Program-made: the position numbers and the translations under genes | Assembly (NCBI GenBank): GCA_030705825.1 | Contig: JAUZPR010000006.1 | Location: 1-58,517 of the forward strand | From: Bacillota bacterium | Lineage (GTDB): Bacteria; Bacillota; Clostridia; Acetivibrionales; JANLFN01 | Length of the DNA stretch: 58,517 bases | Direction of reading: 5' to 3' | In this document: positions 1-58,517 of the stretch, piece by piece | Numbering within the stretch: position 1 is the stretch's first letter | Layout: every line of letters begins with the position of its first letter | Notes under the pieces: model-generated | What the model was told of the DNA's origin: nothing | Seen by the model: the letters and a program-made list of their open reading frames with translations, nothing else | The model's database searches: none

Positions 1-1248
1 ACATCACAGCCGGAATACTGGGACAAGGTGGAAAAGCTTGTGGGTGGAGCTCCTTCAACTTTAAACCTGATATTTCCGGAAGTCTATCTTGGTAAAATTG
101 ATGAAAATAAAAAGATTGAAAAAATTAATAGTACAATGAAGAAATACCTGTCGGGCGGTATTTTATCTGCCCAAAAAACCGGATTTGTTCTTATAGACAG
201 GAAAACGTGCAAGGTTGCTTCAAGAAAAGGTTTAATAATGGCTGTTGACCTTGAAATGTATGATTACAGCAAAGGCTCCCAGTCTCTTATCAGGGCAACC
301 GAAGCAACTGTAGTTGACAGGCTTCCTCCCAGAATCAAAATCAGGGAAAATGCTTCGGTGGAAATTCCCCATATAATGATTCTTATTGATGACGAGGAAA
401 AAACAGTTATTGAGCCGATTGCAGAAAAAAAGGCATGTTCGGAAAAACTCTACGATTTTGAATTGATGCTTGGTGGTGGACATGTCAGAGGCTGCAGCAT
501 AACAGATGCTGAAGATATAGAATCTATATTGGGAGCACTTTCCAGGCTTGCAGAACCATCCTCTTTTTCAAAAAGGTATAATGTACAAAACAAAGGTGTC
601 CTGCTATTTGCAGTAGGTGACGGAAATCACTCCCTTGCAGCGGCAAAGGGGCACTGGGAAAATGTAAAGAAAAGCCTTTTACCTGAAGAAATTGAAACCC
701 ATCCGGCAAGATTTGCTTTGGTGGAGCTTGTTAATGTCCATGACCAAGGTCTTGAATTTGAGCCTATACACAGGGTCGTTTTTAACGTTGACCCCGAAGA
801 TCTGCTTGAGAAGATGCAAAAATACTTCAAGAATTATTCAGGAGTAACCTTAAGATACTTCAATAATCCAAATCAAATGAATGACGAAGCCAAAAAGCTG
901 TCAAACCCGGGCAAGGCACACCTAATCAGGTTTGTAACCTCAAAGTCACAGGGAATTATAGCAGTTGAACAACCCAAATACAACCTTGAGGTAGGTACTC
1001 TTCAGTCATTTCTTGATGATTACTTGAAAAGCTACAGTACCTGCAAAATAGATTACATCCATGGTGATAATACTGTTATTGATTTGGGCTCAAGAGACAA
1101 TTCTATAGGCTTCCTGCTTCCGGTAATGAAGAAGGAGGATCTTTTCAAAACGGTGATTCTGGAAGGCGTCCTGCCTCGGAAGACCTTCTCCATGGGAGAA
1201 GCCGAGGAGAAAAGGTATTATCTTGAATGTAGGAAAATAGTTAAATAA
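1..1248 (+). CDS. DUF1015 family protein, 5'-truncated by the window edge
   Basis: Frame is open from base 1 (TSQPEYWDKVEKL...). Motifs IRATEATVVDRLPPR, AVGDGNHSLA and LPRKTFSMG are typical of DUF1015. Confidence 0.85.
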   Translation, partial: TSQPEYWDKVEKLVGGAPSTLNLIFPEVYLGKIDENKKIEKINSTMKKYLSGGILSAQKTGFVLIDRKTCKVASRKGLIMAVDLEMYDYSKGSQSLIRATEATVVDRLPPRIKIRENASVEIPHIMILIDDEEKTVIEPIAEKKACSEKLYDFELMLGGGHVRGCSITDAEDIESILGALSRLAEPSSFSKRYNVQNKGVLLFAVGDGNHSLAAAKGHWENVKKSLLPEEIETHPARFALVELVNVHDQGLEFEPIHRVVFNVDPEDLLEKMQKYFKNYSGVTLRYFNNPNQMNDEAKKLSNPGKAHLIRFVTSKSQGIIAVEQPKYNLEVGTLQSFLDDYLKSYSTCKIDYIHGDNTVIDLGSRDNSIGFLLPVMKKEDLFKTVILEGVLPRKTFSMGEAEEKRYYLECRKIVK

Positions 1249-1270
1249 AATCTCTAAATCTTGTTTATAG

Positions 1271-1301
1271 CAGGGGTGAACACCAATTCACCCCTGTTTT
1301 T
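1271..1301. terminator. Intrinsic terminator between convergent genes
   Basis: Perfect 10-bp stem caggggtgaa/ttcacccctg followed by a T-run on +. Confidence 0.8.
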
Positions 1302-1307
1302 ATTTCT

Positions 1308-2720
1308 TTAACCCTTATTTATGAATTTCTTAAATTCTTCTAAAAATGCCATCCTGCCTATTGTATTTTTTCTTACCGAAGTCTTTAGTATATGAAATTC
1401 CCCGGTCAGAGTGGGAAGATTCCACTGAGCCTTTGATGAAAGGCTGTTAATTATTCCCGCAATACGTATCCAGTAAAGAACAAACCTGTATAAGGGCATA
1501 ACAAAGCAAATATACCAGTGTTTCCTTAAATATCTTCTTACTGAATTCTGACCCTTAAGATACCGTTCTGAAACTGCCAGATACAAAAAGCTGTTCAACA
1601 GATAGGCCGTATAAAGCAGAAGGTTGGCACCTATCAACAGCTGTAGCGGATAATTTATAAAAAACAGATATATCAAGGCAAAGAACCAGATAAATCTCGG
1701 AAATGCCAAGGTGTGATCCGATACTATTATCCTCATGGAAAACTTTTTAAAATAATCTTTTATACTTCCGGTATGCATTTCTTTAAATAGGCTTGCAACC
1801 TCCAGTTCTCCCCTCTGCCACCTTTGTCTCTGAATATAGAGTTTATCAATACTTTCTATTGGATCAGTATATAAAAAGGCATTGCTGCATAGCTTAATCT
1901 TACCCCCTGCGAATCTTCTTATCTGGAAGGTCATATGGGTATCTTCCCCAATAGTATCGGAATTGTATAGCTGCGTTTTAAGCAGGGCTTCCTTTCTGAA
2001 GCACGAAAATGCCCCCGACATGGTAAAAATGGAATCGGTCATAGATTGAAAGCTTCTGCCCACAAGAAAGGTTTCGGTATATTCAAACAATTCACATTTT
2101 TGAATAAGCTTCATACCCTTACTTTTACTCTGTTCTATACATACCGGGTCAATCAGTACAACTCCTGTCATGCAGTTTATTTTTTTATCGGATTCAAACT
2201 TAGCGGCCACGCTTCTTATTGCATCCTTATCTAGCCATCCGTCACTGTCTATATTTATCAGATACCTTGCAGAACTGCTGAAAATACCCTTGTTCAGTGC
2301 TTTGGACTTACCTCTGCCTGAATTTAACCACCTGATTTTCATATTTGGATGAGCCCGCTGAAAACCTTGGAAAACCTCAAAACTGCCATCTTCTTTTCCA
2401 TTATTAACAAGAATAATCTCTATCCTGCTGTTCGGATAGTTTTGACCTGCAATGGAGTCAAGACATTTTCCAATTGTATTTACTGAATTGAAGACAGGCA
2501 CTATTACCGTCACTTCAGGCATGAAGTCAAGCTTTATATGCTTATTTTTCCGGTATCCTGAAGCTGTAAAAATTCCGCTTACAATACCCGTGATTATCTC
2601 CCATATCAAAGGTATGACAAGCCAGACGCTCCAGAATATGAACTGCTGCAAAATCCTACCTGTTTCCACCAGCCGGCTCACCAACCTTCTGCTTAAGAAT
2701 ATGGGGCTTTGTAAAAACAA
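1308..2720 (-). CDS. XrtG-associated GT2 glycosyltransferase (TIGR03111-like); true start probably GTG at 2669
   Basis: GT2 motifs IVPVFN, NIDSD, GEDT and QRQRW; N- and C-terminal TM helices; overlaps xrtG. Confidence 0.85.
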   Translation of the reverse strand: MFLQSPIFLSRRLVSRLVETGRILQQFIFWSVWLVIPLIWEIITGIVSGIFTASGYRKNKHIKLDFMPEVTVIVPVFNSVNTIGKCLDSIAGQNYPNSRIEIILVNNGKEDGSFEVFQGFQRAHPNMKIRWLNSGRGKSKALNKGIFSSSARYLINIDSDGWLDKDAIRSVAAKFESDKKINCMTGVVLIDPVCIEQSKSKGMKLIQKCELFEYTETFLVGRSFQSMTDSIFTMSGAFSCFRKEALLKTQLYNSDTIGEDTHMTFQIRRFAGGKIKLCSNAFLYTDPIESIDKLYIQRQRWQRGELEVASLFKEMHTGSIKDYFKKFSMRIIVSDHTLAFPRFIWFFALIYLFFINYPLQLLIGANLLLYTAYLLNSFLYLAVSERYLKGQNSVRRYLRKHWYICFVMPLYRFVLYWIRIAGIINSLSSKAQWNLPTLTGEFHILKTSVRKNTIGRMAFLEEFKKFINKG

Positions 2721-3243
2721 TATAATAAAGAATAACTGTCAGTATAAAAAAGAGGAATCTGGCAATTACAGTATGACTTATAAAGAATGCCGCCGGCCCG
2801 AATAATTTAACAATGCTGCATATCACAAATATTCTTGCAACATTTGCAGCAAAAATATAGAAAGCACCCGCCGCTGCAAGAAACCCCTTCATCCTCCATG
2901 AATACAATGGGTAGAATGACAGAAGGCAAATATATACCAATGTTTCAATTATTCCCGAGCATTCATAGTCTATAAAAAAGGAAACTGCCTGCAGCTTGTA
3001 ATTAACGGTAACTGACAAATAGCCGGGGTAAGCCGATATCATTCCTGTAACCTTTCCGAATATATACATAATATAGGTAACACCATACCCGAGATAACTC
3101 TCGATAGTACCGGTTCCCATGTACATAAGCAACAGGAACATACCTATGCTGCCGGCTGCGAACAGGAAGAAAGCCATGTTTTTTCTTTTAAGCAAAACCA
3201 ACAAAAGAATCCATAATATTAATAGAAAGGATACAAATATCAC
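2656..3243 (-). CDS. xrtG: Exosortase family protein XrtG
   Basis: Multi-TM protein with the exosortase triad: Cys in IDYECSG, Arg in NVARI, His in SHT. Gene context matches. Confidence 0.85.
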   Translation of the reverse strand: MIFVSFLLILWILLLVLLKRKNMAFFLFAAGSIGMFLLLMYMGTGTIESYLGYGVTYIMYIFGKVTGMISAYPGYLSVTVNYKLQAVSFFIDYECSGIIETLVYICLLSFYPLYSWRMKGFLAAAGAFYIFAANVARIFVICSIVKLFGPAAFFISHTVIARFLFFILTVILYYIVFTKPHILKQKVGEPAGGNR

Positions 3244-3992
3244 TCTGGCTCACCTCTTCGTTTTCTCTTTCCAACCGACATAACAGAGATAAATCCTGAT
3301 AAAACTATTAAGACCGATACTGAAGCAGTAAAAACTGGAAAGGTCGAGATAGTGGAAATGGTTATATACCCCGAATCCGGAGCCCTGTCTCTGCCGCTCT
3401 GATAATAAAGTTCAACCTGATATCCGCTTTTAGTGCTGCTTGCCAGCTGTGAAAGCGGTATATAAAATCCAACCCTGTTTGCCGTATTTTCATCATCCCC
3501 CCATAACCCTCCGGTACTCCAAAGGTATTGTCCCTTTTCGTTAAGAAGAAGTACAATAACCCATCTTGTATAAGGATGGTAAAAAACATAAGCTGTCCTG
3601 TTTCCCGAATCGGTTTTAAAATTTGCCGAAAACAGCCAATAGGTATATTTATATGAGTTTGAATTAAAATTTCCGATTATGTCCTTATAAAGGTCATCAT
3701 ATTTCAAATCCTTTTCTTTAGAATTTCCTTTAGTATTGTTTCCCGATCCCTGCTGCCTTTCACAGTACAGATAAAGGTTCCCTGCGGACGAGTCAGGATA
3801 CCATTTCATATTTACCATGTCCATAAAAGAGGACTCATCCCCTTTAGGATCGGATAATGAGGGTTTGTCAGCCCAGTCTGAAAAATTACCGTCAAGAGTG
3901 ATTCCCGATGCAGCCATTACCGGTATAGGAACATACAAAATACATATAACAACAAAAATCACAATAATAAATTTTTTCATAATCGGTTTCAA
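3240..3992 (-). CDS. Secreted protein with a C-terminal sorting signal (Firmicu-CTERM-like), probable XrtG substrate
   Basis: Signal peptide (MKKFII...VMA), ITLDGNFSDW motif, C-terminal STFP + TM helix + basic KRKRR tail; directly upstream of xrtG. Confidence 0.7.
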   Translation of the reverse strand: MKPIMKKFIIVIFVVICILYVPIPVMAASGITLDGNFSDWADKPSLSDPKGDESSFMDMVNMKWYPDSSAGNLYLYCERQQGSGNNTKGNSKEKDLKYDDLYKDIIGNFNSNSYKYTYWLFSANFKTDSGNRTAYVFYHPYTRWVIVLLLNEKGQYLWSTGGLWGDDENTANRVGFYIPLSQLASSTKSGYQVELYYQSGRDRAPDSGYITISTISTFPVFTASVSVLIVLSGFISVMSVGKRKRRGEPE

Positions 3993-4018
3993 CCCACCTT
4001 ATATACAAGTTTCCTCAT

Positions 4019-7000
4019 TTAAAGCAGAATCTCTTTTTTCTTTTTTATTGAAACAAATAAAAGTAAGAATACTGCTGCAAGTCCGGCTGTACTTAAGCCA
4101 ATTCCTTCCGCTAGATAGGGATAATTAACCCTTATCTTTAATTCATTGTTTTTCATATATATAAGGTTATGGATACTTTCATAGGTTCCGGTAATGCTTG
4201 CAAAAGAATCCAGAGCCGATACCGGGGTGAGTGTATCCCGGCTTTCCGCCTTTATATCAAGTACATTATTTTTGTTATTGATATCAAGCCTGATGATCCT
4301 TCTTTCGGGAAGAACATTTTCTTTTAAACCTGTTATCTGTTCAAGCAGCTTTATTACACTTTCATCCTTGGTTTGAAGTGCAAAAAAAGGAAGGTTAAAG
4401 CCCATGATTTCAATATTCTGATTGAATTTTGTACCTATGAAATTCATGTTCTGGTTGGAATAATATGTGTTTCCCTGTACTCCGTCCAGATTTTCAAGAT
4501 ACTCTGTTTTCCATCTGCTGTATTCCTTTGGTATGCTGTTCAGTATATCAATTTTGTTGTTGTCAAACTCAAGCAAGGGATATTTTCCGTTGAATTGGAC
4601 AGGCTGAGCCGATACGCCCAAAAACTCCGGCCTGGACGAAAAAACATCAGGCTGGGCACCGGTCATATCTATAATTACTTTTACACCTTTTTGTGAAACC
4701 GTTTTAATCAAGGCTTCTGCTTTAGACTTATTCCTGTATTCAAAACCGGATAGGAAGATCACTCTGTATTTTGACAGCTGTTCCTGGGTGTAATCATCTA
4801 TAAAATAACTTCCTCCGGTTTGCAATTGCGGAAACATATATGCAAGATTAGGTGCATATTTGCCGATACCTAACCCTTCATACTCCGGTTTTGTCCCAAA
4901 GGTGTAATTAAAAGGGAGCCTTAAAACCATAATTTTGTCAGATTTATAAACAGGCTTATAGCCTGCCTCTGAAGCGCTGTTAAGCATATCCGCTTGGTCC
5001 TTGAACTTATCGTTCTTTATTATAATTGTATCTGCACCCAATTCAAGACACCTATCAAAGGCAAAAGGTAGCCAGTTATTTTCTACAGCAGTATTTATCC
5101 AGACTATGTTACCTGAGGTTTCAGCTCCCTGCCATGCCCACCCGTATACCTGGCTAATGTTTTTTCCTGCTGGATTGTCACTCAGGTAATAACCTGGATA
5201 AGATCCGAAGGTACTCAGGTCAAGAACAGCTATCTTATGACCGGCCAGGTTTACTGCATGTTCAAGATCTTCAGATATGGCTGGAGGGGTTACACCAAAA
5301 GCCAAAACGCTGAATGAAATAAAGCAATCCACTGCTACAAGCAATAAAAGGGAAATAAGAATGCTTTTTCTTAGAGGGTCCCAGAATAACAGTCCAACAA
5401 AGAATATCCCCATTGCAAAGGGAGTAAAGCGTTCCATCCAGAAGAGCTGGTTGAGCGGCATTTTTTCAATCAAAGGTGCTGTTATTGACAGGGTCCCTAT
5501 AAAAAACAGAATTACCAAACCGAAAGCACCTCTGCTTTTTTTGTTTCCGAACAACAAACCGGCAAATGAAACTATTATTACAGACAGTCCGAAATAGAAT
5601 GCTTCCCTGTTCTGGGTCAGCCTGATCAAAGGGTTAAGCGACTGCGTAAGAGGATGCGATAGCTGCAAGGCAAGAGACGATAGTGCTCCCTGGTCAATTG
5701 AAAACATGCCTCCTTTTAGTGCGGGATATAACCAAACTCCGGCAAGCATAATTCCTGCTACTGCAAAAGCCAGTGCTTCCAAACACTGTCTCAGCTTCCT
5801 CCGGGACAAGCCATACCACAAAAGAAACGCAAACATGGTAATGCCTGCCATAGCTGCAATCATTGCATGGCATAAGGTTATCAGAAACATAAGGACAGCA
5901 ATTAAAAGTCCCGTGGTTCTTTTCCTTTTTTCAACATACAGCCAGACAGCCAGCAGCAAATACGGAAAAATCACACCGACTGCTGCTCTTGGCAGATTAC
6001 CTTCCGAAAACAGTACTCTAAGGTTGTCAGGTATAAAAAACCATAAAAATCCAAGCAGCAGGCCCAATATCTGTCTATTGGTCTTAATGCCCCAGAAAAC
6101 CCAACCAAAGGCGCCTGTTATAAATAGAGCTGCCATAAATAGCGAATAGGACACCGGAATACTGCCATGGCTGATAAAAAGAAACAAAGTATACAAGTAA
6201 TAAGGAAAAGGTGCCCAGTACCTGAAAGGCTGAATTCCGTTGTACCACAAATCAGTATAAAGCGGGAATATGTTCCCGGATTTTATGCTCTTGTAAAGCA
6301 GATCAGCCTTGAATATATGGCCCCAAGTATCCGAACCCCATGGATATGCACCGTTTCCGGTAATATATAGTATTAAAACAACTGTAGTCGGTAATATGAT
6401 ACAGAGGGAAAGTAAAAGGAATTTTTTATTTTTTCTCAAGGATGTTTTATTATCAAAATTACCGTCCTTAATATCACTGATCATTAATACATTTGAGCCA
6501 TCCCCCGGCTTACCGGATATAATCCCTGTGCCCTTATCCATTTCAATTATCTCTTCTTCACTTTCTAACTTATCTGGAACAGGTGCTATCGGGTTTTCAG
6601 GCTCCAATGTTTCAAGTTCATAGGATAAACCTGTTGCCTCGACCAGCCTTGTAATTGAGTCCTCGATTTTATCATTTTTAGAAACAATATATGTTCTTGC
6701 GGGATTCTCGCTTATTTCAAGGGATTCGAGAAGCCAGCCCGACTTTTCGGATATGGCTGATATTTTTTCAAAGAAAAAATCCCCTATATTCTCCATAGTC
6801 GGATTACATGAAGAAAAAAGGGGAGTTTCGTTCAAAAGGCACCCCTCAAACTCTGAAAAATAGGCATGTATTTCATTTTCTATCTCACTGAACTGCCAGA
6901 AAGTATCCCCTTCTTTTTTGATATAAAGTACAAACTCCCATGTATGGGGATGGATTCCGCTTTCGCCTGTTCCTATTCTTATATTGTGTCTGGCATTCAG

Positions 7001-7033
7001 GTAAAACCTGAAACGGTATGATCTTGTTGCCAT
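4019..7033 (-). CDS. Fusion of a QueD/PTPS-like T-fold domain and a PTPS-related polytopic membrane (GT-C-like) protein
   Basis: N-terminal LNARH...HPHTW...PTMENI...ISEN; acidic linker; then many TM helices with WGSDTWGH and WYNGIQPFRYWAP, and a large C-terminal soluble domain. Confidence 0.8.
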   Translation of the reverse strand: MATRSYRFRFYLNARHNIRIGTGESGIHPHTWEFVLYIKKEGDTFWQFSEIENEIHAYFSEFEGCLLNETPLFSSCNPTMENIGDFFFEKISAISEKSGWLLESLEISENPARTYIVSKNDKIEDSITRLVEATGLSYELETLEPENPIAPVPDKLESEEEIIEMDKGTGIISGKPGDGSNVLMISDIKDGNFDNKTSLRKNKKFLLLSLCIILPTTVVLILYITGNGAYPWGSDTWGHIFKADLLYKSIKSGNIFPLYTDLWYNGIQPFRYWAPFPYYLYTLFLFISHGSIPVSYSLFMAALFITGAFGWVFWGIKTNRQILGLLLGFLWFFIPDNLRVLFSEGNLPRAAVGVIFPYLLLAVWLYVEKRKRTTGLLIAVLMFLITLCHAMIAAMAGITMFAFLLWYGLSRRKLRQCLEALAFAVAGIMLAGVWLYPALKGGMFSIDQGALSSLALQLSHPLTQSLNPLIRLTQNREAFYFGLSVIIVSFAGLLFGNKKSRGAFGLVILFFIGTLSITAPLIEKMPLNQLFWMERFTPFAMGIFFVGLLFWDPLRKSILISLLLLVAVDCFISFSVLAFGVTPPAISEDLEHAVNLAGHKIAVLDLSTFGSYPGYYLSDNPAGKNISQVYGWAWQGAETSGNIVWINTAVENNWLPFAFDRCLELGADTIIIKNDKFKDQADMLNSASEAGYKPVYKSDKIMVLRLPFNYTFGTKPEYEGLGIGKYAPNLAYMFPQLQTGGSYFIDDYTQEQLSKYRVIFLSGFEYRNKSKAEALIKTVSQKGVKVIIDMTGAQPDVFSSRPEFLGVSAQPVQFNGKYPLLEFDNNKIDILNSIPKEYSRWKTEYLENLDGVQGNTYYSNQNMNFIGTKFNQNIEIMGFNLPFFALQTKDESVIKLLEQITGLKENVLPERRIIRLDINNKNNVLDIKAESRDTLTPVSALDSFASITGTYESIHNLIYMKNNELKIRVNYPYLAEGIGLSTAGLAAVFLLLFVSIKKKKEILL

Positions 7034-7081
7034 GTTTGTTCCTCTTGTCTAAGGCGTGTTGTTTAAGCAATACCAAAACTG

Positions 7082-7876
7082 TTATTTATAGAGGCTTTCC
7101 ACCGAATCTTTGCTTGCTAAAGGCATCTGAACCTTTGCAAGCAGCATAAAATAACCCTTGATTGTTTTTGGTATATTCATTTTGCTTTTGCCTTCTTTTA
7201 AATCATATTGAAGAATCAGAGGGAATTCCCCCGCCCTAATACCTATTTTGCAGAATTTGGCAAGCAGTTCGGCCATACAGTCGAAACCATTCGTTGTTAT
7301 AAGCCTGTTCCGGTATATTTCAGCCGCTTTCCTCAAATAACCTATGTTGTATGCCCTGAAACCACTGGAATAATCAGTTATATTGGCAATAGGAAAAAAG
7401 GTTTTAAAAAAAATCAAAGCTCCTCTGCTGAATAATTTTCTAATCAGCGGGACTCCGTTCTCCATGCTGCCAGGAGTAAAACGTGACGCAACTACAAGAT
7501 CAAGGCTTTCCCGGTAAAGTTTCAGGCACATATCAGAAATAATAAAAGGATCATGGGTATTATCCGCATCCAAAGTTACCAGAATGTCATTGTCGGAATA
7601 TTTGTCAATAGCAGTGTTTATAAGGATTTTGACAGCTTCCCCCAAGCCCATGTTTTTCGAGTTGTTTATATAGTGAACATATTCATACTTGCCCGAATTA
7701 GCTTTTAATATCTCACCGGTCCTGTCGGTACTGCCATCATTAACAACCAATACATCCATTCTGCTGCCCATTTTTTTACGTAAAACTTTAAGCTTTTCAA
7801 AGAGCTTTGGCAGAGCAGCTTCTTCGTTATATGCCGGGAGACCGATTACAATTCTCTTTTCCATAAGTAACCTCAC
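7082..7876 (-). CDS. GT2 glycosyltransferase, DPM1/polyprenol-phosphate glycosyltransferase-like
   Basis: Motifs LPAYNEE, VNDGSTD, LDADNTH, ASRF and DYSSGFRAY. Confidence 0.85.
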   Translation of the reverse strand: MRLLMEKRIVIGLPAYNEEAALPKLFEKLKVLRKKMGSRMDVLVVNDGSTDRTGEILKANSGKYEYVHYINNSKNMGLGEAVKILINTAIDKYSDNDILVTLDADNTHDPFIISDMCLKLYRESLDLVVASRFTPGSMENGVPLIRKLFSRGALIFFKTFFPIANITDYSSGFRAYNIGYLRKAAEIYRNRLITTNGFDCMAELLAKFCKIGIRAGEFPLILQYDLKEGKSKMNIPKTIKGYFMLLAKVQMPLASKDSVESLYK

Positions 7877-8051
7877 AGTAATGATGTTAGTTTACATAAT
7901 ACTGTGATTATAACATTAAATAAATGTCTTTTTAAAAGGCAATTATTTCTTAAAACACAATCAGATTAGATATTACTCAACTCTCCGAGTAACACATGTT
8001 TGTTTCGAGACATAAAATATAGTTGAATGATTTAAAATCCGGTGAAAATAA

Positions 8052-9512
8052 ATGAGAAGAGGCTATTATTATAATTTCGGCAAGCCCGAACCCGTCTCAA
8101 GCAAACCCGAACCAAAAGACAGCCAGATCAGCTCTCCTTCAGACATAATTGAAAAAGACTTCCGTGGGGGTATAATTGACCAGCATAAAAAGATTGAAAT
8201 GTATTTATTCACCTTGTTTGATAAAGCCATGCTGCCGCGTGAGTATACAAGTCCTGCTCCTATCAAGAGCGGTACAACCATGCTGGAAGAAGTCCACAGG
8301 TATATTAAAAGAAAAGATGCAAATGGCGAGCTGGTTAACAAGGTACGTGCATACATTTCGGCAGCTGTACCTTCGCTTGAAAAGGAATACCTGAGCCAGA
8401 GCAAATTTTTCAAAATACGTTATACGACAACAGGTACAAATTCCGTACCTGGGGATGATACAAACCGGAACGGAATACCTGATTATGTAGAAGCAGTAGC
8501 GGCAGCCTTTGAGAATGCTAAAGCTGTAACTTGTGGGCAAAGAGGCTTCAAGACCCCTATTCTGGATTCAGGCAAACCATCTATGGATATCAACTTATAC
8601 GACCTGAATGGAAAATACGGGATTACCTTTCCCCAAAAATCCTATACCAAGGATAATGGTTTAAGGCTTACATCAAGTTCAATAAGTATCGATAACAATT
8701 ATTCATCTCAAAAGGGATTCAAGGAAGCAAGCCTCGATTGCATGAAAGTTACCGCTGCACATGAATTTTTCCATGCCGTTCAAAATTCCTACAATGCCGA
8801 TTCGGATTCATGGTGGAAAGAGGCTTCGGCAACCTGGAACGAAGATGAAGTATATGACGGTGTCAACGATTATCTGCAATATCTCGGAAAATATATGTCT
8901 TCACCGGGAATGCCGCTTGACCAGACCAGCTACAGCGGTGTAATATTTGTAAAATTCATATCGGAATACTGGGGCGGTTATGAAACGGTAAAAAGCATAT
9001 GGGATACCCAGGCAAAGCGTTATAGAAACAGTGTGAATGCAATCGACACTGCAATAAAATCCAAATATAGAATTGAAGATCTCGGAAGTATTTATAACAG
9101 ATTTACAGCTTGTAACTATAATCCATCCCAGTACTATAAGGAAGGATACCTATGGAATACCACAGTCGCCCTGCAAGATACAATCGAGAAATATCCTTCT
9201 GAAGGGATAAAAGGCACTCTGAGCCATCTTTCATCAAATTACACCTTGTTTAAAGCAGGAAACTCCGCTAAAACATTAAAAGTCCAGGTTCAGGGAACAT
9301 CTGGCACTCAGTGGGGATTCAAGGTTGTCAAAAGAAGGTCGTCGGATAAGAAATGTGAAGCCGTCAGCATACCCTTTGACTCCAGGACAAATACCAGTGA
9401 ATTTATATGCGAAGGCTTCGGAAGTACGTATAACGAGGTCTGCCTTGTATGCTCCAATCTCGATAAGACCTCCGATGGAGGGGTATACACTGTTAAGGCA
9501 AGTGTGGAGTAG
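8052..9512 (+). CDS. Putative zinc metalloprotease (MXAN_6640-like)
   Basis: TAAHEFFHAVQ (HExxH), downstream WWKEASATW, and DTNRNGIPDYVE. Confidence 0.7.
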   Translation: MRRGYYYNFGKPEPVSSKPEPKDSQISSPSDIIEKDFRGGIIDQHKKIEMYLFTLFDKAMLPREYTSPAPIKSGTTMLEEVHRYIKRKDANGELVNKVRAYISAAVPSLEKEYLSQSKFFKIRYTTTGTNSVPGDDTNRNGIPDYVEAVAAAFENAKAVTCGQRGFKTPILDSGKPSMDINLYDLNGKYGITFPQKSYTKDNGLRLTSSSISIDNNYSSQKGFKEASLDCMKVTAAHEFFHAVQNSYNADSDSWWKEASATWNEDEVYDGVNDYLQYLGKYMSSPGMPLDQTSYSGVIFVKFISEYWGGYETVKSIWDTQAKRYRNSVNAIDTAIKSKYRIEDLGSIYNRFTACNYNPSQYYKEGYLWNTTVALQDTIEKYPSEGIKGTLSHLSSNYTLFKAGNSAKTLKVQVQGTSGTQWGFKVVKRRSSDKKCEAVSIPFDSRTNTSEFICEGFGSTYNEVCLVCSNLDKTSDGGVYTVKASVE

Positions 9513-9525
9513 ATGGTTGGGGGTT

Positions 9526-9552
9526 GTAGGGAACGGTGCCCTCACCGTTCCG
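9526..9552 (+). repeat. GTAG-type REP-like palindrome
   Basis: 5' GTAG followed by a 9-bp stem ggaacggtg/caccgttcc. Confidence 0.6.
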
Positions 9553-9592
9553 GTCAAGACATAGGGGCTCCGTCTCTATCTCCCCCTCCTCT

Positions 9593-9714
9593 AACCCTCA
9601 TCCCTAACCCTTCCCCCAGCGCATTGGGGGAAGGGAACTTAAATTCAATAAAAAATAGCTCCGTAGCAATACCCGTCCTTCCCCTCGATGTGAGGGGAAG
9701 ATAGATAGGGAGTT
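9593..9714. repeat. Inverted pair of C/G-rich palindromic extragenic units
   Basis: Hairpins cccttccccca/tgggggaaggg (9608-9635) and cttcccctc/gaggggaag (9678-9700). Confidence 0.55.
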
Positions 9715-9722
9715 AACCCTTA

Positions 9723-10445
9723 TTAAATACTTATAATTTCCTTTTGGTCATATACCGCCTTAATTGTTCCGCCAGGCGGTACTATCAGATATTCTTCCTT
9801 ATTCCATTCACCGTTTACCAATCCCTGCAGCAGGCGCATATCGCCTCTTACCACTTTAACCCTTGCCTGTTTCTCTTCCGCAAGGGCTTTGAATTTTTTA
9901 AGGTGTTCAGGCTGTCCGGTTTCCGGCATATCTATAAAAACTATTTCTTCTTCATTTATTTCAGGGTGAAGTGTTTTCCATATGAATTGGGCATTATCTT
10001 CCCCATACTTTTCAATCAGTTCCTCAAGGGTATCGGTAAAACCGGTTTGTTTCCCGACTTCACCGCCACACAGAATGGAATCTCCTCTTTCCATATATCC
10101 TGCAGTACTCCATGACATACTTGGATTGTTTCCGAAGTAATCCAGGAATTTTCCAATGGAGCCCAAAAAAATTGTGCAGCAGTCATGAGCTCTTGGAATA
10201 ACAAGCGGAACATTTCCTGTAGTAATTCCCAAAGCTGCGTTCCCGCATAAACCGAACCCCAGCAGGATGGCATCGAAATTGTTACCGGCTTCCATGATAT
10301 GTGACTGAAGCAAATCTCTTAATGTCTCAGGCTGTTCATGGGCGCCCTTTGGCGTAAACTCAACCGAAATTGTATGGGGTGACCTGCTGACAGCAAGACA
10401 TGCTTCCCTTGTAAACACTTCACAGCAAATGAATTTCAGTTTCAT
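9723..10445 (-). CDS. DUF1638 domain protein
   Basis: ILLGFGLCGN...IPRAHDCCTIFLGS motif. Confidence 0.8.
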   Translation of the reverse strand: MKLKFICCEVFTREACLAVSRSPHTISVEFTPKGAHEQPETLRDLLQSHIMEAGNNFDAILLGFGLCGNAALGITTGNVPLVIPRAHDCCTIFLGSIGKFLDYFGNNPSMSWSTAGYMERGDSILCGGEVGKQTGFTDTLEELIEKYGEDNAQFIWKTLHPEINEEEIVFIDMPETGQPEHLKKFKALAEEKQARVKVVRGDMRLLQGLVNGEWNKEEYLIVPPGGTIKAVYDQKEIISI

Positions 10446-10480
10446 ATTTCAAGGCTCCATATGTATATATTTAGTAAACA

Positions 10481-11101
10481 CTATAATATTTCAAGCATAC
10501 CAGCGCATGAGGAAATTTGTATGTACTCGGAATTTATACCTTCTTTGGCTAAAGCTTCGGTAATTTCTTCCGATACCAGATAAATCTCATCCTTGTCCCA
10601 GATATCTTTATTTTTATTTCTGCAGGACTCCAGCTGCTGTCTGTTTCCAAATGCTATATCTCCTATAACAATTTTGCCTTTTTCGGCGAGTGACTTTTTC
10701 AATTTTTTAATGAATTGTACCTTCTTATAATCATCCAAATGGTGAATTGCATAAGTCGATATTATATAATCAAACTTTTCAGAATCTAATTCCGGCGGCA
10801 GTCCCAGATTGAAATCCCATCTGATAAATCTGGCCCCGGGCATTTTTTCACCGGCGATGTCTGTCATCTTTTGTGAAAAGTCAATTCCATAGATGCAAGC
10901 ACCGTCATTGTATAACCTATTAGTCAGTACTCCTGTTCCAAATCCTATATCCAATATTTTTGAATTCTTTTTTATGTCTACTACATCATAAATACGGTTT
11001 AATAATTGGTAGTAGCCTTCAAATGGATACCCTGATGAATTTTTGTCAACAAATTCATCGTACTCTTCAGCCCAAATGTCAAACCCTTTGTTATCAAGCA
11101 T
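10481..11101 (-). CDS. Class I SAM-dependent methyltransferase
   Basis: ILDIGFGTG motif I, IDFS, YAIHHL; AAGGAG RBS before ATG 11101, so the ORF-track start is over-extended. Confidence 0.85.
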   Translation of the reverse strand: MLDNKGFDIWAEEYDEFVDKNSSGYPFEGYYQLLNRIYDVVDIKKNSKILDIGFGTGVLTNRLYNDGACIYGIDFSQKMTDIAGEKMPGARFIRWDFNLGLPPELDSEKFDYIISTYAIHHLDDYKKVQFIKKLKKSLAEKGKIVIGDIAFGNRQQLESCRNKNKDIWDKDEIYLVSEEITEALAKEGINSEYIQISSCAGMLEIL

Positions 11102-11183
11102 TTTTTTCTCCTTTTTATGTACTTTTATGTTTGGTAACCTTAAAGCTCCCCCTGTTATAACATTCTTACATTTTAACACCCGT

Positions 11184-12524
11184 TTATCTTCTTGTGTATT
11201 TTTTCGCAATATTCAAAAGTATATCTTTCCTGTTCAATTCGGGATTGTTCAAAACATCTGCCAAAAGTTTGTCCAAAGCATTCTTGATTTTAATACCTTC
11301 CTCAAAACCTTCCCTGACAAGGTCATCCCCTGTAACGGCAAGACCTTTCAGGTCTACGCACTGTCCTTTTTCCATTATTTCCAGGTATATATCCCTTATC
11401 TCCTTTAAGGACTTAAGCCTTTCTTCCAGGAAGTCCGGGGTTTGAGCTCTTTTATCGGCTTCGTATACCTTGAGGAGTATTTCGAAAAGGTCGCTGCCTG
11501 CCCGGTTTACAGCTTTTCTGACAGATGTAGGATCGGGTTTTATATCTATATCGTGAAGCTCAACTAATTTAAGTATTTTATGAATAGATTTTGTATCAAA
11601 CCTTAACCGTCTAAGTATACTTCCGGCAAGAGCAACACTTTTAAAAGGATGCCCATAGAAATGGTCTATACCCTTTTTGTCTGTAGTCTTGACATAAGGC
11701 TTGCCGATATCGTGCAGCAACATTGTCCATCTGATTATTTTGTCCTTTTCAGCATACTGTATTGATTTGATAATATGTTCGGCCACATTATAGACATGAT
11801 AAGGGTTGTTTTGGGGCGTATCAAAGCAAGGTAAAAACTCCGGCATGATATATCCCATCAGGTTGGTTTTCTTAATCAGCCACAGTCTGTCAGGATTGTC
11901 AGATAATAATATCTTTGTAAGCTCGTCCCTGATTCTTTCAGCACTTATATTTTTTATCAAAGCTGCATTTGATAAAATGGATTCCAATGTTGATCTTTCA
12001 GCCTCAAAACAAAGCTGGGCCGAAAATCTTACAGCCCTAAGCATCCTTAAAGCATCCTCATTGAATCTTTTATCCGGTTGACCTACTGTACGTATGGTTT
12101 TGGACTGTATATCCACGGCTCCCGAAAAAGGATCCAATAAGCCTTCTTCCTTATTATATGCAATTGCATTTATGGTGAAGTCCCTGCGTGATAAATCTTC
12201 CACAATACTTTTTGTATAGTTTACGGCAGACGGATGCCTGTTATCGGCATATTCCCCATCCTGCCTGAAGGTGGTGACTTCAAAACAGCTGCCATTTATG
12301 ACAACGGTTATGGTTCCATGTTTTATACCGGTATCGATGGTTTTTGTAAACAGTTCCTTTATTTCGCAAGGTGTTGCACTGGTGGTAATATCCCAGTCGG
12401 CAGGAACCCTCCCCATAATACTGTCTCTTACACATCCACCCACTATATAAGCCTTGTGATTGGATGCCTTTAAAGTTTCAATTATAAATTCCGCATCCGG
12501 AGGTATATTAATATCAATTTTCAT
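11184..12524 (-). CDS. cca: CCA tRNA nucleotidyltransferase with HD domain
   Basis: Motifs VGGCVRD, DWDITT, RRDFTINA, EDALRMLRAVRF and LLHDIGKP. Confidence 0.92.
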   Translation of the reverse strand: MKIDINIPPDAEFIIETLKASNHKAYIVGGCVRDSIMGRVPADWDITTSATPCEIKELFTKTIDTGIKHGTITVVINGSCFEVTTFRQDGEYADNRHPSAVNYTKSIVEDLSRRDFTINAIAYNKEEGLLDPFSGAVDIQSKTIRTVGQPDKRFNEDALRMLRAVRFSAQLCFEAERSTLESILSNAALIKNISAERIRDELTKILLSDNPDRLWLIKKTNLMGYIMPEFLPCFDTPQNNPYHVYNVAEHIIKSIQYAEKDKIIRWTMLLHDIGKPYVKTTDKKGIDHFYGHPFKSVALAGSILRRLRFDTKSIHKILKLVELHDIDIKPDPTSVRKAVNRAGSDLFEILLKVYEADKRAQTPDFLEERLKSLKEIRDIYLEIMEKGQCVDLKGLAVTGDDLVREGFEEGIKIKNALDKLLADVLNNPELNRKDILLNIAKKYTRR

Positions 12525-12542
12525 ATGTAATCCCTCTTTAAG

Positions 12543-12911
12543 TTATCCCAACCTGTCTACAATTGCTCTAAGTACATCGTCAAAGCGCATGTTCCCTATT
12601 TGATCAAGCATTTTATCCAGCGTGGTTTTCTTTTTGAGCGAACCCGAGAGAAGTATTTCAACAACCTGATTCTTATCAATCAAAACTGAAGTAACTTCGA
12701 AAACACCGCCTAATAATCCGGCTATTACAAGAGCCTGTGCGGGAGTAATAATGCCCGGGCCTGCCGATATGGGTCCTGTACCTGTAATTGTATTTGATTG
12801 AGTCGACGCATCCGAATTATTATTCCCTTTCCCAGATTGATTACTCCCGTGACTTCCGAGCTGAGCCACTACTTCTCTAAACAAAGAGCTTATATTATCT
12901 ATTGAGAACAC
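12543..12911 (-). CDS. Hypothetical protein
   Basis: 122-aa ORF with GTG start and AGGGGG RBS, co-oriented with its neighbours. Confidence 0.6.
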   Translation of the reverse strand: MFSIDNISSLFREVVAQLGSHGSNQSGKGNNNSDASTQSNTITGTGPISAGPGIITPAQALVIAGLLGGVFEVTSVLIDKNQVVEILLSGSLKKKTTLDKMLDQIGNMRFDDVLRAIVDRLG

Positions 12912-12941
12912 GGAAGTCCCCCCTAAAATAAATATTTAAAT

Positions 12942-13073
12942 TTAGACAGAAGGGAAAACAGCTGGTTGAGTGGGAAAAGCTGCGGGTATGCTGTTCCCGG
13001 TCAAATACAATATAAATATAAGAGCGGTTACTACTAATAAAAGATTATGCTGTCCCTGTTCTGAAACCGGCAA
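12942..13073 (-). CDS. Small single-TM hypothetical protein (~43 aa)
   Basis: AAGGTG RBS-like sequence before an in-frame TTG at 13073; one hydrophobic helix. Confidence 0.4.
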   Translation of the reverse strand: MPVSEQGQHNLLLVVTALIFILYLTGNSIPAAFPTQPAVFPSV

Positions 13074-13300
13074 AGTAATCACACCTTTATTTCTATCCTG
13101 CAATAATGTTGAAACATTATCAAAAAAATTCGATTTTTTTAGTGTCAAATTTCCATATATAGTATTATATTAACACCAGCCCGCGTTGTTACATATACAT
13201 TTCTGAATGAGCAAGTGAAAAACAAGCTTTATATTAAGTCTGTTTCCAATTATAACACATAAGAAGCGGCACACCTATATCTTGCCAAAATACCGGGCTG

Positions 13301-13957
13301 TTACCTGAGATAAGTACTTCCGTCAAGGGGAATCAGAACCTGTAAGCCTGGCATACCTTTCATCAATCCAACTGCATATATTGTGTAATTCTTGTCTGCA
13401 TCGATTCTTATGTTAGGTACATATAAAATAGAATCCTTTCCGTCCTTTGGCCTTACATATATGGTATAAACACCCGGCGGTACGGCTCTATATCTTGATA
13501 CGCCTTTGTATTTCACATCTGAAAACAGGACTTCTCCATTAGGCTGGTAAACTTCCAAAGAAGGTGAATCGGGAACCAGATTTGCAAATCTTATATTTGC
13601 ATGAAGAGGAGAAATAGGTACTCGGACATCATCAATAGGGAGTATGTCGGGATCAGCATGCTTTCCGACAGCAGCCACTGTGTAAATCATAGCAGGAAGC
13701 AACTCAATCTCTTTTGACGAATGAGGTTTTGCAGTTTGTCCGGCCGGATACATCCTGATTGTATATTTCCCAGGCCTCATCTCCATATACGAGGTAAAGC
13801 CTCTGTACGCAAGATTTCTTGCAATAATGAGGTTATCGGCATACACATCAACTGCCGTTACTTCCGGTGAAGCATTCAGTATACGAATATAGGCGGGTGG
13901 ATCTTCTCTTGCTCCAGTTACCTGCATCTGATAATTCCAATAAGGATTGTAATACAT
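13301..13957 (-). CDS. DUF4397 domain protein
   Basis: Two repeats of the IRILNASP / IRFANLVPDSP module. Confidence 0.8.
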   Translation of the reverse strand: MYYNPYWNYQMQVTGAREDPPAYIRILNASPEVTAVDVYADNLIIARNLAYRGFTSYMEMRPGKYTIRMYPAGQTAKPHSSKEIELLPAMIYTVAAVGKHADPDILPIDDVRVPISPLHANIRFANLVPDSPSLEVYQPNGEVLFSDVKYKGVSRYRAVPPGVYTIYVRPKDGKDSILYVPNIRIDADKNYTIYAVGLMKGMPGLQVLIPLDGSTYLR

Positions 13958-14050
13958 ATTAAATCATTACCTTTCAAAAGTTTAGTATAATATAATATGA
14001 CTAAACCTCAGGCAATGTGTTTAATGCATCAATGCAAATGAAAAAAGTAT

Positions 14051-17000
14051 TTAATATGCTATGACTTCTCCATTCCAGAATAGATATATGTATTTTTCCC
14101 TTACTGTTTTCCCGGTTAGCATTGATAATGCTTTTGCGTAGTATTCGATCTGAAGTCTGTATTTTTCCTTAATAAAATCATGATTTTCGTCGGGTATGAA
14201 GTCTGTCTTGTAATCCAGAAGTATAATTTCATTATCTTCCTCAAAATAACAATCTATTGCTCCCTGCAGCAGTATTTTTTCAGATGAATAATTAGCGGCT
14301 GAAAGATCTTTAAATATTTCGGCTGCACTTATTTCGGTATTAAACGGTACCTCTCTGTATACCAAACCGGATTTCAGCATTCTTTTTCCCATATCGGAAG
14401 TTAAAAATCTTCTTATCCTGTAATTATCTGTAACTGCAGCCTGTTGAACACTTATCAGGGATTTTGCTATCATTTCCTCCAGCTGTTTTCCGATTTCAGC
14501 TTCAAGGCTTGAATTCAGCTGATTTGAAGAACTAGTTTCATTTAATACAACCGAAATCCTTTTTAAATCAAGATGCTGCATTATAAATGAGTAATAGAAC
14601 CTTTTTCTGCCGCGCTGAAACTCCTTGTTTCTTCAAGGAAAGCCGGCTTTTTTATATATGGGGGCAGAAATACCTGTGACGGTAATATATCCGAGGAATC
14701 GGCATTAAAAAGCCTCTTTATTTCAGTAACTGAAATCTTTGCCGGAATTTTTCCGGACTTGGGGTAAGGATAAACCCAATCAAGCCTTCGTTCGATTTCA
14801 GTTTTCATTTTGCTATCCGACGTCAAAGCTTGCGGAAAAGGCTTTACTTCAAATTCATCAAGAATAGCGACTGACTCAAGTAATTCATTTCTCCTCCATA
14901 CTTTTGCGTCCCATACTGATTCATCATTAATCCATTTGCATTGAGGCGTCTGCATCAGGTATCCCTCAAAAAATCCCTTTAGTCCAGAATGCCTTGCCAG
15001 GGCAGGCACAATCCAGTCCAGATAGCATCTTGCCTTAATGCTTTCAAATACCGGAAGCTTCATGTCTTCGGATTCCATATGCCTGCACCATTTTTGAATA
15101 CTTTTGGACACATTTTTTAATGATGCGGTTATTACAAGTTTTTCCCTGGCTCTAGTCAGAGCAACGTATAATATCCTCATTTCTTCTGAAAGGGTTTCAA
15201 CCTTCATTTTATACTTGATTGCCTGTTTAGCCATGCTTGGATAGGATAACCGTCTTTTATAATCAACGAAATCAGGTCCGAAGCCTAAATCCTGATGAAA
15301 CAGGATACTTTTGGCGGCATCCCGAAAATTGAACATTCTGCCGCAGCCTGCAAGTATAACTACCGGGAATTCAAGGCCTTTACTTTTATGGATACTCATA
15401 ATCCTTACTACATTTTCATTTTCACCGAGGATTTTGGCACTTCCCATATCACCGCTGCTGTTTTTGATTTTTTCTATAAAACCGATAAAGTTGAATAAGC
15501 CCTTATAACTGGTATTTTCGTACTGTCTGGCTCTCTCAAACAGAATTCTTAAATTAGCCTGTCTCTGTATGCCTCCAGGCATGGTTCCCGCATAACTGTA
15601 GTAACCGGTTTCTCCGTAAAGGTACCATATAAGCTCGTTTGTTGGTGTATATTGAGCCTTGTGTCTCCAGCTCCTGAGCTTGTTTAAAAATGTGTTGAGC
15701 CGTTCCCCAAGGTTTCGTTCCATCTCCGCTGCCATACATAATGCCTCATAAAGAGATACTTCCCTGTTTACAATTCTAATATCTATAAGCTCCTCAGCCG
15801 AAAAGCCTGCCATTGGAGACCGGAGTACGGCTAAGAGCGGAATATCCTGCCTTGGATTATCAATAATCTGCAGAAGGGATAATACCGTCTGCACCTCAGT
15901 TGTTTTAAAGAAGCCTGTATTTGTATCTGCATAAACAGGTATACCCTGTAAGGTCATTTCTTCCACAAAGACCTGTGACATACTTTTTGTTGCTCGCATT
16001 AGAATCACAATATCCTTGTATTCAACCTTTCTGTACTTGCCCATTTCCTTATCGCAAATTTCAAAGGGTTTACTTCCATTGGCTCCTGTCAGCTGCCTGA
16101 TTTTCTTAACAGCAATACGTGCTTCGCATTTGGCCGAATCGGGAGGTTCCTCCTCAGTTTCACTACTGATTGCCTGTTCAAAGGTATCCGAAACCGCTTC
16201 CATATCAGACAGTTCCGAGTCAGCCATATCGGCAAGCAGCAATTCAACGGGTTCGGAAGCAGCCGCATTTTGGTCATCTTTCGGGGGATATAAAGCCCCT
16301 GGGTAAAGGGCTTCTTTCTGGCCATATTCAATTTCACCTATATTCTTGGACATAATCTGTTTAAAAATATAGTTAATGGCATCAATTACACCTTTTCTGC
16401 TCCTGAAGTTCCTGTGAAGCAGTATTTTTCTCCTGATATCCTCTGAATTATCTGAATAGGAGTTGTATTTTTCGAGAAAAAGCTCAGGTTTGGCCTGCCT
16501 GAACCTGTATATGCTTTGCTTGACGTCTCCGACCATAAAGATATTCGGAGTACCATAAGCATCTCTTGAAATTGCAGAAAGTATTACATCCTGGATCAGG
16601 TTGCTGTCCTGGTATTCATCAATCAGTATCTCGTGAAACCTTTCCCTTAATTCAACAGCTGCTTTGGAAGGCTTGATTTCATTTCTTCCGTTTTCTTCGT
16701 TCTGGGTGGTATCAGTAAGAATTTTGAGGCATAGATGTTCAAGATCGCTGAAATCCAACAGTCCTTTATCTCTTTTTTTGCTTGTATATTTCTCATCAAG
16801 CTTGATAACGAGCTCTGAGAGGCATTTTATCATAGGATAAAGCTTGCGGTGCTCTTCGTATATATCGGATGAAGTTGCCGAGAACAGACTTTCCTTTAAT
16901 TCATTAACCCTATCCTTGACTTCGTTTCGAATGTTTTTAATAAAATCCTGTTTATCCTTATCTGCATCCTTACCGCACCTGGCAAGCCTTGTAAATTCAA

Positions 17001-17844
17001 TATTAGAGAAGTATTCCTTCAAATCATCCCAGCAGCTGTCCAAGGACTGCCTGATTTTTTCGATGATAATCATGTCACCTTCAATATTACCGGCATACGG
17101 GCTGAGTGCCGGATCTTCAGATGCTGCATCATACGCCTGTTTCAGTGAATATTGAAAGCCTTCAAACTCCATTCTTAAATCACTTTTCAGAACCTGACCC
17201 CATTTGGTTTCTCCAAAATCAGTACCGGCATCTCTGTTGAATTCTTCCGAAAATTCATCAAGCCACTTTTCAGGCCATGGATGACTTCTAACAAAATCAT
17301 AAAGCTCCAAAACCATCTCCTGAACTTTTCTGTCATCACGTCCGCTGCCATAGCTTTCAATCAAAGCCATAAAATTCTCATTCGCATCCTGCTCCTCGTA
17401 CATTTCGTCAAAAAGCTGGTCAATGGCTTCTTCTTTCAAGAGTTCAGCTTCTGTTTCTTCTGCTATTCTAAAAGCCGGATCTATATCTATATAATGAAAA
17501 TTATTCTTAATTACTTCCAGACAAAAGGAATGTATTGTTGTTATACTAGCCCTGTTCAAAAGCATAAGCTGCCTTTGAAGTCTTGCCGGTTCGGGCGACA
17601 CTTCCAGCTGCTGCGCTATGGCATCGCCTATTCGTTCCCTCATTTCGGTGGCTGCCGCATTGGTAAAAGTCACGACAAGCAGCCTGTCTATGTCGACAGG
17701 ATTTGCACCGTCCGTAACCTTTTTTACTATTCTCTCAACCAAAACTGCTGTTTTACCGGCTCCGGCAGCAGCTGAAACCAAGAGGCTGCAGTCTTTTCCG
17801 GAAATAGCCTGCAGCTGCTGTGTAGTCCACTTTTTTTCACTCAT
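14051..17844 (-). pseudogene. addA: Helicase-nuclease AddA split by a 1-nt frameshift at ~14585 (ORFs 14581-17844 and 14051-14581)
   Basis: Helicase motifs AAAGAGKT, DEYQD, SIHKSKGLEF and YVALTRA in the long ORF; nuclease motif QGAID...DYKT in the short ORF. Adding one T restores ...THFIMQHLD. Confidence 0.85.
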
Positions 17845-17858
17845 TTATGTCCAACCTC

Positions 17859-20800
17859 TCAACTGTTTCTCATACTTTCCCATACATTTTCATCTTTCAG
17901 GTCGTTCATCACTTTGTACTTATTATCCTTCAAGGAAGGATCGAACTGGCAGACCGACGTATAACTGCAGTAGGAACAAGGTGTTTCATTCTTTTTTCTG
18001 TAAGGTTTTATCTCCACATTACCACCCATCATTTCCTTTACAATGCCGGCCAGGAGTTTTCTGACATGTTTTCTCAGCAAGCTGAATTGTTCGGCTGTTG
18101 CGGCAGAGGATTTTCCAAGGACCTCTCCGGTATTCATCCTGGCAGGTATCACAAGAGATTCTCCATTTATTTCACTGTCCATATCACGCACCAGCTTTGC
18201 ATCTGCCAGTACCAGGCCTTTCATTCTAAGCTTTTTCATCAGCTGTCTTTCGATTTCCATGTCATCTATTGCGCAGTTTGCTCTTACTATGGGATCATCT
18301 ATTCTGAAATACAGGATACCACCTGGCAGCACAGGTTTTCCGCCTTGAATCTCCATTCCTGAAAATACAGCTTCCAAATAAGTCACAAGCTGCATCTGAA
18401 GTCCGTTATAAACATCGGATAATTTAAAGTCCTTCATTCCCGATTTATAGTCAATTATTCTGAAGTAAAGATTTTTTTCGGTGTCAAGAGTATCAATCCT
18501 GTCTATCCTGCCTGTCAGCGTGAGTTTTTCGCCCGAATCCAGTTCTATTTCGACCGGCGGCAGTTTACCGTTTCTGCCAAAAGCTATTTCATAGCCCAGA
18601 GGTTCAAAGCTGCCTTTTCTTATATGCTCGGATATAACCCATACTGTCCTTGTCAGAATCCTTTTTAATTTTGAAGCCAGATACCTGTAACGGGCAGATG
18701 TATTAAGTATATAATCGGGCAGACTGTTCAAAAGTTCATCAACCAGTTTGGATATTTCCTTAGTACAGGTTTCCATATCCAATCCGCGCCACCCAATACA
18801 GTCCTCCTCTATTTGGGAAGAAAACCTGTCTATTATGGTATGCATAAAGGTGCCTATATCTGGAGCCGATATCTTAAATATCCTTCTTTCACCGGCCATC
18901 AGTCCGTACTTTAGGAAATAGGAAAACGGGCAGGCCGCATAGCTTTCTATTCTGGATACGCTTGAGTACAGATTTTCTCCGTACAGCCTCCGTATCTTCT
19001 CACTGTTTATGCGAGCCGACTGATTTGTATAATTCAATCCATTGAGTGAAGTATTTAATTTATCCCTCCATTGATCTTTTTCAGCAAACCAGTCATATAC
19101 ATACTTCCAATATGAAGCCGTTTCATAACCATCTGCAGATCTTCGAAGCTCGGAAAGCAGTTCATTTAAAACAGGCCCGGGGGATGTCAGGTTTTTATAA
19201 CCTTCTTCATCCTCATAGCTTATAAGATTGCTGTATTCATTTAAAGCAGGGAAGATTCTTTTGAGTCTGGAAAGAATAATTGAAGGTCTTAGAGACCTGC
19301 CTTCATGATCGGCAATAGGATAGCTTAATCTTAAGCTTTTGGACGGTGTGGCAAAAGCAGTATAAATCAGGAACTGCTCTTCAAAGGTTTTGGTTCTGGT
19401 ATCCTGGGCCAATTCCAGCCCTTCAGAATAAAGCTTTTCCCTGTCCCTGTCGGATAAAACCCCTTCATTATTTGATACTGCCGGTAAAATCCCATCATTT
19501 GCTCCAAGTATATAAAGAGCTTTGATTTCATGGTTTTTGGAACGTTCCATACTGCCTACCTGAATCTGATCCAGAGCAGGCGGAATAAGGCCTATGCTGT
19601 ATTCGCCGAAGCCGGTGGAAAGTACATCCCTGAAGCGTTCGATATTCAAACTGTCGTCTCCCATAACTTCTACCACCTGGTCCAGCACTTCAATTAAAAT
19701 ATTCCAGACCTGGCTGTATTCATTGGCTTCCTCATAATTGCCTTCAGCCCTGAAATCCTTGATAATAGTTTCTATCCTTTCAGGAACACCTATGTCACAC
19801 AGGAAGTCAAACAGTGCCGTACACTGTTCACGGGCTTTTTTTCTGCCTTTTATCCGGGTGAAAAATACTGAAAGCGGATTAGTAACAGTTCTTCTAACCT
19901 CATTCACCTTTTTTAAAACATCAAGTTCATAATCTGAAGGCTGATGTTCGTTCAAATCCTGCCCCATCCGGTAATTCCAGTCCCCGGTCTGAAGCCATCT
20001 GCTTCCCCTTATCCCATTGGCAAGAACATAGTTTTCAAGTAAATCCGAATCTTCCAGGCATATGCTTAAAAGACCGGTTTTGATATATCTGAATACAGGC
20101 TCATAGGCCCAATTACTTATATGTATCTCCAATACAGACTGTATTAGTCTGACCAGGGGATGGCTGTCCAGGCTCCGTTTACTGTCAATGAAAAAAGGTA
20201 TTCCATATTCGTTAAACACAGCGCGTATAATCCTGTCGTAAGCTTCAAGGTTTCTGCTTACTACGGCAATTTGCCCGTATCTGAGTTTTTTGTCCCTGCA
20301 AATTGTAATGATATCCTTTGCCGTTTCCTCTACTTCTGCAAATATATTGACCGAAGCAAATAAACTGATATCTGAAGTTTTTTTATGGTATGGAACAAAA
20401 GGGTGAGAAAAAAAGTGTTTTTCGAGATGCAGGAGTTCTTCACTTTCTATAAATCTATAATTCTCTTCAAGCAGCTTCTCCCGGTCTATGACTATACCCT
20501 GGGACTCAGCTATTTTAAGCAGCTTACCGGCTGTTTTGACAGCAGGCATGAATATATCGGAATCCAAAACCTTTTCCTGCAAAATACAATCGGTACAAAG
20601 GCAAACAGTTACTCTCCCGACTTTTTTGAGCAGTTCCATAATGACCCTGTACTCCTGGGGGGTAAAGCCTGAAAACTCATCTATCCAGATTTCGGCATCC
20701 TCCAGCATATCAGAGCCTGATAATCTGTCGGCGAGTTGTGTAAGATCGTCGTCAGAATCCATGTACCTGTCCCCCAGCTTTTCTTCAAAGCTGGAATATA

Positions 20801-21287
20801 TAAGGCTTATCTCGTTCAGTTTAATTTTAAGATATTGGTCCGAAAGTTCCGTAGCCGTATCACCAAGCTTTTCAGGCGTTACGTTGTATCTCTTCAGTTC
20901 TCCTATTAAGTCCGATAATGTATTTATAAAGCCCTTTTGCTTTGCGGCTTTTGAAAACACCTTGAGCTTGTCCTTGGCTTCCTCAACTGAACGGTATATT
21001 AACATGGCTTTACCGGCTGAATTGATATGGCGTCTGGTTAGACCGCCGGTTTCGTTGAAAACCCTGTATGCAAGACGTCTGAAGCTCAGAACTTCGGCAT
21101 GGAGGGTTCCCGCATTCCCAACAAATCTCAGCAGATTACGTTCAGCCTGTAATGTATATTGTTCGGGAACTATCAGAATTAATTGGCTTTTTGTATTATT
21201 AATCCTATTACCTATTTCATTAAGGCAGAAATGGCTTTTTCCGGTACCTGCGCGTCCATACACCAAACGAAGGCTCACAAAATGCAC
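17859..21287 (-). CDS. addB: Helicase-nuclease AddB (start probably GTG 21278)
   Basis: GRAGTGKS, VPEQY, CPFSYF, GRIDRID...IIDYKSG, and the C-terminal Fe-S Cys cluster CSYC...C. Confidence 0.93.
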   Translation of the reverse strand: MHFVSLRLVYGRAGTGKSHFCLNEIGNRINNTKSQLILIVPEQYTLQAERNLLRFVGNAGTLHAEVLSFRRLAYRVFNETGGLTRRHINSAGKAMLIYRSVEEAKDKLKVFSKAAKQKGFINTLSDLIGELKRYNVTPEKLGDTATELSDQYLKIKLNEISLIYSSFEEKLGDRYMDSDDDLTQLADRLSGSDMLEDAEIWIDEFSGFTPQEYRVIMELLKKVGRVTVCLCTDCILQEKVLDSDIFMPAVKTAGKLLKIAESQGIVIDREKLLEENYRFIESEELLHLEKHFFSHPFVPYHKKTSDISLFASVNIFAEVEETAKDIITICRDKKLRYGQIAVVSRNLEAYDRIIRAVFNEYGIPFFIDSKRSLDSHPLVRLIQSVLEIHISNWAYEPVFRYIKTGLLSICLEDSDLLENYVLANGIRGSRWLQTGDWNYRMGQDLNEHQPSDYELDVLKKVNEVRRTVTNPLSVFFTRIKGRKKAREQCTALFDFLCDIGVPERIETIIKDFRAEGNYEEANEYSQVWNILIEVLDQVVEVMGDDSLNIERFRDVLSTGFGEYSIGLIPPALDQIQVGSMERSKNHEIKALYILGANDGILPAVSNNEGVLSDRDREKLYSEGLELAQDTRTKTFEEQFLIYTAFATPSKSLRLSYPIADHEGRSLRPSIILSRLKRIFPALNEYSNLISYEDEEGYKNLTSPGPVLNELLSELRRSADGYETASYWKYVYDWFAEKDQWRDKLNTSLNGLNYTNQSARINSEKIRRLYGENLYSSVSRIESYAACPFSYFLKYGLMAGERRIFKISAPDIGTFMHTIIDRFSSQIEEDCIGWRGLDMETCTKEISKLVDELLNSLPDYILNTSARYRYLASKLKRILTRTVWVISEHIRKGSFEPLGYEIAFGRNGKLPPVEIELDSGEKLTLTGRIDRIDTLDTEKNLYFRIIDYKSGMKDFKLSDVYNGLQMQLVTYLEAVFSGMEIQGGKPVLPGGILYFRIDDPIVRANCAIDDMEIERQLMKKLRMKGLVLADAKLVRDMDSEINGESLVIPARMNTGEVLGKSSAATAEQFSLLRKHVRKLLAGIVKEMMGGNVEIKPYRKKNETPCSYCSYTSVCQFDPSLKDNKYKVMNDLKDENVWESMRNS

Positions 21288-21390
21288 TCTCCAAATAAAA
21301 GATTCTAACTGTCCATTTTATTTAAGTAAAATAATGACTTTTCTATTTATATAATTATACCATATATATCGATAACCATTTTGAGTTGAT

Positions 21391-22095
21391 TTAAATAAGC
21401 TTGATATCATCGGGATCGTTGTTTTTCATGTCAATATAAAGCTTTCCGGATGTATCCAATGAAGCCAGCATAACATCTTTGCTGGTTCCGATTCCTCTTT
21501 TTCTAAGCTCCTGGTCAAGCCAACCTTCATCAAGATTAACCTGTTTAAGATTATCGAAAATTATTTCGCCATCAGCTATAAGGGTTAACGAAAGTCCCTG
21601 ATATCCTGTATCCATATTTAGGTCTGATGGTGTTAAGGGCTGTTTTTGTGACTTCATCTGGACACTTATCTTACCGTTTGTTTCAAGTAGGGCAAATTCT
21701 ACGTCTGCCAGATTGAATACACCCTTTTGTCTTAGTTCTTCAAGAAAATCATTTATGTTGAACAATTCCCTTCTAAGATTCTTCTCAACGATTTTACCGT
21801 TCTGAATAAGAACAGCAGGCGTAGAACCTGTTATTTTTCTGATTTTCATGCTTTTCATCGACAGGTATGATACTGCAAATGCCAGTAAGGACCATGCAGC
21901 GATACCCATTATTCCATGGACATACCCCACTCTTTTGTCAATTGAAAAGGAGCCTGATATTGAACCGAGCGTTATTCCGGCTATATAATCAAAAGGTGTA
22001 AGATGCGCAATGCTTTTTTTCCCCATCAATCTGGTAAAAATAAAAAGTATAACGGCCGACATGAGACATCTGGCCAATGTGTCCATATAATCCAT
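21391..22095 (-). CDS. DUF421 (YetF-like) membrane protein
   Basis: RLMGKKSIAHLTPFD, three TM helices, ALLETNGKISV. Confidence 0.85.
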   Translation of the reverse strand: MDYMDTLARCLMSAVILFIFTRLMGKKSIAHLTPFDYIAGITLGSISGSFSIDKRVGYVHGIMGIAAWSLLAFAVSYLSMKSMKIRKITGSTPAVLIQNGKIVEKNLRRELFNINDFLEELRQKGVFNLADVEFALLETNGKISVQMKSQKQPLTPSDLNMDTGYQGLSLTLIADGEIIFDNLKQVNLDEGWLDQELRKRGIGTSKDVMLASLDTSGKLYIDMKNNDPDDIKLI

Positions 22096-22276
22096 AATTA
22101 ATTACCTTCCCCGTAATTTGTTTATAATGCTATTATCTCCATCCGTATGTTTTCATATTTTACCCAAGGAATAAGTATTATTAGTATATATTTACACATC
22201 TTGTAAACCTCAGATAAAAGTAATATTATTTTATTATTGCTATTCACAAATAACTTTCTATCTTAGGAGTTGAACT

Positions 22277-23431
22277 ATGAGCAGGGTTTCAATTGTTAAG
22301 TGTGATAATTATGAAAATAAAAATTTAATACAAGCTTTGGAAACAACCTTTGACAATCTCGGAGGTATATCCAGATTTATCAAACCAGGAATGAAGGTTG
22401 TAATCAAACCCAATCTGGTAATGAAGAAGAATCCTAAGGATGCAGCTACAACTCACCCGGCTTTGGTAAGTGCTGTTTGCTCCCTGGTGGTTAAAGCGGG
22501 TGCTTCGGCTATAATAGCAGAAAGTCCCGGAGGGTTGTATACCGAAGGAAGTCTAAAGGCTGTCTATTCAGTCTGCGGTATGGATAAAGCCGCATTGGAA
22601 TCAGGTGCAGTACTTAATCATGATGTTTCGGAAGTGGAAATACAAAACCCTGACGCTAAATATGTCCGAAGGCTGAATGTTATCAAGCCCCTTACCGAGG
22701 CTGACCTGATTATAAATCTGCCCAAATTGAAAACCCATGGCCAGATGATATATACGGGAGCTGTTAAAAACATGTTCGGAGCCATACCCGGACTCCAAAA
22801 GCCCGAATATCACATGAGGATGTCCAATTATGAAGATTTTGCAAACGCTTTGATAGATATATACCTAAGTGTTAAGCCCGGACTTAATATAATGGATGCG
22901 GTAACAGGCATGGAAGGTTCCGGACCTACCGCTGGAAATCCCAGGCATATCGGTATTATAGCCGCTTCTGAAAACGCCTTCGAGCTTGATATGACCATGC
23001 TTGATATTTTAAAGGTTGACCCCGGGTATGTTTTTGTCACCAAATGCGCAATAAGCCGTGGTTTATGCCCCGCGAACATAAAGGAAATAGATATTGTCGG
23101 TGAAAAATCAGAAAATGTCAGAGTCGAAAAATTTGATATGCCACAGCTGGATACTTTGGCAAATATTCAGTTTTTTAACAACAGAATGTTAAGGGCTCTC
23201 TTTACTTCCCTCAAACCCAAGCCTGTTTTCAGACATGCAGCCTGTGTAGGTTGTTCCGAATGTGCAAAAAGCTGCCCTGCACATATTATAGAGATGAAAA
23301 ATAAAAAGCCTTATGCCGATCTGTCCAAATGTATCAGATGCTTCTGCTGCCAGGAACTGTGCCCCGCAAAAGCAGTAGTTATAAAAAAGCCCTTGATTTC
23401 AAGGATAATATTCGGCAAACCTCATAAATAA
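22277..23431 (+). CDS. DUF362 protein with a C-terminal 2x[4Fe-4S] domain
   Basis: IKPNLV, TTHP and PKLKTH...GAVKN; two CxxCxxCxxxCP motifs. Confidence 0.85.
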   Translation: MSRVSIVKCDNYENKNLIQALETTFDNLGGISRFIKPGMKVVIKPNLVMKKNPKDAATTHPALVSAVCSLVVKAGASAIIAESPGGLYTEGSLKAVYSVCGMDKAALESGAVLNHDVSEVEIQNPDAKYVRRLNVIKPLTEADLIINLPKLKTHGQMIYTGAVKNMFGAIPGLQKPEYHMRMSNYEDFANALIDIYLSVKPGLNIMDAVTGMEGSGPTAGNPRHIGIIAASENAFELDMTMLDILKVDPGYVFVTKCAISRGLCPANIKEIDIVGEKSENVRVEKFDMPQLDTLANIQFFNNRMLRALFTSLKPKPVFRHAACVGCSECAKSCPAHIIEMKNKKPYADLSKCIRCFCCQELCPAKAVVIKKPLISRIIFGKPHK

Positions 23432-23450
23432 GATGTCTAGTAAGTAAGTT

Positions 23451-23966
23451 CTATCTGTTTTTTATTGATTTGACTATGTAGAATATGATTGTTCCGAAAA
23501 TTGCCACCAGTGTAATGGGAAGAAACGCTATACCAAGCCCTGTTCCAAACTCTTTCGCATTTGCAGATTTTATGGTCATCCACTGTATGTAGAACAGCAG
23601 GGCTGTTATTTCCAGCTTCAGTGCGGTAATCATCTGCCTAGCCAGCCTGTATTGTTTAGCTGCATTTTCAGACGTAATAGGTACGGCATAGTTAAATATG
23701 CGAGGAAATCTCCCAAGCAACGTCATGGGAATATACATAACCCCGGCTATTGCAGGTATAAACCACAGCATGCCCTTTCCGCCCCAACCGTCAATTCTTC
23801 CCGCCGCATTAAAATGAGTAGGAATTCTGTCTGGAAGTGTGCTATAGGATGTTATGGTTTTGACCATCAATATGACAATCAAAATAAAGCCCGCAGCTTC
23901 CAGGATTATTTCGAAAGCGGTAATTGGGACCTTGACTTTAGGCCGTTTATTGCTATCATTCATCAT
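23451..23966 (-). CDS. DUF1648 membrane protein
   Basis: LPDRIPTHFNAAGRIDGWGGK motif; four TM helices. Confidence 0.8.
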   Translation of the reverse strand: MMNDSNKRPKVKVPITAFEIILEAAGFILIVILMVKTITSYSTLPDRIPTHFNAAGRIDGWGGKGMLWFIPAIAGVMYIPMTLLGRFPRIFNYAVPITSENAAKQYRLARQMITALKLEITALLFYIQWMTIKSANAKEFGTGLGIAFLPITLVAIFGTIIFYIVKSIKNR

Positions 23967-24072
23967 TATATCACCTGTTATTCATCTCAAATTATCTCTT
24001 GGACTTTTACATAATTTTATCAAATTAAAAGGTTAACTTCCATAAATTTATAAGATTTTTCAATTCAATAAA

Positions 24073-24099
24073 TGAGTCAGGGGACAGTCCCTTGACTCA
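24073..24099. repeat. GGGACAGTCCC-core palindrome
   Basis: tgagtcagggga-cag-tcccttgactca hairpin. Confidence 0.5.
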
Positions 24100-24101
24100 A
24101 C

Positions 24102-24129
24102 AAAAAAACCGGGTGATGAATTCACCCGG
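24102..24129 (-). terminator. Terminator of the hydrogenase operon
   Basis: ccgggtga/tcacccgg stem followed by a U-run on the minus strand. Confidence 0.75.
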
Positions 24130-24146
24130 CAGCTACCTTGATTACC

Positions 24147-25931
24147 CTATTTCAGAAACTCATTATATACCCCTCGTTTTGTATAGCTTGTATGTAGCAG
24201 CTCATGCGGCTTGTGTCCCAGCGGTTCCTTCAGGTATTCCTCATACAATGCTTTAATAAACGGATTCTCATGGGATTTTCTCAGCTTTTTGCCCTCATCC
24301 TCCCTGTATATTGCCTCGAGTCTTTTCTGCCTGATACTGCTGTCGGTTGGTCTTGGTTGACCGCCTCCGCTTATGCAGCCTCCGGGGCAGCCCATTACTT
24401 CTATGAAATGATAGGGGGATTCACTGCCGGCAATCTGTTCCATCAGTATTTCAGCACCTTTTGCGCCGCTTGTGACAGCTATTTTAAGGATAAAGCCGTC
24501 AAGGAACCTGTATTCCGGAAGCGGATTTTCTATTGTTATATCGGCAGTTTTTATCTGATTCAAACCAACTATAGGCTCTATATGTAGGCTCTCAAACGGC
24601 AGCTCCCTGCCGGTAACCAATTCATATACCGTTCTTAAGGCAGCTTCCATAACTCCTCCGGTTGCGGCAAAAATGTCGGCTGCTCCGGTTGACAAACCAA
24701 GCGGGTTATCGAATTCTCCATCCTCAAGCTCATCAAATTCAAGACCCGCGTCCTTTATCATTCTGGCAAGCTCTCTTGTAGTAAGAACAGCGTCTACATC
24801 CGGAATACCGTTTCTTTTCATCTCCGGCCTGGTAATTTCAAATTTCTTTGCGGTACAAGGCATTACAGAAACCACATATATATCCTTTGGGTTCAAGCCA
24901 AGCTTTTCAGCATAATAGGATTTAACAAGCGCTCCCAGCATCATATGCGGGGACTTGCAGGTGGACAGGTGATCAAGTTGATTGGGAAAGACATGCTCGA
25001 TATATTTAATCCAGCCCGGGCTGCAGCTGGTTATCATAGGCAGGGTATTTTCCTTTGATGTAATAGCCGCCTTTACTCTTTTAAGCAGTTCGTTTCCTTC
25101 CTCGATAATTGTCAGATCAGCTGCAAAATTGGTGTCAAAGACGTCATCAAACCCTATCTCCCTGAGGGCAGTAACCATTTTCCCGGTAACAAGAGTTCCG
25201 GCTTCATAACCGAATTCTTCCCCAAGTGCCGCTCTTATAGCCGGAGCTGTCTGTATAACAACCCTCTTGTTTTTATCAAACAGAGCATTCCATACATTCT
25301 GAATGCTGTCCTTCTCCTTCAATGCACCTACGGGGCATACAATGGTACACTGTCCGCAGTTTATGCAGTTTACACTGTTTAGCGGCAGTTCGGCAGCAGG
25401 ACCTATAACAGTTTTAAATCCCCGTTTCTGAACATTCATTATGCCTATACCCTGAATCTGATTGCATACGGTGACACATCGCCTGCAAAGTATACATTTT
25501 GATGTATCCCTTACTATGGACGGAGAAGAATCATCTACAAAGGTTTTGGACTTTTCGCCTTCAAACCTGAATTCGCTTATTTGTATCAATTCGCCCAACT
25601 TCTGGAATTCGCAGTTCTGATTTCTCGAACAGCTCAGGCAGTCTCTCGGATGATCTGAAAGCATAAGCTCATACAGAAGCTTTCTCGCCTTTTTAACCTT
25701 TTCCGTATTTGTGTAAACAGTCATTCCCTCTTTAACCTGAACCATACAGGATGCCTGAAGGGATTTTGCTCCCTCCACCTCTACGACGCAAATTCTGCAG
25801 GAGCCTATTTGATGTATACCTTCAAGATAACAGAAATGAGGAATTAGAATATTGTTTTGTTTAGCTGCCTCAAAAATGGTCATCCCCTCATCCGCCGTTA
25901 TTTTTTTATTATTAATAGTCAAATTAACCAT
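24147..25931 (-). CDS. hydA: Group A [FeFe]-hydrogenase catalytic subunit
   Basis: H-cluster motifs TSCSPGW, MPCTAKKFE and EVMGCPGGCISGGGQP; N-terminal 2Fe-2S, His-ligated 4Fe-4S and 2x4Fe-4S domains; GGAGGGG RBS before ATG 25931. Confidence 0.93.
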   Translation of the reverse strand: MVNLTINNKKITADEGMTIFEAAKQNNILIPHFCYLEGIHQIGSCRICVVEVEGAKSLQASCMVQVKEGMTVYTNTEKVKKARKLLYELMLSDHPRDCLSCSRNQNCEFQKLGELIQISEFRFEGEKSKTFVDDSSPSIVRDTSKCILCRRCVTVCNQIQGIGIMNVQKRGFKTVIGPAAELPLNSVNCINCGQCTIVCPVGALKEKDSIQNVWNALFDKNKRVVIQTAPAIRAALGEEFGYEAGTLVTGKMVTALREIGFDDVFDTNFAADLTIIEEGNELLKRVKAAITSKENTLPMITSCSPGWIKYIEHVFPNQLDHLSTCKSPHMMLGALVKSYYAEKLGLNPKDIYVVSVMPCTAKKFEITRPEMKRNGIPDVDAVLTTRELARMIKDAGLEFDELEDGEFDNPLGLSTGAADIFAATGGVMEAALRTVYELVTGRELPFESLHIEPIVGLNQIKTADITIENPLPEYRFLDGFILKIAVTSGAKGAEILMEQIAGSESPYHFIEVMGCPGGCISGGGQPRPTDSSIRQKRLEAIYREDEGKKLRKSHENPFIKALYEEYLKEPLGHKPHELLHTSYTKRGVYNEFLK

Positions 25932-25958
25932 AAAAACCCCCTCCAACAGTATAGATTC

Positions 25959-26121
25959 AGTGGACAATGGGCAGTGTACAGTTATTTTAATAGTCAATTG
26001 ACAATTAAGATAAATAAAGAAGACTCCAAAAGAATACTCTCTGTTAACTGCCAAATCTACTTATAATTTGTCAACTGCTAAACTAAATTAACTGTCCTCT
26101 GCCAACTGTCAACTGTACACT
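25959..26121. repeat. Degenerate heptamer repeats in inverted arrangement
   Basis: tggacaa/tgtacag/ttgacaa units on the left and ctgtcaa/ctgtaca units on the right; agtgtacagtt (25973-25983) is the exact reverse complement of aactgtacact (26111-26121). Confidence 0.55.
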
Positions 26122-26123
26122 AA

Positions 26124-29100
26124 TTAAGTTCTCCTGTCACACCTCAAACACCTCATTGCCTCTGCAATGGCATTGAGCTTGTGGAAACCGACCGCAACCT
26201 CGTCAAAGTTATTTTTTCTAAGTTCCGGGTCCAGAAATTTCATTGGAAACCTCTCATGCTCAACAACTTCCTTTTCATCTGACGGCTTGGGGATGTCTAT
26301 ATCCTCTCCGGTATTCAGGATGCCCTTGCCTCCAAGATAACGGTCAATGGACCTCGCGGCATTTTTACCGTCGGCTATTGCCGTTATAACTGTGTCTGAG
26401 CCCCTGACAATGTCTCCTCCTGCAAAAACACCTTTCATTCTGGTCATCAAAGTGTTTTTTTCAGTTACAAAGGTGCCCCACTTTGTAACTTCAACTTCAT
26501 TTTTATTGATAAACGGCAAATCTGAATACTGGCTAACAGCCGGTATAACCGTATCAACACTGATTCTGAATTCCGAACCTGGAACAGCCTTAGGTTTCCT
26601 TCTGCCTGTCTGATCAAATTCTCCCAGTTCCATTCTGACGCATTCTATTTCACTTACTCTATCCTTTCCGATAAATCTGACCGGCGCAACAAGTTCCATT
26701 ATTTGAACTCCTTCTTCCAATGCATCCCTGATTTCTCTGGAATCGGCAGGCATATCCCCTATCTGCCTTCTATAAAGCATAATAACTTCCCTTGCCCCCA
26801 CCCTCAGTGCCGTTCTGGCCGCATCAACAGCAGTATTTCCTCCTCCGATAACCGCCACCTTATCCCAAATCTTGACTTCTCTTCCCAAGTTTACATCTCT
26901 AAGGAATTCCAAACCGTGATATACATCCTTTAAGTCTTCTCCCGGTATGTCGATTTTTCTTGAAAACTGCGTTCCGGTTGCAATATAGACTGCGTCATGC
27001 TTGTTTCTCAGCTGATAGAAGGTAATATCGGCTCCCACCTCGGTATTGAGGTTTAGCTTGACTCCTACCTGCTCTATCATTTTTATTTCATGCTGCAACA
27101 CATCCTTTGGGAGCCTGTATTCAGGGATCCCAAAGGCCAGAACTCCTCCGGCCACAGGCTGTGATTCATAAACCTCCACATCATAGCCCAACCTGGACAG
27201 GTAATATCCACATGTCAAGCCTGATGGTCCAGCACCTATTATACCTACGCTTTTTCCCTTTTTAGGGAATACAAGATCCATGTACGGCTCCTCATTCTTA
27301 AGCACATAATCGGCCGCATACCTTTTCAAATCCGAAATTGACAATGGTTCATCCATCTGAGCCCTTCTGCATTTGCTCTCGCATGGATGGGTGCATACTC
27401 TGCCGCAAACAGCCGGGAAAGGATTTTCCTTTCGGATAAGATTATAAGCATCCCTTATCCTGCCGGCGGCAATCAATGCTATGTACCCGGGAACATTTAC
27501 TCCAGCCGGGCATGCGTTCTGGCATGGGGAGATGAACATTGAAGAGCAGACACCCGCCCTGCAGTGTTTGTCTTTAATATGTTCTTCATATTCTTCCCTG
27601 AAATATTTAATAGTACTGAGAACCGAATTGGGAGCTGTCTGACCCAGCCCGCAGACTGCAGTCTCCCGGATTATCTGTCCCAGCTCTTCCAGAAGCTCAA
27701 TATCCCCGTCCCTTCCTTCACCCTGTGTTATCCTTTCAAGTATCTCAAGCATTCTTTTGGTTCCAAGCCTGCATGGGACACATTTTCCGCATGATTCATC
27801 CTGTATGAATTCCATGAAATACCGCGCAATATCCACCATACAAGTATCCTCATCCATTGTTATTAGTCCGCCTGAGCCCATAATAGCTCCAAGCCTGACC
27901 AATGAATCATAATCTACAGGAGTGTTGAGGAATTCCCTTGTTATACAACCCCCTGACGGGCCTCCTGTCTGAGCTGCTTTAAATTCCTTGTTCTTTCTGA
28001 TACCTCCGCCTATATCAAAAATAATTTCACCAAGAGTGGCACCCATCGGCACCTCTACAATACCTGTATTGTTAATATCCCCTGCAAGGGCAAATACTTT
28101 GGTTCCCTTGCTTCCCTTTGTTCCGAAGCCGCTGAACCATTCACTGCCGTTGAGCATTATCTGTGCGATATTGGCATAGGTCTCAACATTACTAATAATA
28201 GTCGGTTTGCCGAAAAGTCCTTTCTGAAAAGGAAATGGAGGCTTTTGCCTGGGTTCGCCTCTTTCTCCCTCAATAGAAGCCATAAGCGCAGTTTCTTCAC
28301 CACAAACAAAGGCACCTGCTCCTATTCTTATCTCCAAATCAAAATCGAAACTACTTCCCAGTATATTCCTTCCAAGCAGACCTGCATTCCTGGCCTTCAT
28401 TATTGCAAGTTCCAGCCTTTCCACCGCAAGCGGATATTCGGCACGTACATAAACGTAGCCTTTTTGTGCCCCGATAGCAAAGCCGCCAATCATTATTCCT
28501 TCTATTACGGAATGGGGGTCACCTTCAAGTATGCTTCTGTCCATAAAAGCTCCCGGATCACCCTCATCTGCATTACAAACTATATATTTTTCCTTTCCAT
28601 CAGCTTTAAGACCTGCCTCAAGCTTGACACCCGTAGGGAAACCGCCACCTCCCCGTCCCCTCAAACCCGACTTTTTCAATTCTTCAACTACACCTGCAGG
28701 AGATATGCGTGACAGTACCTTTGCCAATGCCATGTAGCCGTCTTTGGCTATGTACTCGTCCAAAGATGAATAATCAATGCTTCCGCAGTTTTTCAGGGCT
28801 ATTTTTACCTGGTCCCTGAAATACCCTATATCCTTTATTAGTGGAACATGTTGACCGGTCTTTTTATCAACATAGGTGTTCTCAATTCTTATTTCTCCTG
28901 AAACAAGATGGGACTGGACAATAGCAGGAATGTCGGAGGGTTTTAGGCGGGTATAAAATGCCCCTTCAGGATATATCACCATAACGGGTCCCAAATCACA
29001 GGTTCCGATACATCCTGTTTCAGACACAAACACCTTATGCGTAAGGTTTTTATCCTCAAGAGCCTTTAACAAGGCATTTTTTACATCCTGACAGTTCGAG

Positions 29101-29222
29101 GAGACACATCCTGCACCTGAACATACAAGCACCCTGTACCTGTATTTGTCCATCTTGTTTTCATAAGCTTCCTTTACTTTAGTAAGGTCATTTATGGACT
29201 CTATCCTTATCTCACTGATCAT
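26124..29222 (-). CDS. hydB: NuoF/HydB flavin subunit fused to a GltD/NfnB-like FAD-NADP(H) oxidoreductase domain
   Basis: Thioredoxin-like 2Fe-2S domain, SGLRGRGGGGFPTG, NADEGDPGAFMDR, ESCGKCVPCR; then PCQNACP, CGRVC, GAGPSG, GGGNTA...YRR and GVFAGGD. Confidence 0.9.
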   Translation of the reverse strand: MISEIRIESINDLTKVKEAYENKMDKYRYRVLVCSGAGCVSSNCQDVKNALLKALEDKNLTHKVFVSETGCIGTCDLGPVMVIYPEGAFYTRLKPSDIPAIVQSHLVSGEIRIENTYVDKKTGQHVPLIKDIGYFRDQVKIALKNCGSIDYSSLDEYIAKDGYMALAKVLSRISPAGVVEELKKSGLRGRGGGGFPTGVKLEAGLKADGKEKYIVCNADEGDPGAFMDRSILEGDPHSVIEGIMIGGFAIGAQKGYVYVRAEYPLAVERLELAIMKARNAGLLGRNILGSSFDFDLEIRIGAGAFVCGEETALMASIEGERGEPRQKPPFPFQKGLFGKPTIISNVETYANIAQIMLNGSEWFSGFGTKGSKGTKVFALAGDINNTGIVEVPMGATLGEIIFDIGGGIRKNKEFKAAQTGGPSGGCITREFLNTPVDYDSLVRLGAIMGSGGLITMDEDTCMVDIARYFMEFIQDESCGKCVPCRLGTKRMLEILERITQGEGRDGDIELLEELGQIIRETAVCGLGQTAPNSVLSTIKYFREEYEEHIKDKHCRAGVCSSMFISPCQNACPAGVNVPGYIALIAAGRIRDAYNLIRKENPFPAVCGRVCTHPCESKCRRAQMDEPLSISDLKRYAADYVLKNEEPYMDLVFPKKGKSVGIIGAGPSGLTCGYYLSRLGYDVEVYESQPVAGGVLAFGIPEYRLPKDVLQHEIKMIEQVGVKLNLNTEVGADITFYQLRNKHDAVYIATGTQFSRKIDIPGEDLKDVYHGLEFLRDVNLGREVKIWDKVAVIGGGNTAVDAARTALRVGAREVIMLYRRQIGDMPADSREIRDALEEGVQIMELVAPVRFIGKDRVSEIECVRMELGEFDQTGRRKPKAVPGSEFRISVDTVIPAVSQYSDLPFINKNEVEVTKWGTFVTEKNTLMTRMKGVFAGGDIVRGSDTVITAIADGKNAARSIDRYLGGKGILNTGEDIDIPKPSDEKEVVEHERFPMKFLDPELRKNNFDEVAVGFHKLNAIAEAMRCLRCDRRT

Positions 29223-29242
29223 ACTTTTTCATCACCCACCTT

Positions 29243-29743
29243 TTAGTAATATTGCTCGATAATTGTCTGAAGCTTGTCTGGATTGACCTGTTTAAAGACT
29301 TTATCGTTGATTGTAATAGCTGGCGCCAATCCACAGGCACCGATACACCTCATTACCTCCAGCGTAAACTTGCCGTCGGCAGTTGTTTCACCAACCTGAA
29401 TGCCCAAAATTTCGGTCAAACGGTCTATTATTTTTTTACCGCCGCGGACATAGCATGCGGTACCGAGACATACCCTTATGGTATATTCACCTCTCGGTTT
29501 TGTAGAAAAGAATGAATAAAAGGTTGTAACGCCATATACCTCGGAAAGCGGTTTATTAACTTTTTTTGCTATGATTTGGAGCAGCCCGAGCGGAAGGTAG
29601 CCATAAATCCCCTGAGCAAGATGAAGTATCTGGATAAGACTGCCCTCCTTATCCTTATACTCATCTATCATTTGTTCAATCCTTTCAAGCTTTTCCTGTT
29701 CAGTTTCCTTGTGGCATTTGCACTGCTTTGACTGAATATTCAT
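29243..29743 (-). CDS. hydC: NuoE/HydC 2Fe-2S subunit
   Basis: VTTFYSFF, CLGTACYVRG and RCIGACGLAP. Confidence 0.92.
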   Translation of the reverse strand: MNIQSKQCKCHKETEQEKLERIEQMIDEYKDKEGSLIQILHLAQGIYGYLPLGLLQIIAKKVNKPLSEVYGVTTFYSFFSTKPRGEYTIRVCLGTACYVRGGKKIIDRLTEILGIQVGETTADGKFTLEVMRCIGACGLAPAITINDKVFKQVNPDKLQTIIEQYY

Positions 29744-29839
29744 AAAACCTCCTTAAACCAACAAATAATAAGCCTTACCATTGCATTCAAAAGGATTTGC
29801 CTTATCTTTCTATCTGTCTTCTTAACGAGCATGTCATTA

Positions 29840-29857
29840 TTGTGTTTTTTTTAACAA
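29840..29857. promoter_or_regulatory. Putative Rex operator
   Basis: On minus, TTGTTAA-AAAA-AACACAA, an 18-bp near-palindrome matching TTGTKAA-N4-TTMACAA; upstream of an NAD-linked hydrogenase. Confidence 0.55.
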
Positions 29858-29970
29858 TGCAAAACAAAATACTGCTGTGTCTTTCAAGCGGAAATTATAA
29901 GATACACAAGATGAGAAAAAAATGTACTTCAAAGAGTTAATTTTTAAGTGAAATGTATTAATATGGGTAC

Positions 29971-29999
29971 ATTATAACACTTGTATGCGCTGTATTCAA
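29971..29999 (-). promoter_or_regulatory. sigmaA promoter of hydCBA
   Basis: TTGAAT-17 nt-TATAAT with a TGn extended -10. Confidence 0.65.
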
Positions 30000-30214
30000 T
30001 AATTTTCCGGTAATTCCTCTTAAATTGGTGTACTAATTTTAATACAAACCTTAAATTCAAGCTGAAAACCTTCATACTTATTCCTGTGAACGGGAAATAA
30101 ATTTTACCGTTTCAAAGCATATAACAGCCTTTTGAGTAAATCAAGCCAATTTCTAGTAATGTTTATAAAACATCCTTAATAAATATAGCAACAAAAACTT
30201 AAGGATGAGCTAAT

Positions 30215-31165
30215 ATGAAAAGTGCAACATGTTTCAAAACGGATAGTAATTCAAATATACCGATAAAAAGATACGGCATATTAAAAAAACTTTTTCTTTC
30301 CTTTATGATTATGGCTTTAACAATAACCGGTATGGGTACTGCCTTCTGTGAAACCAATGACGGTTGTAAGGACAGTACCGAAGACAATTCTTCAGATTAC
30401 AGTTCTTCATTCCTTAATTCCATTTTCAACGAGAGCTCTGGCCTTACAAAATTCTTCAAGACTGCAAAAGAGATTGCAGAAGCCAATCTTGTGCAGCCCA
30501 GAGAATTTAAACCCATATACCCTGTAAAATGGATAGACAGGAACAGTCAGTCTGTCTGTTTTACGTTTGATGACGGTTACAGCAGACAGTCCATTGAAAC
30601 TGTTCTTAATGTTCTTAAAAAGGAAAAAATCAAGTGCACTTTCTTTATTGTAGGAACCTGCCTGCGCTTATACCCGGATTTGTGGAAACGTGCAGTAAAT
30701 GAAGGACATCATATCTGTAATCATACCAATACCCATACTTTCCTGGCCTCTCTCAGCGATGAACAAATAAAAAAGGAGATTACGGGATGGGAAAGTGCCG
30801 CAACAGATGTTCTTGGCAAGGATTATGTCGAGGATATGAAAAACAATTTTCCGTATTTCAGGCTTCCCGGCGGTGAAGGGGACTCCCAGAAGAGAATAAT
30901 GAAAGTTATAGCCGACTGCAAATACATACCTGTGGGGTGGTCACTTGAAACTGTATCAAGCGTACTTAACCACCATAATCTAAAGAAAGAATCTGCAGGA
31001 CCAATTGCGGAGGAGGTTTCCGGCTATGTTTCGAAAAATTCCTCAAAGGGAATGATAATTCTCATGCATTTTAATGCTTATGATTCGCTTGAGTTGGAAA
31101 ACACAATAGACAATATACTGAAAAAGGGATTGGTTATAAAAGATATAAGCGAATTTATAAAGTAA
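30215..31165 (+). CDS. Polysaccharide deacetylase (CE4/NodB)
   Basis: TFDDG, NHTNTH, FRLPGG and LMH; N-terminal TM/signal segment. Confidence 0.88.
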   Translation: MKSATCFKTDSNSNIPIKRYGILKKLFLSFMIMALTITGMGTAFCETNDGCKDSTEDNSSDYSSSFLNSIFNESSGLTKFFKTAKEIAEANLVQPREFKPIYPVKWIDRNSQSVCFTFDDGYSRQSIETVLNVLKKEKIKCTFFIVGTCLRLYPDLWKRAVNEGHHICNHTNTHTFLASLSDEQIKKEITGWESAATDVLGKDYVEDMKNNFPYFRLPGGEGDSQKRIMKVIADCKYIPVGWSLETVSSVLNHHNLKKESAGPIAEEVSGYVSKNSSKGMIILMHFNAYDSLELENTIDNILKKGLVIKDISEFIK

Positions 31166-31295
31166 CTCAACTTTCCCGCATCATTATTACGCTCCAGCCG
31201 GTCATTTGAAATATCGAACACTTCAACGATATTTCAATTTTATTTGATGTTAATACCGCTGAGAACGGCTGCTTAATTCAAAGTGGGAAAGTTGA
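31166..31295. mobile_element. MITE-like non-autonomous element
   Basis: 11-bp TIRs tcaactttccc/gggaaagttga, flanking direct repeat ATAAAGTAA, internal hairpins, no ORF. Confidence 0.6.
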
Positions 31296-31389
31296 ATAAA
31301 GTAAATCCGTATAAAGTTCTTCTTCAAAGGAATTACTAATCATGTTGAAACAATTAGCTATAAGAATTTAAGAACGATGGAGGCTATAT

Positions 31390-31560
31390 ATGAGAGTTAA
31401 TAAAACCGACAGCCCTATTGGAAGAGTTAAATGTGTGGTAAATACATGTCAGTACTACAGTAATGGTGACCAGTGTACGGCTGAAAAAATCGAGGTACAG
31501 TCCAGAAATGCAGCCGATACGCAGGAAACCGACTGTGCAACCTTTACTCCGAAAGGATAA
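31390..31560 (+). CDS. DUF1540 small Cys-rich protein (56 aa; absent from the ORF track)
   Basis: GGAGG RBS; MRVNKTDSPIGRVKCVVNTCQYYSNGDQCTAEKIEV...ETDCATFTPKG. Confidence 0.85.
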   Translation: MRVNKTDSPIGRVKCVVNTCQYYSNGDQCTAEKIEVQSRNAADTQETDCATFTPKG

Positions 31561-31617
31561 GACTTAATTGTTTTAATTGAATAATGTAATAAAACGAATA
31601 TAGGCTGTTGCATAAAT

Positions 31618-31696
31618 CGGGTTGACACATGGGTCAACCCCTACATTCGGTTAATTATTATATTCTGTAGTAGGGGCAAACCCATGTGTTTGCCCG
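31618..31696. repeat. Inverted doublet of GTAG-type REP-like palindromes
   Basis: 31618-31644 on minus reads GTAGGGGTTGACCCATGTGTCAACCCG; 31670-31696 on plus reads GTAGGGGCAAACCCATGTGTTTGCCCG. Confidence 0.7.
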
Positions 31697-31712
31697 GTTT
31701 TGAAATGCCTTT

Positions 31713-33380
31713 TTAATAGAAACAGCTTCCACCTATGAATTCTCTTATTATGGAATTCAACGGGATCTCCTTTGACTCGATAGGAAGGAAATATCCAAGG
31801 AATTCTATGAGTCTTCTTGCCTCGGCATATTCAGGGTGTGTATTGTCTACCTCTGAAAGTAGCGGCTCTGCCAGGGTTTTCAGCACACTCAACTCATATA
31901 TTGTAGCAGAATTAAACATAATATCCGCTTCCTCCTGGTAAGGGAAAATATTCTTCTCCTCTCCCCTGCGCACCGAAGGCCATCTTTTGATTGTACTTAC
32001 AGCAGAACTTCCGCGGAATTGGAAATCCCGCACTATTCTTCTTATCAGTCTTGAATCTGTCGAGGGTATCTTATTGTGATTATCAATATTCATTGCAGTT
32101 AATGCACTTACATATATTTTGAATTTGGTTTCCTTGGGTATTGTAGAGGTTAGCTTTTCATTAAGTCCATGTATTCCTTCGATAATCATTATCTGATCGT
32201 CTTCTATCCTGAGCTTTCTTCCGAATTTCTCCCTGCATCCGTTTGGAAAATTAAAAATAGGTATCTCAACCTCATTTCCGCAAATCAATTCCGACAGATG
32301 CTTGTTGAAAAGAGGTACGTCAATAGCCTCAAGAGCTTCAAAATCGAATTCGCCGTTTTCGTCCAGCGGGGTCTGCTCCCTGTTTACAAAATAATCATCC
32401 AGAGATATGGTCACGGGCCTTAAGCCACTGACCCTAAGCTGTATTGCGAGCCTGTGAGCAAAGGTTGTTTTCCCTGATGATGACGGACCCGATATCAGTA
32501 CAATTTTCTTTTTGTCAGGACTTCCTGTAATCATATCGGCTATCTGGGCTATCTTTTTTTCATGAAGCGCTTCCGAAACTCTTATAAAATCGGATATCTG
32601 ACCTGCTTGAATTATATCATTCAGATCGCCAACATTATCCACACCCAGTATATGACCCCATTTTTTATATTCCTTGAATATATTGAACAGCTTTTTTTGC
32701 TCCCTGAAATCAGGCAAGCAGCTTGGATCGGATTTGTCCGGGAATCTTAGAATCAATCCTGGTGCATAATACTTCAAATCAAAGATATCAACAAATCCGG
32801 TATCTGGAGTCATGTAACCGTAAAAATAATCCTCATAACCATCACAGTTATAGATGGAGACGTAGGGCTTTTTCCTGTATTCTATGGCATGGAATCTGTC
32901 GAGCTTTCCATTTGTAATAAACATTTTTTTAGCGTCGTCCGTAGGAATTATACGTTTTACAAACGGTATCCTTCGGTCAACAATTTCTCTCATTCTGGCT
33001 GCTATCATCTTAACTTCGCTTTCCAAAAGCTCGGTTTGACCTTCTACGCGGCAGTAAACCCCCTTACTGATGGAATGGCTGAGAATCACCTTTCTGTCCG
33101 GGAATAAATCATAAACTGCCTTTATCAGAATAAAATAAAGACTTCTTCTGTAAATACGCATACCGTCGTCAGCAGTTAAATCAATGAACTCTACCTGACA
33201 GTTTTCGTAAAGATGATAATTTAATTCTCTGATGTCATTATTAACCTTTGCAGCCACTATCTTGGATTTGGATTTGTCCGGGAACTGCAGACTGAGTTCT
33301 TCGAGTGTAATACCTTCCTTAACCCTATTTTCACTGTTGTCAGCAAATTTTACATTAATCCAACGCATATCATTGTTCAT
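31713..33380 (-). CDS. Nucleoside (uridine-type) kinase with ThrRS-like N-terminal domains
   Basis: TGS/SAD-like N-terminus; P-loop GPSSSGKTT, SLDDYF and IEGIHGLN. Confidence 0.85.
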   Translation of the reverse strand: MNNDMRWINVKFADNSENRVKEGITLEELSLQFPDKSKSKIVAAKVNNDIRELNYHLYENCQVEFIDLTADDGMRIYRRSLYFILIKAVYDLFPDRKVILSHSISKGVYCRVEGQTELLESEVKMIAARMREIVDRRIPFVKRIIPTDDAKKMFITNGKLDRFHAIEYRKKPYVSIYNCDGYEDYFYGYMTPDTGFVDIFDLKYYAPGLILRFPDKSDPSCLPDFREQKKLFNIFKEYKKWGHILGVDNVGDLNDIIQAGQISDFIRVSEALHEKKIAQIADMITGSPDKKKIVLISGPSSSGKTTFAHRLAIQLRVSGLRPVTISLDDYFVNREQTPLDENGEFDFEALEAIDVPLFNKHLSELICGNEVEIPIFNFPNGCREKFGRKLRIEDDQIMIIEGIHGLNEKLTSTIPKETKFKIYVSALTAMNIDNHNKIPSTDSRLIRRIVRDFQFRGSSAVSTIKRWPSVRRGEEKNIFPYQEEADIMFNSATIYELSVLKTLAEPLLSEVDNTHPEYAEARRLIEFLGYFLPIESKEIPLNSIIREFIGGSCFY

Positions 33381-33570
33381 ATACTTATTACCTCACAAGT
33401 AGAAATTTTCGTACACAAGTATCAATTAATCTTATATTCTATATATATTATATGAATTCCTTCAATGGTATTAAATCGAGTTAATTTTACCGGATCAGGT
33501 AAAATTAAATATATTATTGTTTGAATGGTGTAAAATACAACAAAACCAAGTACATCCATGCCGTAACTAT

Positions 33571-33600
33571 TTGACAGACTATATGGCCATAATATATACT
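33571..33600 (+). promoter_or_regulatory. Probable sigmaA promoter of prfC
   Basis: TTGACA-18 nt-TATACT. Confidence 0.5.
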
Positions 33601-33648
33601 TGAATTTGTTTATTTTCTCGATAAGAAGCATTTAAGAAGGGGTTAGCG

Positions 33649-35253
33649 ATGCAGGACTTAAAAAATACAATCAGTAATGAAGTTTCAAGAAGAAAAACCT
33701 TTGCCATAATTTCACACCCGGATGCCGGAAAAACCACACTAACAGAAAAACTTCTTCTGTATGGCGGAGCAATAAGGCTTGCAGGTTCAGTTAAGGCAAG
33801 AAAAGCGAATAAATATGCTGTTTCGGATTGGATGGAAATAGAAAAGCAAAGGGGTATTTCGGTAACCTCCAGTGTACTTCAGTTCAATTACGAAGGATTT
33901 TGTATCAATATACTCGATACTCCCGGCCATCAGGACTTCAGTGAAGACACATACAGGACACTTATAGCCGCCGACAGTGCAGTCATGCTGATAGACGGGG
34001 CCAAGGGTGTGGAGGAACAAACCATAAAGCTGTTCCATGTGTGCAAAATGAGAGGAATACCAATTTTTACTTTTATAAACAAGATGGACCGTGCCAGTAA
34101 GAATCCCTTTGACCTTATAGATGAACTTGAGCAGGTGCTGGGCATCCGTTCGTACCCGATGAATTGGCCTATCGGAACCGAGGGGGATTTCAAGGGTGTA
34201 TATAACAGAGCCAATGCCCAGATAGAACTTTTCAACGGCGGAGATCATGGACAATCCGCAGTTGCATCCACCGTAGGTAAGGTTGATGATCCATTGTTTG
34301 CCAACGTATTGGGCGAGCATTATCACAAACGTTTATGTGAGGAAATAGAACTGCTTGATATGGCTGGCGATGAGTTTGACAGAAAAAAGGTTCTTAATGG
34401 TGAATTGACTCCAATATTTTTTGGCAGTGCAATGACCAACTTTGGAGTGCAGCCTTTTCTTGAAGAATTCCTGAAGCTTGCTCCCGCACCTGGAATCAGA
34501 ATGTCTTCGGCAGGAGAAGTTGATCCTGAGGATGAAAAGTTTTCGGGGTTTGTATTTAAGATTCAAGCCAATATGAACCCTACTCACAGAGACAGGATAG
34601 CTTTTATAAGAATATGCTCCGGACGGTTCACCCGCGGAATGTCGGTTTTTCACATTCAGCAGGGAAAGGAAATCAGGCTTTCACAGCCCCAGCAGTTTAT
34701 GGCCCAGGAGCGTACAATTGTTGAAGAAGCATATCCCGGAGACATAATTGGTGTATTCGATCCAGGTATATTCAATATAGGCGATACACTTTGTGAAGGC
34801 GGAAACCAGCTCAAATTTGAAGGTATACCCGTATTCCCGGCAGAGCATTTTGCCAGGGTAACAGCATCAGACTCCATGAAGCGCAAACAATTTCAGAAGG
34901 GTATTAACGAGCTTTCAGAAGAAGGTGCCATACAGGGCTTCAAACAGATTGACATAGGAATAGAAGCTCTTATAATAGGTGCGGTTGGAGCGCTGCAGTT
35001 CGAGGTTCTTGAACACAGGCTCAAATACGAATACGGAGTAGATATAAGAATACAGCATCTTCCCTTCAGGTTTGCCCGTTGGATACACGATGAGACATTG
35101 GATCCAAGAAAGCTCAACTTAACCAGTTCAACAATGATTGTTCAAGACAAGGAAGACAGGTATGTTCTGCTTTTTGAGAATGAATGGTCAATAAACTGGG
35201 CTCAGGATAAGAACAAAGGGCTGCAGCTTTCTGATATACATGTGCTGGCATAA
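33649..35253 (+). CDS. prfC: Peptide chain release factor 3
   Basis: AIISHPDAGKTT, DTPGHQDFSED, NKMD and KIQANMNPTHRDR. Confidence 0.97.
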   Translation: MQDLKNTISNEVSRRKTFAIISHPDAGKTTLTEKLLLYGGAIRLAGSVKARKANKYAVSDWMEIEKQRGISVTSSVLQFNYEGFCINILDTPGHQDFSEDTYRTLIAADSAVMLIDGAKGVEEQTIKLFHVCKMRGIPIFTFINKMDRASKNPFDLIDELEQVLGIRSYPMNWPIGTEGDFKGVYNRANAQIELFNGGDHGQSAVASTVGKVDDPLFANVLGEHYHKRLCEEIELLDMAGDEFDRKKVLNGELTPIFFGSAMTNFGVQPFLEEFLKLAPAPGIRMSSAGEVDPEDEKFSGFVFKIQANMNPTHRDRIAFIRICSGRFTRGMSVFHIQQGKEIRLSQPQQFMAQERTIVEEAYPGDIIGVFDPGIFNIGDTLCEGGNQLKFEGIPVFPAEHFARVTASDSMKRKQFQKGINELSEEGAIQGFKQIDIGIEALIIGAVGALQFEVLEHRLKYEYGVDIRIQHLPFRFARWIHDETLDPRKLNLTSSTMIVQDKEDRYVLLFENEWSINWAQDKNKGLQLSDIHVLA

Positions 35254-35333
35254 TTTATTAATCAGAATTAATGGTAAGAAAACCAAGGACATATTTCGAC
35301 CAGGAGATATGTCCTTCTTTCATATGCCACACT

Positions 35334-35362
35334 TTGCCATTTTCCCTTCAATATGATATAAT
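35334..35362 (+). promoter_or_regulatory. sigmaA promoter
   Basis: TTGCCA-17 nt-TATAAT with a TG extension; places the next gene's start downstream of the ORF-track start. Confidence 0.6.
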
Positions 35363-35408
35363 AATTGTATTTCCTGCTGTACAAATGAAAATGAAGTCGG
35401 TGATAATT

Positions 35409-37886
35409 ATGGGGATAATATTCAATCAAACAGGGATTATGTCTGTAAAGGAAAATCAAACCATATTTCATGAAGGCCAGGACGTCAATTCAGTCAATGT
35501 CCTGTTGAAAGGCAAAGCAGAAGCATACATTTCTTTATTTGAAAATTCCGAAGAAAAATCCGAAAACAACATTCTAAAACAAAGCTACAGAATCTTTGAA
35601 CTCGGGCAAAATACCTTCATAGGAGCCAGCGATATTCTTCTGTCGGGAAAATATTCACTTACATGCCATACTGTTGAGGATAGTAATGTATACGGAATAG
35701 TTGCAAAGAACCAGGAGCAGTTGAAGGCAATATTGGCTTCCAATAAAGATTACGGAGCTTTTTTTACTGCATCATTGTCGGCTCTTATCACCCAGTCATA
35801 TACGGCATTTAATAAAATACAGGAGTTTGCCGCTCAGTTGGGCGCACTTTGTGACAATCTTTCGGTATTTCTTTGGGCTCATAAAGCTCACAAGAATTTC
35901 ACATATTTACCATCCGGAAGATGCTTCAGTGAAGGCTTTGAAAACTACCAAAAAATCCTTGAAAATGAAGCAACGGTTCCCGATGAATTCAGCAGCCTAT
36001 TCTTTGAGCAGGATAATTCGTCGGTTTTTGAAACGTCATATTCATATTCAAGTAATTTGAACACTTCAAAAATAAAGTATTATAAGAGTATTCTCAATAT
36101 ACCTTCTGATATTTGTAAAAGTTATTTCACCTCAGATGACTATGTCACCGAATATCACATAAAAGACGCATCTGAATGTCTTTATGATATTCTCAACTCA
36201 ATAAAAAATGCTTTCAGAGCTGCAGACAGTTATATGTCAGACCTTTTTACAGCGGGTGAGGACTGTATACTGGCAGAATATTCCGAAGCAGCAGCCGAGC
36301 TTGCAAGGAGCGGCGGGAATAATTCAACCCTTCTTAGGATAATCGGCTATGCTATGGAACGAATAAAAAAGGCAATTGAAAGGTATAAAAGCGACTACCT
36401 TTATACTCCTGATATTGAGCCCAAACAGCTTGACGAGCTCTATGCGTGGATTGAATCCCAAGGTATATCTAAAAGCCAACCGGTTTCAGCAGCTTGGGGT
36501 GATAACAGCGGTGAAATGCTGCCTGAAGAGCTCAGGGACAGTGCACGTAAAATAGTCGAGTACTCTGAAATTCCATGGAAGCAAGCCGAGCTTTTCCTGG
36601 AGGATTTAAAATTGTACGGCAGACATAAAAGCCACCTTCAGGACTCTGAGTCCAGAAACTTGGTTTCCTCTATTACCTCCAATTTCTTTTTAATCTATGA
36701 GAATGTCCTCAAAAAAGCTGTTGAGCAAAAGGATAATTCACGATTAATAAATATGTTCCTTACCTATGCCTATATGGATGAAAGGCTTCTTAATCCCAAA
36801 CATACCCTGGAGCTATACAGGCTGGCAGGCAGAAACCTCACAAAAGCACAAAGCTCGGTATATGACATAAAAACCTGGCTGACAATGGTTTATGAAATGG
36901 AAAAGGAACCCTCCATAAACGAGTTCGGACAGGATTATTACGGTGTTTTCAGAGAAATGAAAAAGCGCGGAGAGTTAACCGATAAGGATAAAGCCGCTTA
37001 TGATAATGGCAAAGACAACAGACTTAAGCATGAGATAAACAACCTTTTCAGAATTAACCAGAAAGTCTGCCACGGACAGATAAACAGCTATTTCCCCATT
37101 TTGAGCGATGAAATGGTGGCAAGGGAGCTGTCAAAGGCTATTGTTACACCCGAGCTGGTTGAACAAGACATTGTTAAGGTCCTTGAAATAGATTTTTCGG
37201 CATTCCACAGAGAAGTATCCTTTCGAAATGCGGAAAAGGACATAGAAAAGGAATTTATCCAGAAATTTGCCAAACCTGACATTATACTTATGCCAACCTT
37301 CGGAAGCCGGCAGGTAATGTGGCAGGAGCTTACAGGAAGGGACAGGAGTACCTCCGCCCGTTTTGTTCTGCCCCTCTTCACTTCCGAAAATCTCTTTGAT
37401 TTGATAATAAAGCTTATCGGCAATTTCCGGTGGGAACTCTGCAGGACAATGATGGGCGCATCCTGGAATGACGTTTCAGAAAGCTCTCTTACATCGGATT
37501 ATACCGATTTTATCCAGTTTTATAAGAAAAACAAAGAGCTTTCGGAGGAAGCCAAGGAGAAAATTACAACTCAGATACAGAAGTACAGAAATTCAACCAG
37601 GGAAATATTTACGTCAGATTATGAGACCTGGATCAAATATGAATCAAAAGGAATCCTTCGTTTGAATAAAATTGCCCGCAGCGTACTGTTCAAGCATTGC
37701 ACCTTTTCAAGGAAGATACGAGAAAGCCTTGAAAAGCAGCCTGTTTTCAGCGATATGATCAACCAGTTCAAAAATCAGAGAACCAAGCTGGTTAAGAGTC
37801 TGGAAAGCAAATATAACAGGTATGCAAAGCTTGGACCCCTTGACTCTGAGCTTGAAGAGAATTTGATATTCTACAGGGATTTATAA
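35409..37886 (+). CDS. Large protein with an N-terminal cyclic-nucleotide-binding-like domain; function unknown
   Basis: IFHEGQDVNSVNVLLKGKA...FIG resembles the cNMP beta-barrel; long helical C-terminal region. Start placed at ATG 35409 (ORF track gives 35271). Confidence 0.7.
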   Translation: MGIIFNQTGIMSVKENQTIFHEGQDVNSVNVLLKGKAEAYISLFENSEEKSENNILKQSYRIFELGQNTFIGASDILLSGKYSLTCHTVEDSNVYGIVAKNQEQLKAILASNKDYGAFFTASLSALITQSYTAFNKIQEFAAQLGALCDNLSVFLWAHKAHKNFTYLPSGRCFSEGFENYQKILENEATVPDEFSSLFFEQDNSSVFETSYSYSSNLNTSKIKYYKSILNIPSDICKSYFTSDDYVTEYHIKDASECLYDILNSIKNAFRAADSYMSDLFTAGEDCILAEYSEAAAELARSGGNNSTLLRIIGYAMERIKKAIERYKSDYLYTPDIEPKQLDELYAWIESQGISKSQPVSAAWGDNSGEMLPEELRDSARKIVEYSEIPWKQAELFLEDLKLYGRHKSHLQDSESRNLVSSITSNFFLIYENVLKKAVEQKDNSRLINMFLTYAYMDERLLNPKHTLELYRLAGRNLTKAQSSVYDIKTWLTMVYEMEKEPSINEFGQDYYGVFREMKKRGELTDKDKAAYDNGKDNRLKHEINNLFRINQKVCHGQINSYFPILSDEMVARELSKAIVTPELVEQDIVKVLEIDFSAFHREVSFRNAEKDIEKEFIQKFAKPDIILMPTFGSRQVMWQELTGRDRSTSARFVLPLFTSENLFDLIIKLIGNFRWELCRTMMGASWNDVSESSLTSDYTDFIQFYKKNKELSEEAKEKITTQIQKYRNSTREIFTSDYETWIKYESKGILRLNKIARSVLFKHCTFSRKIRESLEKQPVFSDMINQFKNQRTKLVKSLESKYNRYAKLGPLDSELEENLIFYRDL

Positions 37887-38049
37887 ATTTCAAGGGGTGG
37901 CTAAATGCCGCCCTTATAATTTATAAAGAAAAACTCAGTTTTCAGTATTAACGGGCAGATATTCCCCATAATTTCGGGCTAAAATAGAATATATTAGATA
38001 AAATAGGGATTAACAAATCTATTAAAATATAATATATTTTAAATATCAT

Positions 38050-38069
38050 ATATTTTGAAATTCAAAGTA
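38050..38069. promoter_or_regulatory. Putative MarR operator, copy 1
   Basis: ATATTTTGAAATTCAAAGTA, near-palindromic, directly before the marR RBS. Confidence 0.65.
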
Positions 38070-38084
38070 TAGGAGGTGTTTAAT

Positions 38085-38546
38085 ATGGCTAAATACGAAT
38101 CCAATGACATATATCTGGCCGGAGACTTATTAAGGCAACTGTTCGACAAATATAACCGTTTGGAAAACAAAAAGTACCTGTATAAGGATCTAAAGGATTT
38201 AACTCTTATTGAAATCAATACTATAATTGTCATAGGCTGTGAAGGATTGAAAAGTATGTCTCAGATAGCAAATGAACTGGGGGTTACTTTCGGTACACCT
38301 ACAGTGACCATAGACAGACTGATAACCAAAAATCTGGTTGAACGTATAAGGGATGAAGGTGACAGGCGTCAGGTTTTTGTAAAGCTTTCGGAAGACGGAA
38401 AGAAAATCTATAATGCAGTTTCGGAATTAAAGAAGAAAGTGACTGAAAAGGTATTTGAAGTATTGTCGGATGATGAAAAAATATTATTAATAGGAGTCCT
38501 CTCCAAGCTAAACAATAAATTTAATGATTTGTTTTCGGACATTTGA
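38085..38546 (+). CDS. MarR family transcriptional regulator
   Basis: wHTH with the DRRQVFVKLSEDGK wing; AGGAGG RBS before ATG 38085. Confidence 0.9.
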   Translation: MAKYESNDIYLAGDLLRQLFDKYNRLENKKYLYKDLKDLTLIEINTIIVIGCEGLKSMSQIANELGVTFGTPTVTIDRLITKNLVERIRDEGDRRQVFVKLSEDGKKIYNAVSELKKKVTEKVFEVLSDDEKILLIGVLSKLNNKFNDLFSDI

Positions 38547-38561
38547 TTTTTTTTGTTCTAT

Positions 38562-38581
38562 TACTTTGAATTTCAAAATAT
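38562..38581. promoter_or_regulatory. Putative MarR operator, copy 2
   Basis: TACTTTGAATTTCAAAATAT, the exact reverse complement of 38050-38069. Confidence 0.65.
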
Positions 38582-38642
38582 AGTTTTATCAAAATATACT
38601 AAAATTGAAGGAGTTGATGCCACACACTTATAGAATTAAGTA

Positions 38643-41033
38643 ATGATAAAAATTAAAGGAGGGACGAAATTGAAAGGAAATATAAAACGATTCAGAAAAC
38701 AAATAGTTATTGCGGCAGTTATCATCCTCCCTCTAGTCTACAGCTTTTTCTATCTTGATGCTTTTTGGGATCCATACAGCAGGCTTAGTGAGCTACCTGT
38801 TGCATTAATCAACCAGGATACGGGTGCTGTAGTTAACGGAGAACAAAGAAATCTGGGAAATGAGATAGCTGATCAATTAAAGGGAGATAAAAACCTGAAG
38901 TGGACATTGACAAATAGTTCGGAGGCTTCAAAAGGTATTTCCAAGGGAAAATACTATGCGGAAATAACCATACCTTCCGACTTTTCCAGAAAAATTTCAA
39001 GCGCCGGCAATGTAGACAAAACTCAGGGCATAATAATGTACCAGCCGGAAGAAAAGAGAAATTTTCTGGCGGCCCAGGTCATGAACAGGGTTATGATTGA
39101 ATTTAAAGATAACGTTTCGCAGAAAGTTACAAAGGAGATTGTTAAAAACGTTATTGACAAAATAAATCAGATTCCCGGGAGTCTTAAGGATTTAAACGAC
39201 GGACTTGGAAAAATGGCTTCCGGAACAAAAGATATTTCAGGCGGTATCAGTAATTTAAGAAATAATCAAATTCAATTCAACAATGGACTGACAAAATTAA
39301 AAGCTGGTCTTGCAGATGCAAAAAGCGGCAGCATTCAGCTTTATACAGGCAGTAAATCGTTGGCTTCATATGAAAATACTTTTTATACAAGCCTTAATGC
39401 AGGAGTACCTGATATATTAAAGCTGTCCCAAGGGTCAAACCTGTTTTATAAAAGCCTGCAGACTTTGAACAGCGGTTTGGATAATCTCAATAAAAACCTC
39501 AGCAAACCGGATACAGGATTATCCGCAATTGCAGATAACGCAGTCAAATTCGGAAACGGTTTGCAGCAGTTCAATAAAGGCTTCAGTGCCATTAGGTCGG
39601 GTACCGGGAATTTGTACGATTCGACAAAAGCATTTTCATCAAATATAAAGACATATTCCGAGGGATTGGATCAGTATCTGGACAGCGTTAGTTCATTAAC
39701 TACTGCGGACAAAAGTATTTCACAATTTTTGGCCGCTTATCTGAATTCTCATCCCGAAGCAATGTCTGATAAAAATATTCAGAATATCTTGAATATAACA
39801 AAGCAATCGGGAGGCTCTCTGGATAAAATCAACACTTCAGCCGGTATGCTGAAGACAAATATGGATACCCTGGTCAAAGCGTCACAGCAGCTTGAGGGTG
39901 GAACAAAAACCTTAAATGACGGCGTGACGGCTATAAATGACAATTCTGCAGCGCTGATTTCAGGTGCAGAACAGCTGAGCAGCGGAGTAAATCAAGCCGG
40001 TAAGTCATTAAGTGACCTTTCGGGTGCTGTAAATCAATTAGCCGGCGGTTCGGCACAATTGACGGGTGCCTACTCCCAAATTGACACAGGATTAAAAAAA
40101 TCGGCTCTAAGTCTTCAAGATGCAGCCAAAGCCGCAGGACTTCTTTCAGAAAACAGCAGTAAATTGGCTTCGGGCGCAAATCAGCTTAACTCAGGTATAG
40201 CAGCCGCATATAACGGCAGTGCGGAACTTAATGATAATGCTGTAAAATTTGCAGACGGCGAAAAAGATCTATTAGATGGAAGCAATCAGCTGGCAACAGG
40301 AATAAATACCATGCAGTCACAAATTACAACTAATATCGGCAGTATGGATGCTCTCAACGGTCTTGATAGTTTCGCAGCATCTCCAGTGAAGCTTGAGCAG
40401 TCGAGCATTGATCCTGTTCCAGATTACGGAACTGCTTTTTCTCCTTATTTTATATCGTTATCCCTTTGGGTCGGATCAATTTTGATTCTTATAATCATAT
40501 ACCTGGATCCGGATATAAACCTGAGAAGGCGGTATTCCAAGCTGCTGCATTCCGATATGAGGTTCCTTGGATTTGCACTGATTGGAATTGTTCAAGCAGT
40601 TGTACTTTCACTTGCTATAAAATTCGGTCTTAATCTGCATCCAAAGAGTGAACCCTTATTTTATCTGGTAACTATTTTGGTTTCACTGAGTTTTATTTCT
40701 GTAGTGGAATTTCTGGTTATACATCTTAAGGATGCAGGCAAATTCCTTGTAATGCTTCTTCTTATACTTCAGCTTACCAGCTGCGGCGGTACATTCCCGA
40801 TGGAACTGGTTCCCGGGTTCTTCAAGATAATCAAGCCATTCATGCCTATGACCTATTCGGTAAATGCATTGAAGGAGGCAATTTCAGGAGTGAATTACGG
40901 AGACTTGAACAAGAACATGCTGGTACTTGGCGGAATAATGGTGGTTTTCCTGGCAGGAAATGTACTACTGTCATGGGTCAAATCCACTAAAAATGAAGGT
41001 ATCGAAAATACATTGGAAGTACTTGATATATAG
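38643..41033 (+). CDS. YhgE/Pip family membrane protein
   Basis: AFWDPY...LPVALINQDTG, xxxLxxG heptad repeats, YGTAFSPYFISLSLWVG and GGTFP. Confidence 0.92.
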   Translation: MIKIKGGTKLKGNIKRFRKQIVIAAVIILPLVYSFFYLDAFWDPYSRLSELPVALINQDTGAVVNGEQRNLGNEIADQLKGDKNLKWTLTNSSEASKGISKGKYYAEITIPSDFSRKISSAGNVDKTQGIIMYQPEEKRNFLAAQVMNRVMIEFKDNVSQKVTKEIVKNVIDKINQIPGSLKDLNDGLGKMASGTKDISGGISNLRNNQIQFNNGLTKLKAGLADAKSGSIQLYTGSKSLASYENTFYTSLNAGVPDILKLSQGSNLFYKSLQTLNSGLDNLNKNLSKPDTGLSAIADNAVKFGNGLQQFNKGFSAIRSGTGNLYDSTKAFSSNIKTYSEGLDQYLDSVSSLTTADKSISQFLAAYLNSHPEAMSDKNIQNILNITKQSGGSLDKINTSAGMLKTNMDTLVKASQQLEGGTKTLNDGVTAINDNSAALISGAEQLSSGVNQAGKSLSDLSGAVNQLAGGSAQLTGAYSQIDTGLKKSALSLQDAAKAAGLLSENSSKLASGANQLNSGIAAAYNGSAELNDNAVKFADGEKDLLDGSNQLATGINTMQSQITTNIGSMDALNGLDSFAASPVKLEQSSIDPVPDYGTAFSPYFISLSLWVGSILILIIIYLDPDINLRRRYSKLLHSDMRFLGFALIGIVQAVVLSLAIKFGLNLHPKSEPLFYLVTILVSLSFISVVEFLVIHLKDAGKFLVMLLLILQLTSCGGTFPMELVPGFFKIIKPFMPMTYSVNALKEAISGVNYGDLNKNMLVLGGIMVVFLAGNVLLSWVKSTKNEGIENTLEVLDI

Positions 41034-41046
41034 GAGAATTTATAAC

Positions 41047-41080
41047 AAAGCCCGGAAATCCAATTGATTTCCGGGCTTTT
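41047..41080. terminator. Bidirectional intrinsic terminator
   Basis: aaagcccggaaatc/gatttccgggcttt stem. Confidence 0.85.
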
Positions 41081-41130
41081 CATATAAGCACGCCTCATAA
41101 TTCTGCATTTATTGTTTTTTGTTAAATAAC

Positions 41131-41349
41131 TTATTTTCTGCTGCCTATAACTTTAATCTGAACATCAAGGTTATCCAGCTTCTTCTATTTTATCAAACCT
41201 TACATCATGCTCTTCAAGCTTTTTTATAGTCTGAACCTGACATTCATATAAGGTTTTAATATCCGGCCTTACCTGATTTTCAATGGAAGACTCAATTTTC
41301 CCCAGTCCCTTATCCAAAGTATCAAATCTTTCCTTGGTTTCAGACCTGA
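41131..41349 (-). pseudogene. 5'-truncated, frameshifted remnant of a coiled-coil protein gene
   Basis: Reads RSETKERFDTLDKGLGKIESSIENQVRPDIKTLYE...HDVRFDKIEE, then after a frame change KLDNLDVQIKVIGSRK*; no start codon. Confidence 0.5.
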
Positions 41350-41495
41350 AGAGTCAGGTGAAATAGCAAGTTTCTTTCTAATCTCCCTAAAAGTATCTCC
41401 TTGCATAGCCATTCCTTTATGTCAGGCAGTCTTGGTAATATGTCCGAATCATATCGGCTTGTTTTATTTGGAATTCCTTTTCTACTACCACCCAT
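41340..41495 (-). pseudogene. Truncated, frameshifted phage-like HTH gene remnant (terminase-small-subunit-region type)
   Basis: RBS + MGGSRKGIPNKTSRYDSDILPRLPDIKEW, then after a frame change QGDTFREIRKKLAISPDS, breaking off at ~41350. Confidence 0.45.
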
Positions 41496-41534
41496 GTTCT
41501 CACCCCCTATAACAAAAAGAGACTTGTTATGGCT

Positions 41535-42719
41535 CTAATACTTTTTCGGGTTAAATCTTCCATTTTCATCATAATTGATTGATTGAGTATACCCACAAGC
41601 ATTCCAAATGCTATCAAATACAGGTCTAAGTAACAAATCAATTTCTGTATTAAAATCTTCAAGTATGATAACTTCTGAGCTCAATATTTCTCTATCTATT
41701 TTATATTCAATCCCTCTGTAAAAGTTAAAACTTTTTGGCATTTCATATCCTTTAACACCCGTTAATGTAATAAAAATAAAGTATGGCAACTCAACCTTAA
41801 CTTCTTTTAAAAAGTCAATATATTGCTTTGTACTTTTTATTAATGCTTCTTCGAATGCAACATATGGTATAAATTTTTGACTTTCATCTGCGCTAGATAG
41901 TAACGATGATTCAACAGCTTCAATAATCCCATTCTTATATAGTTGAGTATATGCATCCACTTTTCCAGCTTCTATTGCTTCTGAATATAATATCATTCCC
42001 TCAAAATTTATTCTCTTTCTCGATGCTCCGTAATATATGGTATTGAAGAACTGATTGTTAAATACACTTTTTATATCAATTTTTTCAGCCTTTATATTAA
42101 AAGCTGATATAGGAACTATTTGTAATACAATGTTTGATTTGGTATTTAGTCTCAATAATGTTTCACCAGCAACTATATTAGCAATTCTGTCATTTTTGAA
42201 ATTCTGTATTTTTTCACTTAATGATTCAGATAAAACAAATGCACTCCTAAGCTCATCCACATCAAGCTGGTATACCCCATTACTGCTTCTTGCGAAAAAT
42301 CTACTCCAATTTTGAAATGTGACACAATGTGGGCTACGCCAACTTTTTGGGATGCGAATTACTAATGCCTTTTTGTTATCAGCAACATCGATTGGTTGAA
42401 TTTTTATTCCTGGTATTCTTGGCTGAACTCCTTGTCTAACCAGATCTTCAATCCAACGAATTTTAGAGTCTATTTCTTCATTATAAATACCTATTATTTC
42501 AGCCGGTACACCATTCTCCTCTTTTATACCATAAATAATGTCTCCACCACTTGAATTAGCGAATGAAGTAATGTCCTTCAAGAATTCACGTTTATCACTA
42601 TCACTGTTGCCAGAAAACTTCTCTTTATAATCCAGTGTTTTCTTTTCAAGGACAGAATCATTTACCAATAGTAATAAATCATCTCTATTAATATTTTCTA
42701 TCGGTTTTTGAATCATCAC
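41535..42719 (-). CDS. Schlafen/AlbA_2 domain protein
   Basis: LEKKTLDYKE...EFLKDITSFANSSGGDIIYGIKE...PH...FFARS. Confidence 0.85.
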   Translation of the reverse strand: MMIQKPIENINRDDLLLLVNDSVLEKKTLDYKEKFSGNSDSDKREFLKDITSFANSSGGDIIYGIKEENGVPAEIIGIYNEEIDSKIRWIEDLVRQGVQPRIPGIKIQPIDVADNKKALVIRIPKSWRSPHCVTFQNWSRFFARSSNGVYQLDVDELRSAFVLSESLSEKIQNFKNDRIANIVAGETLLRLNTKSNIVLQIVPISAFNIKAEKIDIKSVFNNQFFNTIYYGASRKRINFEGMILYSEAIEAGKVDAYTQLYKNGIIEAVESSLLSSADESQKFIPYVAFEEALIKSTKQYIDFLKEVKVELPYFIFITLTGVKGYEMPKSFNFYRGIEYKIDREILSSEVIILEDFNTEIDLLLRPVFDSIWNACGYTQSINYDENGRFNPKKY

Positions 42720-42894
42720 TATTCAACTCCCTTCACCAAAATTTTACACTAATAGAAGAAGAATCACAACTGAAATAGAAATTCGTCCACTCTCAAATAA
42801 ACGTTTGCATCTATATCTCGTATAAGGTTTACTTTTGCGTCACCATATATTTGGGCATATACATAAATTCTAAATTAGAAGGCGATTGATATCA

Positions 42895-43035
42895 ATGAAA
42901 AGAGTATCAACAACATTAGAAACTAGCTCTGGAAGAAATGTAAAATTTCATGACAACTACAACAACCAAAATATGAGTAGACCACAGTTTGTTAAAGAAA
43001 TTAATAATGGAATACATCCGATAATTCGTTCGTAA
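42895..43035 (+). pseudogene. Truncated small protein gene (DUF3892-like, tentative)
   Basis: MKRVSTTLETSSGRNVKFHDNYNNQNMSRPQFVKEINNG; the expected C-terminal NPD/NNL part is missing. Confidence 0.45.
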
Positions 43036-43045
43036 TCTTCTTCCT

Positions 43046-43115
43046 ATACACCAAGTTGTTCATCAGTGTAATCCAGACCATCAATTTCCAACTTTAATCT
43101 CTGTAAATTTGTCAT
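43046..43115 (-). pseudogene. Truncated phage-like structural gene start
   Basis: Strong AAGGAGG RBS + MTNLQRLKLEIDGLDYTDEQLGV*; resembles N-termini of phage head-tail connector-type proteins. Confidence 0.4.
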
Positions 43116-43174
43116 GCTCTGACCCTCCTTTTCATATTTTGTAATAAAAAACTGGCTTTTACACCAGTTATACT

Positions 43175-44935
43175 TTAAACAACAATATTCAATTGCTTTA
43201 ATTTGTTCCTTAAATTCTGTATTGTTATTGGTTCATTAAAGAACCACTCAATTAAGTTTATCCCATTTTCCGTACAGAGTTTCTTTTTTCTATTATCTAA
43301 CTCAACACGTTTATTGAAGTCCTCTTCTCCACCAAAGTATTTTGTAGGCTCAAAGTGCTGTAATCCTTGATACTCGAAAGCACAATTTATTTCAGGTGCA
43401 AATACATCAATCCTTTGTGGTCTAAGCCAATTCGGAGAATACTGCATTGTAGCTTCTGGAAAGTTTTTCTTAATCAACTCAAACATTGCCGATTCAGATT
43501 TCCACTTTGATGGTATTACCTTTTCTAAAACCAATTTTTCTTCTATTTTCTTCAATGTATTCTTTAAAGCATCTTCATCTGACCATTGACCAATAGCATT
43601 AAAACAGTACATACACCTATCCAGCATCTTTTTTTGAATCCCAATAAGATAATCCTTAAGCTGTGATTTAAACACAAAGCCATGATGAGCCATTAATTTA
43701 TCTAATACATCCTCAATATAACGCCTAAAATCAATATTAAAAAATTCCTTAAAATGTTCACTATGTAAAGTATCACAATATTTAATCAAATATTTAATAT
43801 CTATACCATAAATTCTTATTCCATAAAGAACCTCTCTTAAAAAACCAATAGGTTTAAAATTATAAAGCATCAGTTCTAAATCCATCATCTGCTCTTTTGA
43901 ATATACTACTTGATGGTTTTCGGTGTCATCTAATGGGCATTCATTCTTAATGATTTCATGTTTCAATGCACATTTTGCCAGTTCACACGCTATATAGTAT
44001 CTTTTACTTGGAATTTTAGTGAAGTAAAACTTGAACTCATTTAAAGTAATATCATTGACTGCTTCTGCTTCCCTTTCTTTAGGTTGTAGATGTTTAGGCA
44101 AAAGAAAACTTGCATCAACTTCTTGGTTCGTAAGATTTACTCTTGTATCTTGCCAAAATCGGCTATCAACAGATTTTCTGCAAACAGTTTTTTCACCAAT
44201 ATCAAGAGAATAATTTATTAAACTAAGTTCTTCATTTTCATCTTCCAATTCATTTTTTATATACATAATACTATTTGATTTTTTATTATACTTATATTCA
44301 GACTTCGTAAATTTATCAATTAAGATTGGTCTTTCATTGGACACATAATATAAATCGCCATCCACAATTGTGTTTTTATATGGAGTGTAGCAAATAAAAC
44401 TTATTGTATCATTAGGGTTTTTTATTAATGTAATACTTATCCCATCAATTCTTTTAATTATCTCCTTGCTTTTATCTTCATTTAATGTATAAACATTTAA
44501 ATTATTATAGAAAAAGGCTAACATTTTTTCAGGTATTGCTTTTGTATAAAATACTTTTATATCTCCATTACCTTTTTGTATATATGCATAGTTTACATGT
44601 TCATCAATTATCTTGATATAACCATCTTTCGCAACACATAAGTCACCTGTTCTTTCTCGAAAGTCTCGCCTATATTCTCCTGATAGTTTCATATTTCTTA
44701 TAAAAACAATCGTAGACGTATCTGCTGATAAATAAACTACTTGAACATTTTTACCAAGTAGTAATGGATTGGAACTAATTCTCTTCAAATAGCATTCTGT
44801 GTCAAACTTATGGTAAATTAGAATACCTATCTCTCTGGAAAAGTAAAAGTCCTCCAATACATTTGTTGCTAATAGTCTTTTCTCATTTTTTTCATATATA
44901 AAAAGATTCTTTTCCTTGTCATACTCATATCTCAT
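43175..44935 (-). CDS. Hypothetical protein with a beta-repeat N-terminus and a C-terminal Vsr/DUF559-like PD-(D/E)XK endonuclease domain
   Basis: SKWKSE...QRIDVF...FEYQGLQHF...DNRKKKLC...LIEW; repeated GDL(C/Y)...ID units; RBS before ATG 44935. Confidence 0.75.
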   Translation of the reverse strand: MRYEYDKEKNLFIYEKNEKRLLATNVLEDFYFSREIGILIYHKFDTECYLKRISSNPLLLGKNVQVVYLSADTSTIVFIRNMKLSGEYRRDFRERTGDLCVAKDGYIKIIDEHVNYAYIQKGNGDIKVFYTKAIPEKMLAFFYNNLNVYTLNEDKSKEIIKRIDGISITLIKNPNDTISFICYTPYKNTIVDGDLYYVSNERPILIDKFTKSEYKYNKKSNSIMYIKNELEDENEELSLINYSLDIGEKTVCRKSVDSRFWQDTRVNLTNQEVDASFLLPKHLQPKEREAEAVNDITLNEFKFYFTKIPSKRYYIACELAKCALKHEIIKNECPLDDTENHQVVYSKEQMMDLELMLYNFKPIGFLREVLYGIRIYGIDIKYLIKYCDTLHSEHFKEFFNIDFRRYIEDVLDKLMAHHGFVFKSQLKDYLIGIQKKMLDRCMYCFNAIGQWSDEDALKNTLKKIEEKLVLEKVIPSKWKSESAMFELIKKNFPEATMQYSPNWLRPQRIDVFAPEINCAFEYQGLQHFEPTKYFGGEEDFNKRVELDNRKKKLCTENGINLIEWFFNEPITIQNLRNKLKQLNIVV

Positions 44936-44952
44936 TATGCCCCCACCATTTT

Positions 44953-46347
44953 TCAAATAATACCTACTCTCCATTGGTATGTTTCAAATTTATACTTTGA
45001 ACTATCAAAAATATTATTAATAATTGTTACAATAACATCATCACTACAATCTGCCAATATGTTTTCCACCCTATAAATAGAGTACCGCTTACCCTCATTT
45101 ATCAATTTTTCTGCAACTTTCCTTTCATGTTCAGATATATAGAAAGGCAATCCGACATTTTCAGATGTTTTGACTTCAATAAAAATCTCAGTTCCATCCA
45201 ACTCAAATGATAAAATATCATAACCATTGGTTTCATCATCAGACTTACTCTCGAGCATGTAACAATAATCAGTATTCTTCAATTTTTCAAACTCTCTATC
45301 AAATACAAACGCTTCTCCCAAATCCCCTATCTCAATTTGCTTTTTATGTCTACTAAGATAGTCAGTTTTTAAGTACTTTTTCTTAAGTTGCTCAAAAGTA
45401 TAAATTGCAGATAAATTTGTTTTCGGCTCATTAGATTCTATTTGCTCTTGTTCAATTTCATCTATACTGTATTTAGTGTTTTTTTTTAGTTCCTCTGAAC
45501 ATTTCTTGCAAACTATTCTTCCGTTTACTGAAACCCAGTTTTCAAAATTATTCTTGTATGCTTGCTCACAGTTAAAGCATACAATTCTTACTGCATCTCG
45601 GGTATTCTTTATTTCTGTGGGTGTGAGATTATCTAGTCCTACCATATTACCTAAATTTTTAATACACTTATCTAAGTCTCCAAAACCGTTTTTATTCCTT
45701 TTGTGATACTCGTACCAGAATTCCTGACAATTTTCAGGTAAAACTATTTCATTACCCTCGCTGTCTAATACGCCTTTCTCAGTGTAAGAATCCCTTTTTA
45801 TTTCTCTAATATATACTGGTAATAAATTTGTTTCAAACAATAAGTACCAAGCGACAAAGCATCTTACTATATTTTTTCGTTCTACTGTCTGCTTTACTAA
45901 ATCTTCAATGTCATTGAGTTTACCAAAATCTATTATTTTCTTTTTTGGTTCATGAGAAGTTTCCACTACAATTTTATTTTCTTTCACACCATATATTTTT
46001 TTATCAAAATAGTTCTTTTTGTCTGCTTTTATCCAAATATCATCAAATCTAGTATCATTAATTATGTCATAAGCGTACAAGTACTCAAAAAAGGTTTTAA
46101 TAAAAGTGCCCTTTTTACTTTTTGTATTTTCTTCCTCAATTAACTCATTGATAAAATTAAAATCCTCCATTGTCAGGTTCTTAATATCGTACTTTTCAAT
46201 AAAGTAAAATAAAAAACCCAAAGCACTCCTATACCCTCGGAAATCTTTATACAATTTAAAGAAATTATCTATATGAAGTTTACTTTCTAAAGTAAACTTA
46301 GGTTCAATGATTTTAAATGGATATATTGACTGATTCTTTTTAGCCAC
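44953..46347 (-). CDS. DUF3883 PD-(D/E)XK nuclease with a Zn ribbon and a degenerate integrase-like N-terminus
   Basis: GDLGEAFV...GYDILSF...IFIEVKT...FYISEHE; CFNC...CKKC. Confidence 0.8.
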   Translation of the reverse strand: MAKKNQSIYPFKIIEPKFTLESKLHIDNFFKLYKDFRGYRSALGFLFYFIEKYDIKNLTMEDFNFINELIEEENTKSKKGTFIKTFFEYLYAYDIINDTRFDDIWIKADKKNYFDKKIYGVKENKIVVETSHEPKKKIIDFGKLNDIEDLVKQTVERKNIVRCFVAWYLLFETNLLPVYIREIKRDSYTEKGVLDSEGNEIVLPENCQEFWYEYHKRNKNGFGDLDKCIKNLGNMVGLDNLTPTEIKNTRDAVRIVCFNCEQAYKNNFENWVSVNGRIVCKKCSEELKKNTKYSIDEIEQEQIESNEPKTNLSAIYTFEQLKKKYLKTDYLSRHKKQIEIGDLGEAFVFDREFEKLKNTDYCYMLESKSDDETNGYDILSFELDGTEIFIEVKTSENVGLPFYISEHERKVAEKLINEGKRYSIYRVENILADCSDDVIVTIINNIFDSSKYKFETYQWRVGII

Positions 46348-46434
46348 ACTTGACCACTCCCAATAAATATTTCACATCATAGCATCATAGAGGCTTGTGA
46401 GTCAAAACCTTCCTTATCCTTTGATTTTAAAAAT

Positions 46435-46710
46435 TTAAATTAGAATTAGTGCTACGATTATGATTAATGTAAGTAATAAAACAAAAACAGATAAGCAACC
46501 GACTGAACTTGTTGGAGTAGCCCTCTTTCTTTCTATTTCTCTAAGTCTCTGCTTAGCATATTTGTTGACAGTACTTTCTTTTGGCTTGATTAATTTATAA
46601 AATTCATCATCGGACAAATAGTTATAAACATCTCGTTTCAACTTTTCATTATGCTTTTTCATTTTACTGTAACTTATACTAAAACTACCATATCCTCTTG
46701 CCATTACCAT
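46435..46710 (-). CDS. Small hypothetical protein with a C-terminal TM helix
   Basis: GAGGT RBS-like sequence; basic N-terminus and hydrophobic C-terminus. Confidence 0.55.
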   Translation of the reverse strand: MVMARGYGSFSISYSKMKKHNEKLKRDVYNYLSDDEFYKLIKPKESTVNKYAKQRLREIERKRATPTSSVGCLSVFVLLLTLIIIVALILI

Positions 46711-46892
46711 ACCTCACAGGCATAAATGTTTTTATGTGTGCACATTTTAACTATCTGCCAGAACCTTACATTCAAATCCTTGATTGTAGAATCATGTTAT
46801 CTAGTAGCAATACCTTGTAACATATTACCATTATATCATAACTTTTGGATAAATAGCGCCTATATTCGTCATCTTAGATTTAATTTAAATAG

Positions 46893-46930
46893 AAAAAAGC
46901 ACCCTGTAATATCTATTACAGGGTGCTTTT
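46893..46930 (-). terminator. Terminator of the tRNA operon
   Basis: aaaagcaccctgtaat/attacagggtgctttt stem abutting the tRNA-Lys CCA end. Confidence 0.85.
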
Positions 46931-47005
46931 GGTGAACCATCCGCGACTCGAACGCGGGACACCTTAATTAAAAGTCAAGTGCTCTGCCAACTGAGCTAAT
47001 GGTCC
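46930..47005 (-). tRNA. tRNA-Lys(UUU)
   Basis: GGACCATTAGCTCAGTTGGCAGAGCACTTGACTTTTAATTAAGGTGTCCCGCGTTCGAGTCGCGGATGGTTCACCA folds as a cloverleaf. Confidence 0.96.
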
Positions 47006-47008
47006 GTG

Positions 47009-47085
47009 TGGCTGGGATGGCTGGACTCGAACCAACGAAATGCCAGAGTCAAAGTCTGGTGCCTTACCGGCTTGGCTACATCCCA
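47009..47085 (-). tRNA. tRNA-Gln(UUG)
   Basis: TGGGATGTAGCCAAG...CCAGACTTTGACTCTGG...GGTTCGAGTCC...CCA. Confidence 0.96.
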
Positions 47086-47106
47086 ATATATAAAGTTTTG
47101 ATTTTA

Positions 47107-47176
47107 GAGGCCGGATACCAGATGCAGGAAAAGCGTAAACCTTATTCGCGTCTTCCGACGTCTGGTATCCGGCCTC
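47107..47176. repeat. Long hairpin in the His-Gln tRNA spacer
   Basis: Perfect 16-bp arms gaggccggataccaga/tctggtatccggcctc. Confidence 0.7.
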
Positions 47177-47181
47177 ATTTT

Positions 47182-47259
47182 TGGGGTGATTAGTGGGACT
47201 CGAACCCACGGCCTCCAGGGCCACAACCTGGCGCTCTAACCAACTGGGCTATAACCACC
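47182..47259 (-). tRNA. tRNA-His(GUG) with encoded G-1
   Basis: G-GTGGTTATAGCCCAGTTGG...CCAGGTTGTGGCCCTGG...GGTTCGAGTCC...CACCCCA. Confidence 0.96.
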
Positions 47260-47289
47260 ATAACAGTACCTGAAAAAAGGCACAAAGAT

Positions 47290-47318
47290 ATTTTAAGACA
47301 GGGAGACCTATTTGTCAA
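47290..47318 (-). promoter_or_regulatory. sigmaA promoter of the tRNA operon
   Basis: TTGACA-17 nt-TAAAAT. Confidence 0.75.
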
Positions 47319-47619
47319 GCGATATTTTGAAATAGAAAGCTGTTAATTCCTGGGCTATAAGGTTTTGCGGCAAAATTTTCCTTTGTTCTTGGACTTTCTC
47401 CTCCGCTTTATGTCACGTTTCACGTAAAAATGTTCCGTTTTTATATAAATAATGTTTTATTTTTTATACATTTTCTATTGTAAAATGTAGATTTATATTA
47501 TATTATATTGATGGTATATTTTATAAAAACTGCCATAAATATTGGAAAACTAGTATTATATGTTGTTTTGTCAAGCAGTGTCTTTACTAAGGATAATATT
47601 GATAAAGTGGTGATATTAT

Positions 47620-47802
47620 ATGAACACACCCCTCATATTAATTGCAGTTTTCGTTTCCGGTCTGGTCGTAGGAATATATTCGACATTGATGACTTTACGT
47701 TTTGTAAATTCAGTCCGCAGAAGCATGAAAAGAAAGAAATCCATAAAAGCTTCATCTTTTGATCACAGCTATATTAAAACTGAACTAAAGAAGGTCAGCT
47801 GA
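47620..47802 (+). CDS. Small single-TM hypothetical protein
   Basis: GGTGA RBS-like sequence; N-terminal TM and basic tail; stop abuts the nadE stop. Confidence 0.5.
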   Translation: MNTPLILIAVFVSGLVVGIYSTLMTLRFVNSVRRSMKRKKSIKASSFDHSYIKTELKKVS

Positions 47803-47803
47803 T

Positions 47804-49726
47804 TTATTCAATATCCTCCAGCCATAAAGCGGCTTCCGCATCACTCGGCATACGCCAGTCACCTCTTGGTGACAGACTCACCGATCCTACTTTTGGACCA
47901 TCGGGTATGCAAGATCTTTTGAATTGCTGGCTGAAGAACCTTTTATAAAACACGTTCAGCCATTTTTTAATTTCAGCCTTATCATAATTCCCTTCAAATG
48001 CTTTCATTGCAAGGAATAAAATCTTTCCTGGTTCATAACAGTTTCTTACTGCGTTGTAAAGGAAGAAATCATGCAATTCATAGGGCCCTATTATATCTTC
48101 CGTCTTCTGGTTTATGTCTCCATTGGAATCAGGCGGCAGCAGTTCGGGGCTTATTGGTGTGTTCAGAATTTTGTACAATACTTTTTTGGTTTCCTCATCA
48201 ACCATGTTATCGGCTGCCCACTGAACCAGGTACTTGACAAGTGTCTTTGGAACACTGCAGTTGACTGCATACATGGACATGTGGTCCCCATTATAGGTAC
48301 ACCAGCCCATTGCGAGTTCCGACAAGTCTCCTGTTCCTATAACCAGACCGCCCATTTTGTTTGCCAGATCCATAAGTATTTGTGTTCGCTCTCTGGCCTG
48401 AACATTTTCATATGTGACATCATGAATCCTGGGATCATGGCCGATATCCTTAAAATGCTGCATACATGCATCCTTTATGTTTATTTCGCGTAAAGATGCA
48501 CCTGTGGTTTTTATAAGGGTCACCGCATTTTTATATGTCTCATCTGTAGTTCCGAAACCAGGCATTGTTACAGCTATAATATTCTCCCTGGGCAGTCCGA
48601 GCCGATCAAAAGCTTTGGCTGTTACAAGCAGTGCCAGCGTAGAATCCAATCCTCCGGATATTCCTATAACTGCATATTTGGAATGTGTATGATTAAACCT
48701 TTTACCAAGACCTGAGGTTTGTATGGCAAAGATTTCACTGCACCTCTTATCCCTTGAATCAGGATTTGAAGGTACAAACGGATGCGCATCAACATTCCTG
48801 TAAAAATCAGAAACAACCAATTCCTTGATTCTAAATTTTATTTTTCTAAAGGCAGTACCCTTTTCGGGCTCCATAAAGCTGGTATTTTTAATCCGGTCGC
48901 TTATCAGTCTTTCTATATCAATATCGCCAATTATCAGTTGGTCATCGTTTCTGAACCTTTCGGATTCCTCAAGTATATTGCCATATTCCGAAATAATAGC
49001 ATGTCCCCCGAAAACAATATCAGTCGTAGATTCATTTATACCTGAAGAGGTATAAATGTATCCTGCGAAGCATTTTGCAGACTGCTGCCTTACAAGCTCT
49101 CTCCTGTATTCATATTTGCCTATTATTTCGTTGCTGGCCGAGAGGTTGAACAAAAGAACCGCTCCCGAGAGAGCCTGCCGAGAACTTGGCGGAATAGGCA
49201 CCCAAAGGTCTTCACATATTTCAATTCCGAAACAAATCCTGTCATCCTTCTCATCCTGGAATACCAAATCCACTCCGAATGGAACATTTTTTCCGCAGAT
49301 GTTTACCGAATCATCCTTGTTATCCAAACCTGAAGCAAACCAGCGTTGTTCGTAAAACTCACCGTAACCTGGTATATATGTTTTAGGGACCACTCCCAAT
49401 ATGTTTCCTGACTGCAGCACAACAGCGCAATTATAAAGCTGACCGGCACTATAAACCGGCAAACCTGCTATTACAACAGTATCACAACTTTGAGTAGCTT
49501 CCATGATATCCTGGAGATGCGTTTCTGCACCTTTTAACAATATTTGCTGTTGGAACAGGTCCGCGCATGTATATGAAGTAATGCATAATTCCGGAAAGAT
49601 AATAAATTGTGCTCCCTTTTCAGCCGCCTGTTTTATTAGCTTTTTAATGGCATCAGCATTATAGCTTAAATCTCCTACCTTTAATGAAGGTACTGCTGCG
49701 GCAGCTCTAACGAAACCGTAACTCAT
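47804..49726 (-). CDS. nadE: Glutamine-dependent NAD+ synthetase
   Basis: Nitrilase-fold glutaminase (FPEL, PKTY, EICEDLW) plus synthetase domain (GISGGLDS, ENVQARER, SQQFKR). Confidence 0.95.
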   Translation of the reverse strand: MSYGFVRAAAAVPSLKVGDLSYNADAIKKLIKQAAEKGAQFIIFPELCITSYTCADLFQQQILLKGAETHLQDIMEATQSCDTVVIAGLPVYSAGQLYNCAVVLQSGNILGVVPKTYIPGYGEFYEQRWFASGLDNKDDSVNICGKNVPFGVDLVFQDEKDDRICFGIEICEDLWVPIPPSSRQALSGAVLLFNLSASNEIIGKYEYRRELVRQQSAKCFAGYIYTSSGINESTTDIVFGGHAIISEYGNILEESERFRNDDQLIIGDIDIERLISDRIKNTSFMEPEKGTAFRKIKFRIKELVVSDFYRNVDAHPFVPSNPDSRDKRCSEIFAIQTSGLGKRFNHTHSKYAVIGISGGLDSTLALLVTAKAFDRLGLPRENIIAVTMPGFGTTDETYKNAVTLIKTTGASLREINIKDACMQHFKDIGHDPRIHDVTYENVQARERTQILMDLANKMGGLVIGTGDLSELAMGWCTYNGDHMSMYAVNCSVPKTLVKYLVQWAADNMVDEETKKVLYKILNTPISPELLPPDSNGDINQKTEDIIGPYELHDFFLYNAVRNCYEPGKILFLAMKAFEGNYDKAEIKKWLNVFYKRFFSQQFKRSCIPDGPKVGSVSLSPRGDWRMPSDAEAALWLEDIE

Positions 49727-49817
49727 ATGATCACCTTTAATATCTTCAATTAAATAAGTTAATAATAATAAGTCTACCATATTTAAATACTTTTGTGTGT
49801 ATACTCACATAAAAAAA

Positions 49818-49915
49818 CCACCCAAAAACCGTCAGGAGTCGAAGTTGACGGTAGGAACCAAAGCCTTTTGTATTTTCTTCATCGAAATGTGATTGCTTAT
49901 GGTTCTTTTGGGTGG
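49818..49915. ncRNA. Candidate structured RNA element, copy A
   Basis: Closing stem ccacccaaaa/ttttgggtgg enclosing two hairpins; paralogous to 54413-54509. Confidence 0.55.
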
Positions 49916-49953
49916 AAAAATATTATCATAAATTATTAATTTATATCAACAAT

Positions 49954-52047
49954 TCACACATTAAAAAGCATATCCTCATAAGTCGGTAATGGCCAAAGCT
50001 CCGCATCAACAAGAGTTTCAAGCTTGTCACCATTTGCACGCAGGGATGACATTCCTGTAAATATCTCATCTCTGTAATAGCAGGCAATATCATACATGTC
50101 TTCGTTCTTTTCAGAAACTTTAGCCAGAGCAAGTTCCAATATCTTAATTTTGTTTTCAAAGGTAGCGGCTGTTGAAAGCACTTCAGACAAAAGCCCTGCA
50201 GGGGCTGATATATTTGCATTAACACCTGTTGATTTAATATTATTGATTGATGCTGCCAATTCGGATGCAAATTTTATTGCAGCCGGTAATATCTGACGCT
50301 TTGCTATCTCAATCATTGTAAGTGCTTCAATATTGATAGTCTTGATATAGGTTTCCAGCATAATTTCACATCTGGATTCCATTTCAGCTTTGCTGAGGAC
50401 ACCATGCTTCTCCATAATACTTGTGTTCTTTTCATCAATAAGAGCTCTTGTAGCCGCTACGGTCGATTTTATGTTGGGAAGGCCTCTTTTTTCAGCTTCC
50501 TTTACCCATTCGTCGGCATAGCCGTTACCGTTGAAAATAACCCGTTTATGCTCTTTTATGATTCCAAAAATAATTTTGTCTGTTTCAGTTCCACAGCTGC
50601 CCGAACTCTCCAGCTTGTCGGCTATTTGGCTTAAAACCTCGGCAACAATAGTATTTAATGTGAAATTGGCTGCAGCGATGGAAGCAGAGGATCCAACCAT
50701 TCTGAACTCAAATTTGTTGCCGGTAAAAGCAAACGGTGATGTTCTGTTTCTATCTGTATTGTCTTTTAACAGGTTAGGCAGAGTTGATACTCCCAGATCC
50801 ATTGTTCCACCCTGTTTTGAACTTCTTGCTCCGCCATTTTCAATCTGTTGAAGTATATCTGTCAATTGCTCTCCAAGGAATATTGAAATTATAGCCGGAG
50901 GTGCTTCATTAGCACCCAGCCTGTGGTCATTACCCGGATTTGCGGCAGACACTCTTAACAGGTCGGCAAACTGGTCAACTGCTTTGATAACTGCACAGAG
51001 AAATACGAGGAATTGCTTGTTTTCATGGGGTGTCGATCCGGGATCAAGCAGGTTAAGGCCGTCATTGGTACTCATTGACCAGTTGTTATGCTTACCTGAC
51101 CCATTAACACCGGCAAAAGGCTTTTCATGAAGTAAGCACACAAGGCCGTGCCTTAAAGCTACCTTCTGCATAAGTTCCATAGTCAGCTGGTTATGGTCGG
51201 TAGCCATATTTGTTGTAGAAAAGATAGGGGCAAGTTCATGCTGAGCCGGTGATACTTCGTTATGCTGGGTTTTTGCAAGTATTCCCAGTTTCCAGAGTTC
51301 TTCATTCAGCTCCTTCATAAAACCGGATATTCTTTCTTTTATCTGGCCGAAATAGTGGTCCTCCAATTCCTGTCCCTTGGCCGGTTTAGCACCGAATAGT
51401 GTTCTTCCGGTAAGTATCAGGTCTTTTCTTTTATCGTACAATTTCTTATCTATAAGGAAATATTCCTGTTCGGGTCCAACTGTTGTTGTAACCTTTACAG
51501 ATGTTGTATTGCCGAATAATTTCAAGATGCGGAGGGCCTGCTTTGAAAGAGCGTCCATAGAACGCAGCAAAGGAGTCTTCTTGTCGAGAGTTTCTCCGGT
51601 GTATGAAACAAATGCTGTAGGAATGCATAAGGTTCCATCCTTGATAAATGAAGGAGAAGTACAATCCCATGCGGTATAACCTCTTGCTGCATTTGTGGCT
51701 CTTATACCTCCTGAGGGAAAAGATGACGCGTCGGGTTCACCCTTAATCAGTTCCTTGCCTGAAAATTCCAGAATAACTTTACCGTTAGAAGTCGGATTTA
51801 TAAAGGAATCATGCTTTTCGGCGGTAATACCTGTCAATGGCTGAAACCAATGTGTAAAGTGCGTTGCCCCTTTTTCAACTGCCCAATCCTTCATTGCACT
51901 TGCAACAACATCTGCTACTGCAGGGTCTAAAGGAAGACCTTCGTCTATTGTCTTTTTCAAGGCTTTATAAGTTACTTTGGGAAGCCGTTCCATCATTACC
52001 GCATCGTTAAAAACATACGAACCAAATATTTCACTTAAATTTGACAT
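49954..52047 (-). CDS. glnA: Glutamine synthetase type III
   Basis: [53 protein letters not shown] and WPLPTY. Confidence 0.95.
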
Positions 52048-52083
52048 TTTATTATCCCCTTTCAATTGATTTAAAGTTAAATC

Positions 52084-52159
52084 AAAAAGCCTCCGGAAAA
52101 TCCCATAAGGATGATCCGAAGGCTGCAGTGCCGGTTTGATTTACTACCTCGTGGTAGTA
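52084..52159 (-). promoter_or_regulatory. ANTAR-type dual-hairpin attenuator before glnA
   Basis: tactac-CACGAG-gtagta, then ggc-ACTGCA-gcc overlapping the 5' arm of a terminator with a U-run. Confidence 0.7.
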
Positions 52160-52189
52160 TTAAATTTGATATATTTAAGTACTGTTTTA

Positions 52190-52528
52190 CTAAATAGCCT
52201 TATCGCCTTTTTCACCAGTTCTGATACGTACTGCATCATTAACACCATATACAAATATTTTCCCGTCTCCAACTTCACCGGTATGGGATATGTCACATAT
52301 AATTTTAATTACATCTTCAACATTGCTTTCACTTGTGACAATTTCAACCTTTATTTTTGGAAGAAGGTTCAAATTGACCTCCGTACCCCTGTAATATTCT
52401 TTTCTGCCCTTTTGCAGGCCGCATCCCATAACCTGGCTTATTGTTATTCCGCGTATATTTGCTTTATTCAATGCATCCTTAACGTCCTCAAGCTTACCTG
52501 GTCTTATTATTGCTTCTATTTTTTTCAT
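52190..52528 (-). CDS. glnK: P-II nitrogen regulator
   Basis: MKKIEAIIRP, QKG...YRG, TGEVGDGKIFV and RIRTGE; follows amt. Confidence 0.92.
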   Translation of the reverse strand: MKKIEAIIRPGKLEDVKDALNKANIRGITISQVMGCGLQKGRKEYYRGTEVNLNLLPKIKVEIVTSESNVEDVIKIICDISHTGEVGDGKIFVYGVNDAVRIRTGEKGDKAI

Positions 52529-52562
52529 AGCGGTTTCACACCTCTCTTATTAATATTTTTAA

Positions 52563-53906
52563 TTAAAGAGAAATACTTTCCTGACCGGAAAAATCAGGGT
52601 ATGCATCTTCACCGTGCTGTGATATGTCAAGTCCCTCTTCTTCTTCTTTTTCACTTACACGAAGTTTAGTAAACAGGGATATTACTTTCAGAATAACGAA
52701 TGTTCCCACAACAGCCAAAGCTATTGTTACACCAACTGCCAGCAGCTGAATCAATACTTGAGTAAATCCGCCTCCAAGGAATAAGCCTTTATGCTGTGCA
52801 TAAGAGTTTATAGCCGGGTCTGCAAAGAGGCCTGTTGCTATAGCTCCCCATATACCGCCTATACCGTGGCATCCGAATGCATCAAGTGCATCGTCGTAAC
52901 CAAGTTTTGCCTTGACTACACTGACTCCGAAATAACACAGCGGGCTGACCAGTAAACCAATGATTATTGAAGGCATGATTCCTACAAAGCCTGCGGCAGG
53001 AGTAATTGCAACAAGTCCTACGACTGCACCGGTTGCGGCACCTAGTAAAGTCGGTTTTCCATGGTGAACCCATTCTATGATTACCCACGAGAGTAAAGCT
53101 GCGGCAGCCGCTGTATTAGTAGTTGCAAATGCACTCATTGCAAGACCGTTCATTGCAAGGGCACTTCCTCCGTTAAATCCGAACCAGCCGAACCACAGAA
53201 GTGATGCACCTATAAGTACAAACGGGATATTATGCGGTGTCATTGCTACTTTGCCATGGCCTCTACGTTTACCTATCATAATTGCTGCGACCAGGCCGGA
53301 TACACCGGAACTGATATGGACAACAGTACCACCTGCGAAGTCAAGTGCTCCAAGCTTTGCCAACCAACCACCCGAACCCCAGACCCAATGTGCCAGAGGA
53401 TCATAAATGAAGGTTGACCACAACAGTATGAATACAAGAAATACGGGGAATTTAATTCTTTCAGCAAATGCACCGGTTATAAGTGCAGGTGTGATAATAG
53501 CAAACATCATCTGGAAAAAGGCAAACAATACATGTGGTATTGTAGTTGCGTAGGAAGAAGGATCTCCGGCTACTCCGCTGAAACCAAGAAAACTGAGATT
53601 TCCTAAAAGTCCATGTCCGGTATCGGGACCAAATGCCAATGTATATCCGATTATTACCCATTGAATTGATACAAGACCCATTATTACAAATGAGTGCATC
53701 ATAGTACCCAAAACATTCTTCTTTCTTACCATACCACCATAAAAAAGTGCCAAACCAGGTGTCATAATAAAAACAAGTACGGTTGAAATAAACATGAATG
53801 CAGAGTCGCCTGTATCAATCTTGGTTGCGCCATCTGCAAATGCTGTTACCGGCAGCATCAAAAGCACAAATAGGATAGACAGTAAAACAGGTAATTTCTT
53901 TTTCAT
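52563..53906 (-). CDS. amtB: Ammonium transporter
   Basis: MTPGLALFYGG, DFAGGTVVH, WFGWFGFNGGS and DDALDAFGCHG. Confidence 0.95.
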   Translation of the reverse strand: MKKKLPVLLSILFVLLMLPVTAFADGATKIDTGDSAFMFISTVLVFIMTPGLALFYGGMVRKKNVLGTMMHSFVIMGLVSIQWVIIGYTLAFGPDTGHGLLGNLSFLGFSGVAGDPSSYATTIPHVLFAFFQMMFAIITPALITGAFAERIKFPVFLVFILLWSTFIYDPLAHWVWGSGGWLAKLGALDFAGGTVVHISSGVSGLVAAIMIGKRRGHGKVAMTPHNIPFVLIGASLLWFGWFGFNGGSALAMNGLAMSAFATTNTAAAAALLSWVIIEWVHHGKPTLLGAATGAVVGLVAITPAAGFVGIMPSIIIGLLVSPLCYFGVSVVKAKLGYDDALDAFGCHGIGGIWGAIATGLFADPAINSYAQHKGLFLGGGFTQVLIQLLAVGVTIALAVVGTFVILKVISLFTKLRVSEKEEEEGLDISQHGEDAYPDFSGQESISL

Positions 53907-54035
53907 AAAACACGACCTCCTAAAAATAAAAATTTTAAATTTAACCCTTAAGCTATGCGCAAATTTGGTTCTTTCTGTTTCTAATGTTTTTTTAAGCTCT
54001 GAACCCCCTTTATGAAATTTTTAACCTAAAAAAAC

Positions 54036-54120
54036 AAAAAACGCCCAAACCTATATTTGTTCAAAAATATAGATTCCGGCGTCTAAGCCATAATAACAAA
54101 ATTCATCCAGGAATTTGTCA
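54036..54120 (-). promoter_or_regulatory. ANTAR-type dual-hairpin attenuator before amtB
   Basis: aaattc-CTGGAT-gaattt, then ggc-TTAGAC-gcc overlapping a terminator stem with a U-run. Confidence 0.72.
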
Positions 54121-54145
54121 TTAATTATTTATTAATTTTGATATA

Positions 54146-54174
54146 ATCATACCATCTATCCTGCAAAAACGCAA
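54146..54174 (-). promoter_or_regulatory. sigmaA promoter of amtB-glnK-glnA
   Basis: TTGCGT-17 nt-TATGAT just upstream of the attenuator. Confidence 0.6.
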
Positions 54175-54412
54175 TAGATTAATTCAAATTTTTTAAGAAA
54201 TCAAATAACTATTTTATTATCAATCTTTGTATCTTCTTTTGTTTCCCCTATTCAGCCCCTATTTTCCAACGTCTAAGCAATCGAAAGTAATCATGGCCTC
54301 AGCAGCCAGTCTCATCCTAAATATATTGCAAATATAAAATTTGCAATATCGATTATCGATTTATTCATTTTAATCAAATCATGCCAGTTTTAGATTTGCA
54401 TGAACAAAAAAA

Positions 54413-54509
54413 GCCACCCAAAAACCGTCAGGAGATCGTAAAAGGCGGTAATTGTCTGAGCAGCATTAACTTTCTTCCTCGAAGCTATGTTGTTCAGTTT
54501 TTGGGTGGC
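54413..54509. ncRNA. Candidate structured RNA element, copy B
   Basis: Closing stem gccacccaaaaa/tttttgggtggc enclosing two hairpins; 21 nt identical to copy A. Confidence 0.55.
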
Positions 54510-54559
54510 AAAAATTGTTTAATATATTGTTTAAATTTTTTATCTAAAACTTATTGTAT

Positions 54560-55582
54560 TCAAATTAAAAAGATTATTCCAAAGTAAACCGACATAATGC
54601 CAAGTCCAAGCGGCACACCCAGTCGGGCCCATTCTTTGCTTTTGATTCTTAGCTTTCCCGCCGATATTATATTGGGTATATTGCCGGGTATCAGCATACC
54701 TCCGCTTACAAGCAGTCCCATCAATACAGCCTGAATTTGCAGTGAAGACATTTTGTTGCTAACTTCAGCAGCTGTAAGAGTCGCATTATCCAATATAGCC
54801 GAAATCATATTTATCCAATATAGCAACCAACTTTTAAGCTGAATTACGTACATATCCACCAAAGGTTTAAAACCGGTTCCTAAAAGCTCTAATGCCAGAA
54901 CGAAAAGAAATATCTTACCGGTTCTGATAAAGCTGTCTTTATATGTTTCCTCTTCTTCAATTTCATCCGGTAGATCTGTATTTATACTACCGTTTCTTAT
55001 ATAGAAGAAACCCACAAGTCCTAATATTATAATTCCAGGTATTATATAAATACCTACTTCTCTTATCAAATACATAAAATCAGTATTCATTTTGGTTACT
55101 ACTACTGTCGAAAGCGGTTCGCCTACCGGTGTAAGTACTGCTCCCAAACCAATAGCAAAGCAGGCGATTATATCAATGTGTATCCTTTCTCCCCTGTTAA
55201 CAGGCAGCAAATTAATTATTTCAACAAGTATAAGTGCTGCAATTATTGCAGTAATAACACTCGATGCCAATCCGAGAACAATTATCAAAAGCATTACAAA
55301 AATTTTTAAAGGCATTAAAACAAGAATTTTATTTATAAAACTCCGGATAACATTTTTTAAAAGTCTAAAAAGAATACTTGAAACAAAAACAGCTATAGTT
55401 ATAAAATATAAAAATCTATTTTGAAGTATTTCTTCAAATAGTTTGGATGAAAATGTTCCCGAAATAATAACAGCCGATATTCCCATTATGAAAAGAAAAA
55501 CTTCCAGATTCTGTTCGACTATCTTCAATGAAAAGGGTAAAATCAAAACTATTGCCAGAACTATCAATAATCCTGCTGTCAA
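54560..55582 (-). CDS. DUF1646 family membrane protein (putative ion transporter)
   Basis: VEQNLEVFLF, GAVLTPVGEPLST, SAILDNATL and GGMLIPGNIPNII. Confidence 0.85.
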   Translation of the reverse strand: MTAGLLIVLAIVLILPFSLKIVEQNLEVFLFIMGISAVIISGTFSSKLFEEILQNRFLYFITIAVFVSSILFRLLKNVIRSFINKILVLMPLKIFVMLLIIVLGLASSVITAIIAALILVEIINLLPVNRGERIHIDIIACFAIGLGAVLTPVGEPLSTVVVTKMNTDFMYLIREVGIYIIPGIIILGLVGFFYIRNGSINTDLPDEIEEEETYKDSFIRTGKIFLFVLALELLGTGFKPLVDMYVIQLKSWLLYWINMISAILDNATLTAAEVSNKMSSLQIQAVLMGLLVSGGMLIPGNIPNIISAGKLRIKSKEWARLGVPLGLGIMSVYFGIIFLI

Positions 55583-55627
55583 TTCACTGCGCCTCCCTTC
55601 TGCCCGGTCTTCGATCCTCCATTATAG

Positions 55628-55679
55628 AAAACCGGTTGAAGCCTGAACTTTTGTGGGGCTGGTTCAGGCCCCGAACCGG
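55628..55679 (-). terminator. Terminator-like hairpin after the upstream amt gene
   Basis: ccggtt..gcctgaac/gttcaggc..aaccgg followed by TTTT on minus. Confidence 0.6.
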
Positions 55680-55727
55680 CATTCTTACTTGTTTAGCTTA
55701 AAATTACAGACCTGCAGCATCCGGATT

Positions 55728-57347
55728 TTAAGCTTTGAACATATTGTTTTTACCCTTTTGCAGCGCCTTTACCTGTTTGGGTATAACTGAATCCGACATG
55801 CTTATCTCCTGTTTTGTCAAAACGTAATCAGGATAAGCAAGTATACCCATTTCCGGAATGTCAAGACCACCGATTTCAGCTTCAGGTGCTACTCTGATAC
55901 CCATTATCTTGTCAAGCACCTTGTAGAATACGAAGGATGCGCCAAAGCCCCATACAATCAATACTGCGACATCTATAAGCTGTGCACCCAGCTGTCCGAA
56001 GCCTCCTCCATAGAACAAGCCCTTAACACCACCTGCAATTCCGTTAAATCCGTCGCCATATGAACCGTCTGCAAACAGTCCTAATGCTATCAAGCCCCAG
56101 GCACCATTTACAAAGTGAACCGATACAGCACCAACCGGGTCATCAATTCTGAGTTTATGTTCAATGAAGTATACCGAGAGGCATACAAGTACTCCCGCAA
56201 TTGCGCCAATCAGTACTGCCATAATACTATTAACAAATGCACACGGAGCAGTTATTGCAACCAAGCCTGCCAGAGCACCATTACACATCATAGATGGATC
56301 AGGTTTACCGAACTTAATCCACATATAAAACATTGCGACCAGTCCGCCTATTGCACCTGCCAGCATTGTATTTGTAGCAACTACAGCCAGCCTGAAATCC
56401 TGTCCGTTAAGAGTACTGCCTGCATTAAATGCAAACCACCCGAAGAACAGTATGATGGTACCCAGTATAGCCATTGGAATGTCATGTCCGGGGAATGCTA
56501 CTACTGTTCCGTCTTTTTTATACTTGCCTATTCTGGGCCCGATAATAATGGCCGATGCGAGAGCCATAATACCACCCATCGCATGAACGACACCTGAACC
56601 TGCAAAGTCAAGAGCTCCATGACCAAGGCCAAAATTCTTACCAAGGGTTGAAAGCCAGCCGCCACCCCATACCCAGTTGCCGTATAGCGGATAATATATC
56701 ATCGATACGAAGAATGAACCCATGACTATTGCCGAGAATTTAACTCTCTCTGCCATAGCTCCTGTTGGAATGGTTACAGTTGTATCCATAAACACCATCT
56801 GGAACATGAACATTGCAAATATTCCTACATCATAGGTTCCTCCGGAAGTAAGGAAGAATCCCTTATAACCGAATAGTCCCCCAAAGCCCTTTATAGCAAC
56901 TTCGCCGTTAAGAGTAGCAGTGCCCGAGCCCAATAGGGACGTACCCCCGCTGCCTCCGAATTGTAACGCAAACCCCATTATCCAATAACCTATAGCTCCT
57001 ACAAGAAATACCATCAGGTTCATAGCCATGGTATGCATTGCGTTTTTTGCCTGTGTGAATCCTGTTTCCACCAGTGCGAATCCTGCCTGGAAAAAGAATA
57101 TCAAGCAGCCGGTAAGAATAACCCAAACAAAATTTATACCTATTTTATTTTTTCCTACCTGATTGCCTATCTCCTGCATGGTAGGCTGGCCCGGAGTTTG
57201 TGCCGCCACATCACTTATCGAGCCTATGTTTGCACCCGAAGGATCACCTGCAGGCTGGCTATTATCGGCAAAAACTGCTGTTGCCAGGCCACCAAAAACA
57301 ATCAAAACTACAATTAATAAAACCAAAGTTCTGGTAAAAATTTTCAT
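55728..57347 (-). CDS. amt: Ammonium transporter (second, divergent paralogue)
   Basis: QAGFALVETG, DFAGSGVVH, FGWFAFNAGS and IDDPVGAVSVH. Confidence 0.93.
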   Translation of the reverse strand: MKIFTRTLVLLIVVLIVFGGLATAVFADNSQPAGDPSGANIGSISDVAAQTPGQPTMQEIGNQVGKNKIGINFVWVILTGCLIFFFQAGFALVETGFTQAKNAMHTMAMNLMVFLVGAIGYWIMGFALQFGGSGGTSLLGSGTATLNGEVAIKGFGGLFGYKGFFLTSGGTYDVGIFAMFMFQMVFMDTTVTIPTGAMAERVKFSAIVMGSFFVSMIYYPLYGNWVWGGGWLSTLGKNFGLGHGALDFAGSGVVHAMGGIMALASAIIIGPRIGKYKKDGTVVAFPGHDIPMAILGTIILFFGWFAFNAGSTLNGQDFRLAVVATNTMLAGAIGGLVAMFYMWIKFGKPDPSMMCNGALAGLVAITAPCAFVNSIMAVLIGAIAGVLVCLSVYFIEHKLRIDDPVGAVSVHFVNGAWGLIALGLFADGSYGDGFNGIAGGVKGLFYGGGFGQLGAQLIDVAVLIVWGFGASFVFYKVLDKIMGIRVAPEAEIGGLDIPEMGILAYPDYVLTKQEISMSDSVIPKQVKALQKGKNNMFKA

Positions 57348-57374
57348 TATAATTCCCCCTTAATAATTTGACAA

Positions 57375-57653
57375 TCAAACATTCTTTTTCAGAAAACCTT
57401 TCATGGGCTTTGAGAAATTCTTCCACGAGAACTGTGAATCTGGATCAATCCGTTTCTTAAGTTTAAAAAGAGATTTCATATACCTGAAGCCTAAAAATAA
57501 AACTACCAGGCCGATTACATACGAAGGTATTCTCGATCCTACAAGTCCAAACGACGTCTGGTAAACAATTCCGAATATAGTGAACAATATTCCAAGAAGC
57601 ATTATCAAAGCTGCAGTTATAAACAAAACTTTATATGCCGACCTTTTATCCAT
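57375..57653 (-). CDS. Small two-TM hypothetical protein
   Basis: ATG immediately after the P-II stop; two hydrophobic helices; FSWKNF tail. Confidence 0.7.
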   Translation of the reverse strand: MDKRSAYKVLFITAALIMLLGILFTIFGIVYQTSFGLVGSRIPSYVIGLVVLFLGFRYMKSLFKLKKRIDPDSQFSWKNFSKPMKGFLKKNV

Positions 57654-57654
57654 A

Positions 57655-57993
57655 TCAAATCGCCTTCTCTCCACGTTCTCCGGTTCTTATCCTAACCGCG
57701 TCTTCAATCGGATAAACAAAAATCTTACCGTCCCCGATAGCTCCGGTCCTTACTTTATCAGCAATTCCATTTACCAATGGATCTACTTTGTCATCAGGAC
57801 AGACAATTTCAACCTTGACTTTAGGCAAAAGATTTATGTTAAGTTCGGTTCCTCTGTAGACCTCCTTTCTTCCTTTCTGCAAGCCGCATCCGGAAACCAT
57901 ACTGACCGTCATTCCGAAGCTTCCCAGCTTACCGGTTACTTCCTTAAGCTCCTCAAGCTTTTCAGGTCTGGTGATTACCTCGATTTTTTTCAT
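57655..57993 (-). CDS. glnK: P-II nitrogen regulator
   Basis: MKKIEVITRP, QKG...YRG and TGAIGDGKIFV; AGGAGG RBS before ATG 57993. Confidence 0.9.
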   Translation of the reverse strand: MKKIEVITRPEKLEELKEVTGKLGSFGMTVSMVSGCGLQKGRKEVYRGTELNINLLPKVKVEIVCPDDKVDPLVNGIADKVRTGAIGDGKIFVYPIEDAVRIRTGERGEKAI

Positions 57994-58019
57994 ACAAACG
58001 CCTCCTTTTCGATATAAAC

Positions 58020-58107
58020 AAAAAACGCCGGAACCTATATTATCCAAATATAGATTCTGGCGTCTAAGCCTTAAGATATGAAACTCTGCCAGGAGCTTTA
58101 TATCTTA
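58020..58107 (-). promoter_or_regulatory. ANTAR-type dual-hairpin attenuator before the P-II/amt operon
   Basis: Long stem with loop CTGGCA, then ggc-TTAGAC-gcc overlapping a terminator; paralogous to 54036-54120. Confidence 0.72.
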
Positions 58108-58125
58108 TTATTAAATTATGAATTT

Positions 58126-58154
58126 ATTATACTATCAAACTTGCAAATATTCAA
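58126..58154 (-). promoter_or_regulatory. sigmaA promoter
   Basis: TTGAAT-17 nt-TATAAT. Confidence 0.7.
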
Positions 58155-58219
58155 TAATTATTTGTAAGTTTATTTTATTTCTTAATAATTTTGCAGGATT
58201 TTAATTAAAATATTTCATT

Positions 58220-58517
58220 TCAATCATTTCCGCGTACCATCAATATAGCTTCTGCTATTTCTCTCATAGGCATCCTGTTGTCCCGGCTTTTCTTTCTGAT
58301 TATCTCGAACGCTTCATTTTCGGATAACCCATCGCATTTTACCAATATCCACTTGGCTTTTTCAACTACTTTTCTGCTTTCCAGTGATTCATTGAGCTGC
58401 CTTATTTTTTGTTCATATTCAATAATTCTATGATAATTCAGCATACTTACATCCACGATTTGCAGGAATGCTTCCTCCATTACAGGTTTCGCTGTAAAGG
58501 TCACTATTCTGCTTTTA
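58220..58517 (-). CDS. ANTAR-domain response regulator, 5'-truncated by the window edge
   Basis: Receiver-domain end (KP), coiled coil, then RKVVEKAKWILV...LSENEAF..IRKKSRDNRMPMREIAEAI. Confidence 0.9.
   Translation of the reverse strand, partial: KSRIVTFTAKPVMEEAFLQIVDVSMLNYHRIIEYEQKIRQLNESLESRKVVEKAKWILVKCDGLSENEAFEIIRKKSRDNRMPMREIAEAILMVRGND

Follow-up and report, generated by a model that had tools for sequence, protein, structure and literature searches.

A putative dead tyrosine recombinase joined to a DUF3883 nuclease across a conserved poly-A tract in a small, mainly Bacillota protein family

Gene organization of the locus

The window, by which we mean the whole 58,517-nt stretch of DNA that was analysed, carries on its reverse strand a gene for a 464-aa protein, the fused ('ON') allele of a small family (Table 1). 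The start assigned to this ORF is backed by the N-terminal MAKK.. sequence, which is conserved among relatives; 26 of these are full-length, with identities of 27-46%. The promoter-like site upstream has the top score of the region (10/12), and such sites are not enriched across the region as a whole (40 found vs 31.3 +/- 5.9 in shuffles). Prediction of the full-length protein as a homodimer gave a score of 0.32 (mark 0.42).

A second gene follows downstream in the same orientation, and the sequence GGAGGGGGA sits before M14 of its ORF. A terminator-like site (43150-43169) occurs only past this 586-aa gene, with none between the two genes, and the arrangement suggests that both are probably co-transcribed in the window. 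The 586-aa product matches phrog_34504 (E 8e-47), together with phage proteins and homing-endonuclease phrogs. A homologue search returned the protein itself and one weak match, nothing further; ESM Atlas gave no usable match, and its C-terminus had no meaningful match among PDB sequences. The explanation that we favour below leaves this near-orphan gene unaccounted for. A frameshifted remnant at 41171-41534 had no Pfam match.

Table 1. Features of the locus, in window coordinates
Feature	Position	Strand	Basis or remark
Downstream co-oriented gene, 586 aa from M14	43175..44935	(-)	ORF as listed 599 aa from 44974
Whole gene, fused ('ON') allele of the family	44953..46347	(-)	ORF list: 464 aa, GTG start
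Predicted DUF3883/NOV_C PD-(D/E)XK nuclease domain, residues 333-464	44956..45351	(-)	Pfam, invariant columns, Foldseek
Flexible linker, low confidence, residues 291-332	45352..45477	(-)	pLDDT <50 at 302-315 and 327-332
C4 zinc ribbon and helix ending LKKN, residues 254-290	45478..45588	(-)	C257, C260, C280, C283
A9 homopolymer, ribbon/linker junction, codons CTA AAA AAA AAC	45479..45487	(-)	In frame; proposed slippage/phase-variation switch
Truncated, predicted catalytically dead core of the tyrosine-recombinase (TR) catalytic domain, residues 140-253	45589..45930	(-)	hhalign, column counts, secondary structure, fold neighbours
Helical core-binding (SAM-like) domain of the TR-like module, residues 10-119	45991..46320	(-)	Predicted structure and profile matches
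Promoter-like site TTGACT-18-TATGAT with TG	46376..46405	(-)	~30 nt upstream of start; consensus match only

A tyrosine-recombinase fold without its catalytic residues

Profile comparison and structure modelling identify residues 1-253 as a predicted TR fold, made up of a core-binding domain followed by a truncated catalytic one. The assignment relies on the agreement of the fold-neighbour lists with hhalign, which aligned the family profile to five genuine integrases with a probability of 94.5% (E 8.2e-8). A 295-aa structure model (pLDDT 90.4) was compared with the PDB using Foldseek, and among the 41 matches listed, 27 were tyrosine recombinases, four were TR-fold repressors (MrpR 8a0a, YopR 8bj6 and SroF 9rgl/9rd5) and four were topoisomerases IB. 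XerA (4a8e) was the best match (prob 0.99), with the limits that no match reached E 1e-3 (best 2.9e-3 to 8.2e-3), TM values ranged from 0.19 to 0.36 and the rmsd exceeded 10 A. In BFVD, the best match was a phage integrase (E 6.4e-4), and 35 of the 36 named rows were integrase or TR proteins. All eight structure rows of the ESM Atlas were TR clusters, with TM values of 0.43-0.47 and thus all below 0.5, and the feature matches include the XerS and MrpR families.

The core-binding domain is helical, modelled with pLDDT >90, and gives a profile match to the Int N-terminal domain 2kiw (E 0.006); six of the 48 members also match the Pfam family Phage_int_SAM_4 (E 5e-4 at best). No Pfam integrase model was matched at threshold: PF00589 is absent at E <=1 for the 464-aa protein, and is not among the 25 most-matched Pfam families of the 48 members. 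Residues 1-255 as a single sequence had no match in Pfam, NCBIfam, PHROGs or PDB. A HMMER comparison with XerA (5hxy) placed the box II stretch in the same register as hhalign, in a match that is not significant (E 0.56).

The truncated catalytic core retains a box I helix, a beta hairpin and a box II helix, and lacks a His/Trp-III or Tyr segment. In the hhalign register, L176 stands at the box I Arg, and in the extended alignment T244 and K247 occupy the His-II and Arg-II positions. Across the 48 members the Arg-I column holds S12/P11/D5 and others, the His-II column K9/S7/R7/Q7 and the Arg-II column K24/T9/R5. According to the secondary structure, the zinc ribbon begins directly after the box II helix, where His/Trp-III and the Tyr segment would sit. 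With Arg-I, His-II and Arg-II unconserved among relatives and the Tyr helix absent, the TR fold is predicted to be catalytically dead; stripped of the Arg-His-Arg residues and of the entire C-terminal part that bears the Tyr, the N-module would be unable to recombine.

These results bear out in part the first-pass annotation, which had read the N-terminus as an integrase fold stripped of its catalytic residues and Tyr helix. The motifs on which it relied (YRSAL, LFYF, LTMEDF, IKTFFEYL, YLLFETNLLPVYIREIKRDSY, VGLDNLTPTEIKNTR, CFNC and CKKC) are all present in the translation, and the comparison with real integrases agrees with its reading of the fold. The box II replacements that it noted, H>T and R>K, hold for this protein and do not extend to the family, in which both columns are variable.

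Zinc ribbon and nuclease domain

The four cysteines C257, C260, C280 and C283 are invariant in 48/48 members. The segment that they define has the secondary structure of a ribbon, with four strands and one helix, and is matched by Pfam DUF4428 in 14 of the 48 (best E 2.5e-5). It is followed by a linker for which homologous sequence is present in relatives.

Residues 333-464 form a predicted, intact DUF3883/NOV_C PD-(D/E)XK nuclease domain, as the first-pass annotation had proposed along with the ribbon. Pfam NOV_C (=DUF3883, PF13020) is matched at residues 344-430 with E 2.2e-13 and a score of 50.5 bits (cut-off 22.1). In 27/27 family members, G375-Y-D377, E391-V-K393, E345 and E352 do not vary. 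From general knowledge of the superfamily, we take D377, E391 and K393 (also E345 and E352) to be the PD-(D/E)XK catalytic motif. Foldseek neighbours of the domain comprise Hjc resolvases (TMt 0.44-0.58), HincII and SPARDA.

A poly-A tract at the domain junction, with fused and split alleles

The most unusual feature of the family is a poly-A tract at the junction of ribbon and linker, combined with a polymorphism between fused and split alleles; both had escaped the first-pass annotation. In the window, the A9 tract is the sole A9/T9 run in 58.5 kb, where shuffled sequences give 7.8 +/- 4.3. Of 17 related genome loci, 15 carry a tract of A8-A10 at this junction, and A/T runs of at least 8 reach 0.81 per kb within the gene vs 0.14 per kb outside. 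Runs of 8 or more are present in 14 of 17 sequences, compared with 6.3 expected when the encoded amino acids and the codon usage of the individual gene are taken into account (P ~5e-6, a value that treats the sequences as independent). The presence of the tract is in part a consequence of the conserved LKK(N/K) motif in AT-rich genes.

In six of the 17 genome loci the family is in a split state, with the TR-like and nuclease modules encoded as adjacent ORFs. All six have the nuclease ORF in the -1 frame, open from the tract and with its catalytic motifs intact. This frame encodes the conserved linker, and a start codon is absent from it for 54 codons in one split locus (L014) and for 42 codons in another (L017). 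Since adjacent ORFs also encode the two modules, we consider them functionally linked. On the 16-row family tree, the fused and split states require at least 3-4 changes. A near-identical pair, L004 (A9, fused) and L011 (A8, split), is 98.8% identical over 2199 nt with its sole gap inside the tract, a single-A difference of the kind that may be an assembly error in draft genomes or MAGs, to which several of the loci belong. One split locus lies within the complete genome NZ_CP130958.1, and four split members retain the arrangement at only 40-57% identity in the N-module. Natural short forms ending just past LKK account for 11 of the 34 N-module matches. The locus L012 is broken into three pieces and is pseudogene-like.

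As described by Baranov et al. 2005 (PMC1088944), selection against slippage usually acts at a length of 9A/9T, and conserved ORF organisation together with a conserved 9A serves to recognize functional slippage. By sequence comparison, homologues that are not identical share a slippage-prone homopolymer at one conserved position of the coding sequence, and the family includes alleles in which the intact downstream ORF is in frame and others in which it is out of frame, with repeated switching between the two states. The conserved junction tract appears to control whether the nuclease half is made. A search for RNA structure 3' of the tract found none in 8 sequences (z -1.2 to +0.8); we rejected such structure as a frameshift stimulator, and a classic stimulated -1 frameshift is therefore unsupported.

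Distribution and genomic context

The N-module is confined to its own family, with 34 matches among 1.84 billion representatives, and all genome loci but one are labelled Bacillota. The module was searched by tblastn against 50,697 phage and 72,556 plasmid records, and neither set contained a match. The window copy lies in an island of low GC (0.29-0.32 vs ~0.40) adjoining tRNA-Lys/Gln/His, and no att-like direct repeats beyond chance-level short matches were found at the island ends.

Integrases, serine recombinases or transposases occur within 4.5 kb in 9 of the 17 homologue loci. Strong defence neighbours are found in four: PDC-S28 in L001, an AriA/Old-like gene in L005, AriA and AriB in L012, and a CBASS cyclase with a 4TM effector as well as PDC-S14 in L016. 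Including weaker matches, the raw count rises to 7 of 17. The 599-aa, 394-aa and 91-aa ORFs of the island are absent beside homologues (tblastn), and neighbour clustering found no family in more than five of the 17 loci. A multi-gene system with a conserved partner was dropped on these two grounds.

Relation to known systems

A close relative among described systems is PDC-S36 (PDLC05008), a candidate single-gene system of PADLOC, whose model fits the ribbon, the linker and the DUF3883 domain. The alignment pairs residues 259-427 with positions 79-248 of the 280-position profile (E 4.8e-21), and the model is matched by 27/27 family members. It excludes the first 258 residues, which hold the TR-like module, and its own first 78 positions are unmatched; on this sequence evidence, the likeness to PDC-S36 covers only the C-terminal half of the protein. 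A literature search found no paper naming PDC-S36, which is a candidate only. A PADLOC-type scan would detect just the C-terminal half of these proteins.

The same DUF3883/NOV_C PD-(D/E)XK effector domain occurs in PD-T4-1, which we take to be a single-gene defence of E. coli, in Tiamat/TmtA and in HmaA. The PD-T4-1 and TmtA models also match the C-terminal domain of our protein, and the likeness ends there, as the N-terminal parts of all three differ (ATPase or other domains). A preprint (10.64898/2026.09.30.754977) describes DUF3883 as an active nicking or DNase domain in the defence proteins HmaA and Tiamat.

For the N-module, the nearest counterparts are MrpR/YopR and SroF, repressors of SPbeta-like phages that are described as DNA binders with a TR fold that has lost recombinase function (PMC10516654 for MrpR; 10.1101/2025.11.27.690993). 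They are among its fold neighbours (8a0a, 8bj6, 9rgl, 9rd5), with the MrpR family also among the Atlas neighbours, and the predicted N-module shares with them a TR fold minus the catalytic residues. These repressors differ in being stand-alone, phage-encoded proteins with a full-length CAT-like domain, without a zinc ribbon and without a nuclease. The Pfam families MrpR_N_CB and MrpR_C_cat are absent from the protein's own matches (E <=1) and from the 25 most-matched families of the 48 members. TnsF of Tn6022-like Tn7 transposons is reported to combine an inactivated TR domain with zinc fingers as a sequence-specific selector of the DNA target (PMC10293859), and so resembles our protein in pairing a dead TR domain with zinc-binding modules. 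Compared by that description, TnsF is unlike it in that its zinc fingers are N-terminal, and in that it recruits the transposase in trans and carries no nuclease.

Our literature search on fusions of dead TRs with defence nucleases and on DUF3883 found no description of the fusion architecture. The first-pass annotation had known of no described system of this kind, which holds for the fusion within the literature searched and fails for its parts, given the fit of the C-terminal half to PDC-S36 and the published dead TR selectors.

With respect to gene organization, IS3-family elements and other genes expressed by slippage on A runs offer a parallel. The DNA-binding upstream ORF of IS3 (OrfA) is followed by a catalytic ORF in the -1 frame that overlaps it at an A-rich slippery run, so that two products arise, a short binder and a longer one in which the binder is fused to the enzyme (OrfAB). 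Unlike in IS3, many alleles of the present family, including that of the window, are in frame at the DNA level, and no stimulatory RNA structure was found.

Proposed function and alternative explanations

The balance tips modestly towards the following reading: the gene would encode a rare, modular nuclease of Bacillota, borne on mobile, horizontally acquired islands, that is aimed by a dead integrase, whose long form is gated by homopolymer slippage, and which probably functions as a defence or anti-mobile-element system. Following the precedent of MrpR/YopR/SroF and TnsF, the dead recombinase and ribbon may form a clamp that binds DNA or selects the target, with the PD-(D/E)XK domain as the effector that would nick or cut the bound DNA; the likely role would be to restrict phages or competing mobile elements. 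The first-pass annotation had proposed a sensor of DNA or of recombination intermediates; the precedents speak for DNA binding, and no result pointed to recombination intermediates in particular. The amount of nuclease-bearing long form, relative to a short form of ~290 aa that would only bind DNA, would be set by the A tract. Gating could occur via replication slippage (phase variation), and probably also when RNA polymerase slips or the ribosome shifts to the -1 frame on A_AAA_AAC, in an arrangement that resembles IS3-type OrfA/OrfAB.

If this reading holds, dead tyrosine recombinases would have been exapted for DNA targeting a third time independently, after the phage repressors and TnsF, here with the targeting module wired straight to a nuclease. 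The family would also provide a one-gene model of a potentially self-toxic defence nuclease checked by a slippery homopolymer between targeting and effector modules, and annotation would wrongly record about one third of its members as pseudogenes or as pairs of unrelated genes. The family is small (34 representative clusters, nearly all loci from Bacillota), so that any general importance would come from the mechanism and not from prevalence.

A tentative variant takes the gene as a self-regulating, two-product immune nuclease, in which slippage at the tract, by RNA polymerase or as a -1 ribosomal event, always yields a mixture of short binder and long fusion. The short form would restrain or guide the long one, as OrfA acts on OrfAB, and changes in tract length would switch lineages between high- and low-nuclease states. 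If true, this would be a control of a toxic effector not described in the literature searched, as well as a new integrase exaptation. It is also conceivable, and in our judgement unlikely, that the protein works for the mobile element on which it is carried and not for host defence: the dead integrase would find a specific site, att-like or other, which the nuclease would cut, for homing, maintenance/addiction or exclusion of same-site competitors. The integrase-derived N-module, the recombinase or transposase genes near 9 of 17 loci, the low-GC island beside a tRNA cluster, the choice of transposon target ascribed to the dead TR domain of TnsF, and the probably co-transcribed neighbour with its phage and homing-endonuclease matches all point that way. 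They are countered by the lack of any neighbour conserved with the gene, of att-like direct repeats flanking the island and of copies in the phage and plasmid collections, and by the defence genes that are also frequent neighbours.

The preferred reading, a slippage-gated nuclease, would lose its switch if the tract had no regulatory role and were a by-product of a Lys-Lys motif in AT-rich genomes, the splits being pseudogenes or assembly errors and the product a constitutive one-piece nuclease. AAA does make up 49-85% of Lys codons in these genes, codon usage alone predicts a run of at least 8 in 6.3 of the 17 sequences, several loci are MAGs or drafts with L012 in three pieces, and no frameshift-stimulating RNA fold was found. 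Nevertheless, such runs occur in 14 sequences, the window has a single A9/T9 run where shuffles give 7.8, and all six splits fall at the same site and into the same -1 frame, with motifs intact and the linker open from the tract. The retention of this arrangement in four members at 40-57% N-module identity, its occurrence in the complete genome, and the short forms in 11 of 34 independent protein clusters also argue against a by-product, which we regard as quite improbable. Least probable is that the N-terminal region is an unrelated helical DNA- or protein-binding domain with a chance likeness to TRs, as might be suspected from the failure of residues 1-255, as a single sequence, to match Pfam, NCBIfam or PDB, and from weak Foldseek E-values with TM <0.4. 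Against chance, hhalign, Foldseek (PDB and BFVD), ESM Atlas, Phage_int_SAM_4 and 2kiw agree and are collinear over both sub-domains, and even the non-significant HMMER match to XerA falls into the same register.

Architecture of the protein

The translation of the 464-aa ORF under study contains all of the sequence strings quoted in the first-pass annotation, and shows, in order, a tyrosine-recombinase (TR)-like N-terminal module (residues ~1-255), a zinc ribbon and a DUF3883 nuclease half. Taken as a single sequence, residues 1-255 gave no match in Pfam, NCBIfam, PHROG or PDB sequences, and an exhaustive phmmer search of the same residues against 1.84 billion representatives recovered 34 proteins, none longer than 500 aa and all belonging to the protein's own family, meaning that the module is found only together with the ribbon. 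The TR fold proposed for this region was nevertheless recovered in agreement by hhalign, Foldseek (PDB and BFVD) and the ESM Atlas. A family profile aligned over residues 37-215 with five genuine integrases from the neighbourhoods of homologues (hhalign, Prob 94.5%, E 8.2e-8, reproduced on repeat), and among PDB sequences it matched the integrase N-terminal domain 2kiw (E 0.006) and XerA, the latter in three weak, collinear stretches; Phage_int_SAM_4 was matched by 6 of 48 family members. With a model of residues 1-295 (pLDDT 90.4) as query, the 41 PDB matches listed by Foldseek comprised 27 tyrosine recombinases, XerA being first (prob 0.99), four TR-fold repressors (MrpR, YopR, SroF), four topoisomerase IB and six unrelated proteins. 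The top BFVD match was a phage integrase (E 6.4e-4), integrase/TR proteins making up 35 of the 36 named matches among those listed, and the ESM Atlas returned TR clusters in 8/8 structure matches and XerS/XerC/MrpR clusters by features. Individual scores are modest, with none of the PDB matches listed at E <1e-3, TM at most 0.36 and large rmsd, as is usual for two-domain clamps, and it is the agreement between methods that leads us to conclude a TR fold.

In the hhalign register L176 falls at Arg-I, and the extended alignment places T244 at His-II and K247 at Arg-II, with an identical box II register in the HMMER alignment to XerA. All three columns are variable among 48 members (Arg-I, S12/P11/D5/G4 and others; His-II, K9/S7/R7/Q7 and others; Arg-II, K24/T9/R5 and others). 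In the model the TR-like domain stops at helix 243-253 and the ribbon begins at once; the segment for His/Trp-III and the Tyr nucleophile is absent. Since the catalytic features tested were not found, the protein does not belong to the tyrosine recombinases: the module has kept the fold and cannot be a recombinase, which bears out the earlier suggestion of a dead enzyme without its Tyr helix.

The nuclease domain had been described as intact, and the sequence evidence supports this reading. Residues 344-430 match Pfam NOV_C (DUF3883) at E 2.2e-13, well over the gathering score, and E345, E352, G375-Y-D-I-L-S380 and I390-E-V-K393 are invariant in an alignment of the 26 full-length relatives (27-46% identity) found in a collection of 5.8 billion proteins. 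The ribbon cysteines C257, C260, C280 and C283 are invariant both in these relatives and in the 48-member alignment. In an AlphaFold model of the whole protein (pLDDT 80.9), the ribbon is built of four strands plus a helix, residues 302-332 form a disordered linker, and an alpha/beta nuclease domain follows. Foldseek paired this domain with HincII, SPARDA and, at TMt 0.44-0.58, Hjc Holliday-junction resolvases; these model-based matches show the PD-(D/E)XK fold, and not a junction-resolving function.

The PADLOC models PDC-S36, PD-T4-1 and TmtA (Tiamat) match the C-terminal half in 27/27 members. PDC-S36 spans only residues 259-427 (profile positions 79-248 of 280), and because the match is partial, with the residues before 259 outside it, the protein is not a full PDC-S36 member. 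The claim that no described system has this architecture needs narrowing for residues 259-427; of the dead-TR/nuclease fusion and its junction tract, we found no description in the open-access literature and bioRxiv. The zinc ribbon (residues 254-290 and relatives) matches Pfam DUF4428 in 14 of 48 members (best E 2.5e-5), which links it, by sequence similarity, to an uncharacterised ribbon family.

A conserved homopolymer at the junction

One feature is absent from the first-pass annotation: in fused and split loci alike, the ribbon/linker junction is encoded by an A8-A10 homopolymer, which in the window reads CTA AAA AAA AAC. Several observations indicate that this tract is under selection. 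The A9 of the window is the sole A9/T9 run on both strands of its 58.5 kb, where dinucleotide shuffles gave 7.8 +/- 4.3 such runs, and at least one in all 100 shuffles. The tract is present at the junction in 15 of 17 loci (L006 and L009 lack it). Across these 17 loci the density of A/T runs of at least 8 is 0.81 per kb within the gene and 0.14 per kb elsewhere, and the gene, with 8.8% of bases, holds 12 of the 17 runs that reach at least 9. When synonymous codons were resampled from each gene's usage (window and 16 loci, L012 left out), a run of 8 or more was expected in 6.3 of 17 sequences and observed in 14 (P ~5e-6 if sequences are independent). No significant RNA structure was found 3' of the tract.

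Baranov et al. (2005, PMC1088944) report that in many bacteria selection against slippage can be seen once a run reaches nine A or T, and they regard a conserved 9A, combined with conserved ORF organisation among non-identical homologues, as the hallmark of functional slippage, a pattern that this family displays. The window tract is in frame, and a one-base slip either way would meet a stop within 2-6 codons, therefore yielding a short form (N-terminal module plus ribbon) of natural size.

Fused and split alleles

A genome scan returned 80 loci, 17 of them with the N-terminal module. The ORF is uninterrupted in 10, including L004 (cut short at its 5' end), and split in six (L011, L013, L014, L016, L017, L019) into an ORF for the TR-like module and ribbon (284-310 aa) followed by a DUF3883 ORF; L012 is in three pieces. 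The latter, a Paenibacillus solani copy (L012:9977-11388), has one break at an A8 tract and a second further upstream, and may by its sequence be a true pseudogene.

It could be argued that the split alleles are likewise dead genes. However, the split point invariably coincides with the end of the ribbon helix (LKK), and in 6/6 split loci the nuclease frame lies at +2, i.e. -1, relative to the upstream ORF and is open from within or just before the tract. This frame encodes the conserved linker of the family, and its first 54 codons in L014 and first 42 in L017 include no start codon; in four of the six split loci, a stop codon comes immediately after a final AAC in the upstream frame. The four Bacillaceae-type split members, among which the fused L005 nests, are divergent, with pairwise identities of 40-57% in the N-terminal module and 58-65% in the nuclease half. 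The shared -1 frame, open from the tract, the conserved linker and this divergence argue that split alleles are not dead.

Switching between the two states has occurred repeatedly. On a tree of 16 rows (the window and 15 loci, excluding L004 and L012), four changes of the fused/split label are needed, at least three of them forced by well-supported branches. L004:1104-3302 (fused, A9) and L011:394-2591 (split, A8) share 98.8% identity over 2199 nt, differing by 25 mismatches and a sole gap that falls in the tract. Natural short forms account for 11 of 34 proteins with the module, at 269-310 aa, and end a few residues past the ribbon helix. The L004 gene matches the query from residue 95 onward only, with an rve-type transposase ORF just upstream, and may have lost part of its 5' end.

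Possible mode of action

The family is small. Our analysis shows its domain order, the inactive TR fold, the preserved nuclease motifs, a link between the two modules and the conserved tract with its alternating frames, and from sequence and models we infer its function. The TR-like clamp and ribbon would bind DNA and select the target, and the DUF3883 domain would nick or cut the clamp-bound DNA. By analogy, this may resemble the way of working of known nuclease-plus-reader defence proteins and of known dead-TR DNA selectors. A preprint (10.64898/2026.09.30.754977) describes Tiamat as a DNase and attributes nicking of supercoiled DNA to the isolated DUF3883 domain of HmaA. More distant DUF3883 proteins from the 5.8-billion-protein search carry the adjacent Pfam domains PF11907, PF14338, PF12102 and PF01381. 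The first three we take to be readers of DNA from type IV restriction enzymes (DUF3427, Mrr_N and McrB-type domains); if these identities hold, the nuclease would be a portable effector aimed by various DNA readers. The clamp may recognise a specific sequence, a DNA structure or a modification, and our analysis gives no particular preference to the recombination intermediates put forward earlier. The A tract would set the ratio of short to long product: the comparative data support a change of the tract at the DNA level, and slippage by RNA polymerase or a -1 frameshift on A_AAA_AAC may plausibly contribute.

Genomic context

Features of the window around the gene
Feature	Position	Strand	Remarks
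ORF under study	44953-46347	-	GTG start, 464 aa
A9 tract	45479-45487	-	in frame
Promoter-like site	46405-46376	-	best of region, ~30 nt upstream of the start of the ORF under study
91-aa ORF	46435-46710	-	between tRNA cluster and ORF under study; hydrophobic C-terminal tail
599-aa ORF	43175-44974	-	directly downstream; probable true start M14 at 44935 (586 aa)
394-aa protein	41535-42719	-	N-terminal Schlafen/AlbA_2 domain, Pfam E 2.1e-17
Putative gene remnant	41171-41534	-	three overlapping open frames, resembling one gene broken by frameshifts

No gene conserved beside the family gene was found in the 17 loci. Within 4.5 kb (raw counts), tyrosine integrases occur at L003, L006, L008, L010 and L017, serine recombinases at L003, L005, L008, L010 and L013, and transposases at L002, L004 and L005. 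Strong defence matches are PDC-S28 (L001), an AriA/Old-like ATPase (L005), AriA and AriB (L012), and a CBASS cyclase with 4TM effector plus PDC-S14 (L016), and weaker ones are AbiJ (L006), an ATPase fragment (L017), and STAND and Fic (L019). These neighbourhoods fit a putative cargo of mobile or defence islands. The PARIS-like AriA and AriB pair lies 2-4 kb upstream of the L012 gene. A tblastn search with the N-terminal module found nothing in phage and plasmid collections. Hosts are Bacillota, with the sole exception of L011, from a MAG labelled Muribaculaceae (Bacteroidota), whose near-identity to L004 from a Tissierellaceae MAG points to a binning error or a recent transfer.

In the window, GC falls to 0.29-0.32 between ~41 and 47 kb vs ~0.40 elsewhere, in a stretch of four minus-strand ORFs (91-aa, the gene under study, 599-aa and 394-aa) directly adjoining a tRNA-Lys/Gln/His cluster (46930-47258). 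Neither an integrase gene nor a detectable att-like direct repeat was found in this island (~41000-47000), which therefore looks like an old or decayed insertion. Terminator-like hairpins occur in the region only after tRNA-Lys (46930-47005) and after the 599-aa ORF, so that the latter and the gene under study are probably co-transcribed.

The 599-aa ORF, which was not found beside homologues of the gene, is a near-orphan, the protein collection giving only itself and one weak match; its residues 314-597 match phrog_34504 (E 8e-47), and its last ~100 residues match 'HNH/homing endonuclease' phrogs. The 91-aa ORF matches no family, nor is it conserved next to homologues. The Schlafen/AlbA_2 protein, a second defence-type gene of the island, matches PDC-S50 of PADLOC weakly (E 1.4e-7). 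The open frames of the gene remnant, which had no Pfam match, begin MGGSRKGIPNKTSRYDS.. and KGMAMQGDTFREIRKKLAIS.. and include a coiled-coil-like tail, and may represent a decayed mobile-element gene at the island edge.

Follow-up and report, generated by a model that had tools for sequence, protein, structure and literature searches.

We describe two related three-helix elements of about 100 bases, E1 (positions 49818-49915) and E2 (54413-54509), on a contig from an uncultured member of the Clostridia. Their homology goes far beyond chance, both are strongly structured, and we propose with moderate confidence that they are minus-strand paralogues acting as Y-shaped intrinsic terminators or as 3'UTR modules. 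An earlier note on this DNA had placed them immediately 3' of two genes, glnA and DUF1646, where they bracket amtB-glnK-glnA; the gene positions agree with this, and the coordinates and every sequence feature that it named are present.

Position, anatomy and conservation of the elements

All long open reading frames between 47.8 and 58.5 kb of the window (the whole 58.5-kb stretch of DNA analysed) lie on the minus strand, and E1 and E2 should therefore be transcribed as the 3'UTRs of glnA and DUF1646. Read on that strand, E1 starts 38 nt past the stop codon (49954) of glnA (49954-52047, minus strand), the last gene of amtB-glnK-glnA. Its product is a glutamine synthetase of type III (697 aa), with 82% identity to the nearest GSIII relative. 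E1 ends about 80 nt ahead of nadE (47804-49729, minus strand; glutamine-dependent NAD synthetase), whose likely start at 49729 we infer from the Shine-Dalgarno sequence AAAGGTGA. E2 starts 50 nt past the stop codon (54560) of the DUF1646 gene (54560-55582, minus strand), the last of the unit P-II / 99-aa ORF / amtB2 / DUF1646; the amtB start (53906) is some 500 nt further downstream.

In minus-strand order, E1 consists of the 5' arm of a closing helix, a long hairpin, a short hairpin, the 3' arm of the closing helix and a U7 tract. The closing helix pairs 49818-49827 (CCACCCAAAA) with 49906-49915 (TTTTGGGTGG) over 10 nt in E1 and 54413-54425 (GCCACCCAAAAAC) with 54497-54509 over 13 nt in E2, in both cases with 100% complementarity, leaving 78 and 71 nt, respectively, between the arms. 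The U7 tracts, which correspond to plus-strand A-runs at 49811-49817 and 54406-54412, directly adjoin the GC-rich helix base (CCACCC/GGGUGG), and the minus-strand layout of U5, helix and U7 is common to both copies; on the plus strand, A-runs flank the elements on both sides. The short hairpin, ACCGTCA/TGACGGT in E1 (49828-49852) and ACCGTC/GGCGGT in E2 (54424-54449), carries in its minus-strand loop CGACUCCUG, which resembles an anti-Shine-Dalgarno sequence, in E1 and ACGAUCUCCUGA in E2. The long hairpin is formed by GAACCA/TGGTTC and inner pairs in E1 (49855-49905) and by the 11 bp of CTGAGCAGCAT/ATGTTGTTCAG in E2 (54456-54497); its arms are unrelated between the copies, and its apex is conserved (TTCTTCATCGAA at 49875-49886 and TTCTTCCTCGAA at 54472-54483).

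The 21-mer CCACCCAAAAACCGTCAGGAG has two exact copies in the window, one at 49818 and one at 54414, and allowing up to three mismatches adds no further match (0.00 expected from 100 shuffles). Exact matches to the apex TTCTTC(A/C)TCGAA are likewise confined to E1 and E2, and with one mismatch there are five matches versus 1.48 expected. The best-conserved part is a 28-nt 3' block containing the GC-rich helix end at the U-tract. Including U7, the whole elements score 122 bits (E1, 49811-49915, minus strand) and 120.2 bits (E2, 54406-54509, minus strand) with covariance model R1, and neither this model nor sequence comparison revealed a third copy in the window. Across the window, a helix of 9 bp or more that contains GC, spans 40-110 nt and leads into a T-run was found in E1 and E2 alone and only on the minus strand, apart from three exceptions: an AT-only pair, an AT-rich pair and a pair within the tRNA cluster.

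No Rfam family matches E1 or E2, either at the gathering score or at E<=10, in line with the note, which had assigned the elements to none. One termini-pattern scan of 185,579 species genomes found no homologue: it returned 61 matches, none of the 61 with both inner motifs, and the best reached 27 bits with R1 versus 120-122 for the elements themselves. Among 72,556 plasmid and 50,697 phage records there were only chance matches of 21-41 nt. Many scattered copies, which the note had named as evidence against its reading, were not seen; there are two in the window and no related element elsewhere in these searches. The copies are homologous and strongly structured, but the signature of a functional RNA that the note had read in the pair is still only putative, its basis being two sequences on one contig.

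The operons closed by E2 and E1 are paralogous units with homologous ANTAR-type leaders, and their coding paralogues, with 36% identity between the two AmtB proteins and 62% between the two P-II proteins, are old. If the elements share the date of the operons' duplication, the 21+10+12 identical bases kept would suggest constraint; alternatively, the blocks may owe their identity to gene conversion, the two direct repeats being 4.6 kb apart, and not to selection.

Folding and strand

Both elements fold far better than shuffled sequences on either strand. The z-scores (200 shuffles) were -4.6 for E1 and -5.8 for E2 on the plus strand and -4.6 and -3.2 on the minus strand, and in none of the four cases did any shuffle fold as well. 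The shared three-helix structure of the earlier note holds as the minimum-energy fold of both copies on the plus strand only; on the minus strand E1 retains it, but E2 loses it, the closing helix being its only convincing helix there. Fold energies were -35.9 (plus) versus -33.8 (minus) kcal/mol for E1 and -38.0 versus -28.7 kcal/mol for E2, and the shared plus-strand fold and the greater plus-strand stability also hold at 55 and 65 C. All four non-Watson-Crick pairs in the plus-strand fold of E2 are G·U and turn into A·C on the minus strand, where the same helices amount to -24.8 kcal/mol versus -38.0 on the plus strand. Two of them lie in the long hairpin and one in the short hairpin, whose 6 bp on the plus strand shrink to 4 Watson-Crick pairs on the minus strand. 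E1 has an all-Watson-Crick core fold, which therefore gives no strand information.

Since the three-way junction of E2, with its four G·U pairs, forms only on the plus strand, the note's caution about the strand was fair; taken together, the observations shift the odds towards the minus strand without settling the matter. On that strand the pair probability of the closing helix was 0.7-1.0 when 0, 60 or 150 nt of the upstream sequence were included; since the helix forms whatever the upstream context, no antiterminator alternative is visible, and the note's leaning towards a riboswitch for Gln, 2-oxoglutarate or NAD finds no support.

Proposed termination at operon ends and competing explanations

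We favour the terminator reading, in which each element would be a three-helix Rho-independent terminator: a long-range, GC-based helix encloses two hairpins and is followed by U7, at which RNA polymerase would stop, and the branched interior may speed or stabilise helix closure and protect the 3' end. E2 would end the P-II / 99-aa ORF / amtB2 / DUF1646 operon and insulate it from the amtB promoter and leader, while E1 would end amtB-glnK-glnA and insulate it from nadE, both operons being presumably ANTAR-controlled. A consensus scan detected no terminator of the conventional kind behind either glnA or DUF1646. Against the terminator reading stand the lack of the E2 three-way junction on the minus strand and a branched "loop" of 71-78 nt that goes beyond the usual form, and the consensus scan called neither element. 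The conserved apex and loop are superfluous for termination and are unexplained unless the elements also act as small RNAs.

Such RNAs may be released: the 3'UTR fragment of about 100 nt freed by termination could persist, and its conserved single-stranded CGA(U)CUCCUGA, an anti-Shine-Dalgarno-like loop, might bind ribosome-binding sites, that of amtB being the best candidate. The minus-strand loop of E2 (UACGAUCUCCUGA) is predicted to form 13 contiguous pairs (3 G·U) with the amtB ribosome-binding region (53911-53923, minus strand) at -19.3 kcal/mol, ranking first among 36 start regions and equalled by 0.4% of random windows; for the E1 loop, amtB ranks only third of the 36. This small-RNA idea draws on one modelled pairing out of 8 loops x 36 targets.

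An ANTAR regulator gene lies at the window edge, ANTAR-type leader attenuators lie upstream of the P-II and amtB operons, and the cluster holds three ANTAR-type leader sites in all. To judge by sequence, this gene and its attenuators, not E1 and E2, are evidently the nitrogen switch of the cluster, a nitrogen-responsive mechanism that the earlier note overlooked.

The folding data speak for a plus-strand noncoding RNA, antisense to the glnA and DUF1646 3'UTRs and with the three-way junction as its 5' domain, which we consider unlikely; a variant of it, possibly, would be a cis-antisense regulator of both operons, loosely like that of C. acetobutylicum P262. Only on the plus strand, the more stable one, do both copies share the three-helix minimum-energy fold, and the four non-Watson-Crick pairs of E2 are all G·U there. 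By our own estimate, however, a neutrally decaying palindrome gives four same-strand wobbles about 1 time in 8 (a few per cent when transversions are counted), and the all-Watson-Crick core of E1 is silent on strand. Further, the plus strand has no promoter-like site of at least 9/12 immediately ahead of either element; the closest are 49737-49766, which ends about 50 nt short of E1, and 54193-54220, some 190 nt from E2. The plus strand has no U-tract, and the A-runs on both sides mean that there is no plus-strand terminator. Plus-strand E1 and E2 showed no meaningful complementarity to the 5' regions of the cluster mRNAs, the best runs being dominated by G·U, and the pairing scores of their loops were at background.

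If the elements instead had promoters of their own, they could be minus-strand cis-regulatory leaders, i.e. ligand- or protein-conditional terminators controlling read-through to nadE (E1) and in the direction of amtB-glnK-glnA (E2). Promoter-like sites do end 6 nt before E1 (TTGATA-16-GATAAT, 10/12, 49922-49949, minus strand), as the sole minus-strand site of at least 9/12 between glnA and nadE, and 11 nt before E2 (TTTAGA-16-TATATT, 9/12, 54521-54548, minus strand); the stems diverge while the loops are conserved, and both downstream units are glutamine-related. Counts of such sites are nevertheless not above those in shuffles (3 vs 2.5 +/- 1.4 in the E1 region; 6 vs 3.4 +/- 2.0 in the E2 region), and the two sites are non-homologous in the alignment. 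The amtB gene has its own promoter-like site and a roughly 400-nt ANTAR-type leader, both downstream of E2. With a closing-helix probability near 1, no rival antiterminator pairing when as much as 150 nt of upstream sequence is included, no match to a riboswitch family and no stable E2 junction on the minus strand, we regard such leaders as improbable. A similarly low probability attaches to a repeat acting at the DNA level, either a small, non-autonomous mobile element of the MITE or REP kind or remnants of a recombination that imported amtB-glnK-glnA, with RNA structure as a by-product. The perfect inverted termini (10-13 bp), identical in both copies around a differing interior, fit this, as do the same-base runs on both sides (T5 and T7 in minus-strand sense), which are direct rather than inverted flanks, and the arrangement of the copies as direct repeats bracketing exactly one operon. 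Two copies per 58.5 kb, in one orientation and each just past a stop codon, do not, and the searches of plasmid, phage and species genomes gave no related element; no transposase or integrase gene was found among the open reading frames scanned near E1 and E2, and conserved loops between unrelated arms would be atypical of decaying MITE copies. Very unlikely, finally, are ANTAR-responsive terminators, in which the cluster's ANTAR protein would bind mini-hairpins in E1 and E2, weaken them and couple the three units. Each element has on the minus strand a 3-bp stem and hexaloop with G4 (UUC[GAUGAA]GAA and UUC[GAGGAA]GAA), the first hairpin of the amtB leader has the same stem (UUC[CUGGAU]GAA), and 7-9 nt downstream GCUUUGGU (E1) and GCUCAGAC (E2) resemble the leader motif GCUUAGAC. 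The second hairpin, however, is reduced to 2 bp and a mismatch in E1 and absent in E2, the loops are unlike the cluster's own sites (CUGGNN, UUAGAC) or the A1/G4 rule as given in the available part of its source, a leader-motif search with up to two mismatches missed both elements, and the putative site lacks the overlap with the terminator arm on which ANTAR control depends.

Comparison with known systems

Like Rho-independent terminators, E1 and E2 have a GC-rich base followed by U7, lie 38-50 nt past a stop codon at operon ends and are on the genes' strand; unlike them, they enclose 71-78 nt with two hairpins instead of a 3-8-nt loop, have conserved loop sequences and drew no call from the consensus scan. 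MITE-, REP- and bcr-type repeats share with them terminal inverted repeats, same-base flanks, intergenic position and potential RNA structure. E1 and E2 differ from these repeats in being two copies at gene ends in one cluster, with none in the plasmid, phage and species-genome collections.

In Clostridium acetobutylicum P262, Fierro-Monti et al. (1992) reportedly described an antisense RNA whose gene lies downstream of glnA. E1 likewise lies downstream of glnA, folds better on the opposite strand and belongs to an ANTAR/NitR-type cluster, but plus-strand E1 has neither complementarity to the glnA 5' region nor a promoter, and a second copy lies behind DUF1646. Ammonia assimilation in C. acetobutylicum is controlled, according to the portion of the source available, by the nitR antiterminator and an antisense RNA (PMC4676874), a parallel that favours the plus-strand RNA insofar as the present cluster also has an ANTAR gene. 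ANTAR substrates, as outlined in the accessible part of Ramesh et al. 2012 (PMC3369931), are dual hexaloop hairpins following an A1/G4 loop rule; compared with that outline, E1 and E2 share the neighbourhood and one 3-bp-stem hexaloop with G4 each, but they have no second hexaloop hairpin and no loop A1, lie at 3' ends rather than in leaders and show no overlap of hairpin and terminator arm. GlnZ, in what could be consulted of its description, is a regulatory small RNA from the enterobacterial glnA 3'UTR (PMC9731577; bioRxiv 10.1101/2022.04.01.486790), a precedent for such an RNA arising from this part of a glnA transcript. To that extent E1 is alike in lying in a glnA 3'UTR that includes the presumed terminator, so that a nitrogen-induced mRNA could deliver a regulatory RNA. 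It is unlike GlnZ in its Clostridia host, its type III glutamine synthetase and its second copy behind an unrelated gene, and sequence kinship is not expected; an E1-derived RNA would be functionally analogous to GlnZ.

Two copies of an element with no relatives found

The two elements, E1 (49818-49915, after glnA) and E2 (54413-54509, after a DUF1646 gene), were present in the sequence with all of the features that an earlier note had described for them. The shared 21-mer CCACCCAAAAACCGTCAGGAG occurs exactly twice in the window, with no further occurrence when up to three mismatches are allowed and none in shuffled sequences. The closing helix is perfect in both copies (100% complementary); in E1, its 10-bp arms are separated by 78 nt, and in E2, its 13-bp arms by 71 nt. 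The enclosed stems are ACCGTCA/TGACGGT (short) and GAACCA/TGGTTC (long) in E1, and ACCGTC/GGCGGT (short) and the 11-bp CTGAGCAGCAT/ATGTTGTTCAG (long) in E2, while exact matches to the apex TTCTTC(A/C)TCGAA are found in the window in E1 and E2 only. All four combinations of strand and copy gave folds better than each of 200 shuffles (z from -3.2 to -5.8), and the pairwise alignment consists of conserved blocks with unalignable stem arms between them. Based on these feature, shuffle, folding and alignment results, the observation is confirmed and the resemblance between E1 and E2 is beyond chance. Neither the 21-mer search nor R1, a covariance model covering both elements, run with filters off, found a third copy in the window; R1 scored E1 and E2 at 120-122 bits, and the next-best matches (at most 20.8 bits) were ordinary terminators.

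The lack of a known family, also noted earlier, was borne out by the Rfam 15 covariance models, including those for glutamine, NAD+ and Na+ riboswitches and for sRNAs, none of which reached its gathering score at either element; across the whole window, only three tRNAs did so. At E<=10, the region 49600-54800 returned only MIR2655 (25.9 bits, threshold 122) and FTX_2 (19.8 bits, threshold 48), both implausible, and a tRNA/tmRNA search found nothing at E1 or E2. Searching both copies with blastn against plasmids and phages gave chance matches of 21-41 nt (E >= 0.1) or nothing, and the literature searches turned up neither an account of an element of this kind nor a paper matching the literal 21-mer.

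Species genomes were additionally scanned with the closing-helix arms (CCACCCAAAA-N60-90-TTTTGGGTGG), resulting in 61 matches in 53 loci, mostly outside Clostridia. The two clostridial loci, L034 (Oscillospiraceae) and L052 (Agathobacter), were unrelated when read by eye. Both inner motifs were found in none of the 61 matches, nor did any have the flanking T-runs, and the best R1 score among them was 27.2 bits, compared to 120-122 bits for E1 and E2. By our estimate, chance would give a number of this order, about 17 under uniform composition plus repeat families. One such family was seen in two Lewinellaceae metagenome-assembled genomes, where an 87-nt unit with the same 10-nt inverted arms forms arrays, the unit recurring every ~290 nt (in one case a multiple thereof). 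Arrays of this type (L008, 1356-2909; L043, 2001-2968; also L005, L033 and L049) are an unrelated repeat family that matches the pattern by accident. The type III glutamine synthetase of the window is unique in the protein collection, its nearest relative being 82% identical and named relatives, such as those from Anaerobacterium and Pseudobacteroides, about 76-78%, and for this reason close homologues of the intergenic element may not be available.

Paralogous nitrogen operons and their ANTAR-type leaders

The window, apparently a complete 58,517-nt contig from an uncultured Clostridia bacterium with no close sequenced relative, has a GC content of 39.1%, and beyond 47.8 kb all of its long ORFs are on the minus strand. 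In minus-strand order, these are a partial ANTAR ORF, P-II, a 99-aa ORF, a 539-aa ammonium transporter and DUF1646, followed by E2 and, after a spacer of ~500 nt, by AmtB, GlnK, type III glutamine synthetase, E1 and a glutamine-dependent NAD synthetase. The distance from the last stop codon of the operon is 50 nt for E2 and 38 nt for E1. Identity amounts to 36% for the AmtB paralogues and 62% for those of P-II, and judged from these sequences the coding paralogues of the two operons are old. For the 99-aa ORF between P-II and amtB2 (57375-57674, minus strand), Pfam gave nothing significant, only weak membrane-protein-like matches (E >= 0.012). DUF1646 genes are often preceded by the DUF1646-motif (Na+) riboswitch; upstream of the gene in question (55582-55728), no RNA family was found at E<=5. 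DUF1646 is here a member of a nitrogen operon.

The partial ANTAR-domain gene (58220-58516, minus strand; Pfam E = 1.6e-21) is located at the contig edge. The motif GCUUAGACG(Y)(Y)GGAA has three sites in the cluster, one before P-II (58055-58069) and two in the amtB leader (54264-54278 and 54074-54088), and at two mismatches or fewer it gave four matches in the window against 0.26 expected. Leader terminators are found at about 58017-58064 before P-II and 54033-54083 before amtB. Between the P-II leader and the second amtB site the homology is clear: both have a hairpin carrying the hexaloop CUGGCA or CUGGAU and, downstream of it, a strong terminator with a U-run, the 5' arm of which can alternatively form GGC[UUAGAC]GCC. 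In PMC3369931, ANTAR substrates are described as having two tandem 3-bp stems and hexaloops with A at position 1 and G at position 4; the second of these hairpins overlaps a terminator arm and thereby competes with the terminator. The cluster leaders have the same architecture and keep the G at position 4, whereas the A at position 1 is absent from their loops. The cluster probably contains a NitR/ANTAR antitermination regulon, and since its leader architecture matches that described for ANTAR substrates, the ANTAR system is most simply also the account of nitrogen-responsive control in both operons. E1 and E2 do not act as the cluster's nitrogen sensor.

Several palindromes accompany these features. 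The perfect palindrome ATATTGCAAAT-N5-ATTTGCAATAT (54323-54349) overlaps the amtB promoter-like site TCGATA-17-TATATT, and ATTTGCAA recurs at about 58126-58154 in the spacer of a strong P-II promoter-like site (TTGAAT-17-TATAAT); the palindrome may be the operator of a nitrogen regulator that binds DNA and adds a further level of control to that by ANTAR. A tandem pair of palindromes, ATCGAT-N-ATCGAT (54348-54360), closely precedes the amtB promoter-like site. Directly after the U-tract of E1, between E1 and nadE, there is a 14-16-bp palindrome TGTGAGTATACACACA (minus-strand reading; 49791-49812), which could be a candidate nadE operator. A NiaR operator was considered for this site and set aside; the published NiaR core is TGT-N4/5-ACA, and the same paper describes nadE as outside NiaR control.

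Terminator-like anatomy, strand and alternative explanations

Read on the minus strand, the two copies share one layout, consisting of U5, CCACCCAAAA, the long hairpin, the short hairpin, U, UUUUGGGUGG and U7 (49811-49817 in E1 and 54406-54412 in E2). The GC-rich CCACCC/GGGUGG base of the closing helix directly adjoins U7 in both elements, as in an intrinsic terminator, and the best-conserved part is the 3' block CGA(U)CUCCUGACGGUUUUUGGGUGG together with the U-run. The consensus terminator scan, limited to short-loop hairpins (3-8 nt), calls neither E1 nor E2, which do not have this form, and downstream of glnA and DUF1646 it detected no terminator of the ordinary kind. When helices of at least 9 bp spanning 40-110 nt and followed by a T-run were collected, the only GC-containing ones were E1 and E2, and these on the minus strand only. 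The closing helix is predicted to form with a pair probability of 0.69-1.0, whether the upstream RNA included is 0, 60 or 150 nt long, and no antiterminator or mutually exclusive second fold was visible over this range of context. E1 resides in the 3'UTR of glnA and E2 in that of DUF1646, each sharing the presumed terminator of its mRNA.

The conflict over the strand recognised by the earlier note stands, as the G·U pairs of E2 favour the plus strand and U7 the minus strand. The core E1 fold, with 31 Watson-Crick pairs, is strand-neutral. On the plus strand, E2 adopts the three-helix fold of E1, which has -38.0 kcal/mol and includes four G·U pairs in E2. These turn into A·C on the minus strand, where the same helices have -24.8 kcal/mol and the minimum-energy fold retains the closing helix alone, likewise at 55 and 65 °C. 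The wobble pairs are real but thin evidence for a plus-strand RNA, since they are four pairs in one copy and, by our own estimate, a neutrally decaying palindrome would place all four on one strand in about 1 in 8 cases. The minus strand is provisionally ranked first because transcription is certain there and the termination signal is conserved. An antisense RNA from the plus strand, for which the three-helix fold shared by both copies and the four G·U pairs speak, is quite unlikely, given that no promoter-like site adjoins E1 or E2 on that strand, that both flanks are A-runs with no U-tract, and that complementarity to the 5' regions of the cluster mRNAs was not found. As for a resemblance to the clostridial glnA antisense RNA, there was neither a run complementary to the glnA 5' region or ribosome-binding site nor an adjoining plus-strand promoter-like site.

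The elements could also be conditional leaders or riboswitches of the genes that follow, with minus-strand promoter-like hexamers ending 6 nt (E1) and 11 nt (E2) upstream, the E1-side site being the sole one scoring at least 9/12 for nadE. Such sites are, however, no commoner than in shuffles and lie at non-homologous positions in the two copies, and downstream of E2, amtB has its own promoter-like site and a long ANTAR-type leader, leaving this reading very unlikely. The riboswitch-like leaning of the earlier note gains nothing, as the closing helix forms in every context tried with no antiterminator or other alternative fold visible. A leader peptide was rejected as well: in both copies a short minus-strand ORF ends, by eye, at a conserved UGA, but the peptides are unrelated and E1 has no Shine-Dalgarno sequence. 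A MITE-like or recombination repeat, which the fully complementary terminal inverted repeats and the same-base flanks support, is given the same low probability as the conditional leader; two copies were counted in the 58.5-kb window, and none in the plasmid, phage and species-genome collections. That E1 and E2 are themselves ANTAR-responsive terminators is highly improbable; each has one UUC[GANGAA]GAA hexaloop stem (GAUGAA and GAGGAA), similar to hairpin 1 in the amtB leader, whereas the second hairpin is absent in E2 and has only 2 bp in E1, and the leader-motif search matched neither element.

We give an even chance to E1 and E2 being Y-shaped intrinsic terminators, or 3'UTR modules, that are paralogues of each other and each end one of a pair of paralogous operons with ANTAR-type leaders. 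The two-copy element is genuine, well structured and without a known family; most likely it serves as a branched terminator of unusual form, possibly with an sRNA function. If the elements are as old as the duplication of the paralogues, their identical blocks imply constraint; alternatively, gene conversion could have produced these blocks, the direct repeats lying 4.6 kb from each other.

A possible regulatory RNA from the 3'UTRs

The conserved apex and the CGA(U)CUCCUGA loop of the short hairpin are unexplained by termination alone. The most economical extension of the terminator reading would be that the terminated fragment of ~100 nt functions as an sRNA of 3'UTR origin, with an anti-Shine-Dalgarno sequence as its seed. 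The loop of E2 is predicted to pair with the amtB ribosome-binding site over 13 contiguous pairs at -19.3 kcal/mol, ranking first of 36 start regions, and this energy is equalled by 0.4% of random windows; for the E1 loop, amtB ranks third of the 36. Because of this third rank and the many comparisons made, the predicted pairing with amtB is suggestive and a lead only. Duplexes of the whole elements with the 36 start regions had long loops and were uninformative.

A broader reading, which we consider unlikely, is that E1 and E2 are the founding members of an undescribed class of structured RNAs of nitrogen operons in one uncultured lineage of Clostridia, functioning as terminator-sRNAs or conditional terminators. 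In one version, twin Y-shaped terminator-sRNAs would be freed from the 3'UTRs of both ANTAR-controlled operons and, through their conserved CGA(U)CUCCUGA loop, would exert feedback at ribosome-binding sites, for example that of amtB. In the other, conditional terminators would chain P-II/amtB2, amtB-glnK-glnA and nadE into one regulated series. If true, either version would place an RNA layer above ANTAR antitermination. If the elements are terminators only, they represent a tidy two-copy, three-helix branched terminator of modest interest. If, on the other hand, the conserved loops are important, a Gram-positive anaerobe would obtain a regulatory RNA from its glnA 3'UTR, and the coordination of paralogous ammonium-transport and assimilation units with glutamine-dependent NAD synthesis would be explained. 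A functional precedent is GlnZ, an sRNA from the glnA 3'UTR of enterobacteria (PMC9731577; bioRxiv 10.1101/2022.04.01.486790). Should the loops matter, E1 and E2 would share the way of working of GlnZ and differ from it in their independent origin, their presence in two copies and their position next to ANTAR antitermination.
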